Part shown: piece by piece, positions 1 to 35,035 of the stretch | How the letters are laid out: every line of letters begins with the position of its first letter | Position numbering within the stretch: the first letter of the stretch is position 1 | Sequence record: NC_034628.1 | DNA: 35,035 bases | Reading direction: 5' to 3' (one strand) | The notes under the pieces: model-generated | Seen by the model: only the letters and a program-made list of their open reading frames with translations | Told to the model about the DNA's origin: nothing | Database searches by the model: none | Translations under genes and position numbers: made by a program

Positions 1-470
1 TGTAGTTTTTTTCATTTTCTGCGAAAATTTCACAACTAACGCAAAAAATTGAAAATTCCAATTTCTTTCGTTTTTTTCGTTTTTTTCGCAAATTTCCCAA
101 TTTATGCACCAAATTGAAAATTCCAATTAATTCTACATCTCCAAATAATAATTGGAGCGGTGCAAAAAATTCAAAATTCCAAAATTCCAATTAATCTGTC
201 ATTTTGCGTAAATTGTGCAAAAAATGAGAAAAATTGGAAATTCCTAATTTCCTAAATTTGAAATAATCTATCATTTTCTGCAAAAAAATAAAAAAATTGG
301 AAATTCCTAAATTCCAATAAATTCTACATTTCCAAATAATTTTCCAACTATGATAAAAAATACTAATTTTCTAAATTCCTAAATTACAATTAATCTGTCA
401 TTTAGTGAAATTTGTAATATAAAATTTGCAAATTCAAACTTTGGGAATTTGTAATAAATGTTAATTTGGA
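1..470. repeat. Terminal region of degenerate tandem repeats (rudivirus ITR-type)
   Basis: GCAAAAAA(N)nAAAATTCC(A/T)AA units start near 41, 106, 162, 217, 280. TTCTACAT(C/T)TCCAAATAAT occurs near 130 and 320; TAATCT(G/A)TCATTT near 191, 263, 390. AAATTCCTAAATT resembles the reverse complement of the conserved rudiviral terminal AATTTAGGAATTTAGGAATTT (recalled). No ORFs. Confidence 0.75.
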
Positions 471-518
471 GATATTAATAACTACTAACTATAAATTATA
501 AATTTATAAATCTGAGGC

Positions 519-634
519 AACCAAAACCTCAATTTAAAACTTTTAGTTACTAAACATATTCGTAATTTATTTAAATTATTAATTAGAACAAACCAAAACT
601 CCAGTTTAAAGTTAAAAAGTTACTAAACATATTC
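519..634. repeat. Imperfect ~43-bp direct repeat pair
   Basis: AACCAAAAC..CA(A/G)TTTAAA....AGTTACTAAACATATTC at 519-561 and 591-634. Confidence 0.7.
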
Positions 635-934
635 CAAAATTATTATATTTATTCATTTCGTTATGTGTTAGTAGTTTTTTGCGTTTAGTGTTGGAGAAAT
701 TGGAAGTTTAGAAAGAAAAGTTTATAAGGTAGAAGAAAGCATTTAATAATGTTAGTGGCCATTATCTTTCTTCTTATTATTATTTTTTTATATATATTAT
801 TATTAACATTTAAATTAAAAAATTATATAACTACATAGTTAGTATATTATATAATTAGCTAATTAGTTAATTAGTAGTTATAATTTAATAATTATAGTTT
901 TGTAGTTCAAGTGTAAAATATAGTTTCTTTTTTT

Positions 935-958
935 CTTTCAATTCAATAGAAGATGCTG
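935..958 (-). CRISPR. Solitary CRISPR-repeat-like unit (not an array)
   Basis: Minus strand reads CAGCATCTTCTATTGAATTGAAAG. The last 20 nt match the recalled S. islandicus repeat GCTAATCTACTATAGAATTGAAAG at 18/20, including the ATTGAAAG 5'-tag. No clear second repeat. Confidence 0.4.
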
Positions 959-1054
959 TATACAGTTTGAATTTATCTAAGTTTCTTGTGGTAAAAATTG
1001 TAAGGAGATTTAGCAAATTGGAGAATTAGATAATTATATAGTTATACAATATAA

Positions 1055-1549
1055 TAGTTATATAGTTGTATAGTTAGTAGTTATTAATTAATAATTTAGA
1101 GTCAGGTTTGAAATAGATATTTTTACGCGATTTCACCGTTAGGAAACAATTTATCTCTGCAGTATTGAAATAAATTGGAGAGACAGAACTTACACGTTCT
1201 CTTTGTAGAGAGTTGATGGAGAGAATTAAAAAGATAGAGATGTAAAAAGAGAGAGAAAAATTTAAATATGTGTTTTTGCAAATGATATAATGAGGAGAAA
1301 NNNTAGTTATATAGTTGTATAGTTAGTAGTTATTAATTAATAATTTAGAGTCAGGTTTGAAATAGATATTTTTACGCGATTTCACCGTTAGGAAACAATT
1401 TATCTCTGCAGTATTGAAATAAATTGGAGAGACAGAACTTACACGTTCTCTTTGTAGAGAGTTGATGGAGAGAATTAAAAAGATAGAGATGTAAAAAGAG
1501 AGAGAAAAATTTAAATATGTGTTTTTGCAAATGATATAATGAGGAGAAA
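1055..1549. repeat. 246-bp direct duplication across an NNN gap (probable assembly artefact)
   Basis: 1055-1300 is repeated at 1304-1549, separated by NNN. Confidence 0.85.
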
Positions 1550-1550
1550 A
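1304..1550. repeat. Left copy of inverted terminal repeat (inner part)
   Basis: Reverse complement of 34788-35034. Confidence 0.9.
1500..1550 (+). promoter_or_regulatory. Strong archaeal promoter (purine-rich BRE + TTTAAATA) and GAGGAG RBS
   Basis: GAGAGAAAAATTTAAATA with TATA at 1510-1517, 34 nt before ATG 1551; GAGGAG at 1541-1546. Confidence 0.7.
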
Positions 1551-1865
1551 ATGGCACAAGAAAAAAGTCAAAATTCGTTTAAAGAAATTACACAACAAGA
1601 AATTAATATTAGTTTTTCAATTCAAAAGGTTCAAGTTCAAAGTAAGTATGACGAATATACAAAGTTGATTTCACAAATAATTTTTAATGGCAACGAAATC
1701 AATTTCCAAAAAATTGATAGCGAAAAGGTTGATGTAATCAAAATATTACAAAAAATTGCAAAATTGTATAAAATTATGCAGGAAGTTGATAATGAGAAAA
1801 TAATTCAAGGTATGCGTGAAGAAATTTTAAAGCTAATAGCGTTACTAATTTATAATTTACAATAA
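1551..1865 (+). CDS. Hypothetical protein, 104 aa (terminal early gene)
   Basis: ORF track 1539-1865; start moved to ATG 1551 after the RBS. Own promoter, T-rich terminator downstream. Confidence 0.8.
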   Translation: MAQEKSQNSFKEITQQEINISFSIQKVQVQSKYDEYTKLISQIIFNGNEINFQKIDSEKVDVIKILQKIAKLYKIMQEVDNEKIIQGMREEILKLIALLIYNLQ

Positions 1866-1980
1866 TTTTTTTCTTTCGTATTCTTTATTTTTAGTTTTTG
1901 CGTTCTTTTTTTTAATTTATTATTTTCACTTTTACAATTCTGTTTTTGCATTTTTTGTTTTCTTTTTTCATGCTTAATTT
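1866..1980 (+). terminator. T-rich archaeal terminator region
   Basis: Multiple T5-T9 runs directly after the stop; similar tracts follow 2301 and 2724. Confidence 0.55.
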
Positions 1981-2100
1981 TTCTCAGGATTGAAATAATA
2001 ATAATAGGAGATAAAGAAATCGAAAGATAAAGAAATAAAGAGGTAAAAAGATAAAGAAAGCTTTAAATATTAGTTTGAATATAATTATGAATGAAGAAAA

Positions 2101-2301
2101 ATGAATGGAAATACAAAGATAAGGATTACAAAGAAACAAGCAAAAGAACTTGTTGAACAGTTAGAAACAGACACAAATTTTGTTCCATATAAGAGTCAGA
2201 CAGACTTTTATTATTCTTTTTTGCATAAAAAAGGCACAATTAATATAGCGATTTATAAGTTTGATAAAAAGTATTATCTTCAAATCGATTCGTTAAGTTA
2301 A
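2101..2301 (+). CDS. Hypothetical protein, 66 aa
   Basis: GAAAGCTTTAAATA promoter (TATA 2062-2069) 32 nt upstream; T-rich terminator after. Confidence 0.75.
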   Translation: MNGNTKIRITKKQAKELVEQLETDTNFVPYKSQTDFYYSFLHKKGTINIAIYKFDKKYYLQIDSLS

Positions 2302-2475
2302 TTTTTTATTTTTTTTCTTTTATATTCTTCATTTTTTATTTTTCTGTTTTTTGTTTTCTTTTTCTATGATATATTATTTCTAATTTGAAGAAATTTAGAT
2401 AGCGTAAAATCTAAATGTAAAACTTTAAAGAAAACTTTAAATACTAGTTTTTACATATCTTATATTGGTGATAAA

Positions 2476-2724
2476 ATGAACAAAACGCAAGCAACAAAAG
2501 TTAGAATTGGAAAAAAGGAAAAAGAAGTTCTTAAATTTTTAGAAAAGTATCCACAAGGAGTTTGGAAAGATGAAGTTATCAGGAAATTTAGCTGGGCTTC
2601 AAGATATGATAATGTTATGAACAAACGATTATATAATTTAACAAAAAAAGGATTAATAGTAATAAAAAACGAGATAAATCCTGAGACCGGGAGAAGTAAA
2701 CAAAGAGTTTATTTAAAACAATAA
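2476..2724 (+). CDS. Winged HTH DNA-binding protein (paralog 1)
   Basis: Pattern EVLKFL..YPQG.W.DEV....RLYNL.KKGLI...NPETGR..RVYL. TTTAAATA at 2436-2443 and GGTGA RBS. Confidence 0.8.
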   Translation: MNKTQATKVRIGKKEKEVLKFLEKYPQGVWKDEVIRKFSWASRYDNVMNKRLYNLTKKGLIVIKNEINPETGRSKQRVYLKQ

Positions 2725-2955
2725 TTTTTTTATTTTTTATTTTTTCCTAATTTTATTTTTTAGTTTTCTGGTTTCATTTCCCATATTTTCTTCTTTTTCT
2801 TAATTTATTATTTTCAACATGTTAATTCTATTTTTATCTATAATTTTTCGCAAAAATGTAATAATATTTGATAATATAAAATAAAAAAGTAGATAATTCT
2901 CAAGTTTCAAATGTTTTATATTTGTCATATTGTACATTTTTATCTAGATGATAAT

Positions 2956-3192
2956 ATGAGCAAAAGAATTAGACTTGGCAGAAAAGAAAGAGAACTTCTT
3001 GAATTTTTAAAGAATTATCCAGATGGAATATGGAGAGATGAATTGATAAAACATTTTGTTCATAGTACCGATTACTATGATTTTTTTATGGAAAGATTAT
3101 GGAATTTAGAGAAAAAAGGATTAATAGAAATTAAAAAGGTAACAAATCCAGAAACAGGAAGGAAAAGGTTACGTGTTTATCTAAAACAATAA
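2956..3192 (+). CDS. Winged HTH DNA-binding protein (paralog 2), 78 aa
   Basis: Aligns with the 2476-2724 protein along its length. Start set at ATG 2956, downstream of TATATTTGTCATAT (GTC at 2924). Confidence 0.8.
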   Translation: MSKRIRLGRKERELLEFLKNYPDGIWRDELIKHFVHSTDYYDFFMERLWNLEKKGLIEIKKVTNPETGRKRLRVYLKQ

Positions 3193-3225
3193 TTTTTTTC
3201 TTTAAGCTTTTTCTTTTTTTTAATT

Positions 3226-3417
3226 CTATTTTAGTTCTCTAATTATATCTTCTATCTCATAAATAATATTTTCTATTTCTTCAATTTTTTCTTTTTCAAA
3301 ATTATGTTCTTCATAGTTTTCAATAAGTTTCATAATTTCTTCTAATTTTTCTTTTGCATTTTGCAATTCTTTTATTGCATCTTCAAGATCTGTTATTATT
3401 TCCTCATAATTTATCAA
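3226..3417 (-). CDS. Small acidic coiled-coil protein, 63 aa
   Basis: Heptad-like I/L pattern, very E-rich; immediately downstream of the 3421-3687 ORF. Confidence 0.7.
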   Translation of the reverse strand: MINYEEIITDLEDAIKELQNAKEKLEEIMKLIENYEEHNFEKEKIEEIENIIYEIEDIIRELK

Positions 3418-3420
3418 TTT

Positions 3421-3687
3421 TTACACCTCTTTTATTCTTTTCCAAACCTTTCCAATTGTTACACTTATATCAATTGACATTACAGAAAACCAAATTTCAA
3501 AATTTAATAGTTTATTATCAATTTCTAAATAACCAGCAATTTTATTTTTATTTTTTGTATAAAATATTATTCTCGGTTTTTCGTTAAAAATAAAAGCTTT
3601 ATTTAGTAAATTTAAAATATCTTTTTCATTCATATTTTCAACTTTGTTTTTTATTTTTTCCATTTGTTCTAAAAATTTTTCACTCAT
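3421..3687 (-). CDS. Hypothetical protein, 88 aa
   Basis: TTTTATTTGTCATAT promoter motif at about 3711-3726 on the minus strand. Confidence 0.75.
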   Translation of the reverse strand: MSEKFLEQMEKIKNKVENMNEKDILNLLNKAFIFNEKPRIIFYTKNKNKIAGYLEIDNKLLNFEIWFSVMSIDISVTIGKVWKRIKEV

Positions 3688-3739
3688 GTTTTCACGATTA
3701 ACGTTATGTTATATGACAAATAAAAAGATTTTTATTTTT

Positions 3740-4357
3740 TCAGAATAAAGAACCAAAACATTTTGCTTTGAATTCACAATTTTTACATAAATAATTATTT
3801 GCACCAGGTATAGTTTTGTAATCTTGTGATTTCATAAATTCTTTAAATTTCTTAATCCAATCAATTGCTTTTTGCAGATATGTTCCAATTAAAGCTTTAT
3901 TTATTTGGAATTGTTTAACTTCTTTATTTATTCTATTTAAATATATGATATAAACATTATCAATTTTATAATTCTGTTGTTGTAATAAGTAATAGTAAAT
4001 TGAGACTTGGTAAAGATGATATTCTTTTATTTGGAAATAGTTAGTTGAAATAGTTTTTAACTCTATAAGATCGTTATTACAAATTAAGTCAATTCTTCCA
4101 GAAATTTTTATATTTTCAATTTCACCATTTATTTCAATTTCAGTTTTACAATTTAGTTTTTCTTCAAAATAATGCTCAACTTTCTCATGATACTGTTCAC
4201 CTAAGTCTAAAGAAATTTCATTTACTGCTTTCTCAAACTCAAATTTTCTACTTAGATAACTTTTTCTGAAACAAATTCCAATTTCTGATGGAAATATTGT
4301 ATCTTCAGGATATTTAACTTTGAAACTTTGTTTTACGAAATCTTCATAATTTGTCAT
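3740..4357 (-). CDS. Cas4-like (PD-(D/E)xK) ssDNA nuclease, SIRV2 gp19 type
   Basis: GRID...ELKT nuclease motifs, Q...Y motif, four Cys (C28 plus C-x2-C-x5-C) as in Cas4 Fe-S clusters; third gene of the conserved ssb-ATPase-nuclease cluster. Confidence 0.88.
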
Positions 4358-4359
4358 TT

Positions 4360-5667
4360 TTAACCGCCTAAATTACTAAATCTCATTAAATTTATTATTC
4401 TATTACAAATTTCTTCGTTTTGTACTTTTCCAATTTGTAAATCTATATCTAGAGCTTGTAATATAATTTGTATATCAATACTTTGCTCTTGTCTTCTAGA
4501 TTCCAAATTATTGCAATTTACATAATTATTAATGCTATTTATTTTCTGTTGAATTAATTCGATTAAAGCTTTTAAAATTGAAGGGTATAATACTCTTGAA
4601 TTTATAATTTTATCATAAGTTTTTTTAATTGCTAATTGAATAATATGAATTCTATCTAAAATTGCAGATGTAAATATTTCATAATTTTGTAAATAATCTT
4701 CTATATCTGGATTTACTAATTTATTAATTGTATATGCATATGGATTTCCAGCGTAAATTATTGGTAAACATTTTTGTATTGTCGCTGATTTGGATTCTGT
4801 TCCTGCTCCACGTGTCCAAATACAATTTTCTATACCAGTTGACAGAGTTGAATTTATAGTATTTAATTCTTTTGTTGAAAAACCATCTTTCCAATTTTGT
4901 ATTTCATCAAATATCAATCCATTCGACAAAAACACTGCACCATACATATTATTTCTTGCATCATAAATTAAATTCGCATAAGTCGGTGATTCGGTATAAT
5001 AACGAAAGTTAAAAACTTCTTGTAAAATCATGAAAGTTGTAGTTTTTCCAGTTCCGCGGTTTGAAATTTCAATATAGTTTATTTGGCGTTTTGTAATTGG
5101 GGATTTGAAGAGTGGAAATAATCTTGGGAGAAATAGGAAAATATCATTTACATCCATTCTAGTTGGGTCATATCCAAAACTTTGTAATAAAAGTGCATAT
5201 AATTGATGTTCATTTTCTGCAAGTTCAAAAAGTTCTTTTGCAATTTCGTAATTATTTGGTGGTTCTATAGAATAAATGTCATTAATATACCAACTATTTG
5301 AATTTTTCTTGATTTTTACAAACATATAACTAGTTATCAAATTATAGAAATCTTCGGGATTATCAGCTATAAAATGTGGATCAAATTCACCAGTAAAGCC
5401 ATTTTGGAATTTCGCTATTACTGATCCATCTTTTACCTTAAATTGAGTTATTTTTGAGATAAATTTTACTTCATTATTATAAAGTAAATAGCTTTGGAAA
5501 TATTGATGATCAATTCCGCGTTTGTAAGCCTTTAAAATTTCAATTTTTTTTGAGTCTTCTATTTGTTTTCCAGAGAGAATTATATTTAAAACTCTTTCTG
5601 TATCTCTTGGATTATAAAAAAAAGAATGAGATTTCATTTTTTCAAGAAGTTGATTTGAACTACTCAT
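4360..5667 (-). CDS. AAA+ ATPase (Lon/BrxL-like; SIRV2 gp18 type)
   Basis: Walker A RGTGKTT, Walker B LIFDE, arginine-finger-like ILDRI; position in the conserved cluster. Confidence 0.88.
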
Positions 5668-5692
5668 GAAAAAAAAATTATCTTATGACGTT

Positions 5693-6094
5693 TTAAAATT
5701 CATCTTCCACGTTCTTCTTTTCTCTTTTTTTCTCTTTCTTTTGTTCTTTTTTGCTTTCTTCATTTTCTTCAAGTTCTAGTTCTTCTTCCCTTATGCTGTT
5801 ACCATTTCTTGGTGTGAATTTTACGTATTCATTAAGCAGATCGGCATACTTTTCTAGAAATTCACTAATTAGTCGTAAATCTTCACTATCATTTGCAGTA
5901 ATTCCTAACTGTTTCCTGAAATTATTTTGACTGTGTATAGTCATTGAATATCTTACAGAATTTCCGTTAGGAACTGCATTTAGCTGAACTACTATTCTTT
6001 TTAACCCTTTAATTTTTAAAATTCTTGAAGCTATTTTATTATTTTCTTTAGCTTGTTTACCTAACTCATCTATTATTTCCTTCAGGCTTGCCAT
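5693..6094 (-). CDS. Single-stranded DNA-binding protein (SIRV2 gp17/ORF131 type)
   Basis: MASLKEIIDELGKQAKE..KIASRILKIKG.KRIVVQLNAVP matches the recalled ORF131; acidic disordered tail. Confidence 0.88.
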   Translation of the reverse strand: MASLKEIIDELGKQAKENNKIASRILKIKGLKRIVVQLNAVPNGNSVRYSMTIHSQNNFRKQLGITANDSEDLRLISEFLEKYADLLNEYVKFTPRNGNSIREEELELEENEESKKEQKKEKKREKKNVEDEF

Positions 6095-6194
6095 TTTTTT
6101 CGCCTTATTTAAAACTTATAATATGACATATTTATATATTTATAAAAGTACAAGCCATGATATTTAGAAGTTAAAAAAGAAGAGAAAAAAATAT

Positions 6195-6467
6195 TTAAAT
6201 TAATTTAAAGAATATAGATCTTATTATCTTAGCTATTTTAGTATTATATTTTCTAGATAGTTCTTCTAATTTTTGGTAATATAGCTCATCCACTGTAAAA
6301 AATACTCTTTCATCATATATATCTTTACTTTCGATTTCTCTGAACGGGCTTTGAGAATTTAATATTTTGTCAATTTCCTGTTTTATTAACTCTCTCTTCT
6401 GATAAAAAAGATTTTTATATTTTGATGGTATACGTAATTCGATATACTTATTTCTTTGCTTTTTCAT
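6195..6467 (-). CDS. Putative ribbon-helix-helix protein with two RHH-like halves
   Basis: YIELRIP-helix and RVFFTVDELYYQKLEELSRKYNTKIAKIIRSIF patterns; GTC promoter at about 6500. Confidence 0.65.
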   Translation of the reverse strand: MKKQRNKYIELRIPSKYKNLFYQKRELIKQEIDKILNSQSPFREIESKDIYDERVFFTVDELYYQKLEELSRKYNTKIAKIIRSIFFKLI

Positions 6468-6538
6468 AATTTTAGATATTTTAGAATACTATAAAAAGAT
6501 GACATATACATTTAAATGTCAGATTTTCATTCACATGT

Positions 6539-6886
6539 GTGAACTGTGAAAAAGTTTTCATTTATCACTTTCTTTATTCTTATACATATTTTGTTACTAT
6601 CACTACGAATTATCGATATAATTCAACGACTGAAATTTTTCAGAAATTTCGACAATATATCTACAATCATGATAGAAATTCACATGTATTCAGTGTTAAG
6701 GAATATACTTCAAACCTTCACGGCTTGCATTATCATTTACTTGTATTTACAAATAAGAAATTGGATTATTCTAGAATCCATGAAAAAATGCCGAAACATT
6801 CAGATATTAGAATTGAAATAGTTCCGAAAACAAAAAGTGATATAAAAAAAGTTTTAGCTTATATGTCAAAAAGTAAAATTACTTAA
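6539..6886 (+). CDS. rep: HUH-family Rep (replication initiator nickase)
   Basis: Motif I FVTITT, motif II LHYHLL (HUH), motif III YMSK; GTG start. Confidence 0.88.
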   Translation: MNCEKVFIYHFLYSYTYFVTITTNYRYNSTTEIFQKFRQYIYNHDRNSHVFSVKEYTSNLHGLHYHLLVFTNKKLDYSRIHEKMPKHSDIRIEIVPKTKSDIKKVLAYMSKSKIT

Positions 6887-6887
6887 A

Positions 6888-7184
6888 TTATTTAGATTGT
6901 TGAGCTTGTAAATTCTGATTTTGTTCTGCTTTCTTTTGTGCTAATGAATTTACATCTCTTAATGTATCCATGTTTAATAGTGAATTAATTCCAAGAGTCG
7001 TAGTGTCTTTTATACTTTCAACTGCGGAAATTGTCGATTTTGTCATTTGATCAATAGCTATTTGAAATGATTGATTTGATTGCTTTTGATTATAGAGATG
7101 CACAATTTCTCCAACAATATAACTTGCAATTAGCACGCCCATTAATGTTAGAAATCCTTCTACTGCATATTGTATTGTTGACAT
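6888..7184 (-). CDS. pvap: Virus-associated pyramid protein (egress)
   Basis: 98 aa, N-terminal TM helix, GVLIASYIVGEIVHLYN.KQSN..F..AIDQM.KST..A.ESIKDTT..GIN.LLNMDTLRDVNSLA matches recalled SIRV2 P98. Confidence 0.93.
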   Translation of the reverse strand: MSTIQYAVEGFLTLMGVLIASYIVGEIVHLYNQKQSNQSFQIAIDQMTKSTISAVESIKDTTTLGINSLLNMDTLRDVNSLAQKKAEQNQNLQAQQSK

Positions 7185-7282
7185 TTCAATTTTATTATAT
7201 GCAAATTACTTAGTAATAAACTTTTCTCAAAAAATCAAAATATATAAATATGTCATAATATGCATTTGATGAATGAGGAAAA

Positions 7283-7444
7283 ATGGCAGAAAAGATGAAA
7301 AGTCAAAAAGTAGTTTTTGGAATTAACATAAATAAGGAATTAAAGTTAAAATTGAAGAAATATTGCGTTGAGAATGACAAGACATTAACTGAGGCTATAG
7401 AAGAGGCATTAGTTGAATATTTGCAAAAGAGAGGAGTAAAATGA
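7283..7444 (+). CDS. svtR: RHH transcriptional regulator, SvtR homologue, 53 aa (not in ORF track)
   Basis: My translation: MAEKMKSQKVVFGININKELKLKLKKYCVENDKTLTEAIEEALVEYLQKRGVK, matching recalled SvtR (VFGI...LK.YC......AIEEA..EYLQKR). GAGG RBS, GTC promoter at 7252. Confidence 0.85.
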   Translation: MAEKMKSQKVVFGININKELKLKLKKYCVENDKTLTEAIEEALVEYLQKRGVK

Positions 7445-7599
7445 GAGTAATAACAGTAAAACTTGAAGAAGATTTACTTAAGGAATTAGATAATTACGCA
7501 ATGAATAAAAAATTAAGTCGTTCTGATGTTGTCAGAATGGCAATTGATGAATTTTTAAGAGTAAATGTAAGGATGACAAAAGCTATGTATAATAGCTAA
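7441..7599 (+). CDS. CopG-like RHH protein, 52 aa (not in ORF track)
   Basis: MRVITVKLEEDLLKELDNYAMNKKLSRSDVVRMAIDEFL is a classic RHH pattern; ATGA overlap with the svtR-like gene. Confidence 0.85.
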   Translation: MRVITVKLEEDLLKELDNYAMNKKLSRSDVVRMAIDEFLRVNVRMTKAMYNS

Positions 7600-7636
7600 A
7601 AAATAAGAATTTTTTAAGTTAATTCAACTTTTTTTC

Positions 7637-7705
7637 TTAAGTTTTCTTTTCAAATTTTGGTAATGTTACATTTTAATACTTTAAATCACGGTCACTTAAG
7701 ATCAT
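7637..7705 (-). pseudogene. Internally deleted dUTPase/dCTP-deaminase-family remnant
   Basis: One frame reads MILSDRDLKY*NVTLPKFEKKT*, i.e. the family's N-terminal MILSDRD and C-terminal VTLPK joined. GTC promoter retained at about 7734. Confidence 0.6.
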
Positions 7706-7750
7706 ATTTGTTCAAGTCAAAAAGACAGAATATGACATATATATTTTCAT

Positions 7751-7993
7751 TTATCTCTTCTTTTTTAATCTCTCAATTTCTTGTTTAAGTTCATCAATTT
7801 CATCATAAATATCAGCAAAAATATCATAAATTACAACAAATAAAAATGCGAAAATTCCAGATGTAAAAAATGTTGATATTATAACTATTGGCATATTTTT
7901 TACAAGAATTCCTAATGACATGACTATTAAAGCTAAAGACGTTAAAGCTAAAAAAAATAAGAAAACTATTATTTCACGAAATTCTCTTTCCAT
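7751..7993 (-). CDS. Membrane protein, 2 TM helices plus coiled-coil tail
   Basis: Two long hydrophobic stretches; tandem with the 8006-8323 ORF. Confidence 0.75.
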   Translation of the reverse strand: MEREFREIIVFLFFLALTSLALIVMSLGILVKNMPIVIISTFFTSGIFAFLFVVIYDIFADIYDEIDELKQEIERLKKKR

Positions 7994-8005
7994 TTTTTCT
8001 CATCT

Positions 8006-8323
8006 TTATTTTTCGTTTTCTGACAAATTTATACTTTTATTGACCTCACCACAAAATACATTAATGTTAAATATATTTCTATTATATCTCCAATTTATTT
8101 TTATATATTGTGGATATTTAAAAGTCTTTATTATATATCTTAAAATTCCAATTCCTCTTTTTTCGTAAAATTCTTTTGTTGTGTTCATTATAATTTTTAT
8201 AGTTACTAAGTTCTCATCTTCTAAAACTAGAAAATCATAAACACTGTCAGAATAACGACTTTTTAACCATTCAAAAATTTGAATTGTATACTTTCTACAT
8301 TCATATTTAACAAAATTATTCAT
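8006..8323 (-). CDS. Hypothetical protein, 105 aa
   Basis: ORF divergent from MCP, a position occupied by conserved small ORFs in rudiviruses. Confidence 0.75.
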   Translation of the reverse strand: MNNFVKYECRKYTIQIFEWLKSRYSDSVYDFLVLEDENLVTIKIIMNTTKEFYEKRGIGILRYIIKTFKYPQYIKINWRYNRNIFNINVFCGEVNKSINLSENEK

Positions 8324-8465
8324 ATTTTAAATTTCATGATCTGACAATTTAATAGTTTGATATTACTTTAGATATAGTATATTATATAGTATATAATTCT
8401 TTCAATTATTATGATTTTTTAATTCATAAATTGTCAAGACTGATTCATCACATAAAGAAAAAGCA

Positions 8466-8546
8466 ATATACATAATATTATGTATATAACTTTGAGTTTG
8501 AATTTTACATCAATTTCATCAACTTATATACATTATATAATGTATA
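8466..8546. promoter_or_regulatory. Two palindromic ATACAT-N6-ATGTAT sites upstream of MCP
   Basis: Perfect palindromes ATATACATAATATTATGTATAT (8466-8487) and TATACATTATATAATGTATA (8527-8546). Confidence 0.65.
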
Positions 8547-8595
8547 AGACGTGAAAATTTATATTGTAGCAATTTTAAATATTAATTGACCAAAA

Positions 8596-9000
8596 ATGGC
8601 AAAAGGAAGAACACCAAGATCATATAGTCAAAGATATGCAAAATGGTCAGCTAAATTTGCATCATTTTCAAATCCTACCGTAGCTTCGACAATTTTAAGT
8701 AATGTTGCACCAGTTGCACAGCAAAATTTTCAAACTAACGTTCCAAAATTCACTTCTGTGAATGAACAAGTAGCATCAGTTTTAAGCGAATATGGTATAA
8801 CTGGTCCCAATAGAGCGATTTATCAAGGTTTCGGTCTTAAGGTAGCTAGAGCTTTAAATAGACTTGGCGGTGGACCGGCGTTAGTTAATATGATAAATGG
8901 TCTCAAAGCATATTATATATCAGCGTTCAATGCTAATCCTACAGTATTAGACGCAGTCACCAACATTATAACTGGATCTCCGACTGGATATGTGAGCTAA
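8596..9000 (+). CDS. mcp: Major capsid (DNA-binding) protein
   Basis: 134 aa; MAKGRTPRSYSQRYAKW...GSPTGYVS closely matches recalled SIRV P134/gp26. Confidence 0.97.
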   Translation: MAKGRTPRSYSQRYAKWSAKFASFSNPTVASTILSNVAPVAQQNFQTNVPKFTSVNEQVASVLSEYGITGPNRAIYQGFGLKVARALNRLGGGPALVNMINGLKAYYISAFNANPTVLDAVTNIITGSPTGYVS

Positions 9001-9099
9001 AAAATTATAGAATATCTTTTAAGCTATTTTATTTTTTTATTTTTTCTTTTTCAGAACGTTAGCTCAAATTTAAAATTTAAAAAAATTTACTTTTAACTT

Positions 9100-9270
9100 T
9101 TAATCATTATCTTCTACTTTTGTTTCTACATATTCATAATTTGTTTTGCTTATTCTTTTACAATCACTAATTTTTACATCTTGATGATGTGTTTTCAAAT
9201 GTGTGATCATAGCTTTTCTAGTTCGCGTTAAATGTTGACAAACTGGACATTCGAACAAAAAGATGCCCAT
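9100..9270 (-). CDS. C2H2 zinc-finger protein, about 56 aa
   Basis: FECPVC...RKAMITHLKTHH; start placed at ATG 9270, 19 nt from the GTC element. Confidence 0.8.
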   Translation of the reverse strand: MGIFLFECPVCQHLTRTRKAMITHLKTHHQDVKISDCKRISKTNYEYVETKVEDND

Positions 9271-9306
9271 ATGATTTTTTAATGTCATGACATTTATAAA
9301 TTCTTC

Positions 9307-10335
9307 ATGAAAACTACAATTTTGACCATGAATTACTCATCTATAAGAAATGTTTCAGAAGATATAGCTTATATTTTAAGAAATCATGGTGAAATTGTTA
9401 CAATTTCAACAAATCCATATTTAATTCCACAATCCGATAAATTAATAATTTTTATGCCTTTTCATCCACCATCTTTAAATCCCTACTTATATACATTTAG
9501 AGAATTTAAAGGAAAGAAGTACTTTTATACAACTTGTGACGGTCAGCCTAATACAAATATTATAAATCAATATCTATTAAAAGAAATAAAATTTATTCCA
9601 AATTCAAAATTTACAGCTCAAAATTTACAAGAAGTCGGGTTAGAAGTTGATTTGCCAGTTTTCCATGGAATTAACTTTGAAATTGTAGAAAAAGCTGAAA
9701 AATTAGCTATTCAATTAAAGCAAAAGTTAGATAAAGATTTTCCAAACACTGTGAAATTTGGCATAGTTTCTGGTCTAACTAAGAGGAAAAACATGGATCT
9801 TATGATAAGAGTTTTTCAGGAGATAAATACTAAAATTCCAGAATTAGCTAAAAAGATTCACTTTTTCGTGATTTCACATAAGGACTTTAAGAATTTTGAA
9901 GTTCCAGCAAATGTTCATTTTGTTAGCGAATTTGGGCTAAATCCAAGGGAGTATATATTTGCTTTCTATAGAGTTATGGATTATATGATAGTTCCTTCAG
10001 GAACTGAGGGCTTTGGACTTCCAGTTCTAGAAAGTATGGCCATGGGGACTCCAGTTATCCATCAATTAATGCCCCCATTTGATGAATTTACAAGTTGGCA
10101 ATGGAATTTATTGATTAAATCTAGTGAAGTTGAAGAATATTATGACAAAACTCATGGTCAAAAATGGAAAATATATAAATTTGACATTCAAGATATGATA
10201 AATGCAATTATGATAGCTACAGAACTTCAAGATAGAGAAGAAAGAAGTAAAAATTTGAGAGAATTAGCTAAGAGATATGATATTAATAATTTGTATGTTA
10301 GATTCTTAGATAATGATGAACAAAGTTCATCATAA
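9307..10335 (+). CDS. GT-B fold glycosyltransferase (GT4-like)
   Basis: RKN motif and PSGTEGFGLPVLESMAMGTPVI (E-x7-E signature); matches recalled SIRV ORF335. Confidence 0.92.
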   Translation: MKTTILTMNYSSIRNVSEDIAYILRNHGEIVTISTNPYLIPQSDKLIIFMPFHPPSLNPYLYTFREFKGKKYFYTTCDGQPNTNIINQYLLKEIKFIPNSKFTAQNLQEVGLEVDLPVFHGINFEIVEKAEKLAIQLKQKLDKDFPNTVKFGIVSGLTKRKNMDLMIRVFQEINTKIPELAKKIHFFVISHKDFKNFEVPANVHFVSEFGLNPREYIFAFYRVMDYMIVPSGTEGFGLPVLESMAMGTPVIHQLMPPFDEFTSWQWNLLIKSSEVEEYYDKTHGQKWKIYKFDIQDMINAIMIATELQDREERSKNLRELAKRYDINNLYVRFLDNDEQSSS

Positions 10336-10386
10336 TGATTTATATTCGTCATTTTTTATGATTTTAAATTAAGGAGTTGGTATGAT

Positions 10387-10596
10387 ATGAGTTTTGAAAT
10401 TGAAAGAAAAGAGGATAAAATTTTTATTACATATAAAAATCTTGATTATGAAATAGAACCTATTTCAATAAATGTAGAAATTGAAGTTAAAAAATTTGAA
10501 GAATGTGTTCAGAAATTTAGAGAAAAAGGAATTATAAAACCAGAATTAGAAGCTATGATAAGATTTGTATTTTATGGGGATTGTGTTGAGTACTAG
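10387..10596 (+). CDS. Hypothetical protein, 69 aa
   Basis: ORF with GGAG/GGT-rich upstream sequence; protein-like composition. Confidence 0.7.
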   Translation: MSFEIERKEDKIFITYKNLDYEIEPISINVEIEVKKFEECVQKFREKGIIKPELEAMIRFVFYGDCVEY

Positions 10597-10624
10597 ACCT
10601 ACGTTACTTATAATAAAAAATAAA

Positions 10625-10831
10625 ATGATTAGACAATATTTTTGTAGTGAATGTGATATAATGTTAGCAGAAGTAGAAAATAATACAATTAAAAAGTTTC
10701 AATCATGTTTACATTTTCGTATTGAAAAATTCGGAAAAGAATATTATTTCCGTAAATTCATAAGACCTAGGAAAATTATTGCTGAAGAAAAAGATTATTT
10801 TTATTTATTGATTCCAAATGACAAAAACTGA
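10625..10831 (+). CDS. Small Cys/His protein (CxxC ... CxH), about 68 aa
   Basis: Likely start MIRQYFCSECDI at 10625; the ORF-track start at 10565 overlaps the previous gene. Confidence 0.6.
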   Translation: MIRQYFCSECDIMLAEVENNTIKKFQSCLHFRIEKFGKEYYFRKFIRPRKIIAEEKDYFYLLIPNDKN

Positions 10832-10881
10832 TTAATCGAAAAATCTATGAATGTCATAATATATATAATTGTTGTGGAAAC

Positions 10882-11007
10882 ATGAGTGAGATCATAATTG
10901 AGTGCAAGGATTTAACACGTTTTCATGTTAAAAAAGAAGACGGTGAACTAATGAGACGTATAATAAATATGTGTCAAGATTTCGGATTAGAAGTTAAGGT
11001 GTATTAA
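10882..11007 (+). CDS. Small hypothetical protein, 41 aa (not in ORF track)
   Basis: MSEIIIECKDLTRFHVKKEDGELMRRIINMCQDFGLEVKVY; ATGTCATAAT element at 10851; ends 3 nt before the next ATG. Confidence 0.6.
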   Translation: MSEIIIECKDLTRFHVKKEDGELMRRIINMCQDFGLEVKVY

Positions 11008-11010
11008 AAA

Positions 11011-11310
11011 ATGCCAAAATTCTATTATTGCTATATTTGCAAAACAAAACTTGTTGGAAAAAAGGAATTCAAAAAGCATGCACAAATACACTTTAAAAAT
11101 AATAGATGTCCATATTGTAATATGAAGACTAAAAATTTATCAATTCATTTAGCATATTATCATTTACAATATAGAAGAAAAGCAATTTTATTAAGAGATT
11201 TAGCAATTTTGTGCAAAGAAGCAAATAGTACAAATATTTTGAAAAATGAAAATTTAAAACTTGACAACTATATCAAATTTCATATAAAAAGAATGATGAA
11301 TAAGTTATAA
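11011..11310 (+). CDS. Double C2H2-type zinc-finger protein
   Basis: CYIC-x12-H-x3-H and CPYC-x9-H-x4-H. Confidence 0.8.
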   Translation: MPKFYYCYICKTKLVGKKEFKKHAQIHFKNNRCPYCNMKTKNLSIHLAYYHLQYRRKAILLRDLAILCKEANSTNILKNENLKLDNYIKFHIKRMMNKL

Positions 11311-11334
11311 TTCTTTTTTTAGTTTGTATTTTTT

Positions 11335-11532
11335 TTACTTCTTATTTTCTGAATTTTTGTTTAATAAAACTGCTATATCTTTGCTTATTTCTTCAGATAT
11401 ATTTTTAATTATTCCTAAAGCTTCTAATATTTCATCTTCTTTAAGATCTTCATTTTTATTAATTTCATTAATTAGACCAAGTTGTAATTCAAGCAAAACC
11501 TCAAATTTTATTAAATCTATCTTTTTTACCAT
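11335..11532 (-). CDS. Helical hypothetical protein, 65 aa (tandem paralog B)
   Basis: 23/65 ungapped identity to the 11539-11736 protein (my count). Confidence 0.75.
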   Translation of the reverse strand: MVKKIDLIKFEVLLELQLGLINEINKNEDLKEDEILEALGIIKNISEEISKDIAVLLNKNSENKK

Positions 11533-11538
11533 AATTCA

Positions 11539-11736
11539 TCACTTTTTATTTTGTGAATTTTCTTTTACTATAATTACTATTTCTTTATCAATATCAGACA
11601 TTATACCTTTTGCACTCATTAATAATTCTATTATATCTTCATCATTTAGAGCTTTATTATTTGCAACTTCCTCGACTATATCATAAAGCCATTTTGTCAA
11701 TATTTTAATTTTTACTAAATCTATATCTTTAATCAT
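11539..11736 (-). CDS. Helical hypothetical protein, 65 aa (tandem paralog A)
   Basis: GTGAGG RBS; TTGATATTTGTCATAT promoter at about 11762-11777. Confidence 0.75.
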   Translation of the reverse strand: MIKDIDLVKIKILTKWLYDIVEEVANNKALNDEDIIELLMSAKGIMSDIDKEIVIIVKENSQNKK

Positions 11737-11773
11737 TTCCTCACGTAACTAGAAATTTAAAATATGACAAATA

Positions 11774-12001
11774 TCAAGTTTTATCTAGTCTCATTTTTAT
11801 TTCTTCAATTTGTTGTTTTAATTCATTCTGATTTATTTTCAACTCTTCAATTTCTGTTTTCAAATTTTGCAATTCTGAGTTTACAATTTCTTTTACTGCA
11901 TCTTTTAATGCCTGTTTTATTTTTAAATAAAGTTGAACAATTGCAAATAATGTAGTTACAAATGTAGAAATAATTGTCAAAATAAGAGTTATTTCACTCA
12001 T
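11774..12001 (-). CDS. N-terminal TM plus coiled-coil protein, 75 aa
   Basis: Hydrophobic residues 4-26 followed by heptad repeats; overlaps the upstream gene's stop. Confidence 0.8.
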   Translation of the reverse strand: MSEITLILTIISTFVTTLFAIVQLYLKIKQALKDAVKEIVNSELQNLKTEIEELKINQNELKQQIEEIKMRLDKT

Positions 12002-12362
12002 CTTTTAATCCCTCTAATTGATCTTCTAAATTATCTAAATTTAAATTTTCATCTTCTTTAAATTTTTGATATACTGAATCTACTTGTTTCGCGTAAGGCT
12101 GGGGGTAAACTACTCGAAAATCTGAAATACCAATTCTATTAGTTTCGGGATCTTTAGCAATCAAAAATTGGAAATAGAAAGTAAATCCAGGAATATATAA
12201 ATCTACAACCATAGGTAATTCTGCATTTTTTAAAACAATAATTGAATGAGGCAAATATTTACTAAGACCATAAATTTGTCCTTGTAATTCTAATTCTCGA
12301 ATTTTATCTATCGCGATTCTCACGGGACCGAAAATATTCGCAAACTCATCTTTAACTTGCAT
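11994..12362 (-). CDS. Hypothetical protein, 122 aa
   Basis: Preceded by the palindromic site at 12413-12434. Confidence 0.8.
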   Translation of the reverse strand: MQVKDEFANIFGPVRIAIDKIRELELQGQIYGLSKYLPHSIIVLKNAELPMVVDLYIPGFTFYFQFLIAKDPETNRIGISDFRVVYPQPYAKQVDSVYQKFKEDENLNLDNLEDQLEGLKDE

Positions 12363-12483
12363 AATTATTTATTTCACAAAACAAGAATAAATAAACTCAA
12401 AGCAAATTTGCTATATACATTATATTATGTATATGAGTTTGATAATTGACATGTAAAGCATGAGCGAAAAATTTTTATAAATT

Positions 12484-12615
12484 CTAAGTTAATTTTCTTT
12501 TTTGTTTTTCTTTTATCTTTTTAACTATATCTTCTTTTAATTTCTCTAATTCTTCTTTATTTTCAATCTCAAGAAAATAATATTCTCCATCTTTTACAAT
12601 TCTCATAATTATCAT
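12484..12615 (-). CDS. Small charged protein, about 43 aa (not in ORF track)
   Basis: MIIMRIVKDGEYYFLEIENKEELEKLKEDIVKKIKEKQKRKLT; follows the 12625 ORF on the same strand. Confidence 0.5.
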   Translation of the reverse strand: MIIMRIVKDGEYYFLEIENKEELEKLKEDIVKKIKEKQKRKLT

Positions 12616-12624
12616 TTCGATTGT

Positions 12625-12831
12625 TCAACTAGTTAATATTTTTAAAATTTTTTTCTTATCAATCTTTTTATCAATTTTTTGAGGTATATAAAATCCTTCA
12701 TGAAAATCATACGGTTCACTGTACCATATTTTTATTTTAGGATAAACTGGTTCACCATACCATAATTTTTTATTCAAATTACATGGCTCAGTATTCCACT
12801 CTTTTTTCTTCTTAATGATCATGTTTATCAT
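12625..12831 (-). CDS. Basic hypothetical protein with three W-x-x-EP repeats
   Basis: WNTEP, WYGEP, WYSEP; starts 4 nt after the stop of the 471-aa gene. Confidence 0.65.
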   Translation of the reverse strand: MINMIIKKKKEWNTEPCNLNKKLWYGEPVYPKIKIWYSEPYDFHEGFYIPQKIDKKIDKKKILKILTS

Positions 12832-12835
12832 CTCT

Positions 12836-14251
12836 TTATCTTTCAGCTATATTTTTAAAGTTTTTGTAGTAGAAAATTGACTTATATTGTTTAGCTTTTA
12901 CACTTTTTTGTGCTAATTTTATTGAATTTTCAATTTTTGCTTGACCCTGTAATTGCTCACCGAGTTGTTGAGCAAATTGTAAATCTGAATCTAAAACACC
13001 ATAGAATTTCCATTTCGTTTTCCAATAATTCAAGAATTCGTTATAAGGTAATGTCCTTTTTCCAGTTTGATAACTATAATTTTGTTGATAAGGATATCTT
13101 GCAATTTCTAAAATAGCTGAAGCTATCATTTTTGCATACCAAATATTTGGATATTTTTGATTTACAATTCTTTGAACTTGTAAAAATTGCTCATATGAAA
13201 CTGCATAATTCTCAATTTCAGAACTATAAGTTATATTTATCCCACCGGGACTTGGATCATATAAATGCAATTTAAACAAACTTCCAAAAATTGAAATTAT
13301 AGTTTTATCAGCTGTTAAGATAGAAACTAAATCTAATTGTGTAACATTATTAGGATTAAATTCAGGTATTAAAATAGCTAGGTCTAAAGGTGTATAATCT
13401 AGGACCATTCCGAATACATCAGCAAAATTTTGCAAAATCATATTATTCTCAAGTTGAACTTTGTAAGTTGGAGAATTTTCAATTTCAGGAGCTAAAACAC
13501 ATCTATCTAACCATCCAACATCTAACGCAAATGCACTATTAATTATATCATTTAAGTTAGGAATAAATGAAACTACGAATTTTGCTAAATCTGGAAGTTG
13601 ATTATAGTTTAAATTTAAAGCATTTAATAAATCCGAGATTCCAATATCTTGAATATTATTAAGTGAATAATTATCAACATTTGGAATTTGAGTATTTCCA
13701 ATTCCCAAAGTTGAAAGATTAATAGATATATTTGAATAACTTAAACTATTAAAATATTGTTCTATTTTTTCACATGCTTGATTTCTATTTATAATTGTAT
13801 TAGAAGGTTGAAAAACTGATAGATCAAAATAAGTTTCATCGAAAACCGCTGGTTGATAAAGTATACTACAAAGATTTACATAATTATCATAAAGTTTTGT
13901 AAAGCTATTAATAAATGCAAGACCAGATGTTTGCCCATAAATTGGACTTTGGCCTAATTGTAGAAAACTAAATGAATTTGCATTTGAATTAAATGTAGAA
14001 ATTGCTAAATTATTTAAAGCTGAAAGTAAAGCTGAAATAATTGTAGCATATGCAATTCCATAATTAGTATTTATACCTTTAGGAACTGAAATGTTCTCAA
14101 GTGGAGTTGGCAAAACTGATGAAACTCCAGCGTTAAACATTACAGAAAAAGCGGGAAAAGTATTTCTATTTAATACTTTTTGATAAAGATGATACTTCAT
14201 CGATGCAATTGATCTTTTGCCAACTTTCTTTCCCATAATTATTATATTCAT
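12836..14251 (-). CDS. Conserved rudiviral protein, probable minor virion component (ORF486/488 type)
   Basis: Size, position and basic N-terminus (MGKKVGKRSIASMKYHLY; alternative start 14236); palindromic site upstream. Confidence 0.75.
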   Translation of the reverse strand: MNIIIMGKKVGKRSIASMKYHLYQKVLNRNTFPAFSVMFNAGVSSVLPTPLENISVPKGINTNYGIAYATIISALLSALNNLAISTFNSNANSFSFLQLGQSPIYGQTSGLAFINSFTKLYDNYVNLCSILYQPAVFDETYFDLSVFQPSNTIINRNQACEKIEQYFNSLSYSNISINLSTLGIGNTQIPNVDNYSLNNIQDIGISDLLNALNLNYNQLPDLAKFVVSFIPNLNDIINSAFALDVGWLDRCVLAPEIENSPTYKVQLENNMILQNFADVFGMVLDYTPLDLAILIPEFNPNNVTQLDLVSILTADKTIISIFGSLFKLHLYDPSPGGINITYSSEIENYAVSYEQFLQVQRIVNQKYPNIWYAKMIASAILEIARYPYQQNYSYQTGKRTLPYNEFLNYWKTKWKFYGVLDSDLQFAQQLGEQLQGQAKIENSIKLAQKSVKAKQYKSIFYYKNFKNIAER

Positions 14252-14370
14252 AAAATGTTAATATAAAACTCAATTCTAATACATAATATAATGTATATTA
14301 GTTTTACATTTTGATCTCATCATATTCAATTCGTAAAGTATATATTTGTCATATTTTGAGTTACAAATAT

Positions 14371-14829
14371 ATGCAATTACAATTTAGAATAGAAGAAGCT
14401 AAAAGTAAAGAATTAATAAAATTTGTAAGAATGTTGATAGATTATTATCATTCTCAAGGAATGCCTTTAGGAGGTGGAGCTGGAAAAAATAGCAGATATT
14501 TTATGTATATTGCTAACGACACTGAGCAAGATTTTATAGTAGCAGTAGCATGGCTTCATGATAATACTCCTTTTCGTTACATAGCTCAAGATTATAAAAT
14601 TCCAAATGATAGATCATATTTTATTAGAAGAGTTACAAAAACAGCTCCTGGAGATTATGGCATTAATTTTCTAGTTGACTTATCTAAGAAATTGAAAAAT
14701 GATGGATTTGAAGTACTTTGGACACTTGGATTTCCAGATCATTCAAATGCACTTTACAAGAAAGCTGGATTTCAAGAAGTAGGAAAAACAAATAGAACTG
14801 GGCATCCAATTTTCATTAAAAAATTATAA
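14371..14829 (+). CDS. GNAT-family acetyltransferase
   Basis: FIRRVTK..PGDYG and NALYKKAGFQEVG motifs; start set at ATG 14371, 21 nt after the GTC element. Confidence 0.8.
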   Translation: MQLQFRIEEAKSKELIKFVRMLIDYYHSQGMPLGGGAGKNSRYFMYIANDTEQDFIVAVAWLHDNTPFRYIAQDYKIPNDRSYFIRRVTKTAPGDYGINFLVDLSKKLKNDGFEVLWTLGFPDHSNALYKKAGFQEVGKTNRTGHPIFIKKL

Positions 14830-15105
14830 CTTGTGTTTTTTAATGTTTTTTGCTACATATACAGATTCAATAATTGCAAGAAGTGTTTCAAGTTGAACAT
14901 CATCTTCTATAAGCATTCCAAAAAAATAACCAAAGAAAATAATTAAAGAATCCATACTTATTTTTTCATCTTTGTAGCTTTCTAGTATATCGTAAAAAGC
15001 ATATTCTAGATAGCTTACTTGTTTTTCTATAATTTTAAGTGAGTTTTCATCTGGATGAAAAGTTTCTTTGAAAACTTCTATTATTTTTTCTAAGCCTTTG
15101 TCCAT
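14824..15105 (-). CDS. Hypothetical helical protein, 93 aa
   Basis: TTTAAATTTGTCATAAT promoter at about 15128-15144 on the minus strand. Confidence 0.7.
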   Translation of the reverse strand: MDKGLEKIIEVFKETFHPDENSLKIIEKQVSYLEYAFYDILESYKDEKISMDSLIIFFGYFFGMLIEDDVQLETLLAIIESVYVAKNIKKHKL

Positions 15106-15177
15106 ACTTATCTATATAAAAATTTTCATTATGACAAATTTAAACATATATATGTCATAATTTTAAAAGTTTAGCTG

Positions 15178-15543
15178 ATGAATTTTAGACAATCTGGAAA
15201 ATATTATGAGTATAAAACTGTTGAATTTTTAGAAAAAAACGGTTATAAAGCTATAAGAATTCCAACATCGGCAACTGGAAAACAGCCAATTCCAGATATT
15301 ATAGCAACTAAGGATAATACAATTTTTCCAATTGAAGTTAAATCAACTTCAAATGATTACGTTTATGTTGATAATTTTCAAATTGATAAATTGTTTAAGT
15401 TCTGTGAGATATTCAATTTTTGTAATTGTAAACCGTTAATACTAGTTCATTATAAAAAATATAAAAATGTCATAATATATAATTTGAGTCAAGATGTCAG
15501 AGAAAAAAGTAAAGTCAAATTTACCTTCAGAGCTAACAGCTAA
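15178..15543 (+). CDS. hjc: Holliday junction resolvase (Hjc family)
   Basis: SGKYYE...G..A.RIP.S......PDIIA......IEVKS nuclease motifs. Confidence 0.93.
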   Translation: MNFRQSGKYYEYKTVEFLEKNGYKAIRIPTSATGKQPIPDIIATKDNTIFPIEVKSTSNDYVYVDNFQIDKLFKFCEIFNFCNCKPLILVHYKKYKNVIIYNLSQDVREKSKVKFTFRANS

Positions 15544-15703
15544 ACTGTATTTAGCTCTAGATGACTTAACTATGGCATTAGCAACTTGTGATGATGAAAA
15601 TATCCGAAAGTCTGAAGTTTTCAAAAAAGCTCTTGAAGTTGTGAAAATTGTAAAAGAGATGAGAAATGCTAAAATAAAAACTGATGAAGAAGAAAAATCA
15701 TAA
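15494..15703 (+). CDS. Conserved small helical protein, 69 aa
   Basis: Overlaps the hjc 3' end by 50 nt; own TGTCAT element at about 15467 inside hjc. Confidence 0.7.
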   Translation: MSEKKVKSNLPSELTAKLYLALDDLTMALATCDDENIRKSEVFKKALEVVKIVKEMRNAKIKTDEEEKS

Positions 15704-16033
15704 ATTTCAATTTTTTTCAAGTTAAAGAGATATCAAGTTTGATATAACCCTTTTCATCTAAAATTTTTTTCTTTATAAATGTCTTTACGCCGATATTTTA
15801 CGTAATTTATCGTTAGCAAAAACAAAAATCTCGAGAGATAAGAGTTTAAAAAGATTTCTTGTAAATTTACGACTTTAATTTATATACTCATCATTACAAT
15901 TTTTTATAACGATAAAGAAAAAAAGTAGTAAGTGAAGAATTGAAAGAACTTTTATTCTTGTATTTTTTTACATAAAACAATTTTTACTTTTACAACAACA
16001 TTTATAATTTTATAATATACACATGATAATAAT

Positions 16034-19000
16034 ATGAGTTTCTTATTAAATCTTGGAGATTTAGGTACATTTTTTTCAGATGAGCTAACAGCATTAGAGA
16101 ATTTTGCAAATTTCTTAAGCTCTGATTTTATAAATTTTTTTAGTGCAGTAGTTAATGATATTGAAAATGTTGTAAGTTTCATAGGTCAAGCAATTAGTGA
16201 TATTCCAACTTTTATGCAAAAAATTGCTAACAATTTCTTACAAATTCTACAAAACTTTGTACAAACTGCAATTCCAGTAGTTTCAGGATTTTTAACATTT
16301 CTTGAACAACAAATTATAAATGTATTTCAAGATTTGTCTTCTTTAGCTTCTACATTTATTAATGATGCATATTCATTTTTACAAGGTATTGTAAATGCAT
16401 TTGCAAATTTAATAAGTACAATAGTTCAAGATTTTCTAAATAATTTTGGTCAAAATATGAAACATATTAGTTCTGCAATTTCTCAACTTACTCAATTCCT
16501 AACGCCGTTTATCGCTCCAGTTACTTTAGGAAAATTTTTGCCAGCAATAATAGATAAATTAGCTGAAATTTTGCCAGAAGTTGAAATAGATTTAGCGCCA
16601 GTTGGCCTAGGTGGAAAAATTCCAATTAACTTTGGAGAAATTGTAAAAGCTTTCGCAGAGACAACTGTTGATTTTCTTAATGAAGTTAGACAAGAAATTC
16701 AAACTACGCTTAAGGAGTTTATAAAAGAGCCATTTATTTCAGATTTTAAAATTACTGCGAGAGAAATATTTAATGAAATTGGACTTGGAGATTTACCATT
16801 TGCTGATCCACCATTTAAACAAATTGCAAATTGGGTAGGTGCAAGATCTTTTAGTGAAATTAAAGATCATTTAAGAGAAACAATACTACTCACAGGATTT
16901 CCCGCATGGTTCACAGATGCATATCTAGAATCTCCAGTAGATGATTATATACCAAGAAATCCCTTATTTAGACCAGTAAATATAAGAGATGTAATTCTAG
17001 CTTCACAATATGGAATTTTAGACTTTAGTGCAGTTTCACAATATGCAGAAAATAATTTAATAACTCCAAAAACTGCAAAATTAATGTATAATAATCAAAC
17101 TGCTAGACTTTTGCAAAGAGTAGTTGAAGAAGGAATTAGGCAATTTGTTGTAACTCCAGATAAAGCATATGAAGAAATTATAAATAATGTTAATTTAGCA
17201 GGTAAAGATTTATATTTAAAAGTTTTCTCTCTCGAGTACAATTACTCTGTTCAGAGAATTGTTAGACAGTTCTTGAGATCACTTTTATCGAGAGCATTAA
17301 CAAATTTTGGAAGGCCTTACATTGACTTAAAATTCCTAGAATCAACAGTTCAAAAATTATTTAAAGAATTAAATTATCCCGCTGAAGTTCAAAGTGTTTT
17401 CAACGTGATGATTGAACAATCTCAAATAGTTTACACTAATCAACTTCTTCTAACACAATTAGAACAAATTACCAGATTAGGAATATTTGATGAAAAGAAA
17501 ATAAAAGCAGAGTTAAAAGCTAATAACTTTAATGAGCAAATAGCACTTACAATTTTGAATTATGAACTTCAATATGTAAAATTGCAGTATATCTTAAAAG
17601 AGTTTCAGTTTAAACTACAAAATTACATTATTAGCACAAAAGACGCAGAACATCAATTAAAGAGTTTAGGATTTGATTCTTCCATAATTTCTGAAATCCT
17701 ATTTGAATATCAAACTGCACCATTAGTGAAATATCAAATTTCACAAATTGAAAGTCTAGCTAAAAAAGGATATTTATCAGTTGATGAAATTAAAAAACAA
17801 TTACATGAGCTTAGTGTTATAAAGGAGTTTGAAGATATATTTATCAATTACACAAATCAAGAAATTCAAATATCATCAACTTTAAGTATTGCAAAAGAAC
17901 AATTAAGAAACTTTCTAATAGATTCAAAAGCTGTAGAAAATGAATTAAAAGTGTTGAAAATTAACGAATATCTGATAAACGAGATAATTCAAGAAGAATA
18001 TAACATAAATATTGCTAAATTACAATTATCATATATAGAAACTTTAGCTAAGAATTTATATTATGATCAAGCTCAATTATCTGGAGAATTATCTAAAATT
18101 TTGAAAGATAAAACTGCAATAGATCTTTATACTCAAAAATTCTATTATGAATACATATATCCAAAAATTATAAATTATTATACACAATTAGCAAGACATG
18201 GAATAATTACAGATATTTCAAAACTTCCAAAAGAAATTGTACAATATGAAATTAATCCAGAAATCCAAATTTTCCAACTTACAACAGAATTAGAATATAT
18301 AAAGTCTTTATTAAAAGATTTACAAATAACTCCAGATAAAGCAATTCAAGAATTAGAAAAATTAGGAATGCAAAAAGATTTAGCTAATTTAATTGTTCAA
18401 ACTTACATTCCAACAATTTATAGTTTACATACAATTATTGGAAATATTGTAAATGGACAACTCTTCAAAGTGGGAAAAGTTCCCGTAAATCTAGGAAATG
18501 CAGAAAGTGAACTTAGAAAATTAGGAATTCCAGAAAATCAAATAAAAGTTATCTTGGACCAATATGCCTCCAGTTTTGGACTTGAAATTTGGAGAAAATT
18601 CTTGCCTTCACTTTCTCAAATTGAAACTGCAATAAAGTATAACTTTCCAATTAATCAATTAGTTGAATATTCATTTATACCTTCTGAATTTCTAAATCTT
18701 TATAGTAATTTATATCAACATGAAGTAGTTGGGCAATATATACAATCTTTGAGAAATGAATATATTCAACTCCTCACTTATGGAGTTCAAAATATCCAAT
18801 TAGAGAATTTGTTAAAACAATATGGAATAAATGAAGCATTATTAGGAGTTTTCAAATTAACCGCTCAAATTAGAAAAATATTAACAGCTTATCAAGAACT
18901 ATACTTAACGCCATCTAAAGCTCTACAAATTAGCGAATATGTTAGCAATCCAACACAATTATTGCAAAAAGTATTTAGTGAATTTCAAGTTCCTTCAGAT

Positions 19001-19210
19001 CTGCAAAATACTTATCTTGAATATGCTAGAAATAGGAGACTTAGGACATACGTAAACGACATAATTTCAACAATTAATTTATTGTTTGAAAAGCAAAAGA
19101 TAGATCTAAATACGGCTCAACAATACTTACAACAACTTAAAAAATATGGATTAACAGATGAAGAAATACAATTAATATTACTGAATTGGCAGTTAAGAAG
19201 TAACTATTAA
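16034..19210 (+). CDS. Large virion protein, terminal fibres (ORF1070 type)
   Basis: 1058 aa, helical/coiled-coil with repeated L..L...G/Y....I..EL..LG units; largest gene, position typical of rudiviruses. Confidence 0.9.
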   Translation: MSFLLNLGDLGTFFSDELTALENFANFLSSDFINFFSAVVNDIENVVSFIGQAISDIPTFMQKIANNFLQILQNFVQTAIPVVSGFLTFLEQQIINVFQDLSSLASTFINDAYSFLQGIVNAFANLISTIVQDFLNNFGQNMKHISSAISQLTQFLTPFIAPVTLGKFLPAIIDKLAEILPEVEIDLAPVGLGGKIPINFGEIVKAFAETTVDFLNEVRQEIQTTLKEFIKEPFISDFKITAREIFNEIGLGDLPFADPPFKQIANWVGARSFSEIKDHLRETILLTGFPAWFTDAYLESPVDDYIPRNPLFRPVNIRDVILASQYGILDFSAVSQYAENNLITPKTAKLMYNNQTARLLQRVVEEGIRQFVVTPDKAYEEIINNVNLAGKDLYLKVFSLEYNYSVQRIVRQFLRSLLSRALTNFGRPYIDLKFLESTVQKLFKELNYPAEVQSVFNVMIEQSQIVYTNQLLLTQLEQITRLGIFDEKKIKAELKANNFNEQIALTILNYELQYVKLQYILKEFQFKLQNYIISTKDAEHQLKSLGFDSSIISEILFEYQTAPLVKYQISQIESLAKKGYLSVDEIKKQLHELSVIKEFEDIFINYTNQEIQISSTLSIAKEQLRNFLIDSKAVENELKVLKINEYLINEIIQEEYNINIAKLQLSYIETLAKNLYYDQAQLSGELSKILKDKTAIDLYTQKFYYEYIYPKIINYYTQLARHGIITDISKLPKEIVQYEINPEIQIFQLTTELEYIKSLLKDLQITPDKAIQELEKLGMQKDLANLIVQTYIPTIYSLHTIIGNIVNGQLFKVGKVPVNLGNAESELRKLGIPENQIKVILDQYASSFGLEIWRKFLPSLSQIETAIKYNFPINQLVEYSFIPSEFLNLYSNLYQHEVVGQYIQSLRNEYIQLLTYGVQNIQLENLLKQYGINEALLGVFKLTAQIRKILTAYQELYLTPSKALQISEYVSNPTQLLQKVFSEFQVPSDLQNTYLEYARNRRLRTYVNDIISTINLLFEKQKIDLNTAQQYLQQLKKYGLTDEEIQLILLNWQLRSNY

Positions 19211-19241
19211 ATAAATTTGTCATAATTTTTAGTTTTTACAC

Positions 19242-20054
19242 ATGAGTGTCAATTTATGTCATTATGAAGCAGAAAATATAAGCTATAAAGATTTAGAAAA
19301 TTTACAAGGTATGATATATTATGAAATTAAATACGACGGAACTCATATCTGTTTAAAATATGAAAATTCATTAAAGATAAACACTAGAAAAGACATTCCA
19401 CATGATAAAGGATTTCAAAATTTATTTTATCAAGTTCCAAATATTGAGGAAGTTATAAAATATATAAAACAAAATCCACAATATATTATCCATGGAGAAC
19501 TTATACATAAAAAGACATCAGCACTACAAATCCATACAAATGAAATTCCGGAATTTATCATATATGATGTCTTTGACAAAGAAGATAATAGATATTTAAA
19601 TCCAACTGAAGTTGATAGCGAAATTTATTATTGGTATCCTGAAATTTGTTTAGATTTAGATGATTTGATTGATATTATAACTAAAGAAAAACTTGAGGGT
19701 TTAGTAGCTAAAATTTACAATTCACAAACTATAAACTGTGAAGAAGGAAAGAATTTCAATTTATGCGTTTACAAATATAAGCCATATTTTTCAACTTTAG
19801 GAGTAATATTCAAACCAATTAAAAGAGAAATTGATATTAGACAATTATCATTTTTATTAGGAGAAATTGATAATGACTTAAAGAATAATAAAGATGATTG
19901 GTACGAAAATCATCAAGATCTTTACAAGTTCTTTATCGAAAATAAAGATAAAATAATACAGATACTACAAAACGAAAACTTTATATCACAAATTGAGAAA
20001 GAAACACATTTAGACATTAAGAAAATAAAAGAATACATTATAAACTTCAAATGA
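19242..20054 (+). CDS. ATP-dependent ligase-family nucleotidyltransferase (RNA-ligase-like)
   Basis: Motifs I EIKYDG, Ia NTRK, III HGEL, IIIa FIIYDV, IV EGLVAK, V YKYK; helical C-terminus; GTC promoter at 19219. Confidence 0.8.
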   Translation: MSVNLCHYEAENISYKDLENLQGMIYYEIKYDGTHICLKYENSLKINTRKDIPHDKGFQNLFYQVPNIEEVIKYIKQNPQYIIHGELIHKKTSALQIHTNEIPEFIIYDVFDKEDNRYLNPTEVDSEIYYWYPEICLDLDDLIDIITKEKLEGLVAKIYNSQTINCEEGKNFNLCVYKYKPYFSTLGVIFKPIKREIDIRQLSFLLGEIDNDLKNNKDDWYENHQDLYKFFIENKDKIIQILQNENFISQIEKETHLDIKKIKEYIINFK

Positions 20055-20138
20055 TGATAACAATTACAACTTGCTATATACATAATATTATGTATAAGCT
20101 ATGTGTGTTTATTTTTGTCAAGTTAATAATTTTTTCAT

Positions 20139-21884
20139 ATGAGCTTACCTTACAAAGTACGTTTTAAATTGCCATTAGAATTTCTGACTTTGCAAGACTG
20201 GAATAACTTTGTGCAAAATTTGTTATTTATAAATCAATACGGTCCAGGTAAACTTTTACAATATTATCAAAATGGCAATTTTCAAAATCTTAATGATGTA
20301 ATTGCTAAATATTTATATGTTTCAGCGTTAAAAGCTAAAGGTTATAATGTTCTTCATAATTTATCACAACCTCAAGCTTATACATTCGGAGAAGGAAAAC
20401 AACAGCCATTTAAAAGCATGACAAATAAACCTACTGTAAGCTTTCCATATTCAATTCCATTTGAATTTATACAATTTTATCCGATATCTGAATTGCCTAA
20501 CTATAAATTTCCAGTTTTTCCAGTTGAGAAATTAAAAGTTCAATTATCACAAGTTAGTAAACAATTACAATTATTAATTCCCAAACTCATAAGTAAAATT
20601 GTAACTCCTAGATTCATTGCTGGTACGCAATTTACATTTTCTGGAACAGCGACTGTTGAAGATTTAGTGAATAATTATTTAAATCCTACATATTTACAAT
20701 CTTGGAGAGAGATAACAATACAAAATTTAGGAAATTCTGCAGTTCAAATTAATAATTCTATCTATTTAATGCCTAAAAATTGTTTAAAAATAACTGCAAG
20801 TTCTCCATCTGAAATTCAATTAACTGCACAAACCCCGACTTTGCTAAGTGAAGAAATTGAATTTGTTGAAATTTCCATAACTACTTATACAATTACAATA
20901 ACAAATAGTCAATCAGACCCGACTCCTTCACCATTTCAACAATTATTACAACTAGATTTGTCTTCAATTTTATCTAGTCCATCCCAACTTCTTAATTTAC
21001 AATTTTGCTTAGATGCACAATGTCAAACTCCATTATACGCATGGATCGAACAAAATAGCCTATCTAATGCTTACATTTGGATAAAATTACCAGTTTCAAT
21101 TCCTGCAAATTCATCAATTACAATTTATATGTTTGTAAGAAATTCGATTCAATATCCTTATACGGGGATAGCTCCGCAACTTACTTCCACATATGCTCAA
21201 TATGATAATGGAGAAAATGTATTCAATTTTTATGACAATTTTGCTGGAACTACATTAAGTTCAAAATGGACAGCCGGTACGTCTGGCGGTTCATATACAG
21301 TTAATAACGGGCTAACAATAACACTTCCATATAATGCTCCGTCAGGAAGTTATGTTTATATTTCAACTTCTTCTTTTACTGTAAATTCTCCACAAATAGT
21401 TGAAAGTTATGCAAATTTAAATGGTTTTAATACTGCTGATTTTAGGATGGTTCCTATTGCATTAACGCAATATAATAATGTCCCATGGGAAGCTGATCTT
21501 GGAAAAAATGAGAATGCTGTTGGATGGGTAGGAGATGCTCAAGCAACAAATACAGTTAGTGCGGAAACTACTACTGTAGGTAATGTAAATTTTTTTGAAA
21601 GTTCGCAAATTACAAGTACATCAGAATATCAATTATGGGGAATAGTATATCCTAATAATGGAAGTGTAACTGTTCAATATAATTATCAAAATTGGGGTTC
21701 TACTACTACTTATGTTCCTTCTACTCCATTATACATAACAATAAGTAACTATGTTTATCCAGCTCAAGATACTTATACAACAACATATCCTATTAATGTA
21801 TATTATGTTAGAGCACGAGCTTATCCTCCAAACGGAGTAATGCCTTCAAATTCTCAACCACAAAAGACAATAATTCTAGTCTAG
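20139..21884 (+). CDS. Probable virion/adhesion protein with DUF2341-like and lectin-like C-terminal half
   Basis: PLYAWIE....AYIWIKLP..IPANSSITIYM and YDNG..VF.FYDNF.G..L..KW patterns; S/T/N-rich beta C-terminus. Confidence 0.75.
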   Translation: MSLPYKVRFKLPLEFLTLQDWNNFVQNLLFINQYGPGKLLQYYQNGNFQNLNDVIAKYLYVSALKAKGYNVLHNLSQPQAYTFGEGKQQPFKSMTNKPTVSFPYSIPFEFIQFYPISELPNYKFPVFPVEKLKVQLSQVSKQLQLLIPKLISKIVTPRFIAGTQFTFSGTATVEDLVNNYLNPTYLQSWREITIQNLGNSAVQINNSIYLMPKNCLKITASSPSEIQLTAQTPTLLSEEIEFVEISITTYTITITNSQSDPTPSPFQQLLQLDLSSILSSPSQLLNLQFCLDAQCQTPLYAWIEQNSLSNAYIWIKLPVSIPANSSITIYMFVRNSIQYPYTGIAPQLTSTYAQYDNGENVFNFYDNFAGTTLSSKWTAGTSGGSYTVNNGLTITLPYNAPSGSYVYISTSSFTVNSPQIVESYANLNGFNTADFRMVPIALTQYNNVPWEADLGKNENAVGWVGDAQATNTVSAETTTVGNVNFFESSQITSTSEYQLWGIVYPNNGSVTVQYNYQNWGSTTTYVPSTPLYITISNYVYPAQDTYTTTYPINVYYVRARAYPPNGVMPSNSQPQKTIILV

Positions 21885-21894
21885 TGATGTTAAA

Positions 21895-23553
21895 ATGTCT
21901 TCAACTTACTGTATTCAATTAACACAAGATCTTTATTTGATTGCTATAACTACAGCAAATCCTGTAAATTTTACTAATTTACAATTCTCATTATCTGTAA
22001 ATTCTTTAGTTATATTTCTATTCTCAAAATATCCATTTAATTTTGGTTATGACCATGCTTTTTGCGTAAATCAAGATGAATTTGGTTTCGCTCAAGTCGG
22101 GACAACCTTCAATATAGATTTAACAAATTATCAAGGATATTATATGTTAATTTTAATTTATCCTGAAGGAATTAATTTAACTAGTGTTGGAAGTTGTGAT
22201 ATTGTTCCAAATTTAACTATGACTTTTCAAAATACAACAATTTCGCCAATTGAAAGTGAAACAATAATTAATAATTTTGATGGACAATTTGAAACAGATT
22301 TTTGTGCATGTTATCAAGGTCAAAGTCATACAATAGGAACTACATGTTCAAATTCAAATTATGTTCCAGCAATTTCATTAAATAATCTAAATAACCAATT
22401 AGTAATTATAACTTGTCAAGCATTTTATCCTACAAGTAATACAACTGTAGAATTTGTAACGCCGACCACATGTCCTTATTTTGGTGCATATTTAACAGCA
22501 GAAATAATATTTATTGGAAATCAACAAGTCATAGATTTTCTAAATAGTAACAATATATCATATTCTACTATTTCTTCTACTACATGTCAAGCATTTTCAA
22601 GTATATCGCCATGCGAATTACCTTGCAGATCAGTTTACCAAATTTCACAATTATTATCTCCGCCGCTTAAATATTCATTGATTACCTCAAAATTGTGGAA
22701 TGAAATAGTTAATGATTTATATTTAGCTTACACCATATTTAAATATATTAATTATTTATCTCAATTTCCATATATACAAAATATATATCATGCAATTTCA
22801 GATTTCTACAATTTCTATGAAAACTTTCAACCTTACGTATTTAAACCACTTATTCATGCTAGAAAAGGACTTCCTTTGACAGCTGATTATTTCAATTCTT
22901 TAATAGATACAATTATAGAATTAGCAAATTTTGCTAATATACAATTACGACAAGGAATTTCTCATGTCCAGCCTGACCAAATCGTAAAATCTTTACAATT
23001 CGATAATATAATATATAATGTAAATCAACTTCTAACTTTTAATTATAATCAATACTTTTTACTTAGTTGTTATGGGAATGAATTTAATAATTTATTGAGT
23101 TCAATAACTACATTCCTAAATGTCTTAATTTCGAATCCTATGATCAATATCACAATTCCAAATAATGTCTATATTAAAAACTTCCTAATTTATAATAATT
23201 TTAACACTATTACTATTTATGGGACAATTGCTAACCTTGTAATGAATTTAAATTCTGGAACTATACAATTACAAGACTTTTCATCTATAAGTTTTCTCGT
23301 TTTACAAAATAATTCAGGAATAATAGAACTTAATAATGAATCCAATATACATAATTTATCAATTAATCAAAATCCCGGAACTATTAATATCAACAATAAT
23401 TCAACTGTAAATACAATACAAATTCAAAATAATAGTGGAATAATTAATATCAATGATAATGCAATAATTGAAAATCTAATTTGTAGTCAAAATATTGGAA
23501 CTGTAAATATTTCATCGGATGCGATAGTTATAAATAATCAGTGCAGTTCATAG
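21895..23553 (+). CDS. Probable virion protein (ORF562/564 type) with C-terminal 20-aa beta-solenoid repeats
   Basis: Five N(S/P/I)G(T/I)(I/V) repeats of 20 aa at 23251-23550; Cys-rich N-terminal half. Confidence 0.75.
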   Translation: MSSTYCIQLTQDLYLIAITTANPVNFTNLQFSLSVNSLVIFLFSKYPFNFGYDHAFCVNQDEFGFAQVGTTFNIDLTNYQGYYMLILIYPEGINLTSVGSCDIVPNLTMTFQNTTISPIESETIINNFDGQFETDFCACYQGQSHTIGTTCSNSNYVPAISLNNLNNQLVIITCQAFYPTSNTTVEFVTPTTCPYFGAYLTAEIIFIGNQQVIDFLNSNNISYSTISSTTCQAFSSISPCELPCRSVYQISQLLSPPLKYSLITSKLWNEIVNDLYLAYTIFKYINYLSQFPYIQNIYHAISDFYNFYENFQPYVFKPLIHARKGLPLTADYFNSLIDTIIELANFANIQLRQGISHVQPDQIVKSLQFDNIIYNVNQLLTFNYNQYFLLSCYGNEFNNLLSSITTFLNVLISNPMINITIPNNVYIKNFLIYNNFNTITIYGTIANLVMNLNSGTIQLQDFSSISFLVLQNNSGIIELNNESNIHNLSINQNPGTININNNSTVNTIQIQNNSGIININDNAIIENLICSQNIGTVNISSDAIVINNQCSS

Positions 23554-24030
23554 TTTACAAAATACAAATTCTCTATTATCATCAGTTATGAAAGTTAAAA
23601 TTGTTCCATATAATTTTTTCATTAACTCAAACCTATTTTCTGTCCAATCATGTATTGCTATACAATATTGTTTATATTTCTGTAATTGAGAAACATCTAA
23701 ATTCTTTTCACAATCTTCACAATCCATTATAAAAACATCAGAATTTGGGTATTCTTTACCAGTCCATTCCCCATTTATCTCAACTTTATCACAAATTTGA
23801 AATTCTTTACAAACTTTTTCTTTGAATAATTGGTTCAGCTTTTCCTCTTTCTCATAGCCTACAATTTTTTTAGCACCTTTTAGCAAAAAATACAAAGCTG
23901 AACTTCCGCAATCATTACCAATAATTGTAATTGTCTTATCTTTCACATCTAATTTTCCATATACTAAATCAAATTCATGCCAATAACAACATTCCATTTT
24001 ACAGAAATAATCTTTATAATTAAAACTCAC
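23548..24030 (-). CDS. SAM-dependent methyltransferase
   Basis: IIGNDCGSSALYFLLKGAKKIVGYE motif I plus acidic end of beta-2; matches the rudiviral ORF158 type. Confidence 0.8.
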   Translation of the reverse strand: MSFNYKDYFCKMECCYWHEFDLVYGKLDVKDKTITIIGNDCGSSALYFLLKGAKKIVGYEKEEKLNQLFKEKVCKEFQICDKVEINGEWTGKEYPNSDVFIMDCEDCEKNLDVSQLQKYKQYCIAIHDWTENRFELMKKLYGTILTFITDDNREFVFCKL

Positions 24031-24032
24031 GT

Positions 24033-24956
24033 TTAAACGACCTCAAATAGAGCATAAACTTTAGCTTTTCCTGTTGCCCATGCGTAAACATTAGCAGGAT
24101 TATTTACATGAATTTCTATTGAATCGTTTGGCAAAATTGGGAAATTATTATATAAATTATTGCCAATATAAACTATGTAATTACTGAGATTTTGGAGAAT
24201 TATTCTAACAGTTTCTAACGATGAACCTGAATATAATGGACTTGGAGTCGTTGAAACATCAAGCTGAAGTCCTTCAATAGTCGGCGGGCTTAAATACAAA
24301 CTGAGTTTATTTATTGTATTTGCTAATCCTACAGTTGCTAAATACAAATAAGTCAAAGTATAAGCTAAAGAATCGGCAATAAAATATATTGCACTTTGTA
24401 ACGAAATTCCTAATTTTTTAGCTATTGAGTTTATAGTTTCGTAAAATGAAATATAGAAATTCTGTAAATCTTCTTTTATTATAGTCCTAGATTGTTCAAT
24501 ATTTGAAATTAAATAATTTACGACATTATATATCGTTTCGTATAAAGCCTGAGTATCTTTGCTTAAAATTAAAGTAGCAGTTGGAACAGCAACTATAATT
24601 TTCTCGTAAATTTCCTGAGGAAGTTTAACAATTGAATAGTATAATTGTTCATTAGAGTATAAAATTGCATTTATTTGTTGATTTGCAGTCGAAATAAATC
24701 CGGCAATGTATATTGGATCCAACTCAGTTATGACAGGCTGACCAGCTACATAAACTTCATTATAAAAAAATCCGGAACTAGCATTTATAGAGCCTGGAAT
24801 TGTTAAATTTCCATTTTTCAAAATTGAAGTAACCGCATTACCTCCAGTTTCATAAAGCTGAATTAGCAAAAGTGATGCGGTATTCCACATGCTAGAAGTT
24901 AATCTCTGGAAAGGCGAAGCCAACAAACTCGAAATTGAGGCATATGTAATGCTCAT
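24033..24956 (-). CDS. Conserved rudiviral protein, 307 aa (likely virion-associated)
   Basis: Shares motifs with the 581-aa and 552-aa proteins; 2 nt from the methyltransferase start. Confidence 0.75.
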   Translation of the reverse strand: MSITYASISSLLASPFQRLTSSMWNTASLLLIQLYETGGNAVTSILKNGNLTIPGSINASSGFFYNEVYVAGQPVITELDPIYIAGFISTANQQINAILYSNEQLYYSIVKLPQEIYEKIIVAVPTATLILSKDTQALYETIYNVVNYLISNIEQSRTIIKEDLQNFYISFYETINSIAKKLGISLQSAIYFIADSLAYTLTYLYLATVGLANTINKLSLYLSPPTIEGLQLDVSTTPSPLYSGSSLETVRIILQNLSNYIVYIGNNLYNNFPILPNDSIEIHVNNPANVYAWATGKAKVYALFEVV

Positions 24957-25183
24957 AGTTTAATATTTCTGAAATGACAAAAATAAGAACTCATAGCTTA
25001 TATATCATATAATGTATATAGCTTGATCTAATTGTGAGGCCGATAAGGCCGAACTAGTACAAGTTTGGAATTATGAATTAGAAAAACATGCTTAAAATTT
25101 TAGTTTATGAATTCAGAATCAAGTACGCAGTTCTCATTACGAATTAGCAATATTTTAATTTGTCATGAACTGGAAAAATAATC

Positions 25184-25789
25184 ATGAAAATCTTTACTTT
25201 TGCAGGATATACAAAACATTTAGAAGAATTAGATTTTGATTATGTTGTAGTTGATAGGACATTTAATGATATAACTCCCCAGTTAATTGAGAAATACTCA
25301 AATAAGATAAACTGGAATGAGACAAATAGTGATATAAGATGGATCAGAATTGCTAAACAATTGCTAAAAATTTTAGATATAGCAAAAGAACAAGATGATG
25401 ATATATTTGCAATCATAGATAGTGATTTAATAGTTCCAAAATTACGTGAAATAGACCCTTTAAATAGAATTCTCACGCTTTGCTATTGGCTTTATTATGA
25501 TTGGGCAAATGAAATAAGACCTTTCTGTTCAGGAACAAATTACATTTTCAGGAAAAATCAAATTTCAAATTTAGAAATTATATTAAATACTTATTTGGAA
25601 AAAGAATATTACAAAGAAATTCCAATAGATATTTTCATTCATGACCATATTCTACATATAAATATATTAAAATTAGGAACTATACATTATGTTAAAACTC
25701 CTGAAGGAGAGAAAAAAATGGAATTTAAATTTGAAGATATTCCCCAAATTGTAAAGCATATTCCAGAATTTGTTTTAATATCTTGGTGA
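25184..25789 (+). CDS. GT-A-like glycosyltransferase
   Basis: DxD motif IIDSDL after VVVD; CSGTNYIF loop; GTC promoter at 25162. Confidence 0.65.
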   Translation: MKIFTFAGYTKHLEELDFDYVVVDRTFNDITPQLIEKYSNKINWNETNSDIRWIRIAKQLLKILDIAKEQDDDIFAIIDSDLIVPKLREIDPLNRILTLCYWLYYDWANEIRPFCSGTNYIFRKNQISNLEIILNTYLEKEYYKEIPIDIFIHDHILHINILKLGTIHYVKTPEGEKKMEFKFEDIPQIVKHIPEFVLISW

Positions 25790-25904
25790 GGACAAAAATG
25801 AAGTTCTTTAATTCAAAATTAAGACCGAAACAGTCCAAATTAAAAGTTAAAGAAATTAAAATGTCATTTTTTAATTTTTGAACTAAGGACGTGGTGAATA
25901 TAAA

Positions 25905-26969
25905 TTGGAAAAACCAATTTATTACGTTTATCCTCAACATCATGATGTTAGTTTCAAATTTGTAGCTAAAGAACATATAAAAATGTTGAGAGAAAAATAT
26001 ACAGTTTATGAAATTCCAGCTTTATCATTTTATCAATTTACTCCTTTCAGATACCCAATTTCAATTATTCACCCATTTTTTTATTCTATGTGGCACTGGG
26101 GAAAAGTAGAGTTTTCATTTTTTGAACAATATAGATCTAAAGTTAGTCAAATTATTGGAGTTGAAGTAGCTGACAGTGATAGAATTTCAGAAAAATTTAT
26201 AGATTATGCAAATAATTATGCAGATAGACTAATTGGAAATTCAGAATGGACTGTAAACGCTTTTAAAAATTCTGGACTAAAAATTCCAATTTATAAAGTT
26301 GTACATAATTTTAATGAGAGATTATTGGCAAAAGATAATGAGTTAAAAATTGATGAACAAGTTAAATATATTGAAAAAGTTAAAAATGAGAAGAAAATTA
26401 AGCTAATAATGATTTCGCTATGGCATTCTGATTTTAGAAAAGGTGCCGATTTATTCCATGCAATAGCTAGACAACTTCAGAAAGAAAGAGATGATATTTA
26501 TTTCCTAGTAAAAAGTGGAGGGCCTAGGACAGATTTCCAAGATTTGAGAATGTTTAATTTCACGGGAAATACAGATTTTGACAATATCGTGAAGATGTAT
26601 AGAATTTCAGACTTATATCTTTTGACTTCTCGTGGTGGCAGTTTCGAGTTAAACGGTCTTGAGGCTTTTGTGTCAAAAATTCCGACAATCGCCACAAAAG
26701 GCGGTGCATGGGAAGAATATTTTCCATCTCAACTGAAAGATTTACTAGTTGATTCTTGTAGATTTCCAGACGTTTTATGGAATAATCCAATTCATATTGG
26801 TCAAGGAGTAGAAATGTGTACAAATGAGGCAATAGAAAAAATATTAGAAGTTCTGGACAATTTAGACAATTACAAAGCAAAAATTGAAGAAAATTATAAT
26901 TTTTGGTTAGAAAATTTCAGCTATAACGCCGTAAAAAAGCAACTGTTTAACACATTAGAAAAATCTTAA
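25905..26969 (+). CDS. GT-B fold glycosyltransferase
   Basis: RKGAD and SRGGSFELNGLEAFVSKIPTIAT (E-x7-E variant); TTG start with GGTGA RBS. Confidence 0.88.
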   Translation: MEKPIYYVYPQHHDVSFKFVAKEHIKMLREKYTVYEIPALSFYQFTPFRYPISIIHPFFYSMWHWGKVEFSFFEQYRSKVSQIIGVEVADSDRISEKFIDYANNYADRLIGNSEWTVNAFKNSGLKIPIYKVVHNFNERLLAKDNELKIDEQVKYIEKVKNEKKIKLIMISLWHSDFRKGADLFHAIARQLQKERDDIYFLVKSGGPRTDFQDLRMFNFTGNTDFDNIVKMYRISDLYLLTSRGGSFELNGLEAFVSKIPTIATKGGAWEEYFPSQLKDLLVDSCRFPDVLWNNPIHIGQGVEMCTNEAIEKILEVLDNLDNYKAKIEENYNFWLENFSYNAVKKQLFNTLEKS

Positions 26970-26995
26970 ATTGGTCATAAAATCGGAACTATAAT

Positions 26996-28192
26996 ATGGG
27001 ATTTCAAAGAAAAAGTTCAGGAATTATAAAAAGCTTTAGTTCATTAGACATTTTTTCAATTAATTTGTTATATATGGGAATTTTAAGCGGAATAAGTTAT
27101 CCATTATTTGTCTCTGAAATGATGAAAAATGTAAACTTATTATTTGCAGTTTTAATAGGTGCAATTTTTGAAATTCCGCTTTTAGTAATGTATTACATTT
27201 TGACTAAAAAAATTCCGTTAAACGGTGGCGATTATGCATATATTCGCTCAACATTTTCTCCAAAATTTTACACAATTTTCGGAATCTCATTATGGTTAAT
27301 TTACATATTTTCAGCACCAGTTCTAACAGATTTAGTACTTATGAATTTCAATATTCCAATATTTGAGAAATTTCTAATTTCAGAACTACTATTTGCAACT
27401 GCATTACTCAGCGTTAGCAAAAAAACAATTTATGCTTATATAGTAGACGGAATTGCAATTCTACAAATACTTGTATCATTAATTTTGCCAATTTCAAGTT
27501 TTCATTTTGAGATACAGAATTTTACAATATCGAATACTTTACTTTCAGCTTTACTATTTGATTTATCTATGTTTCTATTTTTAAATGCAATTAGTTATAT
27601 AGCTGGAGAGATAAAAAACATAAGCAAAAATGCGAAAATCGGATATTTTGCAAGTTATTTAGTAGTTACTGTATTAGCAGTATTAGACAGTTATTCAAAT
27701 TTAAATATATTATTTCTGTTAATGCCAATATGGTTTATGAGTTATATTTTTGTCACTTCCATGATACAAAGTAGACTAATTCAAAATTTAGCATTTGATA
27801 AAATTTTACCTGAAAAATTTGCAAAAATAACTCCTAACGCACTTCTATTAATCTTTGTCGCTGATACAATTGCAAATATCTTAGAAAATCTTCTAAACTT
27901 TTCAATTTCATTTGGATTTGATGGCTTATTATTTATTTTCTGGAACTTTATAATTGTAAGTTTTGCATTTCTAAAATTAACAAATAATAAACTGTTATTT
28001 TCAATAGTAATGATTAGTCTAATTTTACAGATCTTCATATTTTTCTATCTAGGAATGCAAAATCAAATATTCTATAATTTCGTAATTGAGGGAAATATCA
28101 TATATGCAATATTGAGAATTGTAATAATGCCGATCATTGGAGGAATTATGTATTTAATAAGAAGAAAAGTTATAAACGCTGAGTTAAAATGA
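26996..28192 (+). CDS. APC-superfamily (amino acid permease-like) transporter
   Basis: About 11-12 hydrophobic segments; N-terminal F.RKSSG..KS.S..D; P.NGGDYAYI motif; F......GE.K motif. Confidence 0.82.
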   Translation: MGFQRKSSGIIKSFSSLDIFSINLLYMGILSGISYPLFVSEMMKNVNLLFAVLIGAIFEIPLLVMYYILTKKIPLNGGDYAYIRSTFSPKFYTIFGISLWLIYIFSAPVLTDLVLMNFNIPIFEKFLISELLFATALLSVSKKTIYAYIVDGIAILQILVSLILPISSFHFEIQNFTISNTLLSALLFDLSMFLFLNAISYIAGEIKNISKNAKIGYFASYLVVTVLAVLDSYSNLNILFLLMPIWFMSYIFVTSMIQSRLIQNLAFDKILPEKFAKITPNALLLIFVADTIANILENLLNFSISFGFDGLLFIFWNFIIVSFAFLKLTNNKLLFSIVMISLILQIFIFFYLGMQNQIFYNFVIEGNIIYAILRIVIMPIIGGIMYLIRRKVINAELK

Positions 28193-29124
28193 AATTGGTA
28201 TTTGGCGTTAATACTTCTACAAGTTATTTTTTTAAAACTAATTTTCCAGTTCTAATTAATCAGTTAAGATTTAAGAAAAAAACATGGAAAAATGAAACAT
28301 GGGTCGATAGTGGCGGATTTCAAATTATAATGCATAATCTAAAAATTTCTGTAAATGATGTCTTACAAAAGTATAAAAGTGTTAATGCTTATGCTTTCTT
28401 TTCGCTGGACATACCAAGTATTTTTTCACCTCTTAACAAAAAAAATTTCGAATATTTTGAGTATCTATATACGAAACTCGAGTATATAGAAAAAATTATA
28501 CCTGTGATACATATTTATCCACTTCAAGATGTAGACGAAGCTATAGATTTTTATAAACAATACTCTTACTATTTCGCAATTGGTGGAATTATGACTTCCA
28601 GCAAAATGAAAGTTTTAATTTATACATTTCCATGGATTTATTATATAAGAAAAAAAGTTCCATATCTACATATTTTAGGCATGTCAGGCCCATATTTTTT
28701 ACAAATTTTTAATAATATGCAAAGCATGGATACCGCAATTTGTTCAACAATTTCAGCGTTTAAAGAAATAATTTGGTTTAATGGATCTAGAAGATATATT
28801 GGAAATATGAAAACAAAAAGGGAAAGATATAAAATTACAAAAGACGAAAAAGAACAACTTTTTAAATTTTTAGACAAACATAACTTTCCATTTGAATATA
28901 ACTTAAACGATAATAAAATTCTAGAACTTATAAACGCATATATATTATTATATAACAATTGGAAAATTAAGAATAAATATACAGAATATTCAGAAAAACT
29001 TAAGAGAATGGGAATGGATAGTTTAACAAGTGAGTTAATTAGAAATTATAAATTTGCTAATGAAATATTGAAAGAGAAAAAGAATAAAAAGAAAAAAGAA
29101 GATGAATTAGAACTTGAGATATAG
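28189..29124 (+). CDS. tRNA-guanine transglycosylase (TGT/DpdA)-like TIM-barrel protein
   Basis: DSGGFQ, SLDIP, AIGG, HILG and MDT motifs; no CxCxxC Zn site seen; ATGA overlap with the transporter. Confidence 0.8.
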   Translation: MKLVFGVNTSTSYFFKTNFPVLINQLRFKKKTWKNETWVDSGGFQIIMHNLKISVNDVLQKYKSVNAYAFFSLDIPSIFSPLNKKNFEYFEYLYTKLEYIEKIIPVIHIYPLQDVDEAIDFYKQYSYYFAIGGIMTSSKMKVLIYTFPWIYYIRKKVPYLHILGMSGPYFLQIFNNMQSMDTAICSTISAFKEIIWFNGSRRYIGNMKTKRERYKITKDEKEQLFKFLDKHNFPFEYNLNDNKILELINAYILLYNNWKIKNKYTEYSEKLKRMGMDSLTSELIRNYKFANEILKEKKNKKKKEDELELEI

Positions 29125-29141
29125 AAATTCATATTTTCACA

Positions 29142-29747
29142 TCATTCTTCTTCATCATCATCAGCAATATCACTGTCATCATCAATATCATATTCAAGAA
29201 TATTAATAACTGTCTCTATTGCATCTTTAAATTTTGTTTTTATCTCCTCAGGTCTTAGTAGACCATAAACTTCATTACTTAAAGTCTCAGAAATTTTATC
29301 TACATTTATTTTCTCTAACTCAACAAAAATGCATATATCTAAGTAATATAAACCCAACAATACACTAGTTATATACTCTTCAGCAATTCTCTTTTTTTCT
29401 TCTTCTGGAAAATCAAATTTAATGATAACTTGTTTAAACTCGTATTTTTGATTATCAATTTTTTTCTTTAATGTAACAGTAAATTCAGAATTTTTCATAA
29501 AAGCATTAAATAACTTTTCTGAATCTTTTTCATTAAACATCGTTAATCCATCAGATCTCTTTATTTTCCATCCATCTTTTTCTAAAATTGTTGAAATTGT
29601 TTGACCTATCGTTTCAACTAATGAATCCTTAAAATTAGTATAGCAAGATTCGCTAATATTATCTTCTCTTAAACTTTCACTAATATTTTCACTAAATTTA
29701 TCTAGATCTAATTCCCTTAAAATTATGCTTTCAATTTGCTCCGTCAT
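29142..29747 (-). CDS. Acidic hypothetical protein, about 201 aa (paralog of 33864-34388)
   Basis: Shared SCYTNFK, EKDGW, EKLFNAFMKNS; D/E tail; start set at ATG 29747. Confidence 0.8.
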   Translation of the reverse strand: MTEQIESIILRELDLDKFSENISESLREDNISESCYTNFKDSLVETIGQTISTILEKDGWKIKRSDGLTMFNEKDSEKLFNAFMKNSEFTVTLKKKIDNQKYEFKQVIIKFDFPEEEKKRIAEEYITSVLLGLYYLDICIFVELEKINVDKISETLSNEVYGLLRPEEIKTKFKDAIETVINILEYDIDDDSDIADDDEEE

Positions 29748-29906
29748 CTTTTCATTTCCCCAAATCAATTTATCGATTATGACAAATTTAAAAACATCTC
29801 GAATTTTCGATTTAGAAATCTTTAAAAATGCAAATTATTTATTATTTATAAATTTAGGAATATATTAATTTTTTAATGTCATACTACGAACTTTATTTGA
29901 ACTAAA

Positions 29907-30617
29907 ATGAGGAAGATATACGCAAATGTAAAACAAATTAGAGTTAGTACGTCTATACCACAAAACGCACAACTTCTATGGCAAAATAATAACTTAGCTC
30001 TATATTATACCTATGATCCTTCTCAAGGAGAAGTTGACTGGATTATGCAAAATAATACAAATTCTTCTATATTAGTGTCATTGTTAAGAGGTGCTGAATT
30101 AAACATTAATGGTCAAATTTATACAATTCCAGATTATCTATTTGGAAATGCTTTTGCTGAAGTTTATTTTGCAAACAATTTGTCTAATTTTATAACTGAT
30201 TTAAACAATATTCCGCTTTATTCCTTAGCAATTATAAATAATAATGATGGAGTTAGAACTATAGCTTTTGTCTTCCAAATACCGCCAAATTCTGTGATAA
30301 TAGCACCAGAATATGGATTTACTGGATTACAAAACATAAATGGACAATTGTTAGAAACAACTCCAATTAATCAAAATCTATTCGGAATAATTTATGATTT
30401 TAGTGAAATTATAGAGTATAAATATCAAACTGGAATTAATGTGAATTATCCTCCAGACCCATACATGGTTCAAAGTTACCAATTTCTAGTTAATAATCTA
30501 GGTCAAATCATGACTCAAAGATTAATACTAGAAATACCAGAAAGCGATATAAATGCTGTAAAATCCCTAGTTTCAGATTTTCAAAAAGTAATAGATAAAT
30601 TAAAGAAGATATTTTGA
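29907..30617 (+). CDS. Hypothetical beta-rich protein, 236 aa
   Basis: Long ORF with GTC promoter at 29878. Confidence 0.8.
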   Translation: MRKIYANVKQIRVSTSIPQNAQLLWQNNNLALYYTYDPSQGEVDWIMQNNTNSSILVSLLRGAELNINGQIYTIPDYLFGNAFAEVYFANNLSNFITDLNNIPLYSLAIINNNDGVRTIAFVFQIPPNSVIIAPEYGFTGLQNINGQLLETTPINQNLFGIIYDFSEIIEYKYQTGINVNYPPDPYMVQSYQFLVNNLGQIMTQRLILEIPESDINAVKSLVSDFQKVIDKLKKIF

Positions 30618-30639
30618 GCTAAGTCAATTTTTCATTTTT

Positions 30640-30834
30640 TTAATGATGGAAACAATGAGACCATAAGTCTACGAAAATTCCAGCTATAATTATCAGTTGA
30701 AAAATTATGATCAATTTTAGAAATTCATTTTGAACATTAAAATAAAGAATGAAAGAGAGAATAAAGAGAATTATCAGGCCATATAAATCGTGAGTTTTTC
30801 CGTGAATAAAATAATAAAACATGTTACAACTCAT
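30640..30834 (-). CDS. Small two-TM membrane protein with His residues
   Basis: C-terminal part of ORF-track 30640-30912; start uncertain. Confidence 0.45.
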   Translation of the reverse strand: MSCNMFYYFIHGKTHDLYGLIILFILSFILYFNVQNEFLKLIIIFQLIIIAGIFVDLWSHCFHH

Positions 30835-30869
30835 AAATTTAAGTTGAAAAATGACAATTAAAAAATTAC

Positions 30870-31175
30870 TTAATAATATGTTTTCCAAATTAACAAAGCT
30901 ATTAAATACCATAATTGTTCTTTTGGTATTTCGGCAAATATACCGTTTTTAGCAAATTTATACGCATTATAAAGTCCTTCTATTTCATGTGTTATATCTT
31001 CAATTTTCCATTTTTCAGGTTCCATAATTCCATTTTTTGTTTTAATTTCAATTGATGTTTTCATGTCCTTTATCCGTATTTTTAATTTATTATATTCATT
31101 ATTTCCTTTCTTAACTTTTACTAATTGCATAGAAAAATTTAATTCTAAATCCTTTACAACTCCTTCTTCTGTCAT
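30870..31175 (-). CDS. Hypothetical protein, about 101 aa
   Basis: TTTAAATTTGTCATAA promoter at about 31205-31220; start MTEEG. Confidence 0.75.
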   Translation of the reverse strand: MTEEGVVKDLELNFSMQLVKVKKGNNEYNKLKIRIKDMKTSIEIKTKNGIMEPEKWKIEDITHEIEGLYNAYKFAKNGIFAEIPKEQLWYLIALLIWKTYY

Positions 31176-31289
31176 TTTTTCATTCCCATAAAAAAGCATA
31201 TAATTTATGACAAATTTAAAAATGTCTCAAGTTTTTAATTTTCAAAATAATAAGTTAAGAAAAAGAAAAAAATATAAAATAAGAAAAGA

Positions 31290-31844
31290 TTAACTTAACA
31301 ATTGATCTAACTCTTCATCAAAAATTATATCAATTTTTCCATCTTTAATCACTATTTTACCTGACAAATTTTCTCCGAAATAATGCGGCAACATTCCAAA
31401 TCCCACTGTTCTAGTTCTTCCGCTAATTTTGTATTCAATTTCTGCATTATTATTACACCAAAGATGTTTCACATAACCTAATGAACCTGCAGGAGACATT
31501 AACACACTGGTTTGTTGACATTCGCCAGATAATACTTTAACTGAAACATCGCCTCTAAATCCACTAGGAATTTCAATAACATATAATACTGAATTTGGCT
31601 CATATTTTATTACTAAAGTTCCTTTTTCTGTAACTGTCATTTTCGCATTTTGTAATTTAAGTGCAATTGAACTAATTGACTCAAATTCTATAAAACTTTC
31701 ATTTCCATCATTTTTGACAAATCTTCCGCTGATATAGATAATTCTTCCTCTCTTTCTGGAACCGATACCAGTAAGATCTAATTGTTTATCTTCAAAATAT
31801 GGATATTTTCCATCTTTTAATTGAATTGGTAATTTGTAATTCAT
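31290..31844 (-). CDS. Beta-rich hypothetical protein, about 184 aa, co-transcribed with the acrIIIB1 homologue
   Basis: GAGGTGA RBS just downstream of the upstream gene's stop. Confidence 0.8.
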   Translation of the reverse strand: MNYKLPIQLKDGKYPYFEDKQLDLTGIGSRKRGRIIYISGRFVKNDGNESFIEFESISSIALKLQNAKMTVTEKGTLVIKYEPNSVLYVIEIPSGFRGDVSVKVLSGECQQTSVLMSPAGSLGYVKHLWCNNNAEIEYKISGRTRTVGFGMLPHYFGENLSGKIVIKDGKIDIIFDEELDQLLS

Positions 31845-31854
31845 TTTTTTCACC

Positions 31855-32577
31855 TCAATCAACTTTATTTTTCCTAGGTCTTGGATGAGTTATTAAATAA
31901 TATTTATTTCCGCTTAACATAACTGAATTTTCGCCATGATCAGCTGATTTCATAACAAATACAGTAGCGTCTTGCGGATGTACTAAAAACGTAGAACCTG
32001 GCACTGGAAACAAATCAGTAGCTAACACAGTATTTGAAAATTGTATTTCATGATTATAAATCGTTATACTGTTTACATGATTGAAATTAAGATTTAATTC
32101 ATTATCCGGCGGTGGAACTTCATAGATTTCCAAATTGCCTTGATTATACGTTAAATTAAATTGGTATAGTTGACCTTTTACAAATATATCGAAAAATTCT
32201 ATTGCATAATTAGTATAACTAATAAGTAATTTTTTAGAATTAAGATTTAAAAGTTCTAGTTCTTTTAATATAATACTTTTCATATCCTCTAAACTTCTTG
32301 TAATTTTATTTCTCCTATAAATCGAAATTATTGATGGGGCAGGCGTATAATATATTCCTTTTACTTCTTCTAATTGATAATCATTACTCCTAAAACATCC
32401 ATTAAATGTTAATCCAGATCTTGAAATATATTTAGAACAATTAACATAATAATTAGATGTTAACGAAATTTTAGTAACTTGACCATTAATATGTTTCAAC
32501 ATAAAAACAATTGGTAAATATTTTATTTGTTTCAAAATTTTAACTTCATATTTTTTAACTTGATCTTCTTTGGACAT
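31855..32577 (-). CDS. acrIIIB1: Anti-CRISPR AcrIIIB1 homologue (SIRV2 gp48 family)
   Basis: Motifs shared with recalled gp48: VNC..Y.SRSG.T..GC, EV.GIY.TP..SIIS..YR, RS..D.K, S.DH and C-terminal HPRPR; GGTGA RBS; GTC promoter. Confidence 0.8.
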   Translation of the reverse strand: MSKEDQVKKYEVKILKQIKYLPIVFMLKHINGQVTKISLTSNYYVNCSKYISRSGLTFNGCFRSNDYQLEEVKGIYYTPAPSIISIYRRNKITRSLEDMKSIILKELELLNLNSKKLLISYTNYAIEFFDIFVKGQLYQFNLTYNQGNLEIYEVPPPDNELNLNFNHVNSITIYNHEIQFSNTVLATDLFPVPGSTFLVHPQDATVFVMKSADHGENSVMLSGNKYYLITHPRPRKNKVD

Positions 32578-32774
32578 ATGCGTTATCACCCGCAAATGAA
32601 AATATATTATATGACAAATATAAAGCTTTTTTTATCTTTCGATTTCGAAATTTATCAAAACTTTTGTATTGATATTTCAAGACTAAAAATAATCAAACAT
32701 AAAAATAAGAAGCAGAAAAATGTTACGTAAAAAATGAAAAAATCGAAAAATAAAAAAGAAAGATAAAATTGACA

Positions 32775-33227
32775 TTACTCTTTAATTAAATCTATTGGAT
32801 AATGTTTTTTCAAAATATAATATAATTTGAAATATCTCGGTTCTGCATAATCAATATTCGACTCTGGTAATTTCTCTAATATTTTTATAATATCTTCTGG
32901 AATATCATATTCTTTAAAATATCTTAATTGTAATCTTCCTTTGATAATTGAATATTCATAGAAATAATATGCCTTATTATTTAAAATGACAAGAGTTTTA
33001 TATCCAGTGCTATCTGAACGAATTGCAACATATTTTACTTCACTGTTTGAAACAAAAATTATACCATTAATTAAATGATCATCTGCAATTTTTCTTAATT
33101 TTTCAAAAACATTTTCTATATCTTTATCATGATTTGTAGATATTAATTTTGTCTTAATTTCATCAATTTGTTGTTTTAAAACTTCCAAACTGTTAATTAT
33201 CTCATTTATAAGTTTATTTTCACTCAT
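32775..33227 (-). CDS. Hypothetical protein, about 150 aa
   Basis: N-terminal coiled coil; TTATATATTTGTCATAT promoter at about 33258-33274. Confidence 0.75.
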   Translation of the reverse strand: MSENKLINEIINSLEVLKQQIDEIKTKLISTNHDKDIENVFEKLRKIADDHLINGIIFVSNSEVKYVAIRSDSTGYKTLVILNNKAYYFYEYSIIKGRLQLRYFKEYDIPEDIIKILEKLPESNIDYAEPRYFKLYYILKKHYPIDLIKE

Positions 33228-33419
33228 TTTCTTTCCTTCAAAAAACAACTAGCTAGATATGACAAATATATAACTTTTTTTCTTTTTCGGTTTATAAACT
33301 TCTTAAACTGGTAGAATTATTATTTGAAATTTGAAAAAAATTATTGATAAAGATAAATAATAAAGACAACAAAAATATAAAAATAAAAGAGAAAAATAGT
33401 CGATAAAAAAAGAATTGAC

Positions 33420-33587
33420 TTACCAACATTCGCTCATATATCTCTTTACAACTCTTTCTGAAATTCCTAATATTTTTGCAATTTCTGTAATGCTTTTTCC
33501 TTCTTTCGCTAACTCATGGACTAACGAAATCATATCATCTTTGCTTTGTATGTAATATCTCACGTTTTCGACTTGTATGACTTTCAT
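33420..33587 (-). CDS. HTH protein, SIRV Gp1 (ORF55/56a/83) family, 55 aa (not in ORF track)
   Basis: MKVIQVENVRYYIQSKDDMISLVHELAKEGKSITEIAKILGISERVVKRYMSECW, matching recalled SIRV1 ORF55 (VRYY..S.DD.....HELAK....IA..LG.SER.V.RY); GAGGT RBS. Confidence 0.85.
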   Translation of the reverse strand: MKVIQVENVRYYIQSKDDMISLVHELAKEGKSITEIAKILGISERVVKRYMSECW

Positions 33588-33686
33588 CTTTCTTACCTCA
33601 TACTATAGTATGTAAAAACTCATATATAAAGTTTTCTCTATACTTTTACCTTTATAGATTACGCCATTTTTCTTATAAAAGAGTAT

Positions 33687-33848
33687 TTAATCTTTATATT
33701 TCTTTTTTAACATTCTGACTAATTCTTCTTCTTCAATTCGTTTCATTTCCTGCCTAAATTCCAATAAGAAAAAGATAAATAACGATTCATAAAAAATTCC
33801 AGCAATAATTAAAAGCCATATTGGATCTATTGATGTATTTAAATTCAT
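33687..33848 (-). CDS. Small single-TM protein, 53 aa (not in ORF track)
   Basis: MNLNTSIDPIWLLIIAGIFYESLFIFFLLEFRQEMKRIEEEELVRMLKKKYKD; directly follows the 33864 ORF. Confidence 0.55.
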   Translation of the reverse strand: MNLNTSIDPIWLLIIAGIFYESLFIFFLLEFRQEMKRIEEEELVRMLKKKYKD

Positions 33849-33863
33849 AATCTCACATCTCAT

Positions 33864-34388
33864 CTATACTTTTTCATTCATAATTTTCTCTAGCTTATCC
33901 CTAAATTTTATTTTTATCTCATCAGGACTCAGAATTTGATAAACTTCATCACTGAGAAGTTCAACTAATATATCTATGTCTTTTTCTTCTAAATTGTCAA
34001 AAATACACTCATCTAGATAATGAAAATCATTAAGTATATTATCTAAATATATTTTTGCAATTTCCTTTTTCTCGATTTCTGAAAAATCAAATTTAACAAT
34101 AGTTTCTTTAAAATCATAATTCAATTCATCTATCTTTTTATTTAATCTTACTGTAATTTTAGAATTTTTCATAAATGCATTAAATAATTTTTCTTCTTCA
34201 TCTTTCTCAAAATATTGTAAATCCCAGCCATCTTTTTCTACAATTTCAGAAATCATTTGAATTATTGTAACTATCGTAATTTCTTTAAAATTTGTATAAC
34301 AACTTTGAATATTATTATCAATATCTAACCATGCAGTGATATTTATATTAAATTTTTCTTTATCCAATTCTTTTAGAACGATAATCAT
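33864..34388 (-). CDS. Acidic hypothetical protein, 174 aa (paralog of 29142-29747)
   Basis: Shared motifs as above; GTC promoter at about 34413-34425. Confidence 0.8.
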   Translation of the reverse strand: MIIVLKELDKEKFNINITAWLDIDNNIQSCYTNFKEITIVTIIQMISEIVEKDGWDLQYFEKDEEEKLFNAFMKNSKITVRLNKKIDELNYDFKETIVKFDFSEIEKKEIAKIYLDNILNDFHYLDECIFDNLEEKDIDILVELLSDEVYQILSPDEIKIKFRDKLEKIMNEKV

Positions 34389-34506
34389 AACATATCATTT
34401 TTCTTTTATTTTTATGACATATTTATGTTTCTCTCAATAAATGTTAGTCATGAATTTTTATTTCAAACTTGAGAAAAATTTGACATAAAAAAAATAACTT
34501 AAAAAA

Positions 34507-34785
34507 TTATTGGCTAAAACTAAGATATTCATTAATGATTTCTAAGAATGTATTAAATCCGCCAACATCTTTTTCACTTTCATACAAAGTATTGCTAAAA
34601 TCGCCATTGAAAATATATTTTAGCTTGTAACCGTTGTCATATATTAAAAAAATATCTACAAACTGAAAATTAAAAAATTCTTTTTCTTCTTCAAATCCTG
34701 TACTTTTCAACTCTTCAGGCGTAAGCGAAACTAAAAAAACTTCTCCTTTTTCTTTTGCTTTTTGCAAGATTTCGAATGCTTTCAT
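34507..34785 (-). CDS. Acidic hypothetical protein, 92 aa (first gene inside right ITR)
   Basis: Driven by the ITR promoter (TATA 34821-34828) and GAGGAG RBS. Confidence 0.8.
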   Translation of the reverse strand: MKAFEILQKAKEKGEVFLVSLTPEELKSTGFEEEKEFFNFQFVDIFLIYDNGYKLKYIFNGDFSNTLYESEKDVGGFNTFLEIINEYLSFSQ

Positions 34786-34787
34786 TC

Positions 34788-35035
34788 TTTTCTCCTCATT
34801 ATATCATTTGCAAAAACACATATTTAAATTTTTCTCTCTCTTTTTACATCTCTATCTTTTTAATTCTCTCCATCAACTCTCTACAAAGAGAACGTGTAAG
34901 TTCTGTCTCTCCAATTTATTTCAATACTGCAGAGATAAATTGTTTCCTAACGGTGAAATCGCGTAAAAATATCTATTTCAAACCTGACTCTAAATTATTA
35001 ATTAATAACTACTAACTATACAACTATATAACTAT
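34788..35035. repeat. Right inverted terminal repeat (truncated in this assembly)
   Basis: Reverse complement of 1304-1550 and of 1054-1300; the outer ~1 kb seen at the left end is missing. Confidence 0.9.

Follow-up and report, generated by a model that had tools for sequence, protein, structure and literature searches.

A solitary CRISPR repeat-like unit, probably derived from the host repeat, in an accessory terminal-repeat cassette of the rudivirus SIRV4 and its relatives

Introduction

Single copies of host-like CRISPR repeats, intergenic and accompanied by neither cas genes nor a recognizable leader, are on record in Sulfolobales viruses, including "three other archaeal viruses", according to Medvedeva et al. 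(2019; PMC6858448). In the same host order and with the same repeat family, the portogloboviruses SPV1 and SPV2 put host CRISPR parts to viral use as mini-arrays, which consist of two to three exact repeats (63–64 nt apart, start to start, in SPV1, our positive control), a host-like leader with BRE/TATA elements, and spacers against related viruses. In bacteria, solitary repeat units have been validated as RNA-based anti-CRISPRs (Racrs), e.g., RacrIF1 (Camara-Wilpert et al., 2023; PMC10651486); in the validated Racrs the stem-loop of the repeat is preserved, the promoter has been mapped, and acr genes are often neighbors. The same paper mentions solitary repeat units in archaeal viruses, none of them tested, and its examined supplements hold no Sulfolobus or rudivirus entry. 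Finally, ncRNA60 of S. solfataricus (Sokolowski et al., 2014; PMC4041471) is a lone repeat-related sequence outside the arrays with an imperfect hairpin, and its product, which has a handle-like 5′ end, is found in a type III complex.

Here we describe a 24-mer in the inverted terminal repeat (ITR) of a Yellowstone rudivirus that resembles the repeat of its host. An earlier note on this DNA had taken it for a solitary, non-coding, repeat-like unit within the ITR, a description that our analysis supports, and had proposed it as a candidate Racr or crRNA mimic. Rudiviruses are the main model of archaeal anti-CRISPR biology, and to our knowledge only protein Acrs are known from them; if functional, the unit would bring archaea and type I-A/III-B systems within the range of RNA-based anti-CRISPRs.

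Being single, host-like, leaderless, and in a Sulfolobales virus, the SIRV unit fits the definition of a stand-alone repeat; no partner repeat lies at array spacing, and there are no cas genes. It carries the same A-to-T change at position 9 as the stand-alone unit of SPV1 (GTTAATCTTCTATAGAATTGAAAC). However, the SPV1 unit matches its array repeat at 22/24 positions vs. 18–19/24 for the SIRV unit, and the SIRV unit differs from the stand-alone repeats in its ITR location, and hence in having two inverted copies. Of the features that mark the SPV1/SPV2 mini-arrays (at least two repeats, a leader with BRE/TATA, and a spacer match), it has none. Like the Racrs, it would be a solitary mimic of a repeat, carried by a virus whose host has the cognate CRISPR type, and competition for Cas6 and backbone subunits is proposed here as it is for them; unlike them, it has a weakened hairpin, a promoter that is only predicted, and no recognizable acr neighbors. 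The setting also differs in that the Cas6 enzymes of these hosts work in multiple turnover instead of remaining stably bound (PMC4041471). In contrast to ncRNA60, which is chromosomal, shows a degenerate handle (AUUGAUAU), and is related to repeats of the AB family, the SIRV unit has a perfect handle and is related to the CD/A-type repeat. We found no text describing the element in rudiviruses, the "three other archaeal viruses" of PMC6858448 being named only in its Fig. 5b. Stand-alone repeats in Sulfolobales viruses are not new in themselves; what is new here is that host spacers target the cassette in which the unit lies.

Results and Discussion

The terminal repeats in the SIRV4 record

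The window, i.e., the whole stretch of 35,035 nt analyzed here, is NC_034628 (KY744231), Sulfolobus islandicus rod-shaped virus 4 (SIRV4; genus Usarudivirus, Yellowstone), with a 100% match across its length and a GC content of 25.6% (74% A+T). The record is a scaffold in which positions 1–1300 and 1304–35035 are connected by an NNN join, and one feature bears on how its ends are to be read:

1054–1300, both strands: 247-nt block, identical to 1304–1550 across the NNN join and the reverse complement of 34789–35035; scaffold artefact.

The identity of these three stretches indicates that positions 1–1053 are the outer part of the ITR. The true ITR of SIRV4 is about 1.3 kb long and the right one is cut 247 nt in, so a second copy of anything in 1–1053 is invisible in the SIRV4 record.

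An accessory cassette with a patchy distribution

Alignment with eleven relatives places the 24-mer inside an accessory segment of the ITR, bounded by a perfect direct repeat:

872–1074, both strands: accessory ITR cassette of 203 bp with the 24-mer inside; GC 21%.
872–881, plus strand: left copy of the 10-bp direct repeat TAGTAGTTAT.
1075–1084, plus strand: right copy of TAGTAGTTAT.

The cassette is carried by SIRV4, SIRV10, SIRV11, and metagenomic rudiviruses and is missing from the alignment in SIRV5–9, V3, V60, and V65, and these cassette-less viruses have one copy of the direct-repeat motif, either exact or with one extra T. In whole-genome similarity, SIRV4 and SIRV11 group with SIRV5–7, and SIRV10 groups with SIRV8–9; relative to this grouping the distribution of the cassette is patchy. 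Together with those from scans of IMG/VR and of JGI metagenomes, ten distinct cassette variants are available.

Wherever both genome ends are assembled, the cassette is present in both ITRs. The inverted right-end copy was found in SIRV11, in SIRV10, and in the 34.5-kb metagenomic rudivirus Ga0208429_100006, so the probable two-copy status proposed by the earlier note holds in the relatives, and, owing to the inverted arrangement, the repeat-sense strand points outward at either terminus. A location in both ITRs and a patchy accessory cassette are what would be expected of counter-defence cargo and count in favor of a decoy role for the 24-mer. The absence of the cassette from many relatives also shows that it is dispensable, which favors a different reading, namely that the 24-mer is a fossil, a descendant of a host repeat that arrived by recombination with a CRISPR locus or is left from a decayed mini-array and now has no CRISPR-related activity. 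Its persistence would then be due to mutual homogenization of the two ITR copies and to a recent origin of the cassette.

A coding explanation was considered and rejected. A 43-aa ORF with a TTG start (885–1016) runs over the 24-mer in SIRV4 but is not conserved, being broken by a TGA in SIRV10 and in metagenomic variants; with this interruption in most variants, the region of the 24-mer is non-coding.

A 24-mer resembling the host repeat

The repeat of the A1/A2 arrays of Yellowstone S. islandicus is GCTAATCTACTATAGAATTGAAAG (Pauly et al.; PMC6452263), as correctly given in the earlier note, and the same sequence forms a 9-repeat array in the IMG/VR contig L186; these two sources supplied the host repeat for the comparison.

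935–958, minus strand: repeat-like 24-mer CAGCATCTTCTATTGAATTGAAAG; 18/24 vs. the Yellowstone host repeat.
935–942, minus strand: match ATTGAAAG to the 8-nt crRNA 5′ handle, identical; Cas6 cut predicted between 943 and 942.

The letters on the minus strand are exactly as read before, including the A-rich AAAAAAAGAAACTATATTTTACACTTGAACTACAAAAC that follows 3′ of the 24-mer, and the reported match of 18/20 across the 3′ 20 nt was reproduced with a perfect handle. The last 10 nt agree with the host repeat without a mismatch, and the differences all lie in the first four bases at the 5′ end or at two internal positions. In eight of the ten cassette variants the 24-mer takes the SIRV10 form (CAGAATC...), which matches at 19/24. 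In Sulfolobus crRNAs, the 8-nt 5′ handle is what remains after Cas6 has cut a 3-bp hairpin at its base (PMC4041471), and the part of the 24-mer that matches is the part important for Cas6 cleavage and for the handle. The 935–958 unit is the only 24-mer within three mismatches in the window, and the 24-mer is the best host-repeat match in every carrier genome.

Resemblance compared with chance

Because both the genome and the repeat are AT-rich, the level expected by chance was assessed by composition-matched simulation, with genomes simulated under Markov order-1 and order-3 models of the window (the order-3 figures rest on the local-score simulation run). How rare the match is against such a null depends on the measure. 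A match of 18/24 anywhere is frequent, appearing in 18% of the simulated genomes, whereas at least 18/20 anchored on the 3′ 20 nt is rare, appearing in 0.2% (P = 0.002). An unanchored, ungapped local score (+1/−2) of at least 14 was reached in 2.3–2.6% of simulated genomes, and in about 8% of simulations if a match to any of three local repeat families is accepted, while the SIRV10-type variant scores 15, which was reached in about 0.7%. In real rudivirus genomes, runner-up matches in coding DNA score 12–13, since AGAATTGAAAG encodes Glu-Leu-Lys and is a natural coding word, and GAATTGAAAG-type words occur often there.

Overall, the resemblance of the 24-mer to the host repeat is modestly beyond chance. 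Medvedeva et al. (2019; PMC6858448) report six Sulfolobales viruses with repeats, which we took as a few per cent of the sequenced Sulfolobales viruses, the denominator being an estimate. Taken with this prior, the simulations lead us to regard the 24-mer as probably a solitary unit descended from the type I-A/III CRISPR repeat of the host, as judged from sequence comparison. The alternative is that an ITR element with some other role, for instance a promoter/operator or a replication/resolution signal, happens to resemble an AT-rich host repeat. The 18% and 2.3–2.6% frequencies and the common GAATTGAAAG-type words speak for such a coincidence; the 3′-anchored match, the 19/24 form in eight of ten variants, the position of the 24-mer as the top match of each genome in non-coding DNA, and the critical 3′ 10 nt free of mismatches speak against it, and we consider coincidence rather unlikely but a serious contender. 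Were it the correct reading, the lesson would be that AT-rich Sulfolobus repeats match AT-rich viral genomes at 17–18/24 quite often.

A conserved island around the 24-mer

Across the ten variants, the 24-mer lies in a stretch that is the most conserved of its neighborhood, with much more variable flanks, and several short signals occur in or near this stretch:

880–975, minus strand: conserved island of about 95 nt; mean pairwise difference 0.00–0.036 per 20-nt window in ten variants.
956–965, both strands: perfect 10-bp palindrome CTGTATACAG, invariant; overlaps the first 3 nt of the 24-mer.
971–979, minus strand: TATA-like TAGATAAAT, GATATAAAT in most variants; putative promoter element.
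1033–1040, minus strand: TATATAAT, the promoter box of the earlier note; TAGATAAC or TAGATAGT in 7/10 variants.
928–934, plus strand: T7 run (on the minus strand, A7 directly after the handle) that looks like an archaeal oligo-T terminator; putative terminator.

The island comprises the 24-mer with 17 nt on its upstream side and about 55 nt on its downstream side. The 24-mer varies at two positions only, 4 (C/A) and 14 (T/C), and its 8-nt handle is invariant in 10/10 variants. Such an island between variable flanks argues for a decoy role, and a perfect handle in every variant counts against a fossil, as does an island that is the most conserved locally while the neighboring sequence diversifies under CRISPR pressure. 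At the same time, conservation of the 24-mer is no higher than that of the approximately 70 nt surrounding it. Conservation that is not centered on the 24-mer, together with a palindrome overlapping its 5′ end, suggests that the island may serve another function, which weakens the case for a decoy and is in line with a chance resemblance; in that event a promoter/operator around the TATA-like box and CTGTATACAG would be one candidate.

The palindrome is possibly a protein-binding site and lies 5 nt downstream of the TATA-like word at 971–979. Were this word to act as a TATA box, the transcription start would fall near 946–949, inside the 24-mer. Of several TATA-like words upstream of the 24-mer, the conserved candidates are 971–979 and approximately 1045–1069. 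The TATATAAT box, on which the earlier note had placed the promoter, is indeed present on the minus strand at 1033–1040, but it is not conserved in 7/10 variants, so that a promoter there is unsupported. An Rfam search of the element returned no family, its predicted RNA folds no better than shuffled sequences (z = +1.55) and thus has no stable fold, and comparison with host and SPV1 leaders (the leader ends of L024, L036, L149, and L186) gave no similarity.

Host spacers against the cassette

Two spacers of S. islandicus from Nymph Lake (Yellowstone) match the cassette in the repeat-sense orientation:

949–991, minus strand: protospacer equivalent of NL01B.C01.03_A_154; in SIRV4, TTA occupies the PAM position (992–994), and there are 5 mismatches.
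976–1018, minus strand: protospacer equivalent of NL01B.C01.24_A_52; in SIRV4, the CCA PAM at 1019–1021 is kept, with 7 PAM-distal mismatches.

The first protospacer reaches 10 nt into the 24-mer, and in other variants its site has a CCT PAM and 2 mismatches. SIRV4 and SIRV11 share the state in which the first PAM is TTA with five mismatches and the second PAM, CCA, is kept; SIRV10 shows the reverse, and among the metagenomic variants some retain both CCN PAMs and some neither. A hypervariable patch at approximately 981–1000 coincides with the PAM-proximal seed of the NL01B.C01.03_A_154 protospacer. Immune escape through changes in PAM and seed explains the variable half of the cassette, and with escape so close by, the invariance of the 880–975 island becomes more noteworthy. 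Whatever the function of the island, the cassette is a compact case of CRISPR-driven diversification beside an invariant block.

Mini-array, guide, and anti-tag readings

The earlier note had also raised the possibility of a decayed mini-array, based on a degenerate second copy of the repeat:

991–1014, minus strand: proposed second copy, 13/24; inside the NL01B.C01.24_A_52 protospacer; not supported as a repeat.

A match of 13/24 at array spacing is expected by chance in about 38–40% of cases, and the corresponding matches in other variants are 10–12/24. The alignment shows no second repeat in any of the ten cassette variants and no third repeat either, the variation runs across the would-be spacer boundaries, and the flanks found no targets in the phage, plasmid, and metagenome collections; the mini-array reading was therefore rejected.

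A single unit could also provide a guide RNA for inter-viral conflict, with the downstream 38–40 nt targeting a competing virus or plasmid, as in SPV1/SPV2. The order of handle and downstream sequence is the right one for a guide, the downstream 60 nt are conserved, and mini-arrays do exist in Sulfolobales viruses. However, neither flank has a match beyond the cassette in phage, plasmid, IMG/VR, or JGI metagenome collections: both flanks found only cassettes among phage records, the whole cassette found no match among plasmid records, and in JGI metagenomes, where part of the downstream flank served as an exact search pattern, nothing but cassette copies turned up. The cassette-less SIRVs lack the sequence entirely, and the ten variants have one repeat, no leader, and no spacer turnover. 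A guide function is thus largely refuted and seems highly improbable.

Type III self-recognition by complementarity to the handle is established, and the earlier note had offered, as an alternative, that a plus-strand transcript with CUUUCAAU would act as an anti-tag that marks the adjacent RNA as self. The plus strand does read CTTTCAAT at 935–942. Yet an anti-tag would shield only the single adjacent 38-nt site (897–934), which has AAG rather than CCN at its PAM position, so that host type I-A spacers should not be acquired there; the Yellowstone spacer list contains none matching 897–934, and the two host spacers that do exist match sequence on the opposite side of the unit. The analysis lends this alternative no support, and we give it next to no weight.

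Fit to Cas6 and other solitary copies

Sulfolobus Cas6-1 recognizes a 3-bp stem (U6C7U8/A14G15A16) with a 5-nt loop and cuts after A16 (PMC4041471). The viral unit keeps U6-A16 and C7-G15, i.e., two of the three pairs of the canonical UCU/AGA stem. Position 14, an A in the host repeat, is never A in the ten variants, and with U or C there the U8-A14 pair is lost. This broken pair counts against a decoy entering the pathway through Cas6-1 and agrees with a chance resemblance, in which the hairpin need not be kept. The U at position 9 makes an alternative UUC/GAA stem, shifted by one base, possible. Moreover, ncRNA60 is more degenerate than the viral unit, with only one of the three hairpin pairs, and is still cut by Cas6-3 and loaded into Csm (PMC4041471), which indicates that degeneracy of the degree seen in the viral unit does not bar an RNA from the pathway.

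The change at position 9 is common to other solitary units. In Sulfolobales assemblies (S. islandicus not among them), 6–7 of about ten solitary copies have T at this position among the matches listed, and array repeats, again among the matches listed, have A or G. That the viral unit has T9 in common with the stand-alone repeat of SPV1 and the majority of solitary host copies argues for a decoy role and against a coincidence. The fossil reading, in turn, is consistent with the divergence of the 5′ four bases and the two internal positions, and with the lack of a partner repeat, a leader, or a flank target; weighed against the perfect handle and the conserved island, it appears to us on the unlikely side, though worth keeping in view.

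The 24-mer as a possible crRNA mimic

In a Racr-like model, transcription of the minus, outward-reading strand would be driven by one of the AT-rich, TATA-like elements that lie upstream. The transcript would then be cut 8 nt from the repeat end by a host Cas6 with relaxed specificity, or transcription might start just upstream of the handle. Either way, the resulting RNA would have AUUGAAAG as its 5′ handle and, after it, an A/U-rich tail that is conserved and lacks targets. With each replicating genome contributing two copies, such a crRNA mimic would tie up Cas6 and the subunits of Cascade and Cmr/Csm and dilute the genuine crRNAs, as a Racr does. The virus itself would be unharmed, its own DNA having AAG at the PAM position, and an antisense transcript would pair with the handle and be read as self.

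The decoy model draws further support from the perfect handle within a 3′-anchored match that chance seldom yields, from the score of the SIRV10-type variant, which simulations also seldom reach, and from a best match that is non-coding in every carrier and free of mismatches in its last 10 nt; ncRNA60, the bacterial Racrs, and the solitary units of archaeal viruses serve as precedents. Against it stand the local score, which simulated genomes reach more readily and most readily when several repeat families are allowed, and the near-matches at 12–13; the unconserved TATATAAT box, the lack of leader likeness, of an Rfam family, and of a stable fold also detract from it, as do nearby genes without an acr signal. 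The six nearest ORFs belong to PHROGs of unknown function and have no Pfam hit above the curated cutoff, and a PDB sequence search with the ORFs at 1539–1865, 2476–2724, and 3421–3687 gave no meaningful match among solved structures; across the PHROGs, Pfam, and PDB sequence searches, no acr signal was recognizable near the cassette.

On balance, the full chain from transcription through processing and loading to inhibition is offered as a tentative model, which the sequence comparisons make plausible but leave short of probable. The broader claim, that the cassette would be the first RNA anti-CRISPR of an archaeal virus, entering the type I-A/III-B complexes of S. islandicus, with the A9-to-T change marking a decoy-tuned repeat class, is doubtful at this stage.

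In the original host-range study, five isolates plaqued on hosts for which immunity had been predicted, and SIRV4, SIRV10, and SIRV11 all belong to these five (PMC5454432); with three carriers among eight viruses this is not a significant association (hypergeometric p ~0.18). The system is nevertheless tractable, as natural carriers (SIRV4, SIRV10, and SIRV11) and non-carriers (SIRV5–9) exist as isolates.

Solitary Repeat Copies in Sulfolobales Contigs

The repeat ending in GATCT(A/T)(C/A)TATAGAATTGAAAG was found as single copies at loci L018, L019, L030, L052, L080, L091, L114, L115, and L121, which lie on contigs of Sulfolobales/'Desulfurococcales' MAGs. Upstream of these copies is a conserved module, built from a CCCC..GGGG hairpin, then TAAC-N-GAGACCCCAGCA with a linker rich in A; downstream there is often GGGAG-rich sequence. 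Several copies are located at contig ends and others are internal; given the former, some may represent the leader and first repeat of collapsed arrays. No Rfam match was obtained for these single-copy loci, and their neighboring ORFs included none that was consistent.

At repeat position 9, A is often replaced by T in solitary copies; array repeats carry A or G. T9 is present in the SIRV cassette, in 6-7 of ~10 host solitary copies, and in the stand-alone unit of the portoglobovirus SPV1, here represented by an SPV1-like contig:
L149 (IMGVR_UViG_2974636149_000001), at 12762, minus strand: SPV1 stand-alone unit with T9

The change to T creates the palindrome TTCTATAGAA. In the SIRV4 cassette, a further palindrome lies at the repeat-like unit:
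956-965: perfect 10-bp palindrome CTGTATACAG, invariant

A TATA-like word is located 5 nt upstream of the latter, and the pair looks like a promoter/operator arrangement, in which the palindrome could be the binding site for a regulator.

Host Spacers Matching the Cassette

Yellowstone S. islandicus strains carry two spacers, NL01B.C01.03_A_154 and NL01B.C01.24_A_52, with matches in the cassette (window 949-1021, minus strand). The CCN PAMs and seed are intact in some cassette variants and altered in others, differences that constitute a CRISPR-escape pattern and account for the hypervariable patch at ~981-1000.

Chance-Level Similarity Elsewhere in the Window

Similar sequences also occur at two internal sites:
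15937-15946, plus strand: second exact GAATTGAAAG
22889-22912, minus strand: TTGTATCTATTAAAGAATTGAAAT, a near-match agreeing with the host repeat at 17/24 positions

In SIRV11 and V3, both close relatives, the counterpart regions carry coding annotations, and the two sites are helpful internal examples of chance-level similarity.

Record Structure and Termini

SIRV4 was deposited in scaffold form: a 247-nt block is present twice, flanking an NNN join (window 1-1303, 1304-1550), and the right ITR is truncated (window 34789-35035). The actual genome is probably 1-1053 + 1304-35035 + 1-1053 inverted. Adjoining the ITR are two paralogous small ORFs, whose C-terminal halves are strongly alike (...PETGR(S/K)..RVYLKQ):
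2476-2724, plus strand: phrog_9113 (PHROG of unknown function)
2911-3192, plus strand: phrog_9113

The outermost ITR (window 1-420) contains numerous scattered AAATTCC(A/T)AA-type words, GAAAATTCCAATT and GGAAATTCCTAA among them, in alternation with short blocks of conserved sequence; these dispersed words are typical rudiviral terminal direct repeats.

Follow-up and report, generated by a model that had tools for sequence, protein, structure and literature searches.

A permease and a DpdA-like gene of the TGT superfamily form a two-gene accessory unit in rudiviruses, apart from the glycosyltransferase genes

The genome of the archaeal rudivirus SIRV4 (NC_034628.1; the window, meaning the whole stretch of 35,035 nucleotides that was analysed) carries a permease gene, ORF43, coupled to a gene for a protein with the fold of the tRNA-guanine transglycosylases (TGT), ORF44. 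These two genes are a real accessory unit of rudiviruses. Chances are about even that they constitute a DpdA-like DNA base-exchange unit, supplied with its base by the host and possibly through the permease, with the neighbouring glycosyltransferase (GT) module being a separate entity. The DpdA assignment of ORF44 is already published, since Hutinet et al. 2019 list its product YP_009362962 among the "DpdA-only" virus genes (Supplementary Data 1, PMC6884629). In the main text of the literature searched no link between rudiviruses and deazaguanines was found, and the search yielded no modified-base measurement of any rudiviral DNA. The present analysis adds the true boundary of the module, which comprises the permease and the DpdA-like gene and excludes the GTs, the absence of the Zn site from the whole ORF44 family, and a clear separation of the viral clade, linked to the permease, from a cellular clade linked to ArcS-core and HerA genes. 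The four co-oriented genes that a first-pass annotation had grouped do lie on one strand, from 25184 to 29124; they are listed here with the coupling site and a methyltransferase gene nearby.

25184..25789, + strand: ORF41, 201 aa, GT-A-like nucleotide-diphospho-sugar-transferase fold with an invariant DSD; partner of ORF42
25905..26969, + strand: ORF42, 354 aa, GT-B (GT4) glycosyltransferase according to Pfam
26996..28192, + strand: ORF43, 398 aa, APC-fold permease by structure match, candidate base importer
28189..29124, + strand: ORF44 (YP_009362962), 311 aa, predicted minimal TGT-superfamily protein of the DpdA type
28189..28192, + strand: ATGA overlap of the ORF43 stop and the ORF44 start, read directly from the sequence
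23548..24030, - strand: ORF39, SAM-dependent methyltransferase in RefSeq, no Pfam match

The kinship of ORF44 to TGT was invisible to sequence-only searches: Pfam, NCBIfam and the PDB (phmmer/hmmsearch) gave no match, the Pfam TGT model PF01702 none at E up to 10, and among 13 ORF44 relatives one reached E 0.0067 on that model. The AF2 model (pLDDT 77, pTM 0.78) presented the (beta/alpha)8 TGT fold. VIA aligned it over approximately 240-250 residues at an rmsd of 3.1-3.4, with Z 18.0 to QTRT1 (6h45) and Z 17.5 to arcTGT (1j2b), and among the Foldseek matches listed against the PDB (to E 0.001) the TGT family was found throughout. ORF44 carries the motifs DSGGFQ at residue 40, SLDIP at 72 and SMDTA at 179, and hhalign paired D40, D74 and D181 with D85, D120 and D243 of a Sulfolobales arcTGT. 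The latter we take from established TGT knowledge to be active-site positions, the catalytic aspartate pair and the base-binding aspartate. All three are invariant across the 13 family members, in agreement with the catalytic-type aspartate motifs noticed earlier. The lack of a Zn site and of a PUA domain, also noticed then, was confirmed: ORF44 has a single cysteine (C185) and no CxCxxC, the barrel is followed only by a helical, lysine-rich tail, no cysteine is invariant among the 13 members, and the hhalign alignment to arcTGT stopped ahead of the Zn motif of the latter. The modelled structure shows ORF44 as a stripped-down TGT-fold enzyme that keeps the two catalytic aspartates and the base-binding one. 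The arcTGT proteins, in contrast, have about 500 aa in Sulfolobales and 576-577 in the solved P. horikoshii chains (1j2b/1iq8), possess the Zn site, the C-terminal domains and the PUA domain, and score about 250 bits on PF01702.

Profile comparison places ORF44 closer to the viral DpdA type than to arcTGT, its hhalign alignments to the former being stronger and longer. The protein vir519_50 of an archaeal caudovirus, which scored 75 bits on the DpdA model PF23859 versus only 18.5 bits on the TGT model, was aligned with 97 % probability (E 1.5e-10) and DpdA gp6 of Streptococcus phage MS1 with 94 % (E 1.5e-7, residues 35-266), whereas arcTGT reached 89 % (E 2e-6) in an alignment ending at residue 189. 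In BFVD, past the SBRV1 orthologue, many of the named matches were phage proteins of the DpdA type or annotated as TGT (R5C, nt-1, phiST). ORF44 also matched phrog_887. Together the fold and the profile alignments support the earlier reading that ORF44 is a viral DpdA-type enzyme, a minimal member of the TGT superfamily. The gp6 of MS1 and the DpdA of Streptococcus phage Dp-1 presumably both belong to the DpdA1 type. Like ORF44, gp6 is a TGT barrel of about 300 aa with the three aspartates and without CxCxxC; in contrast, the viral DpdA family model PF23859 matched neither ORF44 nor any other part of the window, even at E up to 10, which counts against the DpdA reading. Bacterial DpdA (7ui4) shares the TGT-fold barrel, and the same exchange of guanine for preQ0 in DNA is proposed for it; at about 410 aa it has a conserved CXCX2CX22H Zn site as well as insertions, and it depends on the ATPase DpdB (PMC10164549). 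ORF44 lacks these insertions and the Zn site, the latter absence being a further point against the DpdA reading, and the product names in the RefSeq annotation of SIRV4 include no DpdB-like protein.

In the proposed mechanism ORF44 would act after replication in the manner of phage DpdA: part of the guanines in the double-stranded DNA of the virus would be cut out and replaced by a 7-deazaguanine, either preQ0 or one closely derived from it, and this would mask the viral DNA from host nucleases. The base would be drawn from the archaeosine pathway of the host and perhaps also be imported from outside the cell via ORF43, the weakest step of the scheme. Model searches for QueC, QueD and DUF5591 over the whole window gave no match, and with preQ0 synthesis genes absent from the virus the base would have to come from the host, as had been anticipated. 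Such a supply is plausible, since profile searches found QueC in 47 of 47 and arcTGT in 44 of 47 Sulfolobaceae species genomes; for S. islandicus, Hutinet et al. 2019 list FolE, QueD, QueE, Gat-QueC and ArcTGT (PMC6884629). MS1, unlike SIRV4 with its crenarchaeal host, has preQ0-synthesis genes of its own, and the DpdA of Dp-1 is listed with similar genes and with dPreQ1 at 1.7 % of G (PMC6884629). Were 7-deazaguanines present in rudiviral DNA, the well-studied SIRV model would turn out to have a further, so far unrecognised level of DNA chemistry with a bearing on restriction, CRISPR targeting and the packaging of the A-form genome, and ORF43 would be the first importer outside YhhQ tied to a 7-deazaguanine pathway.

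That ORF43 is an APC transporter, as first annotated, was corroborated by structure: its Atlas model matched a Thermoproteota 'APC family transporter' cluster with a TM of 0.87 over 391 residues, and the protein has about 11 hydrophobic segments. On Pfam AA_permease_2 it scored 19 bits, under the cut-off of 27. It matched phrog_8289, and a Pfam scan gave no match to PF02592, the family of the YhhQ/Vut_1 preQ0 transporters. Its cellular homologues have about 490 aa at 35-40 % identity, and the nearest of them show no linkage to the TGT-like gene of the cellular clade. To our knowledge no APC-family carrier of 7-deazapurines has been described, which counts against the import step. The coupling to ORF44 by ATGA was read as previously stated, and a TTAAAT hexamer 25-30 nt upstream of the ORF43 ATG suggests that the pair may have a promoter of its own. 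Every SIRV, SRV and the metagenomic contig L020 have the permease next to the TGT-like gene, in three arrangements: permease before TGT-like gene in the SIRVs, the reverse in L020 and convergent in SRV.

The best-surviving alternative accepts ORF44 as a DpdA, fed by host preQ0 only, and takes ORF43 for an unrelated auxiliary, e.g., for amino-acid or polyamine uptake, that shares its transcript. We regard this as a reasonable possibility, though on the unlikely side. It accords with the closest structural and sequence relatives of ORF43, which are generic amino-acid/APC permeases, with the permease of SSRV1 and ARV2, where no TGT-like gene is present, and with SBRV1, where the two genes are 5 kb apart; with QueC in every Sulfolobaceae genome searched, import is not required. 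Against it, the adjacency has outlasted three gene-order changes and includes the ATGA coupling, and in MS1, a phage with a bona fide DpdA, the transporter gp5 stands directly upstream of gp6, likewise joined by ATGA. The transporters themselves come from unrelated families, gp5 being of the Vut_1/YhhQ type (142.6 bits on PF02592). The permease and TGT-like genes are also gone together in SIRV2MII, which may merely reflect their position. In a CRISPR-null host the SIRV2 mutant that had spontaneously lost gp10-gp14 grew no differently from wild type (PMC6315595). Dispensability fits the expectation for an anti-defence accessory; the absence of a phenotype on loss of the pair counts on the opposite side.

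A second alternative, that ORF44 is a viral tRNA-guanine transglycosylase which re-tunes or sabotages the tRNA modification of the host during infection, is unlikely. The top solved-structure matches of ORF44 are indeed tRNA enzymes, with bacterial DpdA 7ui4 at rank 42 in Foldseek, and the annotation history, with the database name 'queuine tRNA-ribosyltransferase', agrees with this alternative (PMC5454432). The sole relative with measured DNA is that of STSV2, whose homologue has been named DpdA and in whose DNA dCDG amounts to 0.04 % of G (Cui et al. 2023, PMC10516641). This very low level, together with the unexplained base, counts against the DpdA reading, and so little modification could be a side reaction of a tRNA enzyme. 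A role on DNA is nevertheless favoured because ORF44 has no PUA or other C-terminal tRNA-binding domain, the RefSeq annotation of SIRV4 contains no tRNA gene and the host owns a full-length arcTGT. The stronger and longer profile kinship to the phage DpdA type also speaks against a tRNA enzyme, as does the failure of phage DpdA to complement an E. coli tgt mutant (PMC6884629).

A sister clade of TGT-like genes with an ArcS-core (DUF5591) partner, in most cases followed by HerA, occurs on the chromosomes of Sulfolobaceae. A conserved operon of this family has the order TGT-like gene, DUF5591, HerA-type ATPase, a protein of about 1010 aa and one of about 222 aa; other lineages have DUF5591, TGT-like gene and NurA. 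The partner carries the ArcS motif PC-x3-KPY-x2-S-x2-H, and in 28 of 29 cellular loci as well as in STSV2 it is adjacent to the TGT-like homologue or within about 4 kb of it. In the tree the permease-associated viral clade stands apart from the cellular one. STSV2_15, which is 36 % identical to ORF44 over 277 residues and has the same motifs and the same host order, nests within the cellular Sulfolobaceae clade and is paired with DUF5591 (STSV2_16, 'ArcS2'), in contrast to the separate rudiviral clade of ORF44 with its permease partner.

A TGT-like domain is reported to stand at the N-terminus of canonical ArcS (PMC10516641), and given the DUF5591 neighbourhood of its homologues ORF44 could be the viral copy of one part of an ArcS-like enzyme split in two, acting with a stand-alone DUF5591 protein of the host and performing no base exchange itself. 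We consider this very unlikely: the three TGT active-site aspartates are invariant in the family, the rudiviral clade never occurs with DUF5591 and has the permease instead, and in 17 genomes of the 47 from Sulfolobaceae the search for the cellular TGT-like family gave no match. A broader and rather doubtful scenario is that the Sulfolobaceae operon might be an archaeal counterpart of Dpd, marking host DNA with a 7-deazaguanine and attacking unmarked DNA, to which rudiviruses would respond with the DpdA-like enzyme and a dedicated APC-type base importer, a new class of 7-deazapurine transporter, while the STSVs would have copied the DpdA/ArcS pair of the host.

The DpdA-like base-exchange unit that we prefer does not extend to the GT genes. 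For ORF42, annotation as GT-B was upheld by PF13692 (35.9 bits, cut-off 27) and PF00534 (32.7 bits, cut-off 26.4), both above the curated cut-offs. The GT-A label of ORF41 survived in part: the AF2 model (pLDDT 87) has the nucleotide-diphospho-sugar-transferase fold and D79-S-D81 is invariant, but this fold is common to sugar nucleotidyltransferases, and Pfam GT2 gave E 0.053 at best. In Foldseek the nucleotidyltransferases KdsB and IspD ranked first, and the GT-A enzymes KfiA, SpsA and alpha-3GalT were also among the matches. Homologues of ORF41 and ORF42 are universal in rudiviruses, for ORF41 in all genera; in ARV1, ARV3, MRV1 and SMRV1 an ORF41 homologue is present and searches for the TGT-like gene and the permease gave no match. 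The distance of ORF41/ORF42 homologues to the TGT-like gene is 15-21 kb in SIRV1, SIRV2, SRV and SBRV1; in SIRV2 the pair lies at 6.4-8.6 kb and the GT block near 27.8 kb. Only in the Yellowstone lineage does the GT module adjoin the pair.

The proposal of a four-gene nucleic-acid modification module therefore finds no support, ORF41 and ORF42 being universal, present also without a TGT-like gene and some 20 kb distant from it in SIRV1 and SIRV2. Its strongest form, one hypermodification pathway of the four genes and the methyltransferase where glycosylation or methylation would follow the insertion of the base, is hardly credible: the genes are adjacent and co-oriented in SIRV4 and other Yellowstone SIRVs with a gap of only 26 nt between ORF42 and ORF43, yet the GT genes occur in the four rudiviruses named above, are widely separated from the TGT-like gene elsewhere, stand with the methyltransferase alone in SSRV1, and are followed by the possible own promoter of the pair. 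This SSRV1 block, consisting of a methyltransferase, an ORF41 homologue and a GT in a virus without the TGT-like gene, also speaks against the suggestion that the GTs and the methyltransferase decorate the base. ORF42 is 59 % identical to GT343 of SSRV1, and ORF39 is 58 % identical to MT156, a member of the same block; because of this synteny ORF39 is assigned, on sequence grounds, to the module of ORF41 and ORF42. Most likely this module glycosylates proteins, and the initial fallback of another use of the GTs, such as glycosylation of the capsid, fits better than a role in nucleic-acid modification.

Four co-oriented open reading frames of SIRV4 had been read in the first-pass annotation as one possible nucleic-acid modification module, composed of a GT-A and a GT-B glycosyltransferase, an APC transporter and a TGT/DpdA-like enzyme. 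The common orientation and an ATGA stop/start overlap at 28189-28192 were borne out from the sequence, as was the GT-B nature of ORF42, which exceeded the Pfam cut-offs of the GT1 family. The 3.9-kb region is 100% identical to KY744231.1 / NC_034628.1 and lies there at unchanged coordinates.

Genes of the SIRV4 region with their RefSeq annotation
25184-25789, + strand, ORF41: hypothetical
25905-26969, + strand, ORF42: glycosyltransferase
26996-28192, + strand, ORF43: aminoacid permease
28189-29124, + strand, ORF44 (YP_009362962.1): queuine tRNA-ribosyltransferase

ORF42 is annotated with a TTG start at 25905 behind a gap of 115 nt (25790-25904), and the true start codon is uncertain. The confident model of ORF41 (pLDDT 87) presented a nucleotide-diphospho-sugar-transferase fold, with Foldseek matches to sugar nucleotidyltransferases (KdsB, IspD) as well as GT-A enzymes (KfiA, SpsA, alpha-3GalT). 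ORF41, in which D79-S-D81 is invariant, is a likely but unproven GT-A enzyme. ORF43 has about 11 hydrophobic segments. Its match to Pfam AA_permease_2 was below threshold; its Atlas model superposes on Thermoproteota APC transporters (TM 0.87 over 391 residues). A TTAAAT hexamer is located 25-30 nt upstream of the ORF43 ATG, from which the permease and the TGT-like gene may have a promoter of their own. A sigma-70 promoter and terminator scan, not applicable to an archaeal virus, yielded background level. Among the public sequencing runs searched, the matches were all partial and came from DNA metagenomes of hot springs; none came from an RNA run.

The genuine unit is the pair of permease and DpdA-like gene, ORF43 and ORF44. 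An ORF41 homologue was present throughout the rudiviral genera, also in ARV1, ARV3, MRV1 and SMRV1, in which neither the TGT-like gene nor the permease had a match. SSRV1, which has no TGT-like gene, carries a methyltransferase together with homologues of ORF41 (54% identical) and ORF42 (59%) as a single block of co-directional genes. SIRV2 carries its ORF41 homologue at 27.8 kb and the permease gp14 with the TGT-like gp13 at 6.4-8.6 kb, and the glycosyltransferase block is likewise apart from these two genes in SIRV1, SRV and SBRV1. Thus the glycosyltransferase pair together with the methyltransferase is a universal rudiviral module independent of the permease/TGT-like pair, and the proposed four-gene module found no support. 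By the usual inference, the glycosyltransferase module would glycosylate proteins.

Within the pair, the permease gene directly precedes the TGT-like gene in all SIRVs. On a metagenomic rudivirus-like contig (L020) the TGT-like gene comes first, with overlapping stop and start, and in Stygiolobus rod-shaped virus SRV (L005:3953-6074) the TGT-like ORF294 and the permease ORF419 are convergent and overlapping. The latter disagrees with the statement that gp13-gp14 homologues are missing from ARV and SRV (PMC6315595). Exceptions are SBRV1, with 5 kb between the two genes, and SSRV1 and ARV2, which kept the permease alone. In these two Hoswirudiviruses (L047:4001-5254, L048:4001-5254) the APC-type permease, without detectable TGT-like gene, adjoins the block of methyltransferase, ORF41-like gene and glycosyltransferase as well as a TFB-like gene. 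ORF30-270 beside the SSRV1 permease was considered as a cryptic TGT-like gene and ruled out (hhalign, 0.2% probability). About 2 kb from its TGT-like gene, SBRV1 encodes ORF23-270 (L004:1107-1919), a PAPS-reductase-like PP-loop ATPase of the superfamily that also includes QueC. No counterpart of this gene was found in SIRV4, and tblastn and HMM searches of the window yielded no ArcS/DUF5591 partner.

ORF44 is very probably a TGT-fold base-exchange enzyme. Pfam, NCBIfam, PADLOC, phmmer against the PDB and profile hmmsearch against the PDB did not see it; the relation was detectable solely by fold and profile-profile methods. For a structure model built on 13 relatives (pLDDT 77, pTM 0.78, N-terminal 36 residues poor), the PDB matches listed by Foldseek were all of the TGT family. 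VIA aligned about 240-250 residues of it with human QTRT1 (Z 18.0) and with the P. horikoshii arcTGT (Z 17.5). Comparison of the ORF44 family by hhalign with a profile of the canonical arcTGT of four Sulfolobales genomes gave 89% probability (E 2e-6) and aligned D40, D74 and D181 with the aspartates of the arcTGT motifs TDSGAYQ, LDVP and SFDSA. The alignment ended at residue 189, ahead of the arcTGT zinc motif CxCxxC...H; ORF44 has one cysteine and its family no invariant one. Catalytic-type aspartate motifs without zinc site and PUA domain had been described correctly for this protein at first reading.

The more specific reading as a DpdA-like protein is reasonable and is not new. SIRV4-11 were isolated by Bautista et al. 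2017, whose set of 30 SIRV core genes includes a tRNA-guanine transglycosylase (PMC5454432). Hutinet et al. 2019 reported DpdA for 12 Ligamenvirales members and 2 Bicaudaviridae, and their Supplementary Data 1 lists NC_034628 SIRV4 YP_009362962 under DpdA and under no other pathway gene (PMC6884629). In the literature searched, rudiviruses were not found together with DpdA or deazaguanine in main texts, and a base analysis of rudiviral DNA is apparently absent. The DpdA assignment of ORF44 is therefore already known, as a bioinformatic prediction.

Which nucleic acid ORF44 would act on was weighed from its relatives. The profile-profile comparison favours a place with the viral DpdA group: hhalign gave 97% (E 1.5e-10) to vir519_50, a TGT-like protein of a Methanofastidiosa caudovirus whose Pfam scores are 75 bits for DpdA PF23859 and just 18.5 bits for TGT, and 94% (E 1.5e-7, residues 35-266) to gp6 of Streptococcus virus MS1. 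The best non-rudiviral matches in BFVD include DpdA-type proteins of the phages R5C, nt-1 and phiST. Against the DpdA reading counts the bacterial DpdA 7ui4, only rank 42 among solved structures; PF23859 gave no score with ORF44 itself. Bacterial DpdA has a conserved zinc site and requires the ATPase DpdB (PMC10164549), whereas the ORF44 group lacks the site. The CxCxxC motif is, however, also absent from MS1 gp6, with 311 aa as long as ORF44, and from STSV2_15 and the SRV and SBRV1 proteins, so the missing zinc site separates the ORF44 group from bacterial DpdA but not from small viral DpdA. Action on tRNA is less likely: ORF44 is devoid of any RNA-binding extension, no tRNA genes are annotated in the virus, and 44 of the 47 genomes of the host family, the Sulfolobaceae, already encode a full-length arcTGT. 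On balance we consider DNA the probable target, by a modest preference.

A close architectural precedent for ORF43-ORF44 exists in MS1, where QueC-QueD-QueE-FolE are followed by gp5, a membrane transporter of the Vut_1/YhhQ family (142.6 bits on PF02592), and the DpdA gp6. Both viruses join transporter and enzyme by an ATGA overlap, and the MS1 set of QueC-QueD-QueE-FolE, transporter and DpdA resembles the set listed for Dp-1, whose DNA carries dPreQ1 (PMC6884629). The transporter families differ: with no YhhQ homology in ORF43, any gp5-like role would be by analogy, not descent. That ORF43 supplies the base to ORF44 appears rather doubtful.

The pair is accessory, since SIRV2MII, which spontaneously lost gp10-gp14 including gp13 and gp14, grows in a CRISPR-null S. 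islandicus LAL14/1 host as the wild type does (Mayo-Munoz et al. 2018, PMC6315595). A role in host interaction or anti-defence would agree with this status; the same wild-type-like growth puts no phenotype behind a specific function.

Cellular relatives were frequent. A single chromosomal ORF44-family copy was present in 30 of the 47 Sulfolobaceae species genomes, additional to the canonical arcTGT (44/47) and QueC (47/47; about 465-510 aa). For S. islandicus, FolE, QueD, QueE, Gat-QueC and Arc-TGT are listed in Supplementary Table 2 of Hutinet et al. 2019 (PMC6884629). QueC occurred in all of these genomes (G001-G047); for S. tengchongensis, the host of STSV2, Cui et al. 2023 state that proteins of the Q/G+ pathway are not encoded (PMC10516641). 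The same study, the only one naming DUF5591 in the literature searched, reported dCDG at 0.04% of G in STSV2 DNA; this Sulfolobus virus encodes 'DpdA' (STSV2_15) and 'ArcS2' (STSV2_16, DUF5591). ORF44 shares 36% identity over 277 residues and the same motifs with STSV2_15. A stand-alone DUF5591 gene, coding for the ArcS catalytic core and 50-69% identical to STSV2_16, adjoined the TGT-like gene or lay no more than about 4 kb away in 28 of 29 cellular loci examined. Two layouts were recorded.

Gene layouts around cellular TGT-like genes
TGT-like (~295 aa), DUF5591 (~180 aa), HerA-type ATPase (~535 aa), ~1010-aa protein without family match, ~222-aa protein; gaps small or overlapping: 17 of 29 loci, L010:6001-12730 (Acidianus hospitalis MAG), L011-L013, L023, L024, L028, L030-L037, L040, L042
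DUF5591, TGT-like, NurA: three loci, L014, L039, L041

A description of the TGT-like/DUF5591/HerA operon, which in LAL14/1 is the SiL_0019 region, was not found in the literature searched. The ATPase link is reminiscent of bacterial DpdA, which depends on DpdB (PMC10164549), and by analogy suggests a DNA-directed system in the host; the operon is possibly an archaeal analogue of Dpd-type DNA modification systems.

In a maximum-likelihood tree, rudiviral and cellular proteins formed separate clades (support 91/99), with STSV2 nested inside the cellular one. All members of the viral clade placeable in a genome or contig were permease-associated. The outgroup branches were very long, hence no root and no transfer direction is claimed for the rudiviral clade. 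SIRV-like sequences (L006-L009; P0078, P0198) also occurred in assemblies labelled as Streptomyces gamaensis, Planomonospora alba JCM 9373 (a contig of 31.9 kb), Paenochrobactrum glaciei JCM 15115 and Nocardioides koreensis JCM 16022, with a TGT-like gene 66-75% identical to ORF44 and an NCBI protein name 'MULTISPECIES ... [Bacteria]'. They are almost certainly contamination with rudivirus DNA. Elsewhere in SIRV4, ORF36 (19242-20054, + strand), flanked by structural genes, matched Pfam RNA_ligase PF09414 (E 1.5e-9) and DNA_ligase_A_M.
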